Shown here: in pieces, positions 1 to 64,000 of the stretch
Position numbering within the stretch: position 1 is the stretch's first letter
How the letters are laid out: every line of letters begins with the position of its first letter
From: Saprospiraceae bacterium
GTDB lineage: Bacteria > Bacteroidota > Bacteroidia > Chitinophagales > Saprospiraceae
Direction: 5' to 3'
Assembly: GCA_016717105.1 (NCBI GenBank)
Contig: JADKGF010000001.1
Coordinates: forward strand, 23,887-87,886
DNA: 64,000 nt
Made by a program: the position numbers and the translations under genes
Notes under the pieces: generated by a model
What the model was told of the DNA's origin: nothing
Database searches by the model: none
Seen by the model: only the letters and a program-made list of their open reading frames with translations

Positions 1-2875
1 TGGCATAAATAAAATAGATTCCGGAAGGTAGTACTTGCACATCAATACTTTGCCCTGCTGTATAATTATTGAGCGTCCTTATATGCTGGCCATCCGCATT
101 AAAAATCGAAATTTGGTTTGCATCCACTTCAAGTGAGATATTACTGGAAGCTGGAGAAGGATTTATTTTCAATTTTACCTCATCTAATGGTGGTAACTCA
201 TCTACATTAGACATGAAACTGGTGGGATATCGGTACCACTGATTATTTTGACCTTCATGTATAGCAGTAAAATATACCCAATCTTTATATCTTGTGAAGT
301 TTCTAGGAAAGCTAGAAGATGGCCCTCCATTTATATCGGAAAGCAACTTTAAGGTCTTATCTTCGACATTTAACACATAAAGCTCGCTTCCACTATTACA
401 TTGGGACGAACAAAGAAATTTTGATTCACTTATTGGAATACAATAAGGATTATACCTCGTAACACAGTCTTCATTTATTATATCTGTGCTAATGTTATCA
501 CCATTTATAAAATTATACTCAAATAGATTCAGATCACCTGCGGCAGTGATATAACTAAACAATAGAGTACTATCTTTTACAAGTAAAAAGCTCAAATTCT
601 TAATTTCTGAGATCTTTATCACATCTTGACCTTTCCTATACAAATAAGAAAATCCTTCAAAATCAAATATTACTTTATCACTTCCGATGATGGAAAATCT
701 ATTATACAATGAAAATCCTGGTGAATGAACATCAATGGTTTTTATTTCCTCGTTTTCAATTTCCAAAATTTGATGACGATCCTTATTCCATATTAAGACT
801 AGCGACGTCCTTTCATCAGGCAAACGCAATTTTGTAGAAATTTTAGTGTAATTATTTATTTCAAAGGGTAATAATTTCAGCCCAGTACTTTTATTTAATA
901 TATAGAATTGAGTTTTGTTTGATATATTGCTTTGTATATAAAAAGCATTTTTATGTCCAGGAATTAACTCAAGTTCTCCTAAATTTGAATCGACATATTC
1001 TGTTAATTGGTTTGAGTCATAATCGATTGTGGTAATTTTACTTTGTATATCCTTAATGACCAAAAAAGATTCGCCACCAAGAACGTCAAAAGCAAGATTG
1101 AAGTTGGGAATGATCTTCCTTTTGTGCGATTTTATATCATAAATCTGAAAACTATTCACGTCAAGCCTAGACAAAAATATATAAGGCCCTACTGATTTAA
1201 AACTCGGATTATAGGCACTCACAACCAAGCTGTCTATTGACCCTGTCAAGGTATTGTACCTTTTTATTAAATACTTATAGTTTCCAGCATAATTTACAGT
1301 AGCTATAAAATCTCCATAATTCGTACTTGTGTAAAAATGCGTCGTTGTGTAAATATTCATTGAAATATTCGGACTTTCATCAAAATGCACCAACTCTCTT
1401 GGATAGAAATTTATAAGATGGTGGCATGTATCATCCAATGAAAACAACCCATTGTAATTGATAAAATACTGTTGGTCGTGGAGATTAAACTTTCCAAAAA
1501 CATAGTTTATCCCCAAGTTTTCTGCAAAATCAAGTTTTTGTACCGAGACCAAACTGTCATTTTTGTCTAGATAAAAGATCTCTGGTTTTTCTGAATCATT
1601 ATTTGCTGAAAGTATTAAGCCCTTATCTTCTTGGTAGCCTAATACGATGGAACTGTATTGTATGTTCTCTTGATTTTCCATAAATATTATTTTGTAGGAT
1701 TGATTCTCAATATTGTATTTAAATAAAAAAGGCATGTATCCAAAATAATTTCCCAATTTGCCAATACAATACACAAAACTGTCTTGCTGGAACAATGTAT
1801 TGTGATCAAAGGTGGTTACATTTTTAATTGCTGTCGCAGTTTTCTTCTCGTGATCTATTAAATAAAATAATCCCACATCTAATCCATCTGCTGGATGATG
1901 TCCATAATATCCCAACATTGAAAATCGCCGGTTTGAAAATTCATTATTGATATATTGTCTATTTTCTGCATAATCTGGAATCGGTTCCGTAACAAATGCC
2001 ATAGTTGTGCAAGTATTGTAATCCAAAATGACGATACTATCTTGATTTGCATTGAAATCATCTTTCGGGTGACTGTAATATAAAATCAATTTATCATTAA
2101 AAATAAAATTGTCTTCTAAACCTTGAGATGAAAAAGTGTTTTGGCACAAAGTAGATTCATGTGTAAAATTTAAAGAAATCTTATGTACATGTTCCTTGTC
2201 AATGATATAAAAGATGCTATCAACTTCAGAATAAAAAACGCTTTTGAAACTCAGTGGTAAAGTAAAAATAGAATCTTTATTTGTCAAAATATTGGTGAGT
2301 TTTACCATATTGCTGTCCACAAAAGATAGCCTAAAGTCGTCATTTACAATGGTATTACCTTCATAAGAAATATCCGTCACAGCTCCGGTAACAAGGTCAT
2401 AAGAATATAGTTGGTAATCATTATTCCTATCAAGAAAAGTTACATACAGAGCATTATCAGTAAGCTCAAATTTGTGGTAGCTTTTTACATTTTCAGTCCA
2501 AAATGCAATATTTTTTTCTAAAACTCCATCTTCTACATTGATTATTTGCAGTTTATCCCTCAGAAGTCTGTAATACTTGTTTTTTCTGATTACAAAATGT
2601 GATCTATTGGGTAGATCTAAGTCTTCATTCACACTTGTTGTATTGTCCACAACCAATGTATGAATGAGTTCAAATCGATGGGAGATAAACAAATAAATTT
2701 TAAGTGAATCGCCCTCTTCCAGCATATAGTGTTTATCACCAATTTGTGCAAAACCAATTTTTCCATTTAAATTGGTAGAATTAATTACACCCTTGAAAGT
2801 AAAATCAGATATTTTCTCTTGAGCACATAAAAATACCGAAAAGAATAAAAATAGAATAGGTAAAAGCTTATTCAT
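1..2875 (-). CDS. Secreted T9SS-cargo protein of unknown function (C-terminus runs off the window start; 958 codons visible)
   Basis: Absent from the supplied ORF track because it has no stop inside the window. Hand translation from the ATG (complement of 2873-2875) gives MNKLLPILFLFFSVFLCAQEKISDFTFKG... (signal peptide) and stays open down to base 2. The last visible residues, ...LKINPSPASSNISLEVDANQISIFNADGQHIRTLNNYTAGQSIDVQVLPSGIYFIYA, look like a type-A T9SS C-terminal sorting domain. Confidence 0.8.
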   Translation of the reverse strand, partial: MNKLLPILFLFFSVFLCAQEKISDFTFKGVINSTNLNGKIGFAQIGDKHYMLEEGDSLKIYLFISHRFELIHTLVVDNTTSVNEDLDLPNRSHFVIRKNKYYRLLRDKLQIINVEDGVLEKNIAFWTENVKSYHKFELTDNALYVTFLDRNNDYQLYSYDLVTGAVTDISYEGNTIVNDDFRLSFVDSNMVKLTNILTNKDSIFTLPLSFKSVFYSEVDSIFYIIDKEHVHKISLNFTHESTLCQNTFSSQGLEDNFIFNDKLILYYSHPKDDFNANQDSIVILDYNTCTTMAFVTEPIPDYAENRQYINNEFSNRRFSMLGYYGHHPADGLDVGLFYLIDHEKKTATAIKNVTTFDHNTLFQQDSFVYCIGKLGNYFGYMPFLFKYNIENQSYKIIFMENQENIQYSSIVLGYQEDKGLILSANNDSEKPEIFYLDKNDSLVSVQKLDFAENLGINYVFGKFNLHDQQYFINYNGLFSLDDTCHHLINFYPRELVHFDESPNISMNIYTTTHFYTSTNYGDFIATVNYAGNYKYLIKRYNTLTGSIDSLVVSAYNPSFKSVGPYIFLSRLDVNSFQIYDIKSHKRKIIPNFNLAFDVLGGESFLVIKDIQSKITTIDYDSNQLTEYVDSNLGELELIPGHKNAFYIQSNISNKTQFYILNKSTGLKLLPFEINNYTKISTKLRLPDERTSLVLIWNKDRHQILEIENEEIKTIDVHSPGFSLYNRFSIIGSDKVIFDFEGFSYLYRKGQDVIKISEIKNLSFLLVKDSTLLFSYITAAGDLNLFEYNFINGDNISTDIINEDCVTRYNPYCIPISESKFLCSSQCNSGSELYVLNVEDKTLKLLSDINGGPSSSFPRNFTRYKDWVYFTAIHEGQNNQWYRYPTSFMSNVDELPPLDEVKLKINPSPASSNISLEVDANQISIFNADGQHIRTLNNYTAGQSIDVQVLPSGIYFIYA

Positions 2876-3366
2876 AACGTATTAATTTTAAACAAAAATA
2901 GGCTTTTTTATTTAAAAAGATAAGTTTTGTAGAATATACTTTTGTTAAAGTTCAAGAATGTCGTCTGAGATACTTTAAAAGGTAACTATTCGCCAAACTA
3001 ATTTTAGATATGTCTAATAAAATTTGTAAAGTTTTAACTTGACTATTTCTATGTTTTTGTCAAATTATAACTTGACTTTTATGATATGTTGTAGAACTTT
3101 AGCTTTACTTTATTAGAAATTATCCTTGTTTGCTTCTCCTGCATTTATTTCTCCTAACTTTTCATAAATAGAAGCCACAAAGCTCAAGATCTCAGCTTTA
3201 ATATTATAACGTGGCACTAATACTCCCCGGAAATAAAATCTATTTAAGCTACAGAAGAAAAGATACATATTTTAAAAAAATTACAATGCAATAATAACTA
3301 TCATGTTTTGATAAAAATATAGTTATGATGTTTAATTAAAATTTAATTTTTGACATACCAATAAAT

Positions 3367-4760
3367 TTAAATGTTTTTTTTACTTCCTATACAAAACTTA
3401 CTAAAGATACTCTCCAACAAATCATCCGTCGATACTTCACCGGTGATAGTGCCGAGATGAAAAAGTGCTTCTCTGATATCCATCGCCACAAAGTCTGATG
3501 ATAGACCTGTGTCCATTCCTGCCAATACTTTTTCGAGACTTAGTTTTGTGTGTTCTAATGCCTCGTAGTGGCGTGCATTGCTGATGATCGTGCCTTCTGC
3601 TTGGTTGTGGTTTTTGATGTATTGTGAGAAGTAAGCCAATAATGGTTGAAGTGTTGACTTGTATTTGGCTGTGATGAGTAGTGTTTTTGTGCCACTTTTT
3701 TCTGCGATGGCTTGAGTTTTAGGTTCGGCGAGTGCGGCTGAGATAGTATCCGCTTTATTGAGCAGGATGACGCCAGTTTGATCGCTGGTAAGTGCTAGGT
3801 TTTGGAATTCAGCAGTAGTTTCTTCTACGCTTTTATGGATGTCACTGATGAAAAGCACGATTTCCGCTTCTCGGAGTTTTTGCCTTGACCTTTCTATACC
3901 TAAGCCTTCAAGGATATCTGATGTTTCACGGAGGCCTGCAGTATCTATAAATCGAAACATGATGCCATCTATCACCAAGGTATCTTCGATAAAATCTCTT
4001 GTCGTGCCTGCTATGTCACTTACCAAGGCTTTTTCTTCGTCGAGGATCGTATTGAGCAAAGTAGATTTACCAGCATTGGGCGCGCCTATGATAGCAACGG
4101 GAATACCTTCTTTGATACTATTGCCCCAACGAAATGAATCAAGCAAAGGATTGATGACATTAATTATCTTGAAGATAAGGTCTTTGAGCCTTCCACGATG
4201 GGCAAATTCTACATCTTCTTCTGAAAAGTCAAGTTCCAGTTCGATTAGAGCGGCAAAATCAATCAACTCCTGTCTTAGCTCCTTGAGTTTTGACGAAAAA
4301 TGTCCTTTGAGTTGATTTAGTGCGATTTCAGTTGACTTGGCAGAAGATGCATGGATTAAGTCAGCCACAGCTTCTGCTTGAGAGAGATCTAGTCGTCCAT
4401 TTAGAAAGGCGCGCAGCGTAAATTCTCCCGGATAAGCCAATTTGGCTCCGTTTTTTATTGCTAGGGAAATGATGGATTGGACCAATTGTGGTGAGCCGTG
4501 GCAAGATATCTCGGTACTATCTTCTGTAGTGAAAGACTTAGGTGCCCTGAATAATGTGACCATTACCTCATCGATCTCCTTCTCTCCATCTACGATCCAA
4601 CCATAATGTACTGTATGGGAATCCGCATCACGAAGTATTTTGCCTTTAAAATTCTATCGGTAATGGAAATTGCTTCCTTTCCGGACAATCGAATGATGGC
4701 AATCGCACTTTGTCCTTGTGGTGTAGCTGGAGCAATGATGGTATCTGTAAGGTGATTCAT
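3367..4760 (-). CDS. mnmE: tRNA modification GTPase MnmE, reading frame broken once (ORF-track piece 3367..4563 plus an unlisted 5' piece starting at 4760)
   Basis: G-domain motifs [15 protein letters not shown] and LNKAD are present, with a C-terminal FCIG. The canonical N-terminus [37 protein letters not shown] is encoded upstream in another frame. The junction lies at the A4 run 4648-4651. One added base gives ...[46 protein letters not shown]... and a 465-codon gene. Confidence 0.9.
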
Positions 4761-4820
4761 AATACAAAAGTAGCAATTATGGTTTGATTTTTGTATTTTG
4801 GTTTAATTATCTGTTTGTAT

Positions 4821-4845
4821 AAAATTTAACTCAGAGTTAAATTTT
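4821..4845. promoter_or_regulatory. Perfect 25-nt palindrome (12-nt arms, 1-nt centre) in the divergent mnmE / beta-oxidation intergenic region; candidate operator
   Basis: The sequence reads aaaatttaactc-a-gagttaaatttt, and the two arms are exact reverse complements. It lies 113-137 nt upstream of the 4958 start codon. Confidence 0.35.
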
Positions 4846-4957
4846 TTTATGAAAATTGTTTCTTATTCCGAAAAAAGGCTATAACTTTATGTGCGAAATT
4901 GAAGTAACTTCTTTTTTACCAGTTTTATATGATTATTAGCATTTTATCTGAATAAAT

Positions 4958-7356
4958 ATGACCAAAAGAATTAAAAAAGTCGCTGTCCTCGGATCTGGAG
5001 TGATGGGCTCGGGCATAGCCTGTCATTTAGCAAATTCTGGATTGGAAGTTCTAATGTTGGATATTTTACCGCCAAACTTGGACGATCAACAAAAATCCAA
5101 TAAAACACTCCGAAATAGAATAGCAGATACTTCATTGGCAAATGCCATAAAATCCAAACCGGCTCCGTTATATGACGCCGCTTTTGCTACTAGGATTACC
5201 ACGGGCAATTTTGAAGACGATATGGACAAAATATCGGCATGTGACTGGATAATAGAAGTAGTGGTCGAAAGACTGGATATCAAGAAACTGATTTTTGCTC
5301 AAGTGGACAATCTACGCAAAGCAGGATCGTTGGTTACATCCAATACTTCAGGCATTCCTATTGGGCAGCTTGCTGAAGGGCGAAGTGAAGATTTTAAAAA
5401 GAACTTTTGCGGTACGCACTTTTTTAATCCAGCACGATACATGGCACTTTTCGAAGTGATACCACATGCTGGAACAGATGCAGATGTTATCGATTTCTGG
5501 ATGCATTATGGAGAAGTTTACTTGGGTAAAAAGCCGTATTATGTAAAGATACACCGGCATTTATTGCGAATAGAATAGGATTCTACAGCGGCAATAAAGT
5601 CGGAGAATTGACCGAAAAGTATGGTTTGTCTATTGAAGAAGTGGACAAAATAACAGGTGAGCCTTTAGCTTGGCCAAATACTGGTAGCTATCGACTCCTT
5701 GATTTAGTTGGTCTTGATACATCAGTCAAAGTTACCAAAGGTGTGATAGATAATTGTCCTGATGACGAATTTGTAAAGATCATAAAAAACAAACCTGTTC
5801 ACAAAGCTACCCAATTCCTACTTGACAACAATTATTTGGGTGATAAATCGGGTCAAGGATTTTATAAAAAGACAGATCAACGCGATGAAAAAGGAGGTCG
5901 GGTTATTTTGGCTTTAGATCTGAATACATTGGAATACAAACCTACACAAAAGGTTATGATCCCTGTGGTCGGAATAGCCAAAAAAGTCGAGATCATGGAT
6001 AAGCGACTTAAGGAAATGATGGCTTCTGATGAAAATTCTGGCCATTTCGTGCGAGACCTTATTTGTGGGATCATTGCTTATGCTTCTAATAGAATCCCAG
6101 AAATAAGTGACAATATCTACAGCATCGACAATGCCATGAAAGCTGGTTATGCTTGGACTTATGGACCTTTCGAATTTTGGGATATGATAGGCATTGCTGA
6201 GGGCGCCGCAATTGCCAAAAATCTAGGTGAAGTGATACCTGCTTGGGTAGAACAAATGATAAAAGATGGCGTCACAAGTTTCTACAAAATTGAAGATGGG
6301 AAACGCAAGTATTATGATCTGGATTCAAAATCCTATAAAGTAATACCAGGTACAGAGTTAAATATCCATTTGGACAATTACAGAACGGTAACTCCAGTGT
6401 ATAAAAATTCTGAATGCACGATACATGATATAGGCGATGGAGTATTGTGCTTTGAGTTTACCTCAAAATCTAATGCAATAGGAGAAGGCATCGGTCAAGG
6501 TGCACTAGAAGCATTAAATATCGCACAAAACGGAGAATGGAAAGGCATAGTTATTGGTAATAACGCCAAAAACTTCACAGTCGGCGCCAATCTTATGAAT
6601 GTAGGTATGGTAGCCATGCAAAAAGATTTTGCAAAATTGGAAGAGATGGTCAATGCCTTCCAACAAATAAATATGGCACTCCGATATGCACCTATTCCAG
6701 TAGTAACTGCTACTCAAGGCTATGTTTTCGGTGGTGGATGCGAGATCTTGATGCATACAGACGCTGCTGTTTGTCATGCCGAATCATACATCGGACTGGT
6801 AGAAGTTGGTGTTGGTTTGATTCCAGGTGGTGGTGGTACCAAAGAGTTTGCAGTTAGAGCTTCAGAGTCATTTTTTGAAGGTGATGTACAGATTCCGACT
6901 CTTGTAGAGAAGCTAAAAGTAATAGCAACAGCAACAGTTTCTACATCAGCTTATGAAGGATTTAAAAATGGTTATCTGCAACACGACAGAGATATTGTAG
7001 AAATCAATCTCAATAAAGTCCTTAGTACTGCGAAAGCTAAGGTACTGTCGCTTGCTCAAAACTATAATGCACCGATTCCAAAAGAAGTTACAGTCTTAGG
7101 TAGAGGTGGATTAGGTACGCTTTATACCGCATTAAATGAATTTTACCTTGGGAAATATATGTCAGCTTATGACTTAGAAATAGCCAAAAAAGTAGCTTAT
7201 GTCCTTTGTGGTGGAGACCTGACTGGGCAACAAAAAGTTTCAGAGCAATATCTATTGGATATAGAAAGAGAAGCATTCTTACAGCTTTTAGGCAATCAAA
7301 AAACATTGGATAGAATTCAGTATTTATTGATGAATAATAAACCATTGAGAAATTAA
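4958..7356 (+). CDS. Fused 3-hydroxyacyl-CoA dehydrogenase / enoyl-CoA hydratase (beta-oxidation multifunctional enzyme), frame broken once (ORF pieces 4958..5578 and 5608..7356)
   Basis: The N-terminus has the NAD-binding fold VAVLGSGVMGSGIA. The C-terminal crotonase-fold region reads ...ATQGYVFGGGCEILMHTDAAV...GLIPGGGGTKE. The second frame is already open before 5608 and reads VLCKDTPAFIANRIGFYSGNKVGELTEKYG, the conserved HACD continuation. The junction is at 5528-5536. One added base gives 800 codons. Confidence 0.9.
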
Positions 7357-7370
7357 ATCAAATAATAAAA

Positions 7371-8543
7371 ATGAACGCATATATAATAAAAGGATTCAGA
7401 TCTGCTGTCGGAAAAGCTAAAAGAGGCGGATTTCGCAATTATAGATCAGATGATCTTGCCGTAGATATCCTTACCTATCTTGCTTCCCAAGTTCCGCAAC
7501 TTGATCCCAAAGAAATAGATGATGTCATAGTCGGTTGTGCCAATCCAGAAGGAGAGCAAGGACTTCAAGTAGGCAGACTTATCGCAGCTCGAGCTTTAGG
7601 TCAGGAAGTACCCGGTATGACTATCAATAGATATTGTGCATCAGGTTTGGAAGCGATAGCTATTGCCGCTTCAAAAATAAACGCTGGCATGGGTCATTGT
7701 TATGTGGCTGGCGGCGCAGAATCCATGTCGCTTTTGCCAATGACAGGATATAAATTGGCGCCGAGTTATAATGCTGCGATGCAAAACATCAATTATCATG
7801 TCAGCATGGGACATACAGCCGAAGCTGTTGCCGAAAAATATCAAGTCACACGCGAACAGGCTGATGAGTTTTCTGTAAGGTCACATACTCTTGCGGCAGC
7901 GGCAATAAGAGATGGTAAATTTAAGGATGAAATCGTGCCCATCGTCGTAAAAGAAGTGCTGGTAGAAAATAATAAAAGAATCGAAAAGGAAACTATTATA
8001 GATACTGACGAAGGCGTGAGAGCAGATACCTCGATTGAAGGATTATCCAAATTGAAACCCGCTTTCAAACTTAATGGTGTCGTAACTGCAGGTAATTCAT
8101 CTCAGACATCTGATGGTGCCGCTTTTGTCCTTGTCATGAGCGAAGAGATGGTCAAAAGATTAGGTTTATCTCCAGTAGCTAGACTTGCTTCATGTGCCGT
8201 TGGAGGTGTAGATCCGTTGTATATGGGAATCGGACCAGTAGTAGCTATTCCCAAAGCACTAAAACAGGCTGGAATTTCGTTAAATGATGTTGATTTAATA
8301 GAACTAAACGAAGCATTTGCGGTACAAGCATTGGCAGTAATTAAGGAAACAGGACTCAATCCTGACATAGTCAATGTCAATGGTGGCGCAATAGCATTAG
8401 GTCATCCACTTGGTTGTACTGGCGCAAAACTCAGCATTCAGATTATCAATGAGTTGCGTAGAAGGAATCAGAAGTATGGAATGGTGACAGCATGTGTTGG
8501 TGGTGGACAAGGCATCGCAGGTATTATAGAAAGGTTGGATTGA
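7371..8543 (+). CDS. Acetyl-CoA C-acyltransferase (3-ketoacyl-CoA thiolase)
   Basis: Thiolase motifs NRYCASGLEA (active-site Cys), GNSSQTSDGAA and NGGAIALGHPLGCTGA. It lies 14 nt downstream of the HACD/ECH gene, the classic fadB-fadA arrangement. Confidence 0.93.
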   Translation: MNAYIIKGFRSAVGKAKRGGFRNYRSDDLAVDILTYLASQVPQLDPKEIDDVIVGCANPEGEQGLQVGRLIAARALGQEVPGMTINRYCASGLEAIAIAASKINAGMGHCYVAGGAESMSLLPMTGYKLAPSYNAAMQNINYHVSMGHTAEAVAEKYQVTREQADEFSVRSHTLAAAAIRDGKFKDEIVPIVVKEVLVENNKRIEKETIIDTDEGVRADTSIEGLSKLKPAFKLNGVVTAGNSSQTSDGAAFVLVMSEEMVKRLGLSPVARLASCAVGGVDPLYMGIGPVVAIPKALKQAGISLNDVDLIELNEAFAVQALAVIKETGLNPDIVNVNGGAIALGHPLGCTGAKLSIQIINELRRRNQKYGMVTACVGGGQGIAGIIERLD

Positions 8544-8547
8544 TTTT

Positions 8548-8566
8548 GGCCACAACACTTGTGGTC
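8548..8566 (+). terminator. Possible stem-loop terminator after the thiolase gene
   Basis: ggccacaa-cac-ttgtggtc forms 8 pairs including one G-U, with a 3-nt loop, 5 nt after the stop. There is no clean U-tract, so support is weak. Confidence 0.25.
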
Positions 8567-8661
8567 ATACGTTAATTAAATTTTAAAATCTTCATAACAG
8601 GTAACTAAGCTTACTTGATTATGGTCGTATAATCATTATATGACTATAAAAATATTTTGTT

Positions 8662-9330
8662 ATGAGATTTTTAATTTACCTATCTTTATTATTGATAACA
8701 GGCTGTGTATCTCCTGAGAAATTCAAAACTTCTTCCTACGCTAACTTGTCAAAAGATCATAAAAAAATAGCCATTCTTCCTGTTGTATTTGAAGGAAAAA
8801 TGATCGCTGAAATGCCTGAAAACGAAAAAAACTTATTGCTAAAAAGAGAAAACGATTTTATCCAGTCTATGATCTATCAAGAAATTTTATTGCGAACAGG
8901 ATTGAACAAAAAAGATATAAAAATTAAGGTTGAATCTCTTCAGGCAACAAATGACAAATTGATAAAAAAAGGTATTAATATTTACAACCTTGGAGCAGTC
9001 CCTTTTGATGATATTACAAATGCACTTGACGCAGATGTTGTTTTTCAAACCCATATTACAACAGAAATTTTCCTTCACTCTACCAAAAATGATCTTTCAA
9101 AAGAATTGTTGGATATGGCTGAATTTTATTTTGATAAAAATCTTGTGATTCATCGCATTGGACAAACAAAGGTAGTCCCTGTTTTTATTAAAACTGAAAT
9201 AACTGATGTAAAACATAAAGAACCAGTTTGGGCATTTTCCAAAAGAAAAGATTTAAGACTAAAAGAAAAAAATACGGATTTAGTCCGAAATATAGCAAAA
9301 GCTTTAGCAAAAAGATTTCCATACAGATAG
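8662..9330 (+). CDS. Hypothetical lipoprotein
   Basis: The N-terminus MRFLIYLSLLLITGC fits a lipoprotein signal peptide with a lipobox Cys. I recognise no catalytic motif. Confidence 0.6.
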   Translation: MRFLIYLSLLLITGCVSPEKFKTSSYANLSKDHKKIAILPVVFEGKMIAEMPENEKNLLLKRENDFIQSMIYQEILLRTGLNKKDIKIKVESLQATNDKLIKKGINIYNLGAVPFDDITNALDADVVFQTHITTEIFLHSTKNDLSKELLDMAEFYFDKNLVIHRIGQTKVVPVFIKTEITDVKHKEPVWAFSKRKDLRLKEKNTDLVRNIAKALAKRFPYR

Positions 9331-9506
9331 ATGGTTATTTTCTTTATCGCAGTACATCCATGCTTGAGCCAATTCAAGATATGAAATTTGGTTCAAAACT
9401 AAACCCGACACCAAGTGTTATAAATTATTGGAATAAGTATTAGTAAATGCAATAATTATAGACCATCAAAAAAGTATTAATCATACGATTTTCATCTATT
9501 GGTGAT

Positions 9507-10433
9507 GTGGTTTTGACTACACCTGTCATTCGATGTATCAAACAGCAAACAGGTGCAGAAGTACACTATTTGATTAAGCCGTCTTTTGCTCATGTCATTC
9601 ATGAAAATCCTTATATTGATAAGATCCATAGAGTGAGCGAAAACTTAGATGATACTATAGAATTACTTAAAAGCGAAGGATATGATTTGGTGGTAGATTT
9701 GCAAAAAAACCTAAAATCTATCCGAATCTCAAAGGCACTCGGCATCGATTCTGTCACTTTTACCAAGCTGAATATTAAGAAATGGCTGGCTGTCAATTTT
9801 AAAATAAATACACTTCCAAAAGGAAAACACCTCGTGGACAGGTATTTCGAAAGCTTAGGAGCTTTGGGCATTAAAGATGATGGCTTGGGTTTGGATTATT
9901 TCATCATGCAAGAAGACGAATATGATGCTCAAGAACTTGTCAGCGGTATTCAGTATCAAGTTTTGGTGCTAGGCGCTACTTACTTCACAAAACGCATTCC
10001 TCTAGAAAAATGTAAGGAAATCATTGAGCGTTATGGTAGCCATACAATTTTGGTTGGTGGAAATGATGTATCTGAAATAGCGTCTTCCTTAGCCGAACAG
10101 TATCCTGAAAAAGTCATCAATTTTTGCGGAAAAGTAGGGCTCGGTGTGAGTGCTGGCATCATAAAACATGCCCAAAAAGTTGTGACAGGTGATACAGGTA
10201 TGATGCACATTGCTGCCGCCTTACAAAAAGAAATAATAATCTTATGGGGCAATACGATTCCGGAATTTGGAATGTATCCTTACTATGGTACCAAAAACAG
10301 TGACAAACATATAGATCTCCAAGTAGAAGGTTTATCTTGCAGACCATGTTCAAAACTTGGATTTGATCATTGTCCGAAAGGACATTTCAAATGTATGCAC
10401 GATATTATTATACCCAATGAAATCACCTATTAA
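9507..10433 (+). CDS. Glycosyltransferase family 9 (heptosyltransferase-like); the true start is probably upstream of the listed GTG
   Basis: GDTGMMHIAAAL resembles the GT9 donor-binding motif. The frame is open from 9462 and encodes TIKKVLIIRFSSIGD, the usual GT9 N-terminus, but it has no ATG, GTG or TTG. Confidence 0.8.
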   Translation: MVLTTPVIRCIKQQTGAEVHYLIKPSFAHVIHENPYIDKIHRVSENLDDTIELLKSEGYDLVVDLQKNLKSIRISKALGIDSVTFTKLNIKKWLAVNFKINTLPKGKHLVDRYFESLGALGIKDDGLGLDYFIMQEDEYDAQELVSGIQYQVLVLGATYFTKRIPLEKCKEIIERYGSHTILVGGNDVSEIASSLAEQYPEKVINFCGKVGLGVSAGIIKHAQKVVTGDTGMMHIAAALQKEIIILWGNTIPEFGMYPYYGTKNSDKHIDLQVEGLSCRPCSKLGFDHCPKGHFKCMHDIIIPNEITY

Positions 10434-11037
10434 GGCTATCCATAGTGAGTTTTAAGCCAATTGTTGTGAAATTTTTGACCGCATCCGATGCTTTTGATAT
10501 CATCTTTTCAACATCTGCCTCTTCATTTGGCTTCCATTTACCAAGTACAAAATTGACCTGTTGTCCAGGACGAAAATCTTGCCCTATACCCATTCTCAGT
10601 CTGATATAATGACTAGAGCCCAATTTATCATGAATGTCTTTAAGTCCATTGTGTCCACCGTCGCTACCTTTATCGCGTAGTCGCATTTTGCCCAAATCTA
10701 AGTGCAGATCATCAACGATAACTAAAAGATTCTCTGGTTGGATTTTTTGTTTTTCCATCCAATATTTTACCGCTTTTCCACTTAGATTCATGTAGGTAGA
10801 TGGCTTAAGCAAGATCAAGGTTCGACCTTTGAATTTAAGCTCAGCAATATCTCCATGAGTTTCTTGACGGAAGGAGACACCAGCATCTTTGGCCATAAAA
10901 TCAACTACATCAAATCCGATATTGTGTCGTGTATGCTGATATTCAGTGCCAATATTGCCAAGGCCTACTATGAGATATTTCATGGGATCAGGTACGGGAT
11001 TCGGATTATTAAAAATATTTTTAAGCCAGGTAAACAT
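10423..11037 (-). CDS. pth: Peptidyl-tRNA hydrolase
   Basis: MKYLIVGLGNIGTEYQHTRHNIGF plus GGHNGLKDI are Pth signatures. The conserved core begins at the internal Met (start 10983). The 18 residues upstream may or may not be translated. Confidence 0.92.
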   Translation of the reverse strand: MFTWLKNIFNNPNPVPDPMKYLIVGLGNIGTEYQHTRHNIGFDVVDFMAKDAGVSFRQETHGDIAELKFKGRTLILLKPSTYMNLSGKAVKYWMEKQKIQPENLLVIVDDLHLDLGKMRLRDKGSDGGHNGLKDIHDKLGSSHYIRLRMGIGQDFRPGQQVNFVLGKWKPNEEADVEKMISKASDAVKNFTTIGLKLTMDSLNR

Positions 11038-11157
11038 TGCGCAAAGATAAGATGATTAGTATTTTATACAACTTTAATTTTGACAGAACTTATTTATTTA
11101 ACTATTTGTTTGTAATATTCATACCCGTAAGTACGTTCTTAGTAATAACTTGCAAAT

Positions 11158-12078
11158 GTGATACTTATGAATAATTTTAAATTTTTTAGTACATTTTGTT
11201 TCCTATTTTTGGCAGCTAGTTTTGTAGCTCAGCCTACATTTGTTGAAAAGGAAAAAGAATTGGCTTATCATGCTGATGTAATGGTAAACGCTGCAGAAGC
11301 TCGCCACAGAGTAATGGCAATGGAAAAATTTAATATACTTTTTGGTGAAGCATTAGCATTGAGTGATTCATACAAATTTCCATTTGACAGTCTGAAGTGG
11401 ATATCAAAAAAATCGCCAAAGGACAATTCATTCAGGATTTTTACGTGGGAAGTCAAGGTCTCTGATTCTGATGTCAAAAATTTTGGTATCCTACAAAAAA
11501 ATGATGGGACTATTTTCGTTCTAACTGATGATATCGACAATGCTGAGAATCTGGCCGAAGAAGAATTTAGTCACGAAAACTGGATTGGAGCTTTATATTA
11601 CAATCTGATGGAAGGGACAACTGTCTCAGGTCAACCATATTATTTGTTATTTGGTGTAAATCGCTGGAACAATTTCGAGAATGTAAAACTCATCGACGTA
11701 CTTTTTTTCAGTAAAGAAGGAAAACCATATTTTGGATTGCCCATTTTTAAGGATAATACAAATGCTGATGAAGTTAAAATTTTTAATCGCTTGGCATTCA
11801 AATATGCAGCCGATGCGCAAGTCTCGCTAAATTACAATCCAGGTATGGAAATGATCATGGTAGATCACCTGATCAGAAAGATGAGCCGTATTCAAGGTCA
11901 AGGAGAGACTCTTGTTCCTGACGGAACTTATGTAGGCTATAGTTACAAAAACGGTTATTGGAATAAAATAGACAAAATAGCTACTGAAATTATGGACACA
12001 GCTCCAAGACCAAAACCAGTATTGGATGAAAGAAAAGGTATGAATCTCAATGGTGATCAAATAAAAAAATCAAAATAA
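11158..12078 (+). CDS. Hypothetical secreted protein
   Basis: A 306-codon ORF with the hydrophobic N-terminus NNFKFFSTFCFLFLAASFVAQ. An ATG at 11167 is an alternative start. No motif recognised. Confidence 0.6.
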   Translation: MILMNNFKFFSTFCFLFLAASFVAQPTFVEKEKELAYHADVMVNAAEARHRVMAMEKFNILFGEALALSDSYKFPFDSLKWISKKSPKDNSFRIFTWEVKVSDSDVKNFGILQKNDGTIFVLTDDIDNAENLAEEEFSHENWIGALYYNLMEGTTVSGQPYYLLFGVNRWNNFENVKLIDVLFFSKEGKPYFGLPIFKDNTNADEVKIFNRLAFKYAADAQVSLNYNPGMEMIMVDHLIRKMSRIQGQGETLVPDGTYVGYSYKNGYWNKIDKIATEIMDTAPRPKPVLDERKGMNLNGDQIKKSK

Positions 12079-12822
12079 ATGTCAATAAAGTATATTACAA
12101 TTTGCATCTTAATTTTGTCCAATGTCGGAATAAGTTTCTCACAAAAAACATTGAAAGACAATCAGAAAGAAGGATATATCATCATGGCTGATGGTAGTCG
12201 CTCAGAAGTAGCCATCGAAGTAGAAGATGCCACACAACCATGGACATACCAAGAAGGTATCAAATATTATGACCGCGCATTGTTGACTGGTGGCCGTGTA
12301 AAGCGTGAGCTCAAAAAATCCCTGGTTGCTGGAGAGATAATAGAATATGGCTTTGGTGATCGTAGGTTTATATATGTCAATTACCATGTAAAAAATAAAG
12401 GCGATGATGTCATAAAATCTACAGTAGAGAAAATAAAAGGTGATAAAAATTCTGATTTCTTTGCTGAGATCATTACGGATGGTAAAATAAGATTGTTGAA
12501 ATTTTATCAGCCACCAGTCATCACTGATGCTGATTATGATGATGAAGCACTCCTTAAAAAGATCACTGATGAAGCAAAAGAAAATTTTGACATTCTTATT
12601 TCAAGAGAAGGAATTGCAGCAAAATCCATCCAAGAAATAAATTATAAGACGTTCTTTGAAGATTGTCCTGCTGTAGTCAAGAAGTTCGATGACAAAAGAT
12701 ACAAAATACAACCAGTTTCTGGCATAAAGAAATTGCTCAAATCAGAAGGATTGACAGGTCCTAAATTGGAGCTTGCAGCAAAGACAATAGTCGATGATTA
12801 CACCTTAAAATGTGGAAAATAA
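12079..12822 (+). CDS. Hypothetical secreted protein
   Basis: The start codon directly abuts the previous stop (TAA|ATG). The N-terminus MSIKYITICILILSNVGISFSQ looks like a signal peptide. Confidence 0.6.
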   Translation: MSIKYITICILILSNVGISFSQKTLKDNQKEGYIIMADGSRSEVAIEVEDATQPWTYQEGIKYYDRALLTGGRVKRELKKSLVAGEIIEYGFGDRRFIYVNYHVKNKGDDVIKSTVEKIKGDKNSDFFAEIITDGKIRLLKFYQPPVITDADYDDEALLKKITDEAKENFDILISREGIAAKSIQEINYKTFFEDCPAVVKKFDDKRYKIQPVSGIKKLLKSEGLTGPKLELAAKTIVDDYTLKCGK

Positions 12823-12942
12823 GCATCTAAAGTTCTCAAATTCTTTCATTTGATTGATAGCATTTTCTAACAAGCTACCTTTTAAAATATTGGAAAATAA
12901 AACAATATTGATTTCAATGCGTTAGTCTATTGATTTTAGAGT

Positions 12943-14712
12943 ATGAATGCAAAAGGAGGAACAGATTGGCGTTTATTAAGGCGGGTATTGGCGACAGCCA
13001 AGCCTTTTAAAAGTTTATTTATACAATCCATTCTCCTTGCGATTATAATTACACCATTTTCCATTGCACAGCCATTTATTGTCCAAAAAATAGTGGACGA
13101 AAATATCATCGGTGGCCAAAAAAGTGGTTTGTTGTGGATGTCAATCGTATTTATAGTAGTATTGCTGATCAATGTAGTGATGAAATATTACTTCATATAT
13201 ATTACCGCAGAGCTTGGTCAGTCAGTCATCAAAGACATGCGAGTGAAAGTATTCAGACATATCACAAATTTAAGATTGCGATATTTCGACCAGACACCGA
13301 TCGGCACTTCTACAACACGAACCATCAATGATATCGAAGCTATAAATAATGTATTTGCGCAAGGAGTCATCACCATGGCTGCTGACTTTCTTACCTTATT
13401 GGCTGTAGTTGGTATTATGTTTTATTCTAGCTGGAGATTGACACTGATTGTGTTTATTACGATGCCTTTTATGATCATCACCAGCTATATTTTCAAAGAA
13501 AAAGTGAAAGTTTCTTATCAAAAAGTAAGAACTCAAATAGCGGCAATGAATGCTTTCTTGCAAGAAAGAATCACAGGTATGAAAATCGTACAACTTTTCA
13601 ATGCAGAAAGCCAACAAAATGAAAAATTCAAACAAATAAATAGAGCTTATACCAGCGCCAATCTCGATTCTGTATTCTATTATGCCGTTTTTTTTCCAGT
13701 TGTAGAGTTGGTTTCAGCCGTTTCTCTAGCATTGATGATCTGGCTTGGAGCACGTGGGTATCTGCAGGACAAGGTGAGTTTTGGTGATCTCGTTGCATTC
13801 CCACTATATTTAAATCTCCTTTTCAGACCGATTCGATTTTTGGCCGATAAATTCAATACCTTACAAATGGGTCTTGTGGCGTCCGAAAGGGTATTTAAAA
13901 TCCTCGACAGTCAAGAAATCATTACTAATAAAGGTAGTATAAAACCAGATAAACTGGAAGGTATTGTAGAGTTTCAACATGTAGGTTTTGCATATGATGA
14001 TGAAAACTTCGTACTGGAAGACATCAGTTTTAAAATCGAAAAAGGTCATACAATAGCCTTGGTAGGCAGTACTGGCTCCGGCAAATCTACGATAATTAAC
14101 ATACTCAATAGGTTTTACGATATTCAGAAAGGCCAAATTCTTATAGATAACAAAGATATAAAGGACTACGAATTATCTGCATTGCGAGACAGGATAGCCA
14201 TTGTGCTTCAGGATGTATTTTTGTTTGAAGGCACCGTTTTAGATAATATTACACTTAGAGATCATAATATTTCCGAACAAAAAGTAATAGAAGCAGCCAA
14301 AACTATCGGTGCTCATGAATTTATTGAAAAATTGCCTGGTGGATACTATTGTACAGTCTCAGAGCGTGGTAGCAACCTATCTGTTGGTCAGAGACAACTT
14401 ATTTCTTTTGTACGCGCATTAGTGTTCGATCCTGATATCCTGATTCTAGATGAAGCCACATCATCCATAGATACAGAAAGCGAGGCTGTGATCCAGTATG
14501 CCATAGAAAAGCTGATAAATCGACGCACTTCTATTATCATTGCACACCGATTGTCCACAATACAACATGCTGACCTTATTCTAGTGCTTTCTGATGGAAG
14601 AATAGTAGAAAGAGGCAATCATCAGATGCTACTTAACAATGAAAACGGACACTACAAAGAGTTGTATGACATTCAATTTTCAGACCTGACTCCAGCACAA
14701 AATATTATATGA
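12943..14712 (+). CDS. ABC exporter, fused permease/ATPase (MsbA/multidrug type)
   Basis: Six-helix N-terminal half. Walker A is GSTGSGKST, the signature is LSVGQRQL and Walker B is ILILDEATS. Confidence 0.9.
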   Translation: MNAKGGTDWRLLRRVLATAKPFKSLFIQSILLAIIITPFSIAQPFIVQKIVDENIIGGQKSGLLWMSIVFIVVLLINVVMKYYFIYITAELGQSVIKDMRVKVFRHITNLRLRYFDQTPIGTSTTRTINDIEAINNVFAQGVITMAADFLTLLAVVGIMFYSSWRLTLIVFITMPFMIITSYIFKEKVKVSYQKVRTQIAAMNAFLQERITGMKIVQLFNAESQQNEKFKQINRAYTSANLDSVFYYAVFFPVVELVSAVSLALMIWLGARGYLQDKVSFGDLVAFPLYLNLLFRPIRFLADKFNTLQMGLVASERVFKILDSQEIITNKGSIKPDKLEGIVEFQHVGFAYDDENFVLEDISFKIEKGHTIALVGSTGSGKSTIINILNRFYDIQKGQILIDNKDIKDYELSALRDRIAIVLQDVFLFEGTVLDNITLRDHNISEQKVIEAAKTIGAHEFIEKLPGGYYCTVSERGSNLSVGQRQLISFVRALVFDPDILILDEATSSIDTESEAVIQYAIEKLINRRTSIIIAHRLSTIQHADLILVLSDGRIVERGNHQMLLNNENGHYKELYDIQFSDLTPAQNII

Positions 14713-15377
14713 GCCTAAGCAATAACGCGATAAATACTGCTTGTTACAACATGTTAATGGATAAGTTTCAATATATTTTTGAGTCTGAGCTTATCAATGA
14801 ATTGTGTAAGTCCGGTGTGGTAAAAACATATAAAGAAGGTAGCACATTGATGGATATCGGGCAAGTATTGACTCATATGCCACTGGTTATTTCTGGTTCT
14901 GTCAAGGTTTTGAAAGAAGACAAAGAAGGCAATGAATTACTTTTATATTATTTAGAATACGGTGATACCTGTGCTGTGACAATGAGTTGTTGTACAAAAC
15001 CATCTAAGAGCGCCATTAAAGCCATCACTGAATCAGATGCTGAAATTCTCTTTATTCCCATAGAAAAAATGGAAGAATGGATGGTTAAGTATAAATCTTG
15101 GCGTGGATTTGTATTAGATAGTTACAATATCCGAATGAATGAAATGCTGGATGCTATAGACAATCTTGCATTCAACAATATGGAAGAACGTCTGTATAAA
15201 TACCTGCGAGAAAAGGTGATGATAACCAAAGAATCCAAAATCCACATCACACATTTTCAGATAGCCAATGAGCTGAATTCATCCAGAGTAGTCATCTCTA
15301 GGCTCATGAAAAAACTTGAAAATGAAGGGCTTGTGATACAACATCGCAATTATGTAGAAGTCAAAGAATTTATGTAG
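14709..15377 (+). CDS. Crp/Fnr-family transcriptional regulator
   Basis: The length and layout fit a cNMP-binding beta-barrel followed by a C-terminal HTH (THFQIANELNSSRVVISRLMKKLENEG). Its start overlaps the ABC stop (ATGA at 14709-14712). Confidence 0.8.
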   Translation: MSLSNNAINTACYNMLMDKFQYIFESELINELCKSGVVKTYKEGSTLMDIGQVLTHMPLVISGSVKVLKEDKEGNELLLYYLEYGDTCAVTMSCCTKPSKSAIKAITESDAEILFIPIEKMEEWMVKYKSWRGFVLDSYNIRMNEMLDAIDNLAFNNMEERLYKYLREKVMITKESKIHITHFQIANELNSSRVVISRLMKKLENEGLVIQHRNYVEVKEFM

Positions 15378-15408
15378 AAAGAAATTATTTCCTACTACAT
15401 TTTTATTT

Positions 15409-16134
15409 TCAATTACAAATACTATCCCTTTCTTTTATTTTTATTAATGCTGTTGTTATTAGGTCTGTTTTTATTCTGTTGATTTTTTGATTATTATTGA
15501 CTGGACCTTTGTTTTTGTTTTTTTGCTGTTTGAATGTATTGACATTCGAATTTGGAAGATTATTGTTAGTGACAACCTGGATTGTATGATCATCATCTAC
15601 CGAAAGTCTGTTGGCAGATAATACCGACAAGTCAGAAATAATGATATCATCACTTACAAAATGCTCTTTATTCCAAGTTCTATACGAAAGCTTCATGTAA
15701 GAGAGTATCGTTTCGACATATCCTTGTTTTATGGGACCATCTTCCATTTTTAGTGCTTTCTCTATCATGACCCGAATATTGTATCCATAATGCCTCCAAT
15801 TAAACTCATGCTGAGGATAAGGCACTGTTTTGGGTTTGAATCGGATATCATCTTCCGTTGGGTTTTCACCGAATGGGTGATCCACATCCAGACTATAATC
15901 TGCCATCTTGAAGACGTGTCTCCATAGCTTTTGTTTATATTCTAGTACATTTTTTGTCTGCGGATTGAGCTGATTTATCAATTCGACAATTTCTTCAATC
16001 ACAGCTTGACGCTCTTCTTTTTTATCAAGTGTTTTTGCGTATTGAATTAATTTTTGAACTGATCTTCCATACTCCGAAAACAAAAGTTTATCCCTGGTTG
16101 AGTTATACTCCAGGCTTAATAACTTTTTTGTCAT
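15409..16134 (-). CDS. DUF4290-like protein
   Basis: The N-terminus LEYNSTRDKLLFSEYGRSVQKLIQY matches my recollection of the Bacteroidota DUF4290 family. It has a low-complexity N/K-rich tail. Confidence 0.55.
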   Translation of the reverse strand: MTKKLLSLEYNSTRDKLLFSEYGRSVQKLIQYAKTLDKKEERQAVIEEIVELINQLNPQTKNVLEYKQKLWRHVFKMADYSLDVDHPFGENPTEDDIRFKPKTVPYPQHEFNWRHYGYNIRVMIEKALKMEDGPIKQGYVETILSYMKLSYRTWNKEHFVSDDIIISDLSVLSANRLSVDDDHTIQVVTNNNLPNSNVNTFKQQKNKNKGPVNNNQKINRIKTDLITTALIKIKERDSICN

Positions 16135-16152
16135 GATATAAATAATTAATGA

Positions 16153-17991
16153 TTATTCAACGGTTACTGATTTTGCCAAATTTCTTGGCTGGTCCACATC
16201 ACATCCACGCATTACTGCGATATGATATGCCAATAATTGTAATGGAATGACTGACAATAAAGGAGTCAAAGGTTCTTCTGTTTCTGGTATTTCTATACAG
16301 TAATCAGACATTTCTTTGATTCTGACATCACCTTCGGTCACGATAGATATGACAATTGCTTTTCGGGCCTTTACTTCTTGAATATTTGAAGCTACTTTGT
16401 CATAAGCAGATTTGTTGGTCGCAATGATGATGACAGGCATATTTTCGTCTATCAATGCTATAGGTCCATGCTTCATTTCGGCAGCAGGATATCCTTCAGC
16501 ATGTATGTAAGAAATCTCCTTCAACTTTAATGCTCCTTCAAGAGCAACTGGAAAATTATATCCTCTTCCAAGATATAAAGCATTGGTTACATCCTTTACT
16601 TCACTTGCGATGTATTTGATTTTTTCATCCTGCTGGAGTACTTTTTCTACTTTAGCGGGAATACTTTCCATTGCATAAGCCAATTGTCTAAAATAGTCCT
16701 CTGAGATCGTACCTCTACGATGTCCCAAATTCAATGCCATTAGAGTAAGTACCGTGAGCTGACTTGTGAATGCTTTTGTTGACGCAACACCGATTTCAGG
16801 GCCGGCGTGGGTATATGATCCGCAATGTGTGATTCTAGATATAGATGAGCCTACGACATTGACAATACCATAGATAAGCGCACCTTTTTCTTTTGCCAAT
16901 TCCAATGCAGCAAGTGTGTCTGCTGTTTCGCCTGATTGCGAGATGGCTATTACTACGTCATCTGCATTGATAATCGGATTTCTATACCGCAATTCTGAAG
17001 CATATTCCACTTCTACAGGGATTCTTGCTAACTCTTCTATCAAGTATTCTGCTACAAGTGCCGAATGCCATGAAGTACCACAGGCTGCAAATATGATCCT
17101 TTTGGCATTTACAATCTGGTTTATAAATTGCTGCATACCGCCTACCATGACCCAACCATCGTGGGCATTTATACGACCACGCATACTTTCGCCGATCGTT
17201 GTAGGTTGCTGATATATCTCTTTCAACATGAAGTGGTCATACCCTTCTTTTTCGAGTTCTTCCAGTTTCAGGTCGAGCTCGTGCACTTTGGGTTGCTGGA
17301 CTTCATTAGAGAGATTAATAATTTCGTAATTACCGTTTTTATGGATAGTTACGATTTCTTCATCATTGAGATATACTACCTTATTGGTGTATTTGATGAT
17401 GGGAGAAGCATCCGATGCCAAAAAATATTCATCATCACCCAAACCCAAAACCAATGGACTGGATTTGCGTGCGCCAACGATGACATCTGGATTTTCTTTG
17501 TCTATCACAACAATAGCATAAGCTCCGATAGCCTTTTCTAAAGCCCTTCTGACGGCTTCACTCAGGCTCAAATTTTCTCTTTTCTGATATTCTTCGACAA
17601 GATGAACCAGGACTTCGGTATCTGTTTCACTTTTGAATTCATGCCCTATATCGGCTAATGCCTTTTTTAGGGTAGAATAATTTTCGATGATACCATTATG
17701 TATAAGTGCCAACCTACCATTGCCTGACAAATGTGGATGTGCATTGATATCGTCTGGCTTACCATGGGTAGCCCAGCGCGTATGGCCAATACCTATATTA
17801 CCAGAAACATCTTTGTCTTTGGCAGCAGATTCTAGCTTAGATACTTTTCCTTTTCTTTTTACAGTTTTTATGTCTCCGTTCAGTACAGAAATGCCGGCAC
17901 TGTCGTATCCTCTGTATTCCAGTCTTTTCAGACCTTCCAGTATGATAGGGTACGCTTGCTGAGAGCCTATATAGGCAACGATACCACACAT
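16153..17991 (-). CDS. glmS: Glutamine--fructose-6-phosphate aminotransferase
   Basis: MCGIVAYIG has the N-terminal nucleophile Cys. Two SIS domains follow, and the protein ends in the characteristic ...LAKSVTVE. Confidence 0.97.
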   Translation of the reverse strand: MCGIVAYIGSQQAYPIILEGLKRLEYRGYDSAGISVLNGDIKTVKRKGKVSKLESAAKDKDVSGNIGIGHTRWATHGKPDDINAHPHLSGNGRLALIHNGIIENYSTLKKALADIGHEFKSETDTEVLVHLVEEYQKRENLSLSEAVRRALEKAIGAYAIVVIDKENPDVIVGARKSSPLVLGLGDDEYFLASDASPIIKYTNKVVYLNDEEIVTIHKNGNYEIINLSNEVQQPKVHELDLKLEELEKEGYDHFMLKEIYQQPTTIGESMRGRINAHDGWVMVGGMQQFINQIVNAKRIIFAACGTSWHSALVAEYLIEELARIPVEVEYASELRYRNPIINADDVVIAISQSGETADTLAALELAKEKGALIYGIVNVVGSSISRITHCGSYTHAGPEIGVASTKAFTSQLTVLTLMALNLGHRRGTISEDYFRQLAYAMESIPAKVEKVLQQDEKIKYIASEVKDVTNALYLGRGYNFPVALEGALKLKEISYIHAEGYPAAEMKHGPIALIDENMPVIIIATNKSAYDKVASNIQEVKARKAIVISIVTEGDVRIKEMSDYCIEIPETEEPLTPLLSVIPLQLLAYHIAVMRGCDVDQPRNLAKSVTVE

Positions 17992-18000
17992 ATTATTTTA

Positions 18001-19365
18001 TTATTTTTTTGTATAAGTAATATTAAGCTTCATTGGGTAAGTACTATGGTTTGCACCAAAAAGCACAACCCGTTTTGGGTTTCCGGTTTCAGTCAATACA
18101 TTTAAATAAATATCTGCATTGTAGGTTGAATCTTTTACCGCTTTTTTGATATGATTAGTAATGTTCATTGTGTATTTTGTTTTACCTCCTTCTACAAATG
18201 GAACACCACCAAAAGCAATTGCCAGCGCTGAAGCAGATGTAAAGCTATAAGCAAAATCATCAATAAATATATCCTGTCCACTCGCATTTTTTCTAGTTGC
18301 TATCAATTGTGGTGGAATGGCATAACTATCATTAAGACCAGGAAGATCTGCTACATAAAATTCAAGCTCTGCCTTATTGATTATGATAGAATCCAATTTT
18401 GCCAAATCAGAAAATTTAACTACTGTTTTTACACCGCCGAGACCCTGAAAAAAGGTTATTGAGTCACTAACATCTGTATTAGATATATACTTTTCTACAA
18501 GGCTACCGCTTCTGTCATGATCAAATTTGTTGATTGTCGCTGTATGTAAATTGTACTCATAGGATTTTTTGACCGTATCGCTTACTGTGTAATACATAAT
18601 CAACTTATTGATTCCTGATTGGGCAATAAGCGCTTCATCTGAAAGATTAAGTCCATATACAAATGATTCATTATTTGGAGACTTGGACGTAATATACACT
18701 CCTTTAAAGAAATCATTAAATATTGTATCATTTTTTGCAGCGCTTGCATTATTAAAAAGTGCTTGTCCGAAACTATCATTTAATTTTAAACGCAGTTGTG
18801 GTGCCAATGTCACCGCTTTGCCCGTAAGGTGGTCAGTAATTCTTACTGAATCCTTTGGACTTACAAATTTATTGATATTTGCAATTTCATCCGAAAGGTA
18901 CTTAAACTGTTTGTCTGAATAAAATGTATCTGTATTCGAAATAGTCTCGTCAAGTTGATACAATTTTATGGCCTGAGTAGCAAAAGATTTACCATAGGTA
19001 CCCAATGTGTCGTATTGCAATACTAAAACTAAAGAGTCAAATTTAGGATTGGTTTCGTCTTGATATGCAGGTTTTGTTGATTTCATTGCAAATTTCAAAA
19101 ACAATTCTGCTGTGATTTTGCCAAATTTACTGTCTTCAAGTGCTCCAAGAATATATGTTTTGGAGTTAAGTTTTGGATTATGAGTGGTTACCCTTTCACC
19201 AGCGATTGTCTGCGTTGTGATAAAAACTTTATCTGTATTGCTGATGGTTAGTTTTTCATCTTCCAAAAAGTCTCCGCCGACCAATATTGGATCTTGACAA
19301 CCTGAGACTAAAAATATTGCCCATATAAATAACCCTAATCGAGTAATGAAGGAATTTACTGCCAT
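18001..19365 (-). CDS. DUF4270-like lipoprotein
   Basis: The likely start is the internal Met giving MAVNSFITRLGLFIWAIFLVSGC (lipobox). The longer track ORF (to 19434) would overlap the upstream gene. Its position between a short glycogen-synthase-like gene and glmS is the usual Bacteroidota context for DUF4270. Confidence 0.6.
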   Translation of the reverse strand: MAVNSFITRLGLFIWAIFLVSGCQDPILVGGDFLEDEKLTISNTDKVFITTQTIAGERVTTHNPKLNSKTYILGALEDSKFGKITAELFLKFAMKSTKPAYQDETNPKFDSLVLVLQYDTLGTYGKSFATQAIKLYQLDETISNTDTFYSDKQFKYLSDEIANINKFVSPKDSVRITDHLTGKAVTLAPQLRLKLNDSFGQALFNNASAAKNDTIFNDFFKGVYITSKSPNNESFVYGLNLSDEALIAQSGINKLIMYYTVSDTVKKSYEYNLHTATINKFDHDRSGSLVEKYISNTDVSDSITFFQGLGGVKTVVKFSDLAKLDSIIINKAELEFYVADLPGLNDSYAIPPQLIATRKNASGQDIFIDDFAYSFTSASALAIAFGGVPFVEGGKTKYTMNITNHIKKAVKDSTYNADIYLNVLTETGNPKRVVLFGANHSTYPMKLNITYTKK

Positions 19366-19369
19366 TCTT

Positions 19370-20194
19370 TTAATTTTCTTTTTCTTCTTCCAAAAGCGTT
19401 TTATAAAATTCAACTGTCTTATGAGCAGACTCATCTATATCTTCACCGCAAAGTGCGATTGGCTTATTGTGAGTCTCACCATATGAGTTAACGATGTCAT
19501 GGGTCATTTCGCTTCCTGAATAAATCCCGTCTGCAAATAAAATTGCACCAAGGTCAAGATTTATGCCATCATTTTCCTTGAAAACAGAAAGATCTTCTAC
19601 TTGCAGATCATTTATGGCCGCTATACTCAAAAATCTTTCGTCAAAAGCATGACTAAGCTCGTTGTTGTACATTGAGTAGATGATTTTCGCATCCGAAAAA
19701 ACTGGATCGTTTTTATACGCCTTTTTCATATACAATGGGATAAGGCTGGTGATCTGGCCGTGCAGATGCACGATATCTGGGGACCAACCAAATTTCTTGA
19801 CTGTCTCCATCACACCTTTACAAAAAAACACGAGTCTTTCTTGATTATCATTAAAAGGCTCATTTTGTTCATCAGTAAAAACAGCTTTTCTTTTAAAAAA
19901 CTCCTCATTGTCCAAAAAATATACTTGTAATCTTGCCCCTGGCAAAGATGCTACTTTGATAATCAATGGATAATCTTCGTCATCGACAATTATATTCATA
20001 CCTGATAACCGAACTACCTCGTGTAATCTATGCCGTCGCTCATTAATTATCCCAAACTTGGGCATCAAAACCCGAAATTCATAATTTTCATTGGTGGCAT
20101 AATGTAGGATTTTTCTGGTCAAGTCTGATAAAAAGGAAATTTCTGTATACGGATTCAATTCCTGTGTTACAAAAAGAACTTTCTTTTTACTCAT
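19370..20194 (-). CDS. Short glycogen/starch-synthase-like protein (GT5 N-terminal-domain type)
   Basis: MSKKKVLFVTQELNPYT... and ...DIVHLHGQITSLIP resemble the N-terminal half of GlgA. Only 274 aa. Confidence 0.7.
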   Translation of the reverse strand: MSKKKVLFVTQELNPYTEISFLSDLTRKILHYATNENYEFRVLMPKFGIINERRHRLHEVVRLSGMNIIVDDEDYPLIIKVASLPGARLQVYFLDNEEFFKRKAVFTDEQNEPFNDNQERLVFFCKGVMETVKKFGWSPDIVHLHGQITSLIPLYMKKAYKNDPVFSDAKIIYSMYNNELSHAFDERFLSIAAINDLQVEDLSVFKENDGINLDLGAILFADGIYSGSEMTHDIVNSYGETHNKPIALCGEDIDESAHKTVEFYKTLLEEEKEN

Positions 20195-20451
20195 AATACT
20201 TTTAATTAATGTACGAAGATTTTAAAAATGCGTGCAAAGATAATACAAATTTTCTGATAATTTTATAATATTCGTTCAGGAAAAAATAAATAAATTGTAA
20301 ATCAATCAAATACGAACATTTTGAATTGTGCCGTCATCTTGGATTTGGTTCTTATTTGCGTCCGATTTTAGTACAAGAATCTCTTAAAATTACATTCAGC
20401 AAAAAAATTTTATAGATTTGTGATTAATACAACATTTTAAACAATTAGATA

Positions 20452-21798
20452 ATGAATAATAATTCAGACCTAAGAATGCCACCTATTTTTACTGACAATT
20501 TTGTGGTATTCGGTATTCTTATGATTTTGCTGGCTTTTGTATTCTACACATCCTCCAGTCAAAGTACTTTTTGGAAAAAGTTTTACACAGTAATGCCTTC
20601 ACTCTTGATGTGTTATTTACTACCATCCATTCTAAGTTCATTAAACATTATATCTCCTGAATGGCATGCTGTCGATGATACAGGAAATTTTATTTTGGAT
20701 GAAAACATGCAACCTACATCGGTCAAACTTTCTTTGTATCATGTTGCCAGTCGTTTATTATTGCCAGCAGCTTTAATCTTGTTAACACTGAGTATTGACA
20801 TGAAAGCATTATTCGGCTTAGGCAACAAAGCGCTGATCATGTTCTTGACTGGTACTGTAGGCGTCATTTTAGGTGGTCCTATAGCTATGCTCATTACTTC
20901 ATTTTTTGCGCCCGAAGTCGTAGGAGGTGCAGGTTTTGATGCCGTATGGAGAGGGCTATCTACTATCGCTGGGAGTTGGATAGGTGGCGGCGCAAATCAA
21001 ACTGCCATGCTAGAGATTTATAAATACAATCAAGCAAATTACGGTGCTATGGTACTTGTGGACATCGTAGTTGCTAATATATGGATGGCAGTTTTACTTT
21101 ATGGCATCGGGAAAAAAGAAAAAATTGACTCTTGGTTAAAAGCGGATAATACAGCAATAGATGAGCTAAAGGAAAAAGTTTCTAATTATACCGCTTCGAT
21201 TAGCAAGATTCCTACAGTCAGGGACTATATGATTTTATTAGGTGTTGTGTTTGGTGCCGTTGGTTTCTCACATTGGAGTAGCCTAGAGATACCGGACCTA
21301 TTAACGTCTGTATTTCCAGCCTTTGGTGAGAAAGGCAGTATGTTGAGTACATTTACTGATAGCTTTTTTTGGATGGTAACAATAGCTACTGTAATAGGTG
21401 TACTGATGTCATTCACATCAATGAAAACTTTTGAAGGAATAGGTGCCAGCAAAATAGGAAGTTTGCTCATTTATATCCTCGTAGCTACCATCGGTATGAA
21501 AATGGATTTAAATTCAATAATCAATAGTCCGGGACTGATCGTAGTAGGTTTAATTTGGATTTCTTTCCATGGAATATTATTAATAATCGTAGCAAAAATA
21601 ATCAAGGCACCTTACTTTTACCTTGCAGTCGGTAGCCAAGCAAATATCGGAGGTGCAGCTTCGGCCCCGATTGTAGCGTCTGCCTTCCACACTTCATTGG
21701 CTAGTGTCGGTGTGTTGCTTGCAATTTTTGGATACATAATAGGAACTTATGGTGCAATCTTGAGTGCTGTAATGATGGAAGCAATAGCGCCAAAATAA
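20452..21798 (+). CDS. Polytopic membrane protein, DUF819-like
   Basis: About 11 hydrophobic segments. GSWIGGGANQTAM resembles the conserved DUF819 (YjcL-like) segment. Confidence 0.55.
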   Translation: MNNNSDLRMPPIFTDNFVVFGILMILLAFVFYTSSSQSTFWKKFYTVMPSLLMCYLLPSILSSLNIISPEWHAVDDTGNFILDENMQPTSVKLSLYHVASRLLLPAALILLTLSIDMKALFGLGNKALIMFLTGTVGVILGGPIAMLITSFFAPEVVGGAGFDAVWRGLSTIAGSWIGGGANQTAMLEIYKYNQANYGAMVLVDIVVANIWMAVLLYGIGKKEKIDSWLKADNTAIDELKEKVSNYTASISKIPTVRDYMILLGVVFGAVGFSHWSSLEIPDLLTSVFPAFGEKGSMLSTFTDSFFWMVTIATVIGVLMSFTSMKTFEGIGASKIGSLLIYILVATIGMKMDLNSIINSPGLIVVGLIWISFHGILLIIVAKIIKAPYFYLAVGSQANIGGAASAPIVASAFHTSLASVGVLLAIFGYIIGTYGAILSAVMMEAIAPK

Positions 21799-21799
21799 A

Positions 21800-21840
21800 G
21801 AAGCACGCCTGACCTTGTAGATCGAAGCGTGCTTCATTTT
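21800..21840. terminator. Bidirectional intrinsic terminator between convergent genes
   Basis: A perfect 9-bp GC-rich stem, gaagcacgc...gcgtgcttc, is followed by atttta on the + strand and by TTTATTTT on the - strand. It starts 2 nt after the + strand stop. Confidence 0.6.
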
Positions 21841-21856
21841 ATCTAGAGATGGTAAA

Positions 21857-22807
21857 TTATAGAGAATAAGAAAGTCCTAAGACATAAGCTGTCTGTAAGC
21901 CATTCTTGTCACCCAATAATACGCCTTCTTGAGGACTAAATCTCATGTTGTGAGTAAATCCTACACCAATACCATTGAATACTTTGAAATTAAAGCTATT
22001 TGTCCAAGTTCCATTATGTAATGCTGGATCAGCACTTTTATAACTGAAAAATCCTGAAAGTTGTGAATCCCAAGTGATACCATTAGCAATCTTTGTGGTA
22101 TATTTTCCAAGGATTTTACATCCAAGTGATGGTGTAAATTTATCATCTGCATCAGAAAATACAATGTTATAGTTCAATGGATGGAATACAAATAAAAGGT
22201 TGTTCATTGGAGTATAAGTGACTCCAACTCCCAAGTCCAAATATCCTGGATTATTGAAATTTTCAATAATTGAAGATCTATATTCACCCAATGCTGATGC
22301 AGCTAACTTAGAAGACAATTTATAGCCAAAAAGTGAGTTGATATTCAACACATCTGTAACTGGTTGAAATTTAGGATCTGCAAGGTTTAATTCCTTTTCA
22401 TTACCTAACTTCAATTTTTGTAACCCAACTTGTATCTTTAAAGTGTTATTCCAAAAATACTTATCATGCATTTTGTTTGCAAATGCTCTAAAATCACCAG
22501 CTAAAACTGTAGTGGTAGAATTTCTAAGGTCCTTAACTGGTTCTGTAAAGTTTGCAGCTGAAAACCAATTGGATCTACCTGTCAAATTTGCACCGATCAA
22601 ACCAGCAAAACCTTTTGTCCAGCCAGGAAAAGTTGCAATTTTAGCATTTACAGCATCGATCTCTGCTTTGATGGCATCGGCTTGTGCTACTACAGGAGCT
22701 GCTTTGGCTTCAAGATCTGCTTTTTGTTTTTTCAAATCATCTAAGGTCTGCGCGCTTACTATCGAAAATGATAGTGCAAAAAATAAAAATGTTAAAATGT
22801 TTCTCAT
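21857..22807 (-). CDS. Outer-membrane beta-barrel protein, DUF3078-like
   Basis: Signal peptide MRNILTFLFFALSFSIVSAQ, then a short coiled region, then alternating beta-strand-like sequence ending in an aromatic-rich C-terminus (...VLGLSYSL). Confidence 0.5.
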   Translation of the reverse strand: MRNILTFLFFALSFSIVSAQTLDDLKKQKADLEAKAAPVVAQADAIKAEIDAVNAKIATFPGWTKGFAGLIGANLTGRSNWFSAANFTEPVKDLRNSTTTVLAGDFRAFANKMHDKYFWNNTLKIQVGLQKLKLGNEKELNLADPKFQPVTDVLNINSLFGYKLSSKLAASALGEYRSSIIENFNNPGYLDLGVGVTYTPMNNLLFVFHPLNYNIVFSDADDKFTPSLGCKILGKYTTKIANGITWDSQLSGFFSYKSADPALHNGTWTNSFNFKVFNGIGVGFTHNMRFSPQEGVLLGDKNGLQTAYVLGLSYSL

Positions 22808-22838
22808 GAAATAAAATGAATTTAAATTGGTTAACTAA

Positions 22839-23672
22839 TTATTTGTGATGAATCTCAATATTATCCAAAAGGATTTTATTGAGTGGAATTATTACATCTT
22901 TCTGTCCAGTATCAAGTGTGACGGATGACTTATCTACGTTAGAAATAGTGCCTGTGACGCCATTAAGTGTGACCTTGTCACCGATATTCAGTTTATCTTT
23001 GGTATAATAAGATGCAAGAAAAGAAGCCACAAGATCTTTTGAAGCTAGGCCATATCCGATAGAAAATGCCAATACAGCACCACCAATGATGATCGAGATA
23101 TTCTGTGCAAAAAAGTCGGTGTTGATCTGTGCTTGTGATAATGCCACAATGATGACATTGATAAAAATAAAATAAAAAACAAAATAGCCTATAATATTGG
23201 CCGATGGCATACCTATCGACTTACAAGTTGTAGTCACCACATTTTTGAGTGTGTCAGCAAGCAAGATACCAGCTATCAATATTACAAAAGCAGCAATCAG
23301 GTTCGGTACAAATTTGATGACATCCTGTATAAGCTCAGCAAGAACCGGCATGTCTAAAACACCGACAGCTGTCATGATAAAAATTAGCATCATCATATAA
23401 TAGACCATCTTACCAGCTATATTACTGAGCTTTATTTCTATGTTATTGTTTGCAAGAATGTCTATTTCATTTAATTTATCACCCAATTTGTCCACTTTAG
23501 CCTTCTGCAGTGTTCCGACAATCACTTTTTTTACAATCTTCGAAACTATCATTCCCGCAAGCAAAATAAATGCTGCAGTTATAAATTTGGGTATAGCCGT
23601 CACCATACCTAAGAGCATATCTGATAATGCTTTTTGGATATCCTGACTGAAGATTAAAGTGAATAATTGCAT
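22839..23672 (-). CDS. Small mechanosensitive-channel-like membrane protein (TM-helix repeats plus MscS-type beta domain)
   Basis: Several hydrophobic helices followed by GDKVTLNGVTGTISNVDKSSVTLDTGQKDVIIPLNKIL, which resembles the MscS beta-domain signature. Confidence 0.5.
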   Translation of the reverse strand: MQLFTLIFSQDIQKALSDMLLGMVTAIPKFITAAFILLAGMIVSKIVKKVIVGTLQKAKVDKLGDKLNEIDILANNNIEIKLSNIAGKMVYYMMMLIFIMTAVGVLDMPVLAELIQDVIKFVPNLIAAFVILIAGILLADTLKNVVTTTCKSIGMPSANIIGYFVFYFIFINVIIVALSQAQINTDFFAQNISIIIGGAVLAFSIGYGLASKDLVASFLASYYTKDKLNIGDKVTLNGVTGTISNVDKSSVTLDTGQKDVIIPLNKILLDNIEIHHK

Positions 23673-23908
23673 GTTTTATAAATATATTTATTTGGGTATT
23701 TTTTTTGTTTTTTATCTTTTGCACCTGGTGATGTCAGATCAAATGACTTTAATACCTGACCAGCACTCGGCAAATAAAGTTCGATAAGATGCCCTATAAA
23801 ACCAAACAATCCGATATTAGCTGATATCTTCTTTTTGGTCTTTTCGCTGGCATTGCCCCGTTCTTTTATATAAATTTCCTCTAATTCTTTAAAACTATTT
23901 TTTGTCAC
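23654..23908 (-). CDS. Small single-pass membrane protein, possible anti-sigma partner
   Basis: An 84-codon ORF lying 26 nt downstream of the ECF sigma gene, with one hydrophobic segment (ISANIGLFGFIGHLIELYL). There is no zinc-anti-sigma motif, so the call rests on position only. Confidence 0.35.
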   Translation of the reverse strand: MTKNSFKELEEIYIKERGNASEKTKKKISANIGLFGFIGHLIELYLPSAGQVLKSFDLTSPGAKDKKQKKYPNKYIYKTCNYSL

Positions 23909-23934
23909 TTTCTACATTTTTAATAACCCTAAAA

Positions 23935-24537
23935 TTAACCTGACCGACTGTAATTTTCTTGATAGATCTTTAAGAAGCGTTCCTTCGCTCGAAGTATCTT
24001 CATTTTTACGGCACTTTCTGTTTTTTCCATCACATCACATATTTCTTTTATAGACAGATCATCCTGATATTTCATCATTAAGATACTCTTATCTTCGACG
24101 TTCATAAGTCCCAAAACTTGCTTGAGCCTAAAAACATTGGTTTCCATAATTTCCGCATCTAGCATGCCATCATCTTCCAAGTCCAATTTTGTATTGTCTT
24201 CTAGGGATACAATGATCTCCTTTTTTCCTTTTCTGATGATATCAATACAATAATTATACGTTACCGAATACAGCCAAGTCGAAAACTTAGATTTACCACT
24301 GAATTTTGAAATACTTAATAACACTTTTACAAAAATTTCTTGTGTGGCATCTTCTGCTAGTTCGCTTTCTTTGAGCATAGATATACACTTCGAATATACT
24401 TTATTTGTATATCTGTCATAAAGCAAATTAAAATAATTTACATTCTGTGTTAGAAGGTATTGCTCTAATGCTTCTTCGTCACTCATCGTTTTGTACGAAG
24501 AGTGGGTTATTATGGGATTAAGAAGATTAATTATCAA
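23935..24537 (-). CDS. ECF-type sigma-70 family RNA polymerase sigma factor
   Basis: Region 2 (FSTWLYSVTYNYCIDIIR) and region 4 (LSIKEICDVMEKTESAVKMKILRAKERF) are recognisable. The ATG at 24486 (MSDEEALEQ...) is a more likely start than the TTG at 24537. Confidence 0.85.
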   Translation of the reverse strand: MIINLLNPIITHSSYKTMSDEEALEQYLLTQNVNYFNLLYDRYTNKVYSKCISMLKESELAEDATQEIFVKVLLSISKFSGKSKFSTWLYSVTYNYCIDIIRKGKKEIIVSLEDNTKLDLEDDGMLDAEIMETNVFRLKQVLGLMNVEDKSILMMKYQDDLSIKEICDVMEKTESAVKMKILRAKERFLKIYQENYSRSG

Positions 24538-24580
24538 TATAAAACCTCATTTAGTTTTAAAGGGATACTTATTACGTATT

Positions 24581-24604
24581 GACGTATTTAATTAAAAAAG
24601 TTTC
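24581..24604 (-). promoter_or_regulatory. Candidate ECF-type (autoregulated) promoter
   Basis: The minus strand reads GAAAC-N15-CGTC, close to the TGAAAC-N16-CGTA type of ECF promoter. It lies 44 nt upstream of 24537. Confidence 0.3.
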
Positions 24605-24771
24605 GCAAATGTACGTGAAAAAGTGAAATAATGACAAAATTTTCGTCAAGTCCTAATAATCAGGCTTGTCTGTAAACTTTTATGCTAAATAAAATACCGC
24701 TGTTAAGATTGTGTTAAAAGTAATAACCACTATAATCCAAAGGAAATCTGAAACGTTTTAACTAAATAAAT

Positions 24772-25959
24772 TTGAAACCGATGAGATTATTCATTCAATT
24801 ACTTGCAGCTGGTGTCACAGGAGGACTGATTGTGTTGGGTGGCTCAAATATATTATTTCCACATAACCAAAAGGAAGCTTCTATACGATATGATGCCCAA
24901 CCTACTTTTGCATCTAATCAATCAGCAAGTGTTTATAGCATGCCAAATGATTTCGTAGAAAGTGCAAAAAAATCGACTGGTTCTGTAGTCCATATTTATG
25001 CAGAAGAAAGTGAAGATCAGGTAATTAACCGCAGAAAAAGCAGAAGGTCTGATCCTTTTTCTGACTTTTTTGGTTTTGAAGATTTTTTTGGTGGTGGCAA
25101 TTTTTATGCACCAAAAAACGGTAGTGGATCGGGCGTAATCTACTCCGCAGACGGGTATATCATTACGAATAATCACGTAGTCGGTTTTGCGGATAAAATT
25201 ACGGTCACCGACCATGAAGGCAAAAAATATAATGCACGAAAAGTAGGTACCGATGAATCGACAGATCTTGCTGTGATAAAAGTAGAAGGTGTGAAAGCTT
25301 TTGTACCGATGCATTTGGGTGATTCAGAGAAAGTGAATGTGGGAGAATGGGTACTTGCCGTGGGTAATCCGTTCGGTTATCTTACATCTACTGTGACGGC
25401 AGGAATCGTGAGTGCTAAAGGGCGATCTTTAGATATTATTCAAAATGATAAAAAAATAGAAGAGTTCATCCAAACAGATGCAGCTATTAATCCTGGTAAT
25501 AGTGGCGGTGCATTGGTTAATCTCCAAGGTGAACTTATAGGTATCAACACTGCAATTGCAACACCTACAGGTGTATTTGCTGGTTATTCATTTGCCATTC
25601 CATCGAAAATAGTCAAAAAAGTAGCTTCTGATATCATAGAAAAAGGTGGAAATATAGAAAGGACCAATCTGGGCGTTGGTGGTTATGATGTCAATGAAGA
25701 TCTGGTAAAGGAATTTAAACTCGATATTAAAAATAAAAAAGGGTTTTATATCGAAGAAGTAGAAAAGAGAAGCGCCGCTCAAATGGGTGGATTATTGCCA
25801 GGTGACATCATCATTGGGATAAATAATATGCCTGTAGAAAATTATGATGATATCGAAAAGCACATGAAATACAATAAAGTTGGAGATAAGGTAAATATAA
25901 GAGTAAACAGAAGTGGTAAAGAGATAACTATTCCTTTACAATTAAGAAAGAGTTTTTGA
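24772..25959 (+). CDS. HtrA/DegP-family periplasmic serine protease with one PDZ domain
   Basis: Catalytic triad contexts TNNHVV, DLAVIK and GNSGGALVN. The PDZ region reads GGLLPGDIIIGINNMPV. The ATG at 24781 (MRLFIQLLAAG...) is an alternative start. Confidence 0.9.
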   Translation: MKPMRLFIQLLAAGVTGGLIVLGGSNILFPHNQKEASIRYDAQPTFASNQSASVYSMPNDFVESAKKSTGSVVHIYAEESEDQVINRRKSRRSDPFSDFFGFEDFFGGGNFYAPKNGSGSGVIYSADGYIITNNHVVGFADKITVTDHEGKKYNARKVGTDESTDLAVIKVEGVKAFVPMHLGDSEKVNVGEWVLAVGNPFGYLTSTVTAGIVSAKGRSLDIIQNDKKIEEFIQTDAAINPGNSGGALVNLQGELIGINTAIATPTGVFAGYSFAIPSKIVKKVASDIIEKGGNIERTNLGVGGYDVNEDLVKEFKLDIKNKKGFYIEEVEKRSAAQMGGLLPGDIIIGINNMPVENYDDIEKHMKYNKVGDKVNIRVNRSGKEITIPLQLRKSF

Positions 25960-26021
25960 GTTTTGAAGTTTTAAATTTTTTGTTGGTTAAATAAAAGTTG
26001 GTTTTTCGTTTTGTTTTGATT

Positions 26022-26056
26022 CGTCTGCTCTGTCCAAAAAGAGCAGACGTTTTTTT
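26022..26056 (+). terminator. Intrinsic terminator after the HtrA gene
   Basis: A perfect 10-bp stem, cgtctgctct / agagcagacg, with an 8-nt loop, followed immediately by T7. Confidence 0.8.
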
Positions 26057-26081
26057 GTCTGTTACTTGTTAAGTCCTATTT

Positions 26082-26528
26082 TCAGGTTAAAAATATTTTT
26101 CCATTCCACCAGTCTTTTTCAATCGTGGCATTATTCTTTTTATAAAATTCAAGGCCAATATTATTCCAATCCAATACTTGCCACTTCGTCATATTGGCAC
26201 CCAAGTTTTTAGCTTCCATAATATAAGCGTCAAACAGCTTCTGACCGATTCCAAATTTTCTGAAGCCTGGCTGGACATAAAAATCTTCCAAATATAGACA
26301 CTTACCTTTCCAAGTGGAAAATGTCATATAAAATATAGCGATCCCAACCACATTATCATTTTGGGTGGCTACAAAACCATCGATTAGTGATTCGGTATAT
26401 GCTTCTATATATTCATTTACAGATATAATTAATGCTTCTGGTTCTTTTTCGAAAACAGCCAGTTCGTGCACTAAATTATACACGTCTTGCATGTCATCTA
26501 CTGTGACTTTTCTTATTACTATGTCCAT
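26082..26528 (-). CDS. GNAT-family N-acetyltransferase
   Basis: 148 aa. VQPGFRKFGIGQKLF fits the acetyl-CoA-binding motif A (Q/RxxGxG/A). Confidence 0.85.
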   Translation of the reverse strand: MDIVIRKVTVDDMQDVYNLVHELAVFEKEPEALIISVNEYIEAYTESLIDGFVATQNDNVVGIAIFYMTFSTWKGKCLYLEDFYVQPGFRKFGIGQKLFDAYIMEAKNLGANMTKWQVLDWNNIGLEFYKKNNATIEKDWWNGKIFLT

Positions 26529-26573
26529 TAGTATGATTTAATGAGGACGAAATTATTCAAAATTATATTATGG

Positions 26574-27194
26574 TCAATACTTTTTTACTAAGTTTTTGAG
26601 ACCTTCTATTGTTTTCGGAGGACCCGATGTAAGACTTTCATTTACCAACCATATTGGTACGTTGCCTCCCGGATCCATATATCCGTGATGCGTGACCAAC
26701 AATTTACCGTTATTCGTTTTTACAATTTCCCAACCACCTGATATATTCTTAATAAGTGATGCATTCTGATGCAAATCAGGTATAGGATAAGAGAAATATT
26801 CAGTAGTAACTGTTATTTTTCCCATATATTCATTGTAGTTTATTGTGCCTTTTATAGTAGTAATCCTATCTTCAAAAGGAAATGGCAAATCATACTCCAA
26901 GAGATAGATTGCTTCATTTGAATTGATTTTTTTTAGTAAACTCACACGTTTCACCTTGTCATACCATTGGTGCATGTGCTCTACATCCTTCAAGATATTA
27001 TACACAGATTGCAAATCTTCATTGAGTTCTGTCTGAATTTTAAATTGTTTACATTCCAAATTCTCCACATCTTTCATCCAAAGTGTGTATGCTGTATTTT
27101 GCTTATGCAACTTCCATTGGGATTGAGCGTTCAGATTTCTATCGAACAAACCTAAAACCAATATCCAGATAATAACACAAAACTTAATACTCAC
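26574..27194 (-). CDS. Secreted START/SRPBCC-like lipid-binding-fold protein
   Basis: Signal peptide MSIKFCVIIWILVLGLF...NAQ. Size and pattern (W..W...V.....E.D.PFPFEDR) resemble bacterial START domains. Confidence 0.45.
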   Translation of the reverse strand: MSIKFCVIIWILVLGLFDRNLNAQSQWKLHKQNTAYTLWMKDVENLECKQFKIQTELNEDLQSVYNILKDVEHMHQWYDKVKRVSLLKKINSNEAIYLLEYDLPFPFEDRITTIKGTINYNEYMGKITVTTEYFSYPIPDLHQNASLIKNISGGWEIVKTNNGKLLVTHHGYMDPGGNVPIWLVNESLTSGPPKTIEGLKNLVKKY

Positions 27195-27196
27195 GA

Positions 27197-29233
27197 TTAT
27201 TTTACAACATTGAATGCCTGTGAAGAAACCACTTTCCCATCTACAAATAATATTGCTCTATAGCTGCCCTGAGGAAAATTTTGAACATTTATTTCTGATT
27301 GACCTTTATTAAATGAATATTCGCCTACGATCTTCCCAATTGAATTATATATTCTTATCATTCCGGTATCGGGAATTGATATTACCACAGACTCTGATGC
27401 TGGATTTGGTGATATTTTTAATTCAGCTTGTCTTTCGGTTCTGAATACTGATGCTAAAGGGCTAACTTGCCTCTTTCCATCATAATCCACAGCTATTATT
27501 TTGTAAATATTCTGACCACTTTCAGTAGCTAAATCTTCATAACTATATGACCTTTCTTTTGAGAACCCGAAAGCAGCTACTTCTCCACATTCGCGCCATT
27601 GATTATTTTCATGTTCATATTTTGCTATAAGATAATGACTTACATTGATCTCAGATGCTACCGTCCAAGACACAAGATTGGATGTTGCTGTTGATTTCAC
27701 ACTGATATCCTTCCAAAAAACAGGTAAAACCGCATAAGTAGTTCCGGCATCTATATTTCGCATCGTATCACAAGGGCCCACAATGAAAAAATTGGTTGTT
27801 CCGTCACCGAATGCCCCTGTGACATCAGAATCAACAGTTTGTATCCCAGCAAAAGGTGTTGTAAATGTAAGTGCAGGAACAGAAAAATACTTAATAAAAT
27901 ACTCGCCCGGACGCACCTGATCAAAAAAACAAAATCCTGATTCGTCAGTGAGCGTATGTGCCACTACAGAACCATCGGGATAACATAAATGTGCCGTTAT
28001 ACCAGACATCACCACTTCAGTATTTTCTCTCAATCCATCTTGTGACGAATCTAGCCAAACCACACCTGAAATATAAGCTGGACAAAAAAGACCTGTGTTT
28101 ATATGGCAAAAATTGTCACCACTTTTTAGCACTCGATGGTTTGTAATTAATCGAGACCCAGAAAGAAAATAATGGTTATATGTATCTGGATTGGATGTAG
28201 CAAATGGCAAACCCGGCATCAAATGCGTGATGGAATTTATAACTACTTCAGAATAATAAATACCCGGCGGAACACAAAATTCATAATATCCGTCATTGCT
28301 CGGGCTATCAGGTTGATGTGCTGTTATCTTAGTGTCAAAAATTATAGAATCTTGTCCATCTATTTTCCATAATCTAACCTCCAACCCATTTACACCATTT
28401 TCCTCGGAGTCTATAGAGTCACTCACATTGCCATCATAGTAAATGATACCACATATCTTGGCGCATATATAAAATCCTGCATCTAAATCAAAAACATTTG
28501 CTGTTGGGGATAAATTAAACGCATCTGTGGTGAAATCACCATTTGCATCTGTAATATTACTGTTTATGTGAGTATCGCTCGAATTAATTATGGTTTTTTG
28601 ATATCCAGAAGGTGGGATAAATCGTATGAAATAATCACCTGGAATCAAATTATTAAATAAATAAATGCCATTTGATGTAGTTGTGGTAGTTTGAATAATA
28701 CTTGATGAATATACATTTACCAACTCTACTTCTACGTTTGGTATTCCGGGTTCGTTGATTTCCTGTAGTCCATTTCCATTCAGGTCATCCCATACCTTAT
28801 CGCCTACTGAACCTAGAATAGCCAAGCCAGCATGGATTTCAAGGCTTTCGTCCACAAGAGAAAAACAATCAGAATATCCTGTCGATGCGACTTGATTGTC
28901 TGTAGAAGGATCTAAAATAGTAAATGAATAGAAACTATTAATACCCGACGTACTCACAAAGATTTTATAATTTTCATTTGGAATACCAGAAAAAGTAAAC
29001 GAACCATCATTTTGTGTAAGTACAGCATCGGTAAATTGACCTGTACACGTAAACAAAAATACTGGTATCTGAGGGAATACATCTTCTCCCTGATCGATCA
29101 TACCATTTATATTTTCATCATGCCAAACTATTCCACTGACTGATCCTGAAACAGTGTGTGATCTTGATTCAAAATTTTTGGCTTGTAATAACGTACAATA
29201 CAAAATAAATGAACATAACAAAAAGTACTTCAT
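27197..29233 (-). CDS. Secreted protein with repeated SdrD-B/Cna-B-like domains and a T9SS C-terminal sorting domain
   Basis: Repeats of the form G.VW.D.N.NG..D..E.G......V.L...........T...G.Y.F..L..G.Y occur about four times. The tail, LKISPNPASESVVISIPDTG...GSYRAILFVDGKVVSSQAFNVVK, is T9SS CTD-like. Confidence 0.8.
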   Translation of the reverse strand: MKYFLLCSFILYCTLLQAKNFESRSHTVSGSVSGIVWHDENINGMIDQGEDVFPQIPVFLFTCTGQFTDAVLTQNDGSFTFSGIPNENYKIFVSTSGINSFYSFTILDPSTDNQVASTGYSDCFSLVDESLEIHAGLAILGSVGDKVWDDLNGNGLQEINEPGIPNVEVELVNVYSSSIIQTTTTTSNGIYLFNNLIPGDYFIRFIPPSGYQKTIINSSDTHINSNITDANGDFTTDAFNLSPTANVFDLDAGFYICAKICGIIYYDGNVSDSIDSEENGVNGLEVRLWKIDGQDSIIFDTKITAHQPDSPSNDGYYEFCVPPGIYYSEVVINSITHLMPGLPFATSNPDTYNHYFLSGSRLITNHRVLKSGDNFCHINTGLFCPAYISGVVWLDSSQDGLRENTEVVMSGITAHLCYPDGSVVAHTLTDESGFCFFDQVRPGEYFIKYFSVPALTFTTPFAGIQTVDSDVTGAFGDGTTNFFIVGPCDTMRNIDAGTTYAVLPVFWKDISVKSTATSNLVSWTVASEINVSHYLIAKYEHENNQWRECGEVAAFGFSKERSYSYEDLATESGQNIYKIIAVDYDGKRQVSPLASVFRTERQAELKISPNPASESVVISIPDTGMIRIYNSIGKIVGEYSFNKGQSEINVQNFPQGSYRAILFVDGKVVSSQAFNVVK

Positions 29234-29639
29234 TTTTAATCGGTTTTGGTAATTAAGGTGCTGACAGAAGCTTGGGATTTTTCTATCTGACTACAAACTT
29301 AAGCCTTTTTGATGTGAACTTGGTGATAATGTGTTAGTTAATTTTACTCCAAATTGACATATTATTTTACGTAATTTATTGTAAATTAGAATATTACAAA
29401 CTCATTACAATTCATTTGGATGTATAATAATAAGATAATTAATGGATAATAGAAATTTCAAATCACACATTGCTATCTTTTATAATTTTAAGATACGTAT
29501 TACATGTTTTTATACCACAATGCATCAATGGTAATTTTTTGTTATACCCTTTTTGCTTAAAGTTGTTGTAATCCTGCAATTTCTCATACTATTTACTGAC
29601 CTTTGTGGCTGCTGGTAAACTTTCAAACATCACAAGCGT

Positions 29640-32600
29640 ATGATCAGTTTTTTTAAAGCCCATTCCACTGTATTTGTAGTAAAATCAAAAGAATTACTTT
29701 CAGAAACAGATATTAAAAAACTTTGTTGGCTATTTGGTGATGCGACCATTTTTACCGAAAAAACCGTATCTGGCCATTACATAGGGCCAAGAGCATCGAT
29801 GGTGACACCTTGGAGTACCAATGCAGTGGAAATAACACAAAATATGAGTATTTCTGGTATCGAGAGGATAGAAAGTTTTCACATTTCCGCTCCTGATCAA
29901 GTTTTCGACCCGATGTTGTTTCAGAAATATACCGATCTCGGACATGATATATTTTCTACAGAAATCGTTCCAGAAAGTATAAAAGAAATCAAAGATATCG
30001 CTACCTACAATCACTTAGAAGGATTGTCTCTTAGCGATGAAGAAGTTGAATATCTTGAAAATCTAAGTTTGAAAATGGGGCGACGATTGACAGATTCCGA
30101 AGTATTTGGATTTTCGCAAGTCAACTCCGAACATTGTCGCCACAAGATATTTAATGGAATTTTTAATATTGATGGCCTCGATAAGGATGAAAGCTTATTC
30201 GGAATGATCAAAAAAACTGCTGCTAAAAATCCAAATGAAATAGTTTCTGCTTATAAAGATAATGTCGCTTTTATAAAAGGTCCTGAAGTAATTCAGTTTG
30301 CACCAGAAGCTGCAGACAAACCATCATATTATCAAAAAAAATCTTTCAAATCTGTTCTCTCACTCAAAGCAGAGACCCATAATTTTCCTACTACAGTCGA
30401 GCCATTTAATGGTGCGGCTACTGGATCAGGTGGTGAAATCAGGGATAGGCTAGCTGGTGGTCAAGGTTCACTTCCGCTTGCGGGCACAGCCGTGTACATG
30501 ACGGCATATTCAAGATTGGAAACATCAAGACCATGGGAACAAAATGTACCTGAAAGACCTTGGCTTTACCAAACGCCAATGGATATTCTCATCAAAGCAT
30601 CAAATGGTGCTTCGGACTTTGGTAATAAATTTGGTCAGCCACTAATAGCTGGTTCTGTGCTTACATTCGAACATCAAGAAAAAAACGCTATCCAAGGTTT
30701 TGACAAGGTCATCATGCTAGCTGGTGGTATCGGTTATGGCAAAGCCGAACAAGCACAAAAACTTTCTCCCTCGGCTGGTGACAAGATAATAGTGTTGGGT
30801 GGAGACAATTATCGTATAGGCATGGGCGGCGCAGCAGTCTCATCAGCAGATACTGGCGCCTTGGGCTCAGGTATCGAACTGAATGCGATCCAAAGATCCA
30901 ATCCCGAAATGCAAAAAGAGTGGCAAATGCTATTCGAGCATTAATAGAAAGTGATCACAATCCAATAATATCAATCCACGACCACGGTGCTGGTGGACAT
31001 CTCAATTGTTTGTCAGAATTGGTAGAAGCCACAGGTGGATGCATTGAACTAGATGCATTGCCTATTGGTGATCCAAGTCTTTCTGCAAAAGAAATCATTG
31101 GCAACGAATCCCAAGAGAGAATGGGCCTTGTTTTATCAGCAAAGGACACCGACCTTTTGGAGCGGATAGCATTGCGAGAAAGGGCACCATTTTATGAAGT
31201 AGGTAATATTACAAATGATCATCGATTTGTATTTCAATCGCAAAAAACGGGACAAAAACCCATAGATTTGGCCATTAGCGATATGTTTGGTTCAAGTCCG
31301 AAAATGATCATTTCTGATACTACCATTCAGAAACAATATGAAGACCTGGATTATACTTCAGAAAAATTTGAACATTATTTATCACAGGTTTTGCAATTAG
31401 AAGCAGTAGCTTGCAAAGACTGGTTGACCAATAAAGTAGATAGATGTGTTGGTGGTCGAGTAGCGAAACAACAATGTACAGGACCATTGCAATTGCCATT
31501 AAACAATTGTGGTGTGATGGCGCTTGATTATGATACACACCAAGGTATTGCTACTTCTATAGGACATTCGCCAATATCAGGATTGATAGATCCCGAAGCT
31601 GCAAGTCGCATCAGTATAGCCGAAGCATTGACAAACATCATTTGGGCTCCAATAAAAAACGGAATGGAAGGCATTTCCCTGTCGGCCAATTGGATGTGGG
31701 CTTGCAAAAACCAAGGTGAAGATGCGAGATTGTATCAAGCAGTACAAGCTTGTGCTGATTTCGCTATCGAACTGGGTATAAATATTCCCACAGGTAAGGA
31801 CTCGCTATCGATGAAACAAAAATATCCAGATCAGGAAGTAATTGCACCTGGTACTGTGATTATTAGTGCTGCCGGACATTGTACTGACATTCGAAAAGTA
31901 ATCGAACCAACATTAAAAGCCGATGGTGGAGACATTTTTTATATTAATATGTCGTTTTCGGATTATCAATTGGGTGGATCATCTTTGGCTCAGGTCATTA
32001 GCAAAATAGGGCAAAATGCTCCTGATGTATCGGATGCTAATAAATTTAAAGCGGCATTTAATGTATTACAATCTTTGATTCAAGACAATCAAATTGTTGC
32101 AGGGCATGATGTAGGAAGTGGTGGTTTGATCACTACTTTGCTGGAAATGACCTTTGCAGGCATAAATAGTGGCGCTGAATATAGATTAGATCATCTAACA
32201 GAAACAGATAGTATAAAATTGCTTTTTGCTGAGAATGTGGGAATAGTTTTCCAAGCCAAATTTGGTCAAGAAGAATCCATCATATCTGCATTTAATGAAG
32301 TTGCCGTACCGTGTGTACAAATCGGAAAATTTAAATCTGGTGGCACTGTTAGTATCGTAAATGGAAAAGACTCCTTTACACTTGATGTACCTAAATTGAG
32401 AGATATCTGGTACAAAACATCGTACCTATTAGACATCAGACAATCGGGTCAAAACCATGCTCAAGCGCGTTTTTCAAATTATAAAAACCAAGCTTTACAT
32501 TTTGAATTCCCAAAACATTTTACTGGAAAACTTCCTGAAATTCCATCAAAAGGCAGGATTAAAGCGGCAATAATTCGAGAAAAAGGAAGCAATTCTGAAA

Positions 32601-33301
32601 GAGAATTGGCTCATGCGTTGTATCTCGCTGGTTTCGATGTTAAAGATGTACATATGACCGATTTGATCTCAGGCCGTGAAACGCTAGAAGATATCAGATT
32701 TATCGGCGCAGTTGGTGGATTTTCTAATTCTGATGTCCTAGGATCAGCCAAAGGTTGGGCTGGCGCATTCAAATACAATGAAAAAGCCAATCGAGCTTTA
32801 AGCAATTTTTTTGAACGAAAGGACACGCTTTCTGTCGGTATCTGTAATGGTTGTCAGTTGTTTATTGAATTGGGATTGCTCCACCTAGAGCATGAACATA
32901 AACCAGTCATGCATCATAATGACTCTCAAAAACACGAAAGCGGCTTTACGTCTGTCATTGTTCAGGAAAACAATTCGGTCATGTTGGCCTCATTAGCAAG
33001 TGCAAAATTGGGCGTTTGGATATCACATGGTGAAGGCAAATTTATGCTTCCTAATCCAGAATCAGATTATCACATTGTAGCAAAATATGGATATGAAAAT
33101 TATCCTGCCAATCCAAATGGTTCTGCATATAACGCTGCCATGCTTTGCAACTCCGACGGAAGACACCTTGTGATGATGCCTCATATCGAAAGATCAATAT
33201 TCCAATGGAACTGGGCTTATTATCCAGATGGTCGTCAAGATGAAGTATCGCCTTGGCTAGAAGCATTCGTAAATGCTCGAAACTGGTTAAATAATCACTA
33301 A
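29640..33301 (+). CDS. purL: Phosphoribosylformylglycinamidine synthase, single-chain large form, frame broken once (ORF pieces 29640..30944 and 30920..33301)
   Basis: GAATGSGGEIRD is present, and the C-terminal amidotransferase carries GICNGCQLF and MMPHIERS. The pieces overlap at the A5 run 30913-30917. A6 would give ...NPEMQKRVANAIRALIESDHNP... and 1221 codons. Confidence 0.95.
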
Positions 33302-33317
33302 ATCATTAGCGAAAATC

Positions 33318-35120
33318 TTACAACGCATATTTTGCAGCTGTGCTCATGGCAGTCGCGATCTTACGCCTGTTTTCCTTGATATTTTGAAGCGGATATTTCG
33401 TATATTTTCGTACTCCAGAGACGAAAGCGCCTTGCATTTCTGTTGGTATAAATGAGGCAATTGCATCAGTTGCATATTTAGTAACTCTACCTGTAGCATC
33501 ATGTAAATGCGTCTTTAATATGGCATTGTACAAGTCTAGGTCTTTGTCTGGATAACTTTCCGCTATCTTTAATACACGCATCAGAGTACTTTCGGCATTA
33601 AAAATCTCGATAATTATATCTGACAAATTCATCAAGATTTCCTGCTCCGTTTTAAGATTGAGCTGTCCGCCCATTGCTTGCTGTGCTGCACTACCCAATA
33701 ACATAATAAGGACTTTTTTGAAGTGGGCTACTGCTTGTTGTTCTGCAGCATAAGCACCTTCGTATATATTGCCGTTTGGCACGCCATTCATCAGCTCATT
33801 TTGGATGGCCATGCCTGGTGTCATCAGATCGAGCTCACCTTTCATAGCAGATTTCAATATGGAGCTGAGTATTACTAATCTGTTGATCTCGTTTGTACCT
33901 TCAAAAATTCTGTTGATCCTCGAGTCTCTATAAGCTCTAGCAATATCACCTTCTTCTGAGTAGCCCATACCACCATAAATTTGTACGGCTTCATCAGTCA
34001 CATAATCCAGCGTCTCCGAACCAATCATCTTTATGATCGAGCACTCTAGGGCATATTCTTCAGCAGCATCGAGTTTTGATTTTGCAAAGTCAAGTCCTGA
34101 TTCTTTATTGGCATTTTCGGCCATCTGAATCAAATGAGCTGTCCTGTACACTGCGGAATCAGTAACAAATGTTCTAATTGTCTGTTCGGCAAGCTTATAT
34201 TGGATGGCTCCAAATGTTGATATTGACTTTTTGAATTGCTCACGTTCATTGGCATATCTTATGCTGGCGGTTACCACTTCTTTGCAACCACCAAGGCAAG
34301 ATGCACCAAGTTTAAATCTACCAGTATTTAGTACATTGAAAGCAATGAGATGTCCTTTGCCTATTTCACCCAAAAGGTTTTCAACAGGCACCATCACATT
34401 TTCCATAAATATCTGTCGAGTAGAAGATCCTTTGATACCAAGCTTTTTCTCTTCAGCGCCTAAAGTGAATCCTTCCATACCTTTTTCTAAAATAAAACCG
34501 GTAAACTTGTCACCATCCACTTGAGCAAATACTGTGAAAATATCAGCAAATCCTGCATTGGTAATCCACATCTTTTGACCATTGAGTATATAATGTGTAC
34601 CCGCTTCATTCAAAACAGCTGTAGACTTTGCAGATAATGCGTCAGATCCGCTTGATGGTTCGGTAAGACAGTAGCTTGCCTTCATTTTACCTGAAATCAG
34701 ATTTGGTAAATATTTCAACTTTTGTTCTTCTGAACCATAATACAATATAGGCAGCATTCCGATTCCTGTGTGTGCATTGTAACTCACACTGAAAGATCCT
34801 GAAGGTCCTACTTCTTCACCGATTAATGTATTAGTAATATAATCAAGGTCACTTCCACCTAAACTTTCAGGCATGTGCGTGCCTAATAAACCAAGTTCTG
34901 CAAAAATGTCTAATTTAGAAGGAATGAGACCGTCTTCTAATTTTTCAATTCTATCTACAAAAGGTCTGATGTCTTGCTCTACAAATGTTCGTACTGTTTC
35001 TTTGATCATTTGTTGTTCTTCATTAAAATCTTCAGGAATGAACATATCAACAAACTGGCTTTCTTTGATCAGAAATTCTCCACCTTTTAATAACTGATTT
35101 TCCTTGGTAATAACAGACAT
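33318..35120 (-). CDS. Long-form acyl-CoA dehydrogenase
   Basis: 600 aa. LTEPSSGSDA and QIYGGMGYSEE are typical ACAD motifs, followed by a C-terminal extension as in FadE-like enzymes. Confidence 0.88.
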   Translation of the reverse strand: MSVITKENQLLKGGEFLIKESQFVDMFIPEDFNEEQQMIKETVRTFVEQDIRPFVDRIEKLEDGLIPSKLDIFAELGLLGTHMPESLGGSDLDYITNTLIGEEVGPSGSFSVSYNAHTGIGMLPILYYGSEEQKLKYLPNLISGKMKASYCLTEPSSGSDALSAKSTAVLNEAGTHYILNGQKMWITNAGFADIFTVFAQVDGDKFTGFILEKGMEGFTLGAEEKKLGIKGSSTRQIFMENVMVPVENLLGEIGKGHLIAFNVLNTGRFKLGASCLGGCKEVVTASIRYANEREQFKKSISTFGAIQYKLAEQTIRTFVTDSAVYRTAHLIQMAENANKESGLDFAKSKLDAAEEYALECSIIKMIGSETLDYVTDEAVQIYGGMGYSEEGDIARAYRDSRINRIFEGTNEINRLVILSSILKSAMKGELDLMTPGMAIQNELMNGVPNGNIYEGAYAAEQQAVAHFKKVLIMLLGSAAQQAMGGQLNLKTEQEILMNLSDIIIEIFNAESTLMRVLKIAESYPDKDLDLYNAILKTHLHDATGRVTKYATDAIASFIPTEMQGAFVSGVRKYTKYPLQNIKENRRKIATAMSTAAKYAL

Positions 35121-35356
35121 ATTGAACTGGCTTTAATAAATTAAACTCAAAGTTAAATTATTTTTTTTATTAAATCAATTATTTTTATATAATATTTTTT
35201 AAATTGGTCATTATTAAGGTTTAAAGTTAATTTTTTATTATACTTTAAGTAAAATTTTTATAATTTTAACTTGCGTTAATAAAAAATATATGACCATGAT
35301 TATTAAAAAAATCTGTGCGGACTAATTTCTGCTTTATCTTTACGAAAAAATTGATC

Positions 35357-36966
35357 ATGCGTGTTTTAGCAAGTTTTATATTTCTTGTTTTTGTTTACAA
35401 CCAAACAAGTGGACAGGTTGACTTCAAAAAATCAAATCTTCCAATCATTATAATAAATACAAATGGCAATGAAATATATGATGATGTAAAGACTTCAGCA
35501 GATTTGAAGATTATCTATAATGGCCTAGGAATAGAAAATGATATAACTGATGTACCAACAGAATACAATGGCAAAATCGGGATAGAATACCGCGGATCGT
35601 CTTCTCTAGGTTTTCCTAAATTTCCTTATGGCTTCGAAACACGTGACGAAACAGGAGAAGACAATAGTGTAAGTCTATTAGGTATACCCAAAGAAAGTGA
35701 TTGGACATTAAATGCAAGTTATAATGATAAATCTTTGATGAGAGATGGCTTAGCATATATACTAGCTGGAGACATTATGGATTATGCGCCACGAGTGCGG
35801 TATAGCGAAGTTATGATCAACGATGAATATCAAGGAATTTATTTACTAGTAGAAAAGATAAAACGGGATAAAAATCGGGTTGATATTGCTAAATTGGAAC
35901 CAACTGACAATGACGGTGATGCTTTGACCGGTGGCTATATTATTAAACTAGACAAAGAGACAGGATCTAATAGTGGCCAAGGATGGATATCACCTTTCAA
36001 GCCATATACGAATGCGTGGCAAAATACTTTTTTCCAATTCGATTATCCTAAAGCTTCATTGATCACACAAGCACAAAAAGACTATATTATCAATTTTATG
36101 AATAAAGCTGAAACCAGTTTAAAATCATCTAATTACAAAGATCCAATAAATGGTTATAGAAAATATATGGATGTAGAATCCCTTATAGATTTCATTATAA
36201 TCAATGAACTTACCAAAAACCCTGATGCATACAGACTTAGTACTTTTATGCACAAGAATCGTGATAGCGAAGGTGGCAAATTAAAATTCGGACCTGTTTG
36301 GGATTTTAACCTTGGATTTGGTAATGTAGATTATTGCACACAAGGCAATCCTGAAGGCTTAGTAATTCTAAATTTTAATGATGTTTGTAGTGATGATTAT
36401 TGGGTTATTCATTTTTGGTGGAAAAAATTTTTGGAAGATGAGGCTTTCTATTCACAATTAAAAATGAGATGGAAGACATTAAGACAAAAGAATTTTCTGA
36501 AAATCGTGTAAATCATTTAATAGACTCAATTTCGGTATTATTAAATAAAGCACATGTACGCAATTTTCAAAAATGGCCTGTTTTGGGTCAATACGTTTGG
36601 CCAAATTATTATATTGGAAATACTTATTCAGAAGAAGTAAACCATCTTAAATCATGGATAGATTCGCGATTTGCTTATTTGGATAAGGTTTGGGAAATTA
36701 AAACTGAAGTAGAAGATTCCACGAATTATACACAACTCTTACCAAATCCTACTGCTGATTTACTAACCATTTCATTCGCAAAAAAAGTTCCTAAAGACTT
36801 GACAATATCGCTTTATGACACCAATGGATCATCGTTTGTGGTCCCGATAATTGATTTGGATGAAAATCAAATTAATTTAGACTTATCCAACTTGCCAACT
36901 GGATTATTTATTCTGCGGATGAGTTATCCTGAATCCTCATCATACTATAAAATAGTGAAAATCTAA
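35357..36966 (+). CDS. CotH-family (atypical kinase fold) secreted protein with T9SS C-terminal sorting domain, frame broken once (ORF pieces 35315..36511 and 36469..36966)
   Basis: MRVLASFIFLVFVYNQTSGQ is a signal peptide. The CotH-like core includes YRGSSS...KPYGFE, LNASYNDKSLMRD, NDEYQGIYLLVEKIK and FGPVWDFNLGFGN. The tail, LLPNPTADLLTISF...GLFILRMSYPESSSYYKIVKI, is CTD-like. The junction is at the A4 run 36486-36489, and A5 gives ...WKTLRQKEFSENRVNHL... Confidence 0.8.
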
Positions 36967-36967
36967 G

Positions 36968-38425
36968 ATGTTTAAGCCTCTTTTTAGTCAATACAAGAGT
37001 CAGATTCTGATTTTTATAGGAGTTTTGATTTCATTTGGGTTCTGGTACCTAAATCCTTTTGCTTTCGAAAGTGCATCATCAAAGGTGTTATCTATTGCCA
37101 TATTGATGATCTTTTTGTGGGTAAGTGATGCCTTGCCTATGCCGGTAGTTGCTGTATTTCCATTGGTCTTATTTCCATTATTTAAGATATCACCATTGGA
37201 TGCCACTGCAAAATCATTTGCCAATCCGGTTATATTTTTGTTTTTCGGTGGATTTATGCTAGGGTTAGCGATAGAAAAGTGGCACTTGCATCGTCGCATT
37301 GCTTTAAATATCATTCGGCTTACCGGCACTAAAGGTGATCGCATTGTCCTAGGATTTATTTTGGCAACGGGACTTTTGTCCATGTGGCTGAGCAATACAG
37401 CTACTACTATGATGATGTATCCTATCGCCCTATCAGTTATAGCCGTCATTGCAAAAAACAAACAAGAAGGTGCTAATTATCCTTTCTTTAATATGACTAT
37501 AATGTTGGCCATAGCCTACGCATCTAATATCGGTGGTATTGCCACTATCATAGGTACACCACCAAATGTAGCTTATATTGGATATTTTCAGACAAAATAT
37601 GGGTCCGAAGTAGATTTTATGAGCTGGATGTCTATCGCAACACCTTTGTCATTGATCCTTTTATTTGCATTGTATTTTGTGATGGTAAAGTGGCTTTATC
37701 CAAGTAATATTATTGCTATTCGAGAATCAGAAAATTTGATGAACCAAGAAATTAAAGAACTTGGGCCAATGTCAATCGCCGAAAAAAGAGTCCTGTTTGT
37801 ATTTATTCTTACTGCATGTTTATGGATTTTCAGGTCATTGATCAATGGTGTACAAAGTGCTGTCAAACTGGATGACACTGTAATTGCTATGATAGCAGCT
37901 ATCCTGTTATTTATAATTCCTTCAGGTATCCGCAATCATGAAGGTGTACAAAGCCCATTGCTACGATGGGAAGATACTGGCAAAATGGCTTGGGGTATAT
38001 TACTGCTTTTCGGTGGTGGTATTTGCCTTGCGGAAGCGTTAGAAAAAGTAGGATTAATCAGCATTCTAGGTGATTGGTTGTCGGGAAGTACCACTAATAT
38101 ATTTCTGTTGATCTGTCTGATTACCGTTTTGTCTATTTTTATAAGCGAGGTCATGAGTAATGTAGCGCAAGTCATTGTTTTTGCTCCGGTTGTATCATCG
38201 ATGGCCGATAGTTTACATATCAATCCACTCCTATTGGGAATTCCTATGACATTGGCAGCAAGTTGTGCCGGTATGTTGCCGATGGGTACACCACCAAATG
38301 CGATAGTTTTTGCAAGTAATCACATCAAAATGAAGGATATGATAAAGGTTGGATTTGTGATGAATGTCATCTCGATTATCTTGATTACACTGTTTGTGTG
38401 GTATTTTGTACCGTTGGTATTTTGA
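36968..38425 (+). CDS. SLC13/DASS-family anion (dicarboxylate/sulfate-type) symporter
   Basis: A 485-aa polytopic protein with the duplicated hairpin motifs SNTATTMMM and ...MLPMGTPPNAIVF typical of DASS transporters. It starts 1 nt after the CotH stop. Confidence 0.8.
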   Translation: MFKPLFSQYKSQILIFIGVLISFGFWYLNPFAFESASSKVLSIAILMIFLWVSDALPMPVVAVFPLVLFPLFKISPLDATAKSFANPVIFLFFGGFMLGLAIEKWHLHRRIALNIIRLTGTKGDRIVLGFILATGLLSMWLSNTATTMMMYPIALSVIAVIAKNKQEGANYPFFNMTIMLAIAYASNIGGIATIIGTPPNVAYIGYFQTKYGSEVDFMSWMSIATPLSLILLFALYFVMVKWLYPSNIIAIRESENLMNQEIKELGPMSIAEKRVLFVFILTACLWIFRSLINGVQSAVKLDDTVIAMIAAILLFIIPSGIRNHEGVQSPLLRWEDTGKMAWGILLLFGGGICLAEALEKVGLISILGDWLSGSTTNIFLLICLITVLSIFISEVMSNVAQVIVFAPVVSSMADSLHINPLLLGIPMTLAASCAGMLPMGTPPNAIVFASNHIKMKDMIKVGFVMNVISIILITLFVWYFVPLVF

Positions 38426-38439
38426 CTTTAATTAAAAGC

Positions 38440-39072
38440 TTACGCCATTGCGTACTCCAAAACATCAAGATTCTGAGATTTATAACCTTCTTTTGCCAGA
38501 TGGTTCAAAAATCTTGGTAATACATATTTAAGATTTTTTTCAGCTTTGAGATTATCATGAAATACGATGATAGAACCAGGTACAAAATTGTCCATCACAT
38601 TGCTCAAGCATTTTTCTTGTGAAATGGTTTGATCAAAATCGCCGCTTAATACATCCCACATGATAATTGACTTTTCAGTTTTGATAACAGCAGACTGATT
38701 GGGTTTCATTTTGCCATATGGTGGCCTAAATAAATCTGAAGAAACAATATTGTCGCACTTCTTTATATTTTCAAGGTAAGTATCTAGGTCATTATTCCAA
38801 CCATTCAGATGATTATACGTATGATTTCCTACACTGTGACCTTCTGCTATGATTCTTTGATAGATTTCTGGATATTTTCTCACATTATCACCGACACAAA
38901 AAAAAGTAGCTTTGAAATCATATTTTTTTAACTCATCCAATACCCAAGGAGTCAATTCTGGAATAGGGCCATCATCAAAAGTAATAAATACTTCTTTTGA
39001 ATCTGTGTCCAAGCTCCAAACAAAATCAGAAAATATTGTTTTTATTATTGGCGGTGTTTTTACTAAGTACAT
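38440..39072 (-). CDS. Polysaccharide deacetylase (NodB-homology domain)
   Basis: NodB motifs TFDDGP, HSVGNHTYNH and RPPYG. Confidence 0.88.
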   Translation of the reverse strand: MYLVKTPPIIKTIFSDFVWSLDTDSKEVFITFDDGPIPELTPWVLDELKKYDFKATFFCVGDNVRKYPEIYQRIIAEGHSVGNHTYNHLNGWNNDLDTYLENIKKCDNIVSSDLFRPPYGKMKPNQSAVIKTEKSIIMWDVLSGDFDQTISQEKCLSNVMDNFVPGSIIVFHDNLKAEKNLKYVLPRFLNHLAKEGYKSQNLDVLEYAMA

Positions 39073-39245
39073 AATATAATTTTGCTGTTTTCAGCATTTA
39101 AAGTTAATTTTGCAGTCTGACCTTCAAAGCAGAAATAGCAAAAAGATGTAAAACAAGGCTGCGTTGTGATATACAACGATGATAAATGCCAAAAAGCGTC
39201 TTTTAATTTTCAGATTTTGAATATCATTAACAAAAACAAAATAAA

Positions 39246-40751
39246 ATGGATTCAGTGAGAGTAAGATTTGCACCAAGCCCAACAGGCGCATTGCATATTG
39301 GTGGTGTTAGGACAGCATTGTATAATTATCTTTTTGCAAAAAAAAATAACGGTACCTTCATACTTAGAATAGAAGATACAGATCAAGCAAGATACGTCCC
39401 AGGTGCTGAAACCTATATTATCGAATCGCTCAGATGGTTTGGAATCTTACCGACTGAAGGACCAGAGTTTGGAGGTGAATACGGACCATACCGACAGTCT
39501 GAAAGAAAAGATTTATACAAAAAATATGTGGACAGACTACTCGAAGATGGCAATGCGTATTATGCATTCGATACAGCCGAAGAACTCGATGTACTGCGCA
39601 AAAATGACCCAGAATTTAAGTATGATGGCAAATCCAGAATGTCCCTGAAAAATAGTCTTACCTTAAGCAATGATGAAACACAAAAATTGCTCGAAAAAGG
39701 AGATCATGTTGCAGTAAGACTGAAAATTCCAGTAAATGAATCTATCTCTTTTGATGATCAGATCAGAGGTCATGTGACTTTTGACAGCAATGAACTAGAT
39801 GATAAGGTCATACTGAAAGGTGACGGTATGCCTACATATCACCTAGCCAATATTGTCGATGACCATCTCATGAAGATCACACACGTCATCAGAGGAGAAG
39901 AATGGCTCAGTAGTACGCCGCATCACGTACTTATGTATAGATTTTTAGGTTGGGAAGCACCGATATTTGCCCATCTTCCATTGATCCTCAAGCCAACTGG
40001 ACAGGGCAAACTCAGCAAGCGCGATGGCGCTAAATTTGGTTTTCCAGTTTTCCCATTATCTTGGGATAGCGATCATGAAGAAGATAATTTTACTGGGTTT
40101 CGTGAAGATGGGTATTTGGCAGATGGTTTATTAAATTTCTTAGCATTATTGGGCTGGAGCCCAGGAAATGATCAGGAAATCATCAGCCTAGAAGATATGT
40201 GTAAGGTATTCAGCTTGGATAAAATCGTAAAATCAGGTGCGAGATTTGATATTGATAAAGCCCTATGGTTCAATCAACAATATATCATCCACGCCGATGA
40301 TCTCAGATTGGCTTATTTGATTCAGGATCGAGCTATCGAAGCGGGATATCATGTATCTACAGAATATCTGGCTGAAGTCTGTGGTCTAATGAAGGAGCGC
40401 GTCCACAAGACACATGAAATTATCACCAATGCGCGATTCTTTTTTGAGGCGCCACATGTATATGATGATGAATCCATAAAGAAGAAATACCGTCAGGACC
40501 AAAAACATCATTTGTTGGCTATTGCTAATATTTTGAAAAATGTCAATGAAGATGGGATAGAAACCGGCATCAAAGACTATATACAAGGACAAGGTCTGAA
40601 ATTGGGTGAATATATGCCATTGATCAGAATTGGTGTTTGCGGTACGATGCAAGGACCGGATTTAATGAAAACTATTCATCTGATCACCGCAAATGAAGCT
40701 GGAAATAGGCTGGAACATGCGGTATCACATTTTGATAAATTAACACAATAA
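39246..40751 (+). CDS. gltX: Glutamate--tRNA ligase
   Basis: RFAPSPTGALHIGGVRTALYN (HIGH motif) and KLSKRDG (KMSKS motif). Confidence 0.97.
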   Translation: MDSVRVRFAPSPTGALHIGGVRTALYNYLFAKKNNGTFILRIEDTDQARYVPGAETYIIESLRWFGILPTEGPEFGGEYGPYRQSERKDLYKKYVDRLLEDGNAYYAFDTAEELDVLRKNDPEFKYDGKSRMSLKNSLTLSNDETQKLLEKGDHVAVRLKIPVNESISFDDQIRGHVTFDSNELDDKVILKGDGMPTYHLANIVDDHLMKITHVIRGEEWLSSTPHHVLMYRFLGWEAPIFAHLPLILKPTGQGKLSKRDGAKFGFPVFPLSWDSDHEEDNFTGFREDGYLADGLLNFLALLGWSPGNDQEIISLEDMCKVFSLDKIVKSGARFDIDKALWFNQQYIIHADDLRLAYLIQDRAIEAGYHVSTEYLAEVCGLMKERVHKTHEIITNARFFFEAPHVYDDESIKKKYRQDQKHHLLAIANILKNVNEDGIETGIKDYIQGQGLKLGEYMPLIRIGVCGTMQGPDLMKTIHLITANEAGNRLEHAVSHFDKLTQ

Positions 40752-40784
40752 TTAAAACATCATATTGCGTAAAACAATGCAACA

Positions 40785-41306
40785 TTAAGCAAATTTTTCA
40801 TCCTTTTTTATAAAAATAGAGACGATAGCAGCGACAATCAAAACAAAAATTGATGACTGGAAAATGCCTAATAATTGTCTAGTTGGAGTAAAGCCGTTTA
40901 CTGATTCTTCTTCGGCTTTTTCCATCGCTTCAGCTAATTTATCCTCAGGCATACCTACAGCCTCCATCATAGATCTTGCTGCATCCATACCCATTTCTGT
41001 CAATTTCTCAACCAAGGATGGGTCAATCAAGTTCACCAAAATAATAGTAAATAACGTAGAAATTACAACACCAACTAAACCAGTCAAGAAAGTAGTTTTG
41101 AGCGCTTCGCCATAAGGAAGAATATCATTATTTTCTTGCCGTTGGGCTCGACCCACTATTACTAAAATCACTATCATAATTATAAAGCTAATTATAGACA
41201 TTGTACCCAAGCCCATTGATACTACATAATAATTGACTAAAGAAAATACAATAGATACTAATCCATAAATAATTCCATACCTAAGCCAAAGTGGGTTGAT
41301 GTTCAT
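40785..41306 (-). CDS. DUF4199-like small membrane protein
   Basis: Four hydrophobic segments. The N-terminus NPLWLRYGIIYGLVSIVFSLVNYY resembles DUF4199 as I recall it. Confidence 0.5.
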   Translation of the reverse strand: MNINPLWLRYGIIYGLVSIVFSLVNYYVVSMGLGTMSIISFIIMIVILVIVGRAQRQENNDILPYGEALKTTFLTGLVGVVISTLFTIILVNLIDPSLVEKLTEMGMDAARSMMEAVGMPEDKLAEAMEKAEEESVNGFTPTRQLLGIFQSSIFVLIVAAIVSIFIKKDEKFA

Positions 41307-41316
41307 ATTGTTTGAT

Positions 41317-42870
41317 TTAATGTTTGTTGATCGGTAAAATTAATGAATCTTTTTCGATTTCATCATCTTTCTCTACTACATTTCTTATAAATTTGACAAA
41401 ATGTATACCTGTGGATAACGTATCAGTATCAAAAAAACATTTCAGACCTTGCTCCTTAAAATGCGGATGTGTATAATAAAAACATTGATTCAATTCCACT
41501 CTAGCGTCGTCAATGTACAAGCTTATATTTTCAAGATACTTTTTCTGAATGTTTTGCAAATGAATATCTGTGGCCGTATTTATCTTTTCTTCCCAAAATC
41601 TAGTCCTTTGAGCAATAAGTTTATTTAAGCTATCAATTTTAGCTTCATTATTTACGTCTTTTTCCTTTTTGAGTTGCTTTCGTTCATTGATCAAAGTACT
41701 CAGTTCTTTTTCTTTGGCAGATTTTGTCGCAAGTACAGTTTTGTCTTCTATTTTTTCTCGATTAAACCACCAGCGCATTGACAACCCTGAATTTTTGAAT
41801 GGCGAAATCGTTGTATCCATTTCCACCAATTTGACCATATTTTTATCCAATCGGATGAAGATTGCGCTATTATTCCCAATAATATTAAATTCCTGAAGTG
41901 AAACTATTTTTAATAGCTGTTTATTTATCTTTCTTTCTTCATTAGGAAATTCTTGCAATTTTATATTTCTTAAATCATCATAATAATAGTCATTGATAGT
42001 AAGGCCCTTTGATTGCAGCATTTTTTGATCTGGCAAATAAGGATTTGGGTTGTTTTCGAGCAAATTGTAGCCGCCCATGACAATAAAAATGTAAGGTACT
42101 GAGAAGTAAAATAGCTTGCGTGTGTATGAATTGTCTATAAAATTGTAAAGCAGCGGCCTATATAAAAATGACAAAGTAATAAAACTGATAAATCGGTAGA
42201 TGTAAAAATAAACTGTTGATACACGCTTATCTTTAATCTTTTTTAATGCACCTAATGAGATCAAATCTATAAAAACAATTACTCCCAAAAGAAGGAAAAA
42301 TAATGCTAAAAGCCCGCCAACAGCTATGGCATCTTGCGAATTGGGAAATAGTTTTTCAAATAAGACAACAAGAAAAATCAACTCAAACATAAAAATGAAG
42401 AGCGACAAACAAAATAGGAAAAGAAGGAATGTATATGCAAAAAGTACGCTACAAAGCTTCTCTAATCTCTCGATGAAATTATCATAACTACCTACTTTAT
42501 ATTTTAGAAAATTGGTAAATCTATCAGCATATTTCATATTATCATAATCGATCTCGCTAGATACATACCTCAGCCCAATCGTCCCAATCCAAAGTCCACG
42601 CAAAATAACATGAACAATAAGATTTATAAAGAATATGAGCCATCCAGTCTTAAATACATAAGTCAACATGCCTACAAGGAGGCCTAACTCAGAATAAAAC
42701 TCATTGTACCTATAAAATTGAAAATCTGCAATAATTGTCCTAGTAGAATAGATACCTACTATCGCAAATCCAGAAATCAACAACTCAAGTTGCCATGATT
42801 CTTGCTGCAATTTTTCTAACCATTCTGTAAAAAAAGTTTGATTTTCCTTTCCATTTCCTTTATTTTCCAT
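41317..42870 (-). CDS. Hypothetical membrane protein (polytopic N-terminal half, coiled-coil-containing soluble C-terminal half)
   Basis: A 517-codon ORF with about six hydrophobic helices in residues ~30-270. A charged heptad-like stretch (KEKELSTLINERKQLKKEKDVNNEAKIDSLNKLIAQR) follows. No motif recognised. Confidence 0.6.
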   Translation of the reverse strand: MENKGNGKENQTFFTEWLEKLQQESWQLELLISGFAIVGIYSTRTIIADFQFYRYNEFYSELGLLVGMLTYVFKTGWLIFFINLIVHVILRGLWIGTIGLRYVSSEIDYDNMKYADRFTNFLKYKVGSYDNFIERLEKLCSVLFAYTFLLFLFCLSLFIFMFELIFLVVLFEKLFPNSQDAIAVGGLLALFFLLLGVIVFIDLISLGALKKIKDKRVSTVYFYIYRFISFITLSFLYRPLLYNFIDNSYTRKLFYFSVPYIFIVMGGYNLLENNPNPYLPDQKMLQSKGLTINDYYYDDLRNIKLQEFPNEERKINKQLLKIVSLQEFNIIGNNSAIFIRLDKNMVKLVEMDTTISPFKNSGLSMRWWFNREKIEDKTVLATKSAKEKELSTLINERKQLKKEKDVNNEAKIDSLNKLIAQRTRFWEEKINTATDIHLQNIQKKYLENISLYIDDARVELNQCFYYTHPHFKEQGLKCFFDTDTLSTGIHFVKFIRNVVEKDDEIEKDSLILPINKH

Positions 42871-42888
42871 GGTAACCTAGATATTAAT

Positions 42889-44520
42889 TTACAAGTAAGT
42901 GGTTTCGGTATAATTGAATTGGTTTGGATGATCTGTGTTATAATGCAATCCTCTGCTTTCTTTGCGCATTTGGGCAGCTTTAGTGATCAGGTATGCGATG
43001 GTGATAAGATTTCGCAATTCACAAAGTTGTGGTGATATGATGGTATTCAAATAAAGCGACTCTGTCTCTGTGTATAGCAAATGTAGGCGATCCAAAGCCC
43101 TTTTAAGACGCACATCGGTCCGTACAATACCTACATAACTACTCATGATCTCCTTCAATTCTTTCAAACTCTGGGTCAATAACACCATTTCTTTCGGTTC
43201 GGTCGTTCCTTCGGCATCCCATTCGGGGATATTGGTCTCAAGACTCGTTTTGTCTATATTTTCTATAATATCCAGATGAATTCTATCTGCAAAGACTAAT
43301 CCTTCTAGCAGTGAGTTGGAAGCAAGTCGATTGGCACCATGTAGTCCAGAACACGTACATTCACCAGCTGCATATAATCTCGAAATACTTGTCCTGCCCA
43401 TCTCGTCCGTAAGGATACCACCACAAGTATAGTGACAAGCTGGCACCACGGGAATAAAATCTTTTGCTGGATCTATACCCAAGCTCTTACATTTATCCGT
43501 AATATTGGGAAAATGATTGTAAAAAGCTTCTTGGTCCAGATGCGTACAGTCCAGATATTCGTATTCGTCACCTCGGATTTTCATTTCATTATCTATCGCT
43601 CTCGCTACAATATCTCTAGGCGCAAGTGATAATCTTTCGTCATACTTGTCCATAAATTCTTTACCATCAGTAGTACGAAGTACACCACCGAATCCTCTTA
43701 CCGCTTCTGATACTAGAAAAGCTGGATTCTCACCTGCTGGATTGAAGAGTGATGTAGGATGAAACTGCATAAATTCCATATTGGCGACTCTTCCTTTTGC
43801 ACGATATACCATGGCAATACCATCACCTGTAGCTATCACAGGATTGGTGGTACTTTTATATACCTGACCAGCGCCACCAGTAGCCAAAACCGTATTTCGC
43901 GCAAGTATTGTCTCTATTTCTTTGCTATTTTTATTGAAAACATATGCACCATAACACGCTATATCTGGCGTAAGTCTAGTCACATTTCGACCCAAATGGT
44001 GCTGCGTGATAATATCGATCGCAAAATAATGTTCATGAAACTCGATATTGGGATATTCGCGCGCTTTTTCATTTAATGTCCGTTGTATTTCCCATCCAGT
44101 TATATCCTTATAGTGTAAAATCCGATTTTCAGAATGTCCACCTTCACGACCTAGATCATAATCACCTTTTTTATTTTTGTCAAATCGTGCGCCCCATTCT
44201 ATGATCTCCTTGACACGTTCTGGGCCTTCTTTTACTACGATTTCCACAATTTTGGGATCACAAATACCGTCTCCGGCATCAAGCGTATCCGCTATATGTT
44301 TGTTATAATGGTCAATATTATTGTCCCAAACAGCTGCTACGCCACCTTGTGCATAACTGGTATTGGACTCCTTTTGATGGGTTTTGGTTAGGACCATGAT
44401 CTTGAGATCCGGTCTTTTTTGCGCCATGCAGATAGCAAATGAATATCCTGCGACACCTGCACCTATGACTAAAATATCTGTCTGTATCACGATTATTTTA
44501 TTAGATCCTAAATGGTACAA
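42889..44520 (-). CDS. nadB: L-aspartate oxidase
   Basis: FAD-binding DILVIGAGVAG, RLYAAGECTCSGLHGANRLASNSLLE, and a C-terminal helical domain. The GTG at 44490 (MIQTDILVIG...) is an alternative start. Confidence 0.93.
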   Translation of the reverse strand: MYHLGSNKIIVIQTDILVIGAGVAGYSFAICMAQKRPDLKIMVLTKTHQKESNTSYAQGGVAAVWDNNIDHYNKHIADTLDAGDGICDPKIVEIVVKEGPERVKEIIEWGARFDKNKKGDYDLGREGGHSENRILHYKDITGWEIQRTLNEKAREYPNIEFHEHYFAIDIITQHHLGRNVTRLTPDIACYGAYVFNKNSKEIETILARNTVLATGGAGQVYKSTTNPVIATGDGIAMVYRAKGRVANMEFMQFHPTSLFNPAGENPAFLVSEAVRGFGGVLRTTDGKEFMDKYDERLSLAPRDIVARAIDNEMKIRGDEYEYLDCTHLDQEAFYNHFPNITDKCKSLGIDPAKDFIPVVPACHYTCGGILTDEMGRTSISRLYAAGECTCSGLHGANRLASNSLLEGLVFADRIHLDIIENIDKTSLETNIPEWDAEGTTEPKEMVLLTQSLKELKEIMSSYVGIVRTDVRLKRALDRLHLLYTETESLYLNTIISPQLCELRNLITIAYLITKAAQMRKESRGLHYNTDHPNQFNYTETTYL

Positions 44521-44686
44521 AGGTAAATTAAAATGGGATATTAAACGAAAGGGAAGTTAAAAATCAGTTGATGGGAAACGGGTTGATAAGGTAAATTTTT
44601 TAATTTTTAATATTATCTACGATTTCAAATATTCTAAATGCCGCTTAATAATATCTGCTAGGACATAGGATGTTACAAAATTTAGT

Positions 44687-44694
44687 TAATTTTG
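44687..44694 (+). promoter_or_regulatory. Candidate Bacteroidota -7 promoter box
   Basis: TAATTTTG matches the TAnnTTTG consensus and lies 30 nt upstream of the 44725 start. Such octamers are not rare in AT-rich spacers. Confidence 0.3.
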
Positions 44695-44724
44695 CGCCCT
44701 CTTTAAAAATAATTATTATTTGCA

Positions 44725-45633
44725 ATGCATCCTAGAGTAAAGGCAAGCATGTTTAGTTTGATAGACCTTTTGAATATGGGTTTTCTTGCCGTATTGATTG
44801 GATTTTTGATTACTACCCACGATTACAACCCATATACCGATAAGCTCTATGCACTGTATGGAATTGTATTAATTTTTATTGTTGCCTTAGCTTACTTCAG
44901 AAATATAAACAAGCATATAAAATATAATTTGTTTTATCTTCTGTCTGCTGTAGTCATATTTATCGTACTGTACGAATCTATTTCCGGACTTTTGCCGATA
45001 TTTGTTGGAGACATCCGATATGACGCTTGGATAGATAGTTTGGACAAACAAGTTTTTGGCATATCGCCTACAGTCTGGATGCAGCGACTCATTTTTCCAT
45101 TGTTGACAGAAGTGCTTTACTTGCTTTATTTTATTTATTTTTTGATGCCGGTAATTTTGATCATTTTGCTTTATAGGAATAAGGAATACCGTGAAGTAGA
45201 AGTATCGCTTTTTACCTTATTTATCAATTATTATGGTGCGTACATTGCTTATTTTTTTGTTCCTGTCGAAGGCCCAAGATATTATTTGGCAAATGAACAT
45301 ACAGTATCTTTAGATGGCTTGTTTTTGGCTGAGCCGCTCAGGGATTTTATCAATAAGTGCGAACCTAGCACACTTGATTGTTTTCCGAGCCTGCACACGT
45401 CGATATTGATCGTAATTACCTTTCTTGCATCTCGCTATTATCGGAAGATATTCAAGTCTTATGTCGTATTGAGTATTATTATTATTTTCTCTTTGGTATA
45501 TCTACGGTATCATTATATCTTGGACATCCTTTCTGGGGCAATTTGGGCATTAATATCAGTCTATCTGGGTACTTATTTATATGAAAAATATTCTTCCCGG
45601 TTCAATAGCCATTTAGTTGATGAAGCATTATGA
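44725..45633 (+). CDS. PAP2-superfamily membrane protein (lipid phosphate phosphatase / phospho-headgroup transferase type)
   Basis: Polytopic. FPSLHTS and LRYHYILDILSG fit the PAP2 C2 (SxH) and C3 (HxxxD) motifs in an AUR1/SMS-like arrangement. Confidence 0.65.
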   Translation: MHPRVKASMFSLIDLLNMGFLAVLIGFLITTHDYNPYTDKLYALYGIVLIFIVALAYFRNINKHIKYNLFYLLSAVVIFIVLYESISGLLPIFVGDIRYDAWIDSLDKQVFGISPTVWMQRLIFPLLTEVLYLLYFIYFLMPVILIILLYRNKEYREVEVSLFTLFINYYGAYIAYFFVPVEGPRYYLANEHTVSLDGLFLAEPLRDFINKCEPSTLDCFPSLHTSILIVITFLASRYYRKIFKSYVVLSIIIIFSLVYLRYHYILDILSGAIWALISVYLGTYLYEKYSSRFNSHLVDEAL

Positions 45634-46355
45634 AGCAAAAAATACAAGACATATTGCAATTCAAGGTAGGAGACCTTCATTTTTATTTCCTACTGATCTC
45701 CGCTCCAATATTGATCACATTATACCGATATTTCAGCCAATCAAGTCATTTTTTAAAACTGTTTCCGTCTTTATCACAGAATGAGCTTGGCAATATTATT
45801 TCTTATGAACTCCAATTTGTCGGATTCTTCATTTTGATGTTTGTTCTCCCGATGCTCCATATCTTGTTATTGTGGGAAAAGCCTTTGTCTGAGTTTGGTT
45901 TTGGATTGGGAGATACCCGTTATGGTGTTAAATTTTTAGTGTTAAGTCTTTTGTTTTTGGTAGTTCCATTTGCTTTTTGTGGGTCATTTGATCCAAACGT
46001 AACATCTGAATATCCATTGGCGAAGGCATTGATTCAACATAAAAACCAATTACCAGTCTATCACTTATTTTATACCGTTTTCTATTATATCGCTTGGGAG
46101 TTTTATTTTAGAGGATATCTTCTTTTTGGCCTGAAAGAACGTTATGGAGTAATGGAAGCCATCTTAATCCAAACGATATCTTCGTGTCTGATCCATATAG
46201 ACAAACCATTTGCAGAGATCATCCTATCTATTCCGGTAGGTATTTTCTTAGGTTTTGTTGCATTGCGTTGTAGATCATTTTGGTATGTATTTTTGGTACA
46301 TGCATCTTTGGGTGTATTGACAGATATTTTCATCATATATTTACATAACCGATGA
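45630..46355 (+). CDS. CPBP-family (CAAX/Abi) intramembrane glutamic protease homologue
   Basis: AWEFYFRGYLLFG fits the EExxxR-type motif. SSCLIH and LVHASLGVLTD fit the FxxxH and HxxxN/D-type motifs. The start overlaps the PAP2 stop (ATGA). Confidence 0.7.
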   Translation: MKQKIQDILQFKVGDLHFYFLLISAPILITLYRYFSQSSHFLKLFPSLSQNELGNIISYELQFVGFFILMFVLPMLHILLLWEKPLSEFGFGLGDTRYGVKFLVLSLLFLVVPFAFCGSFDPNVTSEYPLAKALIQHKNQLPVYHLFYTVFYYIAWEFYFRGYLLFGLKERYGVMEAILIQTISSCLIHIDKPFAEIILSIPVGIFLGFVALRCRSFWYVFLVHASLGVLTDIFIIYLHNR

Positions 46356-47356
46356 TGGCGAAACCAATCGTTTTGGTGACTGGAGCTAATGGATTTATTG
46401 GTTCTCACATTGTGGAAAGAATGGCAAATGAAGGCTATTCTGTGAGAGGCCTAGTACGCAAAAATTCTGACTTAAGCTTATTGGAAGGAATAAACGTTAA
46501 TCTTGTTTATGGTGATGTCACAGATGCTGTTTCATTGGCTTCAGCTGTAGCTGGAGTATCGATTGTCATTCATAATGCAGGACTTGCATCCGATTGGGGA
46601 CCATTGGAACTATTTATGAAAATCAATTTTGAAGGCACCAAAAATCTTGCCCTAGCGGCTGAAAAAGCGGGCGTAAAACGATTTGTACTCTTGAGTTCAG
46701 TTGCAATACATGGATTTGGTGCACCAGGTATGATTGACGAAAATGCACCCATTAATACCCAAGGTTTTCACTATAGTATCTCAAAATGGGAGGCTGAAAA
46801 GTGGTTGATGAGTCATTTCAAATCGTCAGCTATGGAAGTGACTGCCATCAGACCTGGTAATGTTTTTGGTCCGAAAGACCATACATTTATAGAAAAATAT
46901 CTTGACATCATGGTCCAAGGCAAAGGTGGATATGTCAATGGTGGTATGTCCAAAACTTGTCCCGTATATGTAAGAAATTTAACCAAAGCTATTGCTCTGG
47001 CAGCTACCCATGATCAGGCTGTTGGAGAGGCATTTATCATCACCGATGGCTTGGATATTACTTGGAAAAAATTTACCGAAAAATTGGCTGCAGCCTTAGG
47101 CATCAAAAATCCTTCAATGTCTATTCCGTTTAGTATTGGAAATATCATTGCTGGGATGATGGAGTCCGTTTATTTGTTTTTTAATATCAAAAACGCACCG
47201 CTTCTTACGAAATACCGGATGAATAATGGCGGAAAAGATTACTACTTCTCCATCGATAAAGCTAAACGAATCTTGGGTTTTGTGCCAGAAACCGATCTGG
47301 ATAGCGCTATCTCCAATACGATTGCGTGGTATAAAGGCAAGCACGGGATAAAGTAG
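46352..47356 (+). CDS. Extended SDR, NAD-dependent epimerase/dehydratase or 3-beta-HSD-like
   Basis: VTGANGFIGSHIV (Rossmann GxxGxxG) and YSISKWEAEK (YxxxK). The start overlaps the CPBP stop (ATGA). Confidence 0.85.
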   Translation: MMAKPIVLVTGANGFIGSHIVERMANEGYSVRGLVRKNSDLSLLEGINVNLVYGDVTDAVSLASAVAGVSIVIHNAGLASDWGPLELFMKINFEGTKNLALAAEKAGVKRFVLLSSVAIHGFGAPGMIDENAPINTQGFHYSISKWEAEKWLMSHFKSSAMEVTAIRPGNVFGPKDHTFIEKYLDIMVQGKGGYVNGGMSKTCPVYVRNLTKAIALAATHDQAVGEAFIITDGLDITWKKFTEKLAAALGIKNPSMSIPFSIGNIIAGMMESVYLFFNIKNAPLLTKYRMNNGGKDYYFSIDKAKRILGFVPETDLDSAISNTIAWYKGKHGIK

Positions 47357-47357
47357 A

Positions 47358-48386
47358 TTATTCCTCCGCCCAGACTTTACAGCCTTCAGTGCAATTGGTA
47401 CAAATATCGATCTTATCTCTACCTTGTAGCAATGATGATCTGAATTGCTGGTATAATGGACCTTGCCAGATGTCTCTGAATTTCAACTCTTTCAGATTGC
47501 CAAGTCTGTGGGTTGCATCTTTGTCAAAACAACATGGTACTACCAATCCATCCCAAGTAATGACACAAGCGTGCCATAGCTTCCAACAATGGTTCAATAA
47601 TTTGTTTTTTACACGGTAAGTGCCGTCACTCTGCTTGCTATATCTTGAGTATTTTTGTTGTTCTGGTATAAGCTCATTTCCGTGTTCGTAATCATACACT
47701 TGCGCCGTTTTGAGTTTTACTTCGTCGATGCCTATCTCTTTTGCCAGCTTGTAGATTTCGGGGATTTGATGTTCGTTGGGCTTTACTACCAAAAACTGAA
47801 ATATCAAATGTGGCGTCGAAGAATTGAGTTGTTTTTTCCATTTTACGACATTTCGGGCACCTTGCAATACGGCTTCTAGATTGCCTTCTTTACGGTAATT
47901 TTCGTATACTTCTTGCGTCGTGCCATCTACAGAAATGATCAGTCTGTCCAATCCCGATTCGATGGTTTTTCTCGCATTGTCATCATTCAGAAAATGGCCA
48001 TTGGTGGATGTAATGGTGTAAATGCCCTTCTCAGAAGCATATTTGACCATGTCGAGAAACTTAGGATTGATGTATGGCTCACCTTGAAAATAAAAGATCA
48101 AGTACATCAAGTCTTTGTACAAATCATCAATGGTTGCTCTAAAGAAATCTTCTTTTAGATTTCCTGTTTCACGAGTGAAGATACGCAGACCAGATGGACA
48201 TTCGGGACATCGCAAGTTACAAGCAGTTGTCGGCTCAAAAGAAATCGTCATGGGTAAGCCCCATTGGATCGGTTTTTTTGTCAGCTTTGTGATGTGAAAT
48301 GATAAAAATATCTTGACTATATTCAAAATACGCCTGAAGGTCATCTTGCTGATGAACCGTAATATGTCTTTGTAATACAGCGTCAT
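47358..48386 (-). CDS. Radical SAM enzyme with C-terminal SPASM-type Cys cluster domain
   Basis: EPTTACNLRCPECPSG is a CX3CX2C motif. The C-terminal region CWKLWHACVITWDGLVVPCCFDKD...DICTNCTEGCKVW is Cys-rich in the SPASM pattern. Confidence 0.85.
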   Translation of the reverse strand: MTLYYKDILRFISKMTFRRILNIVKIFLSFHITKLTKKPIQWGLPMTISFEPTTACNLRCPECPSGLRIFTRETGNLKEDFFRATIDDLYKDLMYLIFYFQGEPYINPKFLDMVKYASEKGIYTITSTNGHFLNDDNARKTIESGLDRLIISVDGTTQEVYENYRKEGNLEAVLQGARNVVKWKKQLNSSTPHLIFQFLVVKPNEHQIPEIYKLAKEIGIDEVKLKTAQVYDYEHGNELIPEQQKYSRYSKQSDGTYRVKNKLLNHCWKLWHACVITWDGLVVPCCFDKDATHRLGNLKELKFRDIWQGPLYQQFRSSLLQGRDKIDICTNCTEGCKVWAEE

Positions 48387-48404
48387 ATGATATCTAGTAT
48401 CTGA

Positions 48405-49133
48405 TCAACCATACAACTCATAATGAATCTGAGACTTGTCATATCCCATTTTTATGATGAGATTCACTACCGCTTCGTCGATCATACTCGACCAACCACA
48501 CAAGTAAAACTGTCTATCTGGCGATACTTCAGCGTATTGTTTCAAGTAAATATCATGAATGTACCCATGATGAAAGTCAGGATGATCGTCCCGCGAAAGT
48601 GCTACATCGTATTTGAAGTTGGTTTTTTCTTCTACAATCTTTTGAAATTCATCTTTATAAAGTATATCTGAAGCAGTGCGACAGCCAAAAATAAGGTGAA
48701 TCTTCTTAAAACTCATGTCATTTTTGATCACTTTATTGATCATGCTTCTAAATGGTGCTATTCCTGTGCCGGTGCAGATAAATACTAGTTCTGTTTGTAA
48801 ATTTCCTGGCAAAACAAATCCGCCATCTGGGCCTTTAAATTTCAATTCAGTGCCTTCGACTACCTCATGGAAAAGGTATTTTGTTCCTAGACCTTCGTCA
48901 GATTGTACGATACATAATTCCAAGATATTGGTCCCATCTGGATGGTTTGCTATCGAATAACTGCGCCACCTGTTGAGTCTTTTATCGCTAACAGGTAAGT
49001 CTAAAGTAATAAATTGCCCAGGCAAAAAGTCAAAAATTGTTTCATTCGGATGTACCTCAATAAAAAATTGTCTTACCGAAGTTGTTAATTGTCGAATTTG
49101 TAAGACCTTGCCCTGATACCACTGTGTTGCCAT
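48405..49133 (-). CDS. Ferredoxin-NADP reductase-type flavoprotein (FAD/NAD(P)-binding oxidoreductase)
   Basis: RSYSIAN (RxYS FAD motif), GTGIAPF (NAD(P) motif), YLCGWSSMIDE, and a terminal ...HYELYG. Confidence 0.85.
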   Translation of the reverse strand: MATQWYQGKVLQIRQLTTSVRQFFIEVHPNETIFDFLPGQFITLDLPVSDKRLNRWRSYSIANHPDGTNILELCIVQSDEGLGTKYLFHEVVEGTELKFKGPDGGFVLPGNLQTELVFICTGTGIAPFRSMINKVIKNDMSFKKIHLIFGCRTASDILYKDEFQKIVEEKTNFKYDVALSRDDHPDFHHGYIHDIYLKQYAEVSPDRQFYLCGWSSMIDEAVVNLIIKMGYDKSQIHYELYG

Positions 49134-49217
49134 AAATTTTTTTGATACGATTTACAACAACGATCTGTTCAAAAAGATTTTATTTACTTCTTTTGCACCT
49201 CTAAGTTTGCGCAATTG

Positions 49218-52200
49218 TCACAAGCCGACCCATTTTAAAGTTGACATTTTACCTGATTTCTTGTCTTTAATACTTATGAGATACAAACCAGGTAAAAAGC
49301 GACTTCCATCCAAGGTAAATTCTGTAGATGTACTGCCCGGTCCGAGGTAAGTCTGTTTGTCTCCTGACGATGCATCTGCTTTCCACCTAACTTGTCCTTG
49401 CATATCCATGATTTGAATTTCTGTATCATCTGGTAGATTTAGGAGTCGAAATACCGTTGCTCCATTGCTTAGTCTTACAGGATTGGGATTGACATAGATA
49501 TTGTCTAATGTTGTATTATTTTGAGCATTAGGATCCAATTTTTCAAATCCAAATTCATAAACTGGGTTATCGCCAGTTGTCAGGCAAGCTCTTTCTTTTT
49601 CAACCTGATATATTCGACTGCTAGAATACATATTGTCCACTCTTATACTGATCTTAAGGTCATTTGGAATGAGCCCGTTGGTCAATGATGCAAGTGACAA
49701 TACTGGAAAAGATGTCCATGTAATAGCTGATATTACCTTAGCTTTATTAATTATACTAGGACCGGCATTGGTTGTTGGGTTTCGTTTTAGTCTTTCACCA
49801 AATGCCGCACATCCATCATACTCCATTCTGGTTACATAAATATAGTGTTGTGCTCCAGCAATTAATGCTAATTTTTGCTCTGATGGTAGATTTGAATTTA
49901 ACAATTCTTCTATTATCAATTCAGATGATGGATTAAAGATCATATCGCCTCCAATTGGTTTTTGGCCTTGCATATGCGTGGCATTTTCACCAGAATAGAT
50001 ACTGTTTTCGCCAAAAAATATATTCAATCGCCTTCCTGTTTCGACATCAACTGCGTATCCCGGGAAGTAAGAAAAACCTGTAGAATTTGGAATCTCAACG
50101 CCATTTTCATCTTTTGATGGTGATATACGCATTTCAAAATTTTTAGCATTTCCTATTGAAGCTAAGCCAATATCAAATTGATCATTGAAAGCTGTTTCTA
50201 CCACAATACATTTACTCCATTTTGATTTATCGTTTATAAAAATTATGTCTACATTATTTAAATCTCGATATCTTAAGCTTGGCGCATTTTCAGTTGTAAC
50301 AAGTGCCATGACATCTCTGCTTGCAGGGCTCAGGTAATAAGGTAAATCTACATCCGTTCTAAATTTTGACGATATAAAAGGCGTAAAAAATCCATCTCCC
50401 ATTTGAGAAAGTTTAGCTTCTGGATCTCTGACATTATTATCTTTGACAAAATCAAATGATTTATAGATTTGCCCATCATAAATACCACCATCTTTGATAG
50501 CATTGTACCAAAATGGTCCTGATTTATCTTTGTATTCAAGCCTTACATCTACGCCACCATTGTTTTCGTAGGCATTCTCGCCTGGATTTTCATAATTTTG
50601 AATTGTGATTGAAAATCCTAATTCGTTGATCATATATTCTTTGACGTACCACAGCGGTTTGTCTTCCAGTAGTACAATATTGTTTGTAATATCCGTAAGT
50701 TTCCACACTGCATCTTCCTTATATTTACAGAAATCAAAATAATTATCCATTGTGCCTGTGATTTCCAAACGGTATTTGTTCTTATTTATTTTTGTTACAT
50801 CCGTTACCACAGCTTGCAATGGTCCGTATCCTGTTTTGTAATTTACCTTACCGTCGAAGTTCAGACTTAAGATTTTGTCATACATGTCGTCTTCCATCTT
50901 AAGAAATACATGTGGATTGCCTTCACCAGAAATTCTAGTTACTTTCAATTGAGGCAAGTCTTCATCGATATTAAGTTTTGGAGTTATGGTGTACACTTTA
51001 AAGTTGTTTGTTCCTTCGATATATGGCGTTTTTTGTCCCAAATTTTCGATACTGTCGAAATCCTTCCAATTATTATAGGCATAGGCCACAGCGCAAAAAT
51101 GATAATATTTGTTATTGTAAAGCGCCTTATCACCAGTGGCAAATAAGTCTTCTGTGATATCAAAGGAATGTTGAAGTCCTACATTTTCAGCTTTAACCTT
51201 TAATACTTTTTGCCAAATATACTTTTCTGCGATTGCGGATGTATCAGGATTTAATACCGATTGCCAATTGTAAATATCTTGAATATTATTTTTAATATCG
51301 CATTGGGCAATCAATCTAGCATACTTCGGATTACTCAGTTGATCTATTCTAACTTTATTATTGGCAACTTGATATACTTTGTATCCTTCAAATTTAAATT
51401 CTGAATCTACGTTGGACCCAAGATTAGGAATAGTATAGGAAAAACTTTCATTAAAATTATTTGACGATTTGGCATTTTCTAGTTTCAGTGTTAAAGCTAA
51501 ATTTTTCTGTTCGAAAGTAATATCTGGCGCATCTGGTCCTATAAAATAATAATCCTTTAGACAGTTTTCAAATAAATCTTTTGCAATTTCATTGGCATAT
51601 CTCAACTTAGATAGATCAGGACATGGATATGGCACACCTAAAACTGAAAAAACAGACATAGTGAGTGTGTTGGTTGACCCAGGTAACATCAACATAGGAC
51701 CAACGGACATTACCATACTATTTTTATAATTTGATAAATTAGCAGTGCACATAGACCATCCATTTGGGTCATTTGGGTCATCTGGAAAAGCAAACTTTGT
51801 AGTATCCACACTTCCAGGATTATAGCCATTCTGTCCAAAAGTTAGTGGTGTTCCATCTGCCCAAAATCCTTTCATTGGCCAATAAAAATCAATTTCTTTT
51901 ACTATATAGTCAATAATATTAGTTTTATTTTCATAATTTATAAAAGACGACATCTGTCCGATGACCAAAGTATCTACATCACCGGTAAGAGGTTCGGGAT
52001 CAATCAATATTTTTTTTCTATCAGCATCGTACATGATATTTCCATTTGCATCTCTTTTAAAAATTTTTACAACTTTCGGACCTTGGACAAAGTTTAGTCC
52101 AATCATAGGTATTTCATCTTTATAAGCATTAATTCCACCACATGTACTTTTTTCTCCATCTATTGCGTCTTCATTGTAGATATATGCCATACCTAATTCG

Positions 52201-53127
52201 GGATTGCAACCTACATAGTCATCATTATAACATCCTAATTCTGGATCAATCCACCAACTAAAGTAACAATCTATAAGGTCTTCAGGGGCCTTGCTTATAA
52301 GTTTATATTGATAGAATGTCATATCATTGAGTTCGTTTGTAGTATTATAAGCAAATGCACTCACTTGAAATTCCATTTGCAACTTTGCTTGTTTTGTAAA
52401 CGTCTGTGGACCACCTGCATCATTAAAAATAAAAAAATTAATCTCCGCCGGTATTTTGTATATTCCATTTGCACATGAAGCATTATCTATGATGGGATAA
52501 TCACCCAAACAAGGATCATAATAGCCATCATCATTCTCATCAAAATAATTGGCCAATGGTTGGTCAGGTAGTTTCCACCCATATTTTTCTTCAAAATACG
52601 GATTTCCTTGAGCTGGCCAGTATAAAATGTCGTCTGTAATATCATTGCAACTCAATCCTGTTTGGTTTTCCAAAGCTTCTTTATAGTTCTGTATATGCTG
52701 CATGATATTATTTCCTTTGACAGTAAAGATTTTATCCCATTGGTCACAGGCTGTTGCTTCGGTTGTACCTAAAATATCTAATGGTCCTGAATAGAAATCA
52801 CTACCATCATAACTATGAAATTTGGCAGAAACCTTGATGGAGCCTGAACGATCCACGCCACCCATCCAAACTCCAGCGCCATAAATAGCAGATACAGGTA
52901 TAGACACAGATGCTGGCGTTAAATAATTTCCTCATAATATTTATCATTAAACAAATTACCACCTGAAAATATTTTAGCTCTGACGTTATTTACGTGCATC
53001 TCATACGCAGCAACAGGACTGGTACAAGCTGCCAAAAATAAATCTGTTTTTGTGGAGATGTGGCATGTAATCCTAGAGAAAGACAAAAAAACCAGCCTAT
53101 AATGATGATTGATTTTAAATTTTTCAT
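49218..53127 (-). CDS. Large (~1300 aa) secreted T9SS-cargo protein, paralogue B, frame broken twice near the 5' end (ORF pieces 49218..52907, 52919..53158 and an unlisted first piece from 53127)
   Basis: The ATG at 53127 gives MKNLKSIIIIGWFFCLSLGLHATSPQK, near-identical to the paralogue A signal peptide. Frame changes lie at T5 53047-53051 (T6 in paralogue A) and near 52927-52933. The C-terminal ~90 aa form a T9SS CTD (IYVNPNPVRLSN...GLYLISIKDKKSGKMSTLKWVGL). Confidence 0.85.
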
Positions 53128-53164
53128 CGTATTCTTTTTTGATTTGGTTCATATTCAAAAATTG

Positions 53165-56100
53165 TCACAAGCCGACCCATTTTAAGGTGGACATTTTACC
53201 TGATTTCTTGTCTTTGATACTTATGAGATACAAACCAGGTAAAAAGCGACTTCCTTCCAAGGTAAATTCTGTAGATGTACTGCCCGGTCCGAGGTAAGTC
53301 TGTTTGTCACCAGATGATGCGTCTGCTTTCCACCTAACTTGTCCTTGCATATCCATGATTTGAATTTCTGTATCATCTGGTAGATTTAGGAGTCGAAATA
53401 CAGTCGAATTATTGCTTAGTCTTACAGGATTGGGATTAACATAGATATTGTCTAATGTTATATTATTTTGAGCATTAGGATCCAATTTTTCAAATCCAAA
53501 TTCATAAACTGGGTTATCGCCAGTTGTCAGGCAAGCTCTTTCTTTTTCAACCTGATATATTCGACTGCTAGAATACGTATTGTCCACTCTTATGCTTACT
53601 GTAAGGTCATTGGGGATGAGCCCGTTGGTCAATGATGCAAGTGATAATACTGGAAAAGATGTCCATGTAATAGCTGATATTACCTTAGCTTTATTAATTA
53701 TACTAGGACCGGCACCTGATGCTGAACGTTTTAGTCTTTCACCAAATGCCGCACATCCATCATACTCCATTCTGGTTACATAAATATAATGTTGTGCTCC
53801 AGCAATTAATGCTAATATTTGCTCTGATGGTAGATTTGAATTTAACAATTCTTCTATTATCAATTCAGATGATGGATTAAAGATCATATCGCCTCCAATT
53901 GGTTTTTGGCCTTGCATATGCGTGGCATTTTCACCAGAATAGATACTGTTTTCACCAAAAAATATATTCAATCGCTTTCCTGTTTCGACATCAACTGCAT
54001 ATCCTGGGAAGTAAGAAAAACCTGTAGAGACTGGAATTTCAACGCCATTTTCATCTATTGATGGTGATATACGCATTTCAAAATTTTTTGTATTGCCAAT
54101 TGTTTCAAGACCTGTAGTTGTTTGGTCAACGAATCCCGTTTCTACCACAATACATTTACTCCACTTAGATTTATCGCTTGTAAAAATTATGTCCACATTA
54201 TTTAAATCCCTATATCTTAAGCTTGGCGCATTTGCAGACGTAACATAAGCCATAACATCTCTGTTTGCAGGGCTCAAGTAATAAGGAAAGTCAAATTGGG
54301 TTTCAAATTTGGATGTTATAAAAGGCGTAAAAAATCCATCTCCCATTCGTGAAAGTTTAGCATCTGGATCTTTGACATTATTATCTTTGACAAAATCAAA
54401 TGATTTATAGATTTGCCCATCATAAATACCACCATCTTTGATCGCATTGTACCAAAATGGTCCTGTTTTGTCTTTGTATTCAAGCCTTACATCAACGCCA
54501 CCATTGTTTTCGTAGGCATTCTCGCCTGGATTTTCATAATTTTGAATTGTGATTGAAAATCCTAATTCATTAAGCATGTATTCTTTGACGGACCACAGTG
54601 GTTTGTCTTCAAGTAGTACAATATTGTTTGTAATATCCGTAAGTTTCCACACTGCATCTTCCTTATATTTACAGAAATCGAAATAATTATCCATTGTGCC
54701 TGTGATTTCCAAACGGTATTTGTTCTTATTTATTTTTGTTACATCCGTTACCACAGCTTGCAATGGTCCGTATCCTGTTTTATAATTTACCTTGCCGTCG
54801 AAGTTCGGACTCAAGATTTTGTCATACATGTCGTCTTCCATCTTAAGAAATACATGTGGATTGCCTTCACCAGAAATTCTTGTTACTTTGAGTTGTGGTA
54901 CATTTTCATCGAGCGTAAATTTTGGAGCTATAGTGTACACCTTGAAGTTGTTAGTTCCTTCGATATATGGTGTTTTTTGTCCCAAATTTTCGATACTGTC
55001 GAAATCCTTCCAATTATTATGTGCATAAGCCACAGCACAAAAATGATAATTTTTACTATTGATCAACGTCTTTTCTCCAGTCGCAAATAAATCTTCAGTA
55101 ATATTATATGTATGTTGAAGCCCTTCATTTTCACCTTTAACTTTTAATACTTTTTGCCAAATGTACTTTTCCGCACTTGCTGATGTATCAGGATTTAGGG
55201 ACAAATTCCAATTATAAATATCTTGTACATTATTTTTGATATCGGTCTGCCCTACCAATCTTGCATATTGCGGATCATTAAGCTGATCAACTCTAACCTT
55301 TGCATTTGCTAATTGATATACTTTGTATCCTTCAAATCTGAATTTTGAATCCAAATTGGGTCCAAGATTAGGAATGGTATAGGAAAAACCTTCATTAAAA
55401 TTATTTGACTTTTTACCGTTTTCCAGTTTCAGTGTTAATGCTAAATTTTTCTGTTCGAAAGTAATATCTGGCGCATCAGGCCCTGTGAAATATTCATTCA
55501 ATAAACAATTATCAAATAAATCTTGTGCAATTCTATCGGCATATCTCAACTTAGTAAGGTCAGGACAAGGATATGGCACATCTAAAACTGAAAAAACAGA
55601 CAAAGTGAGTGTATTGGTTGTTCCTGGTGACATCAACATAGAACCAACGGACATTAACATTCTTCTATCTTCTTTTGGCAAATTAGCTGTGCACATAGAC
55701 CAACCATTAGGATCATTTGGGTCATCGGGAAATGCAAATTTCGTAGTGTCTACACTTCCAGGATTATACCCATTACCTCCGAATGTCATTGGTGTCTTAT
55801 CTAACCAATAGCCCTTCATATAACTATAAAACCCATCCTCTTTACCTCGTTGTGGATCAGAAACAAACTGATCTCTTGGACTTTGATAAATAAAAGATGA
55901 CATCTGACCTATGACCAAGGTATCCGCCCTTCCAGAAAATGGTTCGGGATCCATCAATATTTTTTTCCCAGCCGCATCGTAAATAAAGTTACCATTAGCA
56001 TCTCTTTTGAAAACTTTTACAACTTTCGGTCCTTGAACAAAGTCTATTCCAAGAATGGGTATTTCATCGCCATAAGTATTTATGCCTCCACAACCACTAT

Positions 56101-57079
56101 CTTCTCCATCAATGGCATCTTCATTGTAAATATATGCCATTCCTAATTCTGGGTCACAACCTATGTAATCATCGGAATAACATCCTAAATCTGGATCAAG
56201 CCACCAACTAAAGTAACAGTCTATAAGTTCATCTGGTGACTTGTTTATCATTTTATATTGGTAGAATGTCATATCATTGAGTTCGTTTGTGGTATTATAA
56301 GCAAAAGCATTTACTTGAAATTCCATTTGCATACTTTTAGGCCCAGAAAGCGTTTGTGTTCCGCCAGCATCATTAAAAATAAAAAAATTAATCTCAGTCG
56401 GAATTTTGTACTTTTCTTCTGAACATGATGCAATATCTAAAATGGGATAATCACCTAAACAAGGATTATAGTGTCCGTCATTATTCTGATCAAAATAATT
56501 AGCCAATGGTTGATCTGGTAGTTTCCATCCATATTTTTCTTCAAAAAATGGATTTCCTTGAGCTGGCCAATATAAAATGTCGTCTGAAATATCATTACAA
56601 CTTAAAAATGTTTGGTTTTCCAAAGCTTCTTTATAGTTCTGTATATGCTGAAGGATATTACTTCCTTTGACTGTAAAGATTTTGTCCCATTGGCTACAAT
56701 TTGTTGCTTCGGTTGTCCCTAGTATATCTAATGGCCCTGCAAAGAAATCAAAACCTTCACTTTTATACGTGATAGCAGATAGCTTGATGGAGCCTGCTCG
56801 ATCAACGCCACCCATCCACACTCCGCCACTATAAATGGCCGAAACAGTTGGAGACGCAGATGCCGGTGTAAAATAGTTTCCACTACTTTGATCCTTATTA
56901 AACAAAAGACCACCGGAATATAATCTAGCCCTAACATTGTTCACTTGCATCTCGTATGTAGCAACAGGTCTGACACAAGATGCCAACAATAAATCTGTTT
57001 TTTGTGGAGATGTAGCATTAACTCCTAGAGAAAGGCAAAAAAACCAGCCTATAATGATGATTGATTTTAAATTTTTCAT
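53165..57079 (-). CDS. Large (1304 aa) secreted T9SS-cargo protein, paralogue A, unknown function
   Basis: An intact ORF with signal peptide MKNLKSIIIIGWFFCLSLGVNA and a C-terminal T9SS CTD. I recognise no enzymatic motif in between. Confidence 0.85.
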   Translation of the reverse strand: MKNLKSIIIIGWFFCLSLGVNATSPQKTDLLLASCVRPVATYEMQVNNVRARLYSGGLLFNKDQSSGNYFTPASASPTVSAIYSGGVWMGGVDRAGSIKLSAITYKSEGFDFFAGPLDILGTTEATNCSQWDKIFTVKGSNILQHIQNYKEALENQTFLSCNDISDDILYWPAQGNPFFEEKYGWKLPDQPLANYFDQNNDGHYNPCLGDYPILDIASCSEEKYKIPTEINFFIFNDAGGTQTLSGPKSMQMEFQVNAFAYNTTNELNDMTFYQYKMINKSPDELIDCYFSWWLDPDLGCYSDDYIGCDPELGMAYIYNEDAIDGEDSGCGGINTYGDEIPILGIDFVQGPKVVKVFKRDANGNFIYDAAGKKILMDPEPFSGRADTLVIGQMSSFIYQSPRDQFVSDPQRGKEDGFYSYMKGYWLDKTPMTFGGNGYNPGSVDTTKFAFPDDPNDPNGWSMCTANLPKEDRRMLMSVGSMLMSPGTTNTLTLSVFSVLDVPYPCPDLTKLRYADRIAQDLFDNCLLNEYFTGPDAPDITFEQKNLALTLKLENGKKSNNFNEGFSYTIPNLGPNLDSKFRFEGYKVYQLANAKVRVDQLNDPQYARLVGQTDIKNNVQDIYNWNLSLNPDTSASAEKYIWQKVLKVKGENEGLQHTYNITEDLFATGEKTLINSKNYHFCAVAYAHNNWKDFDSIENLGQKTPYIEGTNNFKVYTIAPKFTLDENVPQLKVTRISGEGNPHVFLKMEDDMYDKILSPNFDGKVNYKTGYGPLQAVVTDVTKINKNKYRLEITGTMDNYFDFCKYKEDAVWKLTDITNNIVLLEDKPLWSVKEYMLNELGFSITIQNYENPGENAYENNGGVDVRLEYKDKTGPFWYNAIKDGGIYDGQIYKSFDFVKDNNVKDPDAKLSRMGDGFFTPFITSKFETQFDFPYYLSPANRDVMAYVTSANAPSLRYRDLNNVDIIFTSDKSKWSKCIVVETGFVDQTTTGLETIGNTKNFEMRISPSIDENGVEIPVSTGFSYFPGYAVDVETGKRLNIFFGENSIYSGENATHMQGQKPIGGDMIFNPSSELIIEELLNSNLPSEQILALIAGAQHYIYVTRMEYDGCAAFGERLKRSASGAGPSIINKAKVISAITWTSFPVLSLASLTNGLIPNDLTVSIRVDNTYSSSRIYQVEKERACLTTGDNPVYEFGFEKLDPNAQNNITLDNIYVNPNPVRLSNNSTVFRLLNLPDDTEIQIMDMQGQVRWKADASSGDKQTYLGPGSTSTEFTLEGSRFLPGLYLISIKDKKSGKMSTLKWVGL

Positions 57080-57193
57080 CGTATTCTTTTTTAATTTGTT
57101 TTATATTCAGTCCAAATTTAATGATAACATTCTATTAATCATTAAATTATTAGGATTTAATATCAAATCTGTACCTAAGGCGACTAAAATGCG

Positions 57194-57201
57194 TAATTTT
57201 G
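57194..57201 (+). promoter_or_regulatory. Candidate Bacteroidota -7 promoter box
   Basis: TAATTTTG (TAnnTTTG) ends 17 nt before the GTG start at 57219. Confidence 0.3.
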
Positions 57202-57218
57202 TTATAAATTATTAAAAC

Positions 57219-58985
57219 GTGCAGATAAAATTCAGCCTATTGATTGGTTTTTTTATATCACTAATACAAACATCCGCTCAGGATATAAACATTCATAATA
57301 TGATACAAAATCTGGAAATTCCTTTTGATAAAAACACAAATCAGACGGCTACTTATGAAGAGATTCGGACATTTTATAATCATCTCAATAAGATGAATGA
57401 AATGGTCCAAGTGTCAGATTTTGGGATGACAGACAGCGGGCATCCATTACAAGTAGTAGTCATAGATAAAGATGCTAATTTCTCTCCTGAGCAGATAAGA
57501 AAAGCTGGAAAAGCTATCGTTTGGATCAATAATGGAATCCATCCTGGAGAACCTGATGGCATCGATGCTACAATGTTATTTGTAAGAGAGTTGATGACAA
57601 AAAATCCAAATTGGCTTGACAATGTAAGTCTTGTAATCATACCTGTGTACAATATTGATGGATGTATAAATAGGGCCAGCCATAGTAGAGCCAATCAAAA
57701 TGGACCTGAAACTTATGGCTTTAGAGCCAATGCCAAGAATCTGGATCTCAATCGAGATTTTATCAAATGTGATAGCAAAAATGCAGAAACTTTCAATCGT
57801 TTGTTTAATGAATGGAGCCCGGATATCATGATTGATACCCATACTTCTAATGGTGCTGATTATCAATATACAATGACGCTTATTGCCACCCAAAAAGACA
57901 AACTTCATCCATTGCTTGGTGACTTTCTTAGCCAAAAAATGTTGCCGGTTTTATATGATGATATGAAGGCTGATGGTTGGGAAATGATACCTTATGTCAA
58001 TACTAATGGACTGCCTGAAACAGGGATTTACGGTTTTTTAGATAGTCCCAGATATTCATCAGGTTATGCAGCACTACATCACACCATTAGTTTTATGCCA
58101 GAAACGCACATGCTCAAGCCTTACAAAGATCGGGTATTGAGCACAAAAGCCTTTATTGAAATATGTATAAAGTTTATATCAGAAAATCATAAAGACCTAT
58201 TGCAAACCAGAAACAAGGTAAAAGAATTGATAAAAATGCAGGAAGATTTTGCACTTCAATATGCCCTTGACAAAAAGAAAAAAGACAGCATTCTATTTAA
58301 AGGTTATACAGCAGGTTATAAAAAAAGTCTGGTGAGCGGACAAGATCGGTTGTACTATGACCGTAATAAACCTTGGGAAAAAAACATTAATTATTACAAT
58401 CATTATATTCCAGAATTGACAATAAAAAAGCCAGTAGCTTATGTGATACCCCAAGCCTATGATCGAATCATCCAACTCATGAAGTGGAATGGTGTAAAAA
58501 TTGAAACAATAGAAGCCGATACACTGATGGATGTAGAGATGTATAGAATAGAAAAATATGAGACAAGCAAGTCGCCCTACGAAGGACATTATCCACATTC
58601 TCAGACCAAAGTTTCAGCATTTCAAACAACAAAAAAATGTTATAAAGGTGATTTTATGATCACGACAAATCAAGAATCCAATAGATATATTGTAGAAACC
58701 TTGGAACCTCAAGCTCCAGACAGTTATTTCAATTGGAATTTTTTTGATGGAATATTATCTCAAAAAGAATATTATTCGGATTATGTTTTTGAAGATTCAG
58801 CTGGTGAAATTTTGGAAAATGACCCAGATTTAAGGCATCGCTTGGATCAAAATCGCCAGATGGATACCAAATTTGCCAATGATGCAAGAGCCCAATTGGA
58901 TTTTGTGTACAAAAACTCAGCATATTATGAACCAACGTACATGCTCTATCCAGTTACAAGAATTTTAAATCAAAAAACCAATTAG
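57219..58985 (+). CDS. Secreted M14-family zinc carboxypeptidase-like protein
   Basis: Signal peptide MQIKFSLLIGFFISLIQTSAQ. NNGIHPGEPDG fits the HxxE zinc-ligand motif, with NLDLNRDF and IDTHTSNG as in M14 peptidases. Confidence 0.8.
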   Translation: MQIKFSLLIGFFISLIQTSAQDINIHNMIQNLEIPFDKNTNQTATYEEIRTFYNHLNKMNEMVQVSDFGMTDSGHPLQVVVIDKDANFSPEQIRKAGKAIVWINNGIHPGEPDGIDATMLFVRELMTKNPNWLDNVSLVIIPVYNIDGCINRASHSRANQNGPETYGFRANAKNLDLNRDFIKCDSKNAETFNRLFNEWSPDIMIDTHTSNGADYQYTMTLIATQKDKLHPLLGDFLSQKMLPVLYDDMKADGWEMIPYVNTNGLPETGIYGFLDSPRYSSGYAALHHTISFMPETHMLKPYKDRVLSTKAFIEICIKFISENHKDLLQTRNKVKELIKMQEDFALQYALDKKKKDSILFKGYTAGYKKSLVSGQDRLYYDRNKPWEKNINYYNHYIPELTIKKPVAYVIPQAYDRIIQLMKWNGVKIETIEADTLMDVEMYRIEKYETSKSPYEGHYPHSQTKVSAFQTTKKCYKGDFMITTNQESNRYIVETLEPQAPDSYFNWNFFDGILSQKEYYSDYVFEDSAGEILENDPDLRHRLDQNRQMDTKFANDARAQLDFVYKNSAYYEPTYMLYPVTRILNQKTN

Positions 58986-58986
58986 T

Positions 58987-59859
58987 ATGCGTGTAGCTGG
59001 ATTTACGTTTATAAAAAATGCAATCTTGTATGATTATCCGATTTATGAATCCATTTCTTCTATTCTACCACTCTGCGACGAATTGGTGGTAGCTGTCGGC
59101 AAAAGTGATGATGCCACACTTGACTTGATAAAATCAATAAATTCGCCAAAAATTCAAATTATTGAGACCATCTGGGACGAAAGCCAGAGAGAAGGAGGCC
59201 GAGTTTTGGCCCTAGAGACCGATAAAGCATTTCAGGCCATAAGCGATCAAGCAGATTGGTGTTTTTATATTCAAGGTGATGAAGTCATTCATGAAAATGA
59301 TTATGATAATATTAGGAATGCAATGGCAAAATACAAGGATGATCCTAAAATAGATGGATTATTATTCGAATATTGTCATCTATACGGTTCGTACGATTAT
59401 ATGGCTACTTCATCAGGTTGGTACAAAAATGAAATCCGGATTGTCAAAAACATTAAGCGCATTTATTCGTTCAGAGATGCCCAAGGATTCCGTAAGGATA
59501 ACAATAAAAAGCTGTGTGTCGCAAAAACAGGTGCAACTGTGTATCATTACGGTTGGGTAAAGCCACCATCTAAAATGCAAGCCAAACAAAAATCCTTTCA
59601 GAAACTGTGGCATGATGACCAATGGGTTTCAACCCATGTCGCCGATTCAGAAGAATTTGATTATAGTGGAATTGATGTTTTGGAGCCATTCAATGGTACA
59701 CATCCGTTGGTTATGCAGGAAAGAATTGCTTCAAAAAACTGGAAATTTGACAGAGATATCTCTCAAAATCGTAAAACAGTCAAAGAGACTGTCAAAAAGT
59801 GGTTTAGGCAGTATTTAGGTTTGGATTTTACCTATAAAAATTATATTCTAAAAAAATAA
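58987..59859 (+). CDS. Glycosyltransferase-like protein (GT2-like fold)
   Basis: The N-terminus MRVAGFTFIKNAILYDYPIYESISSILPLCDELVVAVGKSDD matches a family I recall as annotated GT2-like in Bacteroidota. It starts 1 nt after the M14 stop. Confidence 0.6.
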   Translation: MRVAGFTFIKNAILYDYPIYESISSILPLCDELVVAVGKSDDATLDLIKSINSPKIQIIETIWDESQREGGRVLALETDKAFQAISDQADWCFYIQGDEVIHENDYDNIRNAMAKYKDDPKIDGLLFEYCHLYGSYDYMATSSGWYKNEIRIVKNIKRIYSFRDAQGFRKDNNKKLCVAKTGATVYHYGWVKPPSKMQAKQKSFQKLWHDDQWVSTHVADSEEFDYSGIDVLEPFNGTHPLVMQERIASKNWKFDRDISQNRKTVKETVKKWFRQYLGLDFTYKNYILKK

Positions 59860-59876
59860 CAGGTGCGAAGTCGAGC

Positions 59877-60341
59877 CTATAGTTTTATCTTCTTTAGTCG
59901 ATCCATGTCTCTTTTACTGTCTCGCTCTTTGATACTTTCACGTTTATCAAAAGCTTTTTTACCTTGTGCAAGCGCCACTTCAAGTTTCGCAAAACCTCGT
60001 TCGGTAAAGAACAGTCTGTATGGAACAATCGTCAGTCCTTTTTCGGTAACTCTTCTTTCCAATTTGTGCAACTCAGATTTGTGTAGTAAAAGTCGCCTAT
60101 CTCTACGGGCATCGTGATTGTAAATAGTACCATGATCATACTCTGCGATAAACAAACTTTTTACTGTCAGATTGCCATTATCGAAAAGACAATAAGCATC
60201 ATTTAGGTTGGCCAATCCTTGTCTCAATGCCTTCACTTCAGTTCCGGTCAATACCAAGCCTGCTTCAAACATTTGAATGAAACTATATTCAAATTTGGCC
60301 TTTCGGTTTACTATTTCCTTGGTGACAATCTTTGTTCCCAT
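59877..60341 (-). CDS. smpB: SsrA-binding protein
   Basis: The core NRKAKFEY...GTEVKALR...LLLHKSEL...GLTIVPYRLFF...AKLEVALAQGKK is SmpB. The conserved protein starts at the internal Met (cat at 60339-60341). The longer track ORF (to 60512) adds 57 non-conserved residues. Confidence 0.93.
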   Translation of the reverse strand: MGTKIVTKEIVNRKAKFEYSFIQMFEAGLVLTGTEVKALRQGLANLNDAYCLFDNGNLTVKSLFIAEYDHGTIYNHDARRDRRLLLHKSELHKLERRVTEKGLTIVPYRLFFTERGFAKLEVALAQGKKAFDKRESIKERDSKRDMDRLKKIKL

Positions 60342-60436
60342 ACCTTGCGAACTGATAAAGTGTGCAAAGATAAGAAATTTTGAGTTGGATTGCCGAAAAA
60401 TATCTAATTTTGAACCTTTAATATATACACAATACG

Positions 60437-62445
60437 ATGAAATCACCCAGATTATTAGTAATTTTCCTATGTATTTATGGTTTTTTGATGGAGTCATGTG
60501 TTCCTGATACAAAAACGAAGGTGACAGAAATTCATCTTTCGGTCAACGATAAAGAAATTCAGAAAATTCTCACCTTACAAGACAATCAAGATACAAAGGC
60601 GCTGTATCCATATTTTAGAAGTGAAAATCCTACAGAACGGTACATGGCTGTTTTGGCGTTTGCTTCTATAAAAAACATAGATTCGAAGGATTCTTTAATC
60701 CTCATGTTGCAAGATCCTGTGATGCAGGTACGTGCAGCAGCAGCTTATGCATTGGGGCAAACAGGTGACACAAAAGTGACTGACAGATTGATTAGCGCCT
60801 TCAGAGGCAAAGATACTTTAGAAGTAAACAATCTTTGTAATGCGAATATCCTTGAAGCAGTAGGAAAGACAGGAAATCTCGCAGATCTCAAAGCCTTGGC
60901 TACCGTCAAAACCTATCGAAGCACAGATACTTTGTTGCTATTGGGACAAGCAAGAGCAATATTTAGAATGGCTTTACGCAATATTACATCTGATGAAGGT
61001 ACCTCCAGAATGGTGGACTTATTATATACATCAGCTATACCTTTGCAAGTAAAAATCATTGCAGCCCAATATTTTGCAAGAGCAAAAGATATCAACCTAA
61101 ATCTCTCGAAGGTAAGGCTCACAGAAATTTTCAACAAAGAACGAAACCCTGATATACGTATGGCCTTAGCTACGGGATTCGGCAAGAGCAAAGATCTAGA
61201 GTTTTACCAGCACTAAAGACGGCATTGGTTGCAGAGACAGATTATCGGGTAAAATGCAATATCCTAAGAGCTTTGACCAATTTTCCATATGCAGAAATTA
61301 AGGAATCAGTAATCAACAATTTAAAAAGTGATAATTTGCACGTTGCCATAAGTGCTGCTACCGTATTGCAAACCAATGGCTTCATAGAAGACGTTCCATT
61401 ATATGCTAGTTTTGATACCGTTACTACACCTTGGCAAGTACGTGCTTTGATGAATGGCGCCGTCCTTACCCATACTGCATTGTATTTTACGAAGAGTAAA
61501 GTAGCCTTTACGGAAAGAATTCGAAAGAATATGAAGGATGCTGACTCACCATATGAAAAAGCAGCATATGTCAACGCTATTAGCAAAGATCCATACAATT
61601 ATGCCTTGTTAGGTCAAATTTACACCAGTGAAAAAGATGCAATTATAAAAATTACCGCTTTGGAAGGAATAGGTAATATTTTGAAAAACCCATTATTTTT
61701 CAAGGCTTTTGGCAATGGATTTGGAAAGGTAAAGGCTGAAATGCTCAATATACTTGCAGCCGCTATTTCATCAGGAGATGCTGGACAAATCGCCACAGCA
61801 TCTATTATATTAAAAGATCCTGAATTGGCATGGAAAGAGTGGCTGAAAGACCTGACTTTTATGAAAGATGCGGCGGCCAAACTTAAACTTCCTCAAGAAA
61901 TAGAGACATATAACGAACTCAATTCTTGCATAGCTTATCTGGAAGGTACAGAATACAAACCGAAGACTCCAGAATTAAATCATCCTATTGACTGGACCAT
62001 CTTATCCACCGTCGGAGATTCGAGTATAGCTGCCATCAAAACGTCTCAAGGCTTGATCAGAGTAAAGTTGTATAAAAATATGGCTCCTGGTACAGTGGCA
62101 AATTTTGTGGATTTGATCAATAAGAAATATTATAATGGCAAAATATTTCACCGTGTAGTTCCAAATTTTGTGATTCAAACTGGTTGTCCTCGTGGTGATG
62201 GGTATGGCTCAGCCGATTACTCTATCCGATCCGAATTGCCCCAAATATATTATGATGGTGAAGGATACATCGGTATGGCTTCAGCCGGCAATCATACAGA
62301 AAGTACCCAATGGTTTATAACACATTCAGCCACGCCACATTTAGATGGCAACTATACCATATTTGGAAAAGTAGTAGAAGGTATGGATGTGGTACATAAA
62401 ATACAGCAAGGTGATAAAATCAATGATATCATCTTTGTAAAATAA
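60437..62445 (+). CDS. Lipoprotein with HEAT-like repeats fused to a C-terminal cyclophilin-type peptidyl-prolyl isomerase, frame broken once (ORF pieces 60437..61216 and 61225..62445)
   Basis: LVIFLCIYGFLMESC carries a lipobox. HEAT-like helices follow (VRAAAAYALGQTGD...). The PPIase core reads FHRVVPNFVIQTGCPRGDG...WFITHSATPHLDGNYTIFGKVVEGMDVV. The second frame is open before 61225 (..VLPALKTALVAETDYRVK). The junction lies within 61190-61205. One added base gives 670 codons. Confidence 0.8.
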
Positions 62446-62466
62446 GCGAAATAAAGAATTGTGAAA

Positions 62467-63087
62467 TCACAATATTCTATAGGCAACACCAAACTGGAAA
62501 TTTTGGAGTCTAGTTCGTAAATCAAATGATTCTCCAAATATGTCTGTAAAGTCCAAATCATAAAAATCGACCAAACTACCAGCAAACTGTAGGTGTACAG
62601 ACAATTTATTCATTGGAAAAACGCGCAAACCCACAAGATATGAAGCATCCGTCGGAGTGGATATTTCAATTTCTGCCTTCTGCCAAGCATCCTCTACCTT
62701 GAATGACTCTGACAATCGAAACCCAAGTCCCAATCCAGCATATACAGATATAGGATTTGCGATTTTATACTGAACTTGTGGCAAAAGGTCGAAATATTGT
62801 ATTCTTAATTTGCTTAATTCATTATTATTAGGGTCGTTTTGGAAATACCCTTTTCGTGAAAATTGGACATCAATACCTACGGACCATCTATCTGAGAGTT
62901 TGAATTCAGGTCTTACCGATAAAAAATAATTGGTAGCTGCTTCTGTTTTTATCCAAGTAAATCCTTCAGGAATATCGTCTACATTGATATTTGATAGATT
63001 CAAGCCTGCTCCTCCATGTAATTGAAATTGCGAGTGCGCATTTGTAACCATATAGAAACAAAAAATAAGAGACATTATGTATTTCAT
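62467..63087 (-). CDS. Small outer-membrane beta-barrel protein (OmpA-N/porin-like)
   Basis: Signal peptide MKYIMSLIFCFYMVTNAHSQ, followed by an alternating amphipathic strand pattern and a C-terminal ...FQFGVAYRIL. Confidence 0.65.
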   Translation of the reverse strand: MKYIMSLIFCFYMVTNAHSQFQLHGGAGLNLSNINVDDIPEGFTWIKTEAATNYFLSVRPEFKLSDRWSVGIDVQFSRKGYFQNDPNNNELSKLRIQYFDLLPQVQYKIANPISVYAGLGLGFRLSESFKVEDAWQKAEIEISTPTDASYLVGLRVFPMNKLSVHLQFAGSLVDFYDLDFTDIFGESFDLRTRLQNFQFGVAYRIL

Positions 63088-63171
63088 TGCAATTGTTTTT
63101 AGATTAGTATGAAAACGACCTTTCTAAATTTTTATTGCTATGAAAAATGTTAATGCTTGTTGCTGCTGCTC

Positions 63172-63846
63172 TTATCCTTTTTGTGGTCTGAATGGGTTAG
63201 CCCAATAAACTAATGGTCTGACTTTTTTTGTTTGAATCCAAATTTTGCCTGAGCCTCTGAATTTAGCTACAAGTCCTTCTCCTGAGAGAAATAATGATCG
63301 GTATCCGCCGATGGTCGTTATTTCATATTCCAAGCCTTCTGTAAATCCGACAATATTGCCAGTATCTACCACGTATCCATCATTAACATCAAGTTCTATA
63401 ATAGCACCATAACTATTGAAAAACAAGTCACCACGTCCACTACATTTTATCAAAAATAGTCCTTCACCAGAGAAGAAACCTTTCATAAGGCCTTGAAATT
63501 TTGACTCAACCACGACATCGGTTGACGATGCCAAAAAGCCAGAATTTTGCAAAAATATTGCTTGGTTTCCGTCTAAATAAACATGCTTTATGTCGCCTGG
63601 CATCGATGGTGCGATACCAATTCTTCCAGATCCATTTTTTGTTTTGAATTCATTTATAAAGATAGATTCTCCCGTTAAAAACCGCGATAATCCGCCTTTA
63701 AACTTCGTTTTCATCTCTATGTTTGTATCCATTGTCGCCATGGACGAGGCTTCTACCTTGATAATGGTATCCTGAGGCAATTTGACATCAATGAATGCAT
63801 AATCTGGCGCGCCTTCTATGGTATATTGTAATGAGGTATGTTCCAT
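63172..63846 (-). CDS. AIM24-family (TIGR00266/DUF124-like) protein
   Basis: ...GGLSRFLTGESIFINEF..., ...FFSGEGLFLIKCSGRGDLFFNSYGAI... and ...LFLSGEGLVAKFRGSGKIWIQT are the repeating G-E-G/beta-helix signatures of this family. Confidence 0.75.
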   Translation of the reverse strand: MEHTSLQYTIEGAPDYAFIDVKLPQDTIIKVEASSMATMDTNIEMKTKFKGGLSRFLTGESIFINEFKTKNGSGRIGIAPSMPGDIKHVYLDGNQAIFLQNSGFLASSTDVVVESKFQGLMKGFFSGEGLFLIKCSGRGDLFFNSYGAIIELDVNDGYVVDTGNIVGFTEGLEYEITTIGGYRSLFLSGEGLVAKFRGSGKIWIQTKKVRPLVYWANPFRPQKG

Positions 63847-63880
63847 TTAAATTTTACTTAAGTGATTTTGAATAGTATAT

Positions 63881-64000
63881 TTAACTTTTTATGGCCTTTA
63901 GATGTGGTGTGATTTGCTGGCCGAAACTTGTGGATGAATGAGATTGACACCAAATGCGTCCTTTACCTTTGAATTTACAAACAATACCTTCACCACCGAG
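63881..64000 (-). CDS. Second AIM24-family paralogue, C-terminal 39 codons only (N-terminus beyond the window end)
   Basis: Not in the ORF track. Hand translation of the complement gives LGGEGIVCKFKGKGRIWCQSHSSTSFGQQITPHLKAIKS*, parallel to the C-terminus of the neighbouring gene. Confidence 0.6.
   Translation of the reverse strand, partial: LGGEGIVCKFKGKGRIWCQSHSSTSFGQQITPHLKAIKS

Follow-up and report, generated by a model that had tools for sequence, protein, structure and literature searches.

U, the intact copy of a tandem gene pair in the window (the whole stretch of 64,000 nucleotides analysed here), keeps every invariant column of a protein family, here called X, including the motifs of its α/β domain, and by this sequence comparison it ranks as a full member of that unnamed family. 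The size of family X and its fixed three-gene module are what is new here. At the 50%-identity level the family counts 6262 cluster representatives, spread over Saprospiraceae and Flavobacteriales-type genomes, i.e. thousands of members of ~150 kDa, which are confidently foldable, have neither a Pfam nor an NCBIfam model, and share a best-conserved domain for which no structural relative was found. Taken by itself, the window locus is unremarkable: a secreted-protein gene was duplicated in tandem, and the copies have diverged.

Family X and its core gene module

The search with U returned 725 matches; among the 120 listed, all but a few cover 95-100% of the query. Judged by the homologues, the host is probably a relative of the Saprospiraceae; cultured carriers of the family include Membranihabitans marinus, Neolewinella antarctica, and Phaeodactylibacter. 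At 67 of the 80 genomic loci, X is preceded by a TonB-dependent-receptor-like gene and followed by a PorV/PorQ-family barrel gene, with operon-like median intergenic gaps of 35 and 69 nt. The upstream partner of core X has CarboxypepD_reg and Plug domains and gives no match to the SusC/RagA models. The downstream partner scores 112 bits with NF033709 (PorV/PorQ family; cut-off 90), and its nearest PDB sequence is F. johnsoniae PorV. The module adjoins greA, HIT and ruvC and is core-genome-like; in genomes whose X groups with Flavobacteriales-named proteins, it is followed by greA and HIT genes. L087 has the pair of receptor-like gene and X only. It is found in at least two orders of Bacteroidota.

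According to their C-terminal domains (CTDs), the core members are atypical. All 5 tested score below the TIGR04183 cut-off with the C-terminus of the PorZ model as best match, and the C-termini of the PorZ and PorU models are preferred over generic type A domains. Identity of X with PorZ or PorU was nevertheless rejected, as its body has no match to either model: only the CTD aligns to NF052228 (PorZ; 29 to at most 34.5 bits, cut-off 260) and to NF033707 (PorU; 13 to at most 20.2 bits, cut-off 420). In the T9SS attachment complex, PorQ anchors PorZ and PorV anchors PorU (PMC5562754). Since core X adjoins a PorV/PorQ-family gene and carries a PorZ/PorU-like CTD, the analogy suggests that it may be anchored through its barrel in a similar way.

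The same features could also be taken to mean that core X and its barrel belong to the T9SS machinery itself, as a lineage-specific counterpart of PorZ-PorQ or PorU-PorV, with the window copies as spare or degenerate paralogues. The succession of X and a PorV/Q-family gene resembles the known gene order of porU followed by porV, and the CTD matches, the anchoring of PorZ and PorU, and the core-genome-like setting agree with it. This explanation is, however, distinctly improbable: there is no similarity to the PorZ/PorU models beyond the CTD, no β-propeller or C25/gingipain fold is among the Foldseek matches listed, attachment complexes are not known to include a Plug-domain partner, and the window copies have ordinary type A CTDs and no barrel partner.

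In the tree, U and D fall in a separate "orphan" clade of family X. Neither a transporter nor a PorV/Q-like neighbour was found beside them at the window locus; the adjacent genes encode an FAD/NAD oxidoreductase, a radical-SAM/SPASM protein, and, in divergent orientation, an M14 carboxypeptidase, with no obvious link to the pair. All 5 orphan CTDs tested are at or above the TIGR04183 cut-off; the scores that set core and orphan CTDs apart differ by little, and the domains are homologous. Members of the orphan clade no longer lie in the core module, and their standard type A CTD was either retained or acquired again. Because U and D have no transporter or PorV/Q-like neighbour, carrying the function of the core module over to the orphan copies is an extrapolation. 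The clade has undergone repeated tandem duplication and recombination, with one-copy and two-copy forms, and also holds internally deleted short forms consisting of the N-terminal domain and the CTD.

Domain architecture and predicted structure

U consists of a signal peptide, a passenger region, and a T9SS type A CTD (Table 1). The leader reads as a signal peptide of the Sec type, its n-region being basic, its core hydrophobic, and its cleavage-type motif VNA; it contains no lipobox. The C-terminal T9SS sorting domain named in the preliminary description is confirmed, the last 90 aa being of type A: TIGR04183 (NCBIfam; cut-off 23) gives 26.6 bits for the full protein and 31.8 bits for the isolated CTD, and PF18962 (Pfam) gives 16.9 bits, below its cut-off of 27. 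Besides the CTD, U has no sequence match in Pfam, NCBIfam, or the PDB. The full-length AlphaFold model is confident (pLDDT 86.5), and Foldseek found no convincing match for it in the PDB. Neither the sequence searches nor structure prediction with a fold search, as proposed earlier, matched U to a characterised enzyme or adhesin family.

The AF2 model and conservation describe the N-terminal domain as β-rich and supersandwich-like, with conserved Cys residues and the Asp-rich motifs DPDLGCYxDDYIGCD and YNEDAxDG. For this part Foldseek reports weak matches to CAZyme structures (GH94, GH116, GH65, and others; TM at most 0.22), which take in no catalytic domain; in our own reading, an N-terminal β-sandwich is common to those structures. 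A GH94/GH116/GH65-like enzyme was rejected on the basis of the best TM values of 0.15-0.22, rmsd >9 Å, and few helices in the model: the GH-type (α/α)6 catalytic barrel is missing, and at most a supersandwich-like β domain is in common. A SusD-like lid lipoprotein was rejected as well, there being neither a SusD/RagB Pfam domain nor an N-terminal lipobox. As for the middle region, its sole notable BFVD match is an FN3-repeat phage protein.

The α/β domain was modelled separately (pLDDT 90.3, pTM 0.88), and Foldseek against the PDB gave no match for it, the best E-value being 4.4. Its motifs are DKSKWSKCIVVET, FPGYAVDVETGKRLNIFFGENS, GGDMIFNPSS, and QHYIYVTRxEYDGC, and its invariant polar residues include S1007, R1036, N1038, E1043, D1064, N1068, H1097, and D1107. 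The earlier view that no function can be assigned stands with regard to database matches, but leaves out that the core member sits in a conserved module with a TBDR-like and a PorV-PorQ-like gene.

Table 1. Coordinates of the tandem pair, its regulatory elements, and its domains in the window
Feature	Position	Strand	Remarks
Copy U	53165..57079	-	Intact 1304-aa ORF of family X (ORF and translation)
TAAATTTG	57113..57120	-	Full match to TAnnTTTG; 33 nt upstream of U ATG
Sec-type signal peptide of U	57014..57079	-	aa 1-22, MKNLKSIIIIGWFFCLSLGVNA; read directly from the translation
N-terminal domain of U	55505..57013	-	~aa 23-525; AF2 model m88912cc10a62, conservation
Middle region of U	54440..55477	-	~aa 535-880; β-sandwich (Ig/FN3-like) domains; AF2 secondary structure
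Conserved C-terminal α/β domain of U	53438..54451	-	aa 877-1214; domain model m16413d9ab249
T9SS type A CTD of U	53168..53437	-	aa 1215-1304, ends ...TLKWVGL
Spacer from U stop codon to D ATG	53128..53164	-	37 nt; holds duplicated leader (alignments)
AATTTTTG	53156-53163	-	7/8 match to TAnnTTTG, in spacer ahead of D
Copy D	49218..53127	-	Full-length paralogue; 1303 codons after repair of two deletions
D 79-aa ORF	52919-53158	-	
D 45-aa signal-peptide ORF	52990-53127	-	
First 1-nt deletion in D	53040..53052, ~53046	-	CACAAAAA-CAG; directly after signal-peptide codons; alignments vs U and vs L001
Second 1-nt deletion in D	52925..52937, ~52931	-	TATGA-GGAAA; alignments vs U and L001
D body ORF	49218-52907	-	1229 codons, open

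The tandem pair

Copies U and D lie head-to-tail on the minus strand with a start-to-start distance of 3944-3952 nt and together span 49213-57110. The preliminary description of a tandemly duplicated gene of ~1300 aa with an N-terminal Sec-type leader and a T9SS sorting domain is accurate, as are the two head-to-tail copies in this interval, the 37 nt between them (53128-53164), and the leader of ~30 nt duplicated ahead of both; all quoted Cys-containing motifs are found in the translation. The remark that the protein looks abundant, however, has no support in the sequence. U is 98% identical to P0001, and full-length homologues have 1260-1400 aa. D carries the same type A CTD and has 0 in-frame stops in the codon alignment to U. 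Protein identity between U and D is 83.8%, and DNA identity varies from 63% to 99% across 150-nt windows.

The tandem pair is also present in L001 and L085, two independent assemblies from different projects, in both of which the tail of U is followed by the 37-nt spacer and the start of D. An assembly artefact due to mis-joining or repeat expansion, which the preliminary description had allowed for, is therefore excluded, its probability being negligible. U and D, moreover, differ at 16% of residues, and the syntenic yet far more diverged locus L002 is likewise two-copy. In favour of an artefact, three Logan contigs (L082-L084) carry one copy only, a single P0002 gene flanked by the same genes as the window pair; these contigs could be assembler collapses.

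Ahead of U, the octamer TAAATTTG agrees in full with TAnnTTTG, the consensus of the Bacteroidetes -7 promoter motif, and is a candidate promoter of the U-D pair. A terminator scan of the spacer found no terminator-like hairpin on the minus strand. Co-transcription of D with U, proposed earlier for want of an obvious promoter, is plausible, but D keeps a 7-of-8 match to the motif (AATTTTTG).

Synonymous divergence between the copies is uneven. The overall dS is 0.39, with values of 0.43-1.04 in codons 1-700, the half with the N-terminal domain and the greatest U-D difference, and of 0.10-0.29 in codons 701-900 and 1001-1304, while omega is 0.08-0.41. Purifying selection has acted on both copies, and gene conversion has homogenised their 3' halves, whereas their 5' halves (the N-terminal domain) have diverged. 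The homologue P0002 is a mosaic of the first 27 aa of U, D-like aa 28-800, and U-like aa 800-1200; P0004 is D-like overall, yet shares 99% identity with U over aa 1001-1200. In related populations the locus appears in two-copy and apparently one-copy recombinant forms, and it illustrates well how gene conversion and changes in copy number act on surface-protein genes in nature.

Frameshifts in copy D

The leader of D is the same as that of U, but the body of D is read in another frame. Relative to both U and D's own orthologue, the two 1-nt differences are deletions, and they split the 5' end of D over three frames. The earlier statement that each copy has a signal peptide thus applies to U; D as written, being frameshifted twice, has no continuous frame and is not an intact signal-peptide-bearing gene. 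The 5' end of D is, however, intact in L001 and in P0004, an intact D orthologue of 1302 aa with 95% identity to D, and neither frameshift is present in its orthologues. L001 is a short-read contig 97.8% identical to the window. All 6 single-base indels between the two are deletions in the window; 3 of them shorten homopolymers, and one splits an unrelated HEAT-cyclophilin gene. Because these indels are all deletions and intact D orthologues exist, the frameshifts of D are probably residual consensus errors.

Alternatively, D might be a genuine, recently inactivated pseudogene, i.e. a duplicate being lost while the locus reverts toward one copy. Two independent 1-nt deletions within the first 200 nt of D, neither of them a simple homopolymer-length change, would fit such a history, as would the single recombinant copy at this locus in related populations and the truncated or frameshifted copies in other orphan arrays (L002, L003, and L018). 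Real inactivation is possible, but rather less likely than consensus error: the body ORF is open and has no in-frame stops, omega vs U is as low as given above, intact orthologues occur in other samples, and the deletion-only pattern vs L001 extends to a frameshift in an unrelated conserved gene.

Proposed function

With the frameshifts of D taken as consensus errors, the preferred reading, given a little less than an even chance, is that the T9SS delivers X to the cell surface, where it would bind or process a substrate destined for TonB-dependent uptake. U (and D, if intact in vivo) would be exported by Sec, and X would pass the T9SS translocon by way of its CTD, after which U and D would be treated as ordinary type A cargo, with the CTD removed and the protein surface-attached or released. 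The passenger would combine a β-supersandwich domain that looks Ca-binding, spacer domains of the Ig-like type, and the α/β domain, the last of them a putative novel fold, strongly conserved, with its invariant Ser/Arg/Asn/Glu/Asp/His cluster. It may bind or process an extracellular macromolecule, the products of which would enter via a TonB-dependent transporter. Core X would work docked on its dedicated PorV/Q-like barrel beside its transporter, analogous to PorZ-PorQ anchoring and to SusC with its surface partners, and the tandem orphan copies would give variant N-terminal, ligand-facing specificities.

A bolder joint claim, regarded as speculative and well short of an even chance, is that X and its CarboxypepD_reg+Plug and PorV/PorQ-like partners form an undescribed SusCD-like machine. 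Such a machine would be widely conserved in Saprospiraceae and Flavobacteriales-type lineages and would use a T9SS-delivered 150-kDa capture/processing subunit of novel fold, which would keep its CTD and dock with it on a PorV-family barrel of its own. Under this claim, the tandem copies in the window derive from such a subunit as free cargo, and their duplication and gene conversion would widen the range of substrates recognised.

X could, on the other hand, be a non-enzymatic structural surface protein, an S-layer/coat component or an adhesin, with tandem paralogues that serve surface or antigenic variation and guard, e.g., against phage or grazers rather than capture nutrients. The chiefly β architecture with Ig/FN3-like domains, the absence of any catalytic-domain match in profile, PDB, and Foldseek searches, the fast divergence of the N-terminal half beside a C-terminal half held uniform by conversion, and the recurrence of tandem arrays, copy-number change, and short forms of N-terminal domain plus CTD in the orphan clade all agree with it. 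A precedent exists in the S-layer proteins TfsA and TfsB of Tannerella forsythia, which are encoded by adjacent T9SS cargo genes of similar size (~1200-1400 aa). A structural role is still judged unlikely, since the α/β domain keeps dense invariant S, R, N, E, D, and H residues across 30-60%-identical proteins, a pattern that fits an active or ligand-binding site better than a lattice protein, and since such a role does not readily explain why X is so strictly paired, in two orders, with a transporter-like gene that has a Plug domain.

Returning to the uptake reading, if the module does link T9SS delivery to TonB-dependent uptake, it would represent a new build of surface nutrient-capture complexes and would open a way into the many T9SS cargo proteins annotated as "hypothetical". 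Among the main degraders of polymers in wastewater and the ocean are the Saprospiraceae and marine Flavobacteriales.

Comparison with known systems

Generic T9SS type A cargo, such as gingipains and the secreted enzymes of F. johnsoniae, shares with U and D the N-terminal Sec leader, the large size of the passenger, and, at the C-terminus, a sorting domain of ~90 aa that forms a β-sandwich. In contrast to such cargo, the passenger of U and D is unmatched in Pfam, NCBIfam, and the PDB, and their best-conserved domain has no detectable structural relative. TfsA and TfsB correspond to U and D in being two adjacent T9SS cargo genes of ~1200-1400 aa; they are, however, distinct proteins, whereas U and D are recent paralogues subject to gene conversion.

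As for core X, the PorZ-PorQ and PorU-PorV sub-complexes of the P. gingivalis attachment complex likewise place a T9SS-exported protein beside a PorV/PorQ-family barrel. The X bodies are, however, unrelated to PorZ and PorU, core X has a further constant partner in the transporter-like gene with the Plug domain, and the window copies have ordinary CTDs and no barrel partner. SusC/SusD complexes and utilisomes resemble the core module in the succession of a TBDR-like protein and a large surface-exposed protein with operon-like gaps. The core module, a putative uptake complex, differs from them in that its receptor has no SusC/RagA match, the partner is a ~150 kDa T9SS-exported protein instead of a SusD-like lipoprotein, and a PorV/Q-like barrel comes third.

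Organization and authenticity of the tandem pair

According to the repeat finder, eight direct-repeat families with 79–98% identity and start-to-start spacing of 3944–3952 nt extend over 49213-57110, where an upstream (U) and a downstream (D) gene copy lie in tandem. The preliminary description correctly recognized this pair, its 37-nt spacer, and the duplicated leader of ~30 nt, both of which are present in the alignment of the two 5' ends, and all Cys motifs it quoted are found in the translation. It overlooked, however, two frameshifts in D: the ORF list and the 5'-end alignment show that in the window sequence D is not one ORF and carries two 1-nt deletions relative to U (CACAAAAA-CAG and TATGA-GGAAA).

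Positions of the tandem copies, neighboring genes, and related features (window coordinates unless a homologous contig is named)
Feature	Position	Strand	Remarks
U	53165..57079	-	intact ORF, ATG start, 1304 aa
D	49218-53127	-	ATG at 53127, stop at 49218; 5' end broken over three frames
D piece 1	52990-53127	-	45-aa ORF with signal peptide
D piece 2	52919-53158	-	79-aa ORF, second frame
D piece 3	49218-52907	-	1229-aa body ORF, third frame
Single-base deletions vs contig L001	52931, 53046, 58986, 60377, 61205, 63128		
Split HEAT-cyclophilin gene	60437-62445	+	ORFs 60437..61216 and 61225..62445
Oxidoreductase and radical-SAM/SPASM genes	47358-49133	-	242 aa (FAD/NAD(P)-binding) and 342 aa
M14 zinc carboxypeptidase-domain gene	57219-58985	+	588-aa ORF (561 aa as called in L001)
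Full -7 promoter motif	57113-57120		33 nt ahead of the ATG of U
AIM24-family genes	L001:1816-3899		219, 228, and 224 aa
Third AIM24 gene in window	63172-63846		224-aa ORF at window edge
Single P0002 gene	L082:4481-8389		
Short form, L002 copy 1	L002:9481-11378		aa 1-539 + C-terminal sorting domain; full-length copy downstream
Short form, L003 copy 1	L003:7235-9751		aa 3-726 + C-terminal sorting domain; full-length copy downstream
Module with greA and HIT genes	L089:4224-18522		extra family copy before greA
Module with greA and HIT genes	L090:4315-14270		

An assembly artefact, which the preliminary description had named as a possible refutation, is excluded because of the divergence between the copies (83.8% protein identity, dS 0.39) and the repetition of the pair in two independent assemblies, and its remaining probability is negligible. 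The ENA contig L001, which is 97.8% identical to window 50099-64000, encodes a protein (P0001) 98% identical to U and also holds the U tail, the spacer, and a second copy, inside which the contig ends. On the JGI contig L085, the last 61 codons of U are followed by the identical spacer and an intact D orthologue, P0004 (1302 aa, 95% identical to D).

As for the frameshifts in D, they are probably consensus errors. Both sites are intact in L001 and P0004, and the body ORF of D remains open over 1229 codons and aligns codon by codon to U without in-frame stops (omega 0.08–0.41). Comparison of the window with L001 reveals six isolated single-base indels, all of which are deletions in the window and 3 of which shorten homopolymers. 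One of them, located in a T run at ~61205, splits a HEAT-repeat and cyclophilin (Pro_isomerase) gene whose L001 counterpart is unbroken and encodes 669 aa. This pattern suggests that the window consensus, possibly derived from long reads, is incompletely polished, and other apparent frameshifts in the window need caution because the indels relative to the short-read contig L001 are exclusively deletions. That D is instead a true, very recent pseudogene is unlikely, although hardly far-fetched, given its orthologues intact at both sites, the deletion-only indels, and the open body ORF; this alternative is independent of the others considered here. Programmed frameshifting is implausible, as it would take two separate +1 events within 120 nt.

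Regarding expression signals, the Bacteroidetes -7 promoter motif is TAnnTTTG. A full match precedes U, and the U-D spacer contains a 7-of-8 match, AATTTTTG, with no terminator-like hairpin detected there by the terminator scan. Co-transcription of U and D thus appears plausible, because the spacer keeps only this incomplete box and no such hairpin; a weak promoter of D's own may nevertheless exist. In the scan for sigma-70 promoters and terminators, shuffled sequence gave more sites than the real one; the scan is uninformative.

Directly downstream of D, on the same strand, lie the oxidoreductase and radical-SAM/SPASM genes, a pair that is syntenic in L002 and L082-L085. The M14 gene is divergent from U across a 139-nt intergenic region and is syntenic in every close relative of the orphan locus (L001, L002, L082, and L083). 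L001 additionally contains three AIM24-family genes in a row, forming a small tandem array, the third of which lies at the window edge.

Gene conversion and copy number

The divergence between U and D is uneven, with dS of 0.43–1.04 across codons 1-700 and only 0.10–0.29 across codons 701-900 and 1001-1304, where DNA identity reaches 95–99%. On sequence grounds, these blocks carry a signature of gene conversion that goes beyond constraint alone. Exchange between the copies is confirmed, as far as sequence comparison can do so, by two population variants: P0004 is D-like overall, yet matches U with 99% identity over aa 1001-1200, and P0002 is a mosaic of U's first 27 residues, D-like aa 28-800, and U-like aa 800-1200.

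In three Logan assemblies (L082, L083, and L084), P0002 is the sole copy between the M14 peptidase and oxidoreductase genes, with U's upstream region in front of it. The one-copy form would fit a deletion via recombination near the identical 5' ends, i.e., a copy-number polymorphism; collapse of the repeat by the assembler is also possible.

The segment of greatest U/D divergence is aa 401-500 of U (window ~55580-55879), with 69% aa identity, dN 0.27, omega 0.41, and a 2-codon indel relative to D, between well-conserved blocks on either side. It may represent a specificity-determining loop.

Sequence and structure of the encoded protein

[quoted passage not shown] Nothing beyond the CTD was detected for U in Pfam and NCBIfam, or for 35 diverse family members in Pfam at E up to 1, and searches of PDB sequences, whether started from U itself or from a profile of 56 sequences, gave no match at E up to 10. 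The earlier view of a protein of unknown function, which a match to a known enzyme or adhesin would have contradicted, thus holds at the biochemical level.

Structure prediction and fold search, which the preliminary description had proposed, yielded confident models and no convincing PDB match. The AlphaFold2 model of U residues 23-1214, built with 56 homologues, has a mean pLDDT of 86.5. Its pTM of 0.54 would be consistent with domains joined by flexible linkers; the model comprises a β-rich N-terminal domain (~500 aa), Ig/FN3-like β-sandwiches, and an α/β C-terminal domain. Foldseek comparison of the full model with the PDB reports only weak matches (TM 0.15–0.22) to GH94, GH116, GH65-type, and other carbohydrate-active enzymes, with alignments that give no query residue positions. 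We read them as a probable shared supersandwich β domain, because the model is without helical catalytic barrels, and membership in a CAZyme family is rejected with TM ≤0.22 and β-sandwich similarity only. The viral BFVD library returned generic FN3-repeat similarity only.

Conservation within the family is strongest in the C-terminal α/β domain. Modelled by itself, it reaches pLDDT 90.3 and pTM 0.88 and has no Foldseek match in the PDB (best E-value 4.4). S1007, R1036, N1038, E1043, D1064, N1068, H1097, and D1107 are invariant in proteins 30–60% identical, which suggests a putative active or ligand-binding site. A Cys-His peptidase acting through C976/H1097 was rejected, with C976 located in a β-strand and no match to a papain-like or clan CD fold.

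Family size and gene context

The family search gave 725 matches (all but a few full length among the 120 listed) and clustering at 50% identity leaves 6262 representatives; none of these proteins carries a functional name. We refer to this Bacteroidota family as X. For the context survey, one genome per species was scanned, 80 loci were retained, their ORFs were called, and neighbors were clustered. Of these 80 loci, 67 have X as the middle gene of a co-directional T-X-V module, whose two gaps have medians of 35 and 69 nt; greA and a HIT gene usually come next. T (~1220 aa) has CarboxypepD_reg and Plug domains and is thus TonB-dependent-receptor-like. V (~350 aa) matches the NCBIfam PorV/PorQ-family model with 112 bits (cut-off 90) and fails the PorV, PorQ, and PorV2 equivalogs; its closest PDB sequence is F. 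johnsoniae PorV.

Restriction of the family to Saprospiraceae was dropped after a search with the distant member P0245 found relatives in Crocinitomicaceae, Sanyastnella, and other Flavobacteriales-labelled genomes. The T-X-V-greA-HIT order also occurs in L089 and L090, whose X copies group with Flavobacteriales-named proteins. Judged by gene order, this synteny with Saprospiraceae, including the housekeeping greA and HIT genes, is unusually deep conservation. L087 contains a T-X pair alone, and the same genome has a separate copy outside the module, L091 (cf. L086). Searches of the literature on PorV2/PorU2, Saprospiraceae T9SS modules, and complexes of TonB-dependent transporters with T9SS cargo gave no description of the family or the module, and the Bacteroidota BAM complexes in the literature are unrelated to them.

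Orphan copies and proposed role

In the neighbor-joining tree, U, D, and the loci L001-L004, L013, and L018 form one clade, sister to the core (module-embedded) copies of one Saprospiraceae subgroup. T or V neighbors are absent at all loci of this orphan clade. A single genome can contain both kinds of X: one MAG carries L005, a core-module locus, as well as L002, an orphan locus with synteny to the window. Tandem arrays are frequent at orphan loci, some with internally deleted short forms consisting of the N-terminal domain and CTD, which suggest that the N-terminal domain can work as stand-alone T9SS cargo.

By comparison, U and D belong, as detached and recombining paralogues, to a very large T9SS-associated family that is unannotated and structurally novel; its core member, X, forms a conserved module with a transporter-like gene and a PorV-like gene. 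By itself the locus is ordinary; what deserves pursuit is the lead at the level of the family.

As for function, we tentatively favor, at somewhat under even chances, an exported, substrate-binding or -processing role linked to uptake. U, and D if intact, would leave via Sec and T9SS as surface or released proteins, and the passenger would, in a step related to TonB-dependent uptake, bind or process an extracellular macromolecule. Through duplication and partial gene conversion, the N-terminal domain would be free to diversify, with the conserved C-terminal domain and the CTD kept uniform. A purely structural X, serving as a coat or adhesin, appears rather unlikely.

Core and orphan copies also differ in their CTDs. 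All 5 core CTDs tested fall under the TIGR04183 cut-off, with the C-terminus of the PorZ model as best match, and core CTDs have an extra NPYYGFSxYE segment and the tail ...KWFGVNRKFDPSGL. The 5 orphan CTDs tested all reach the TIGR04183 cut-off, with ...KWVGL or a similar sequence at their end. A role of X within the T9SS attachment machinery is quite improbable, since its likeness to PorZ/PorU is confined to the CTD and such a role leaves the Plug-domain partner unexplained. In P. gingivalis, PorV and PorQ hold PorU and PorZ at the surface (PMC5562754); core X may likewise be anchored through its V partner, and orphan copies may act as ordinary type A cargo.
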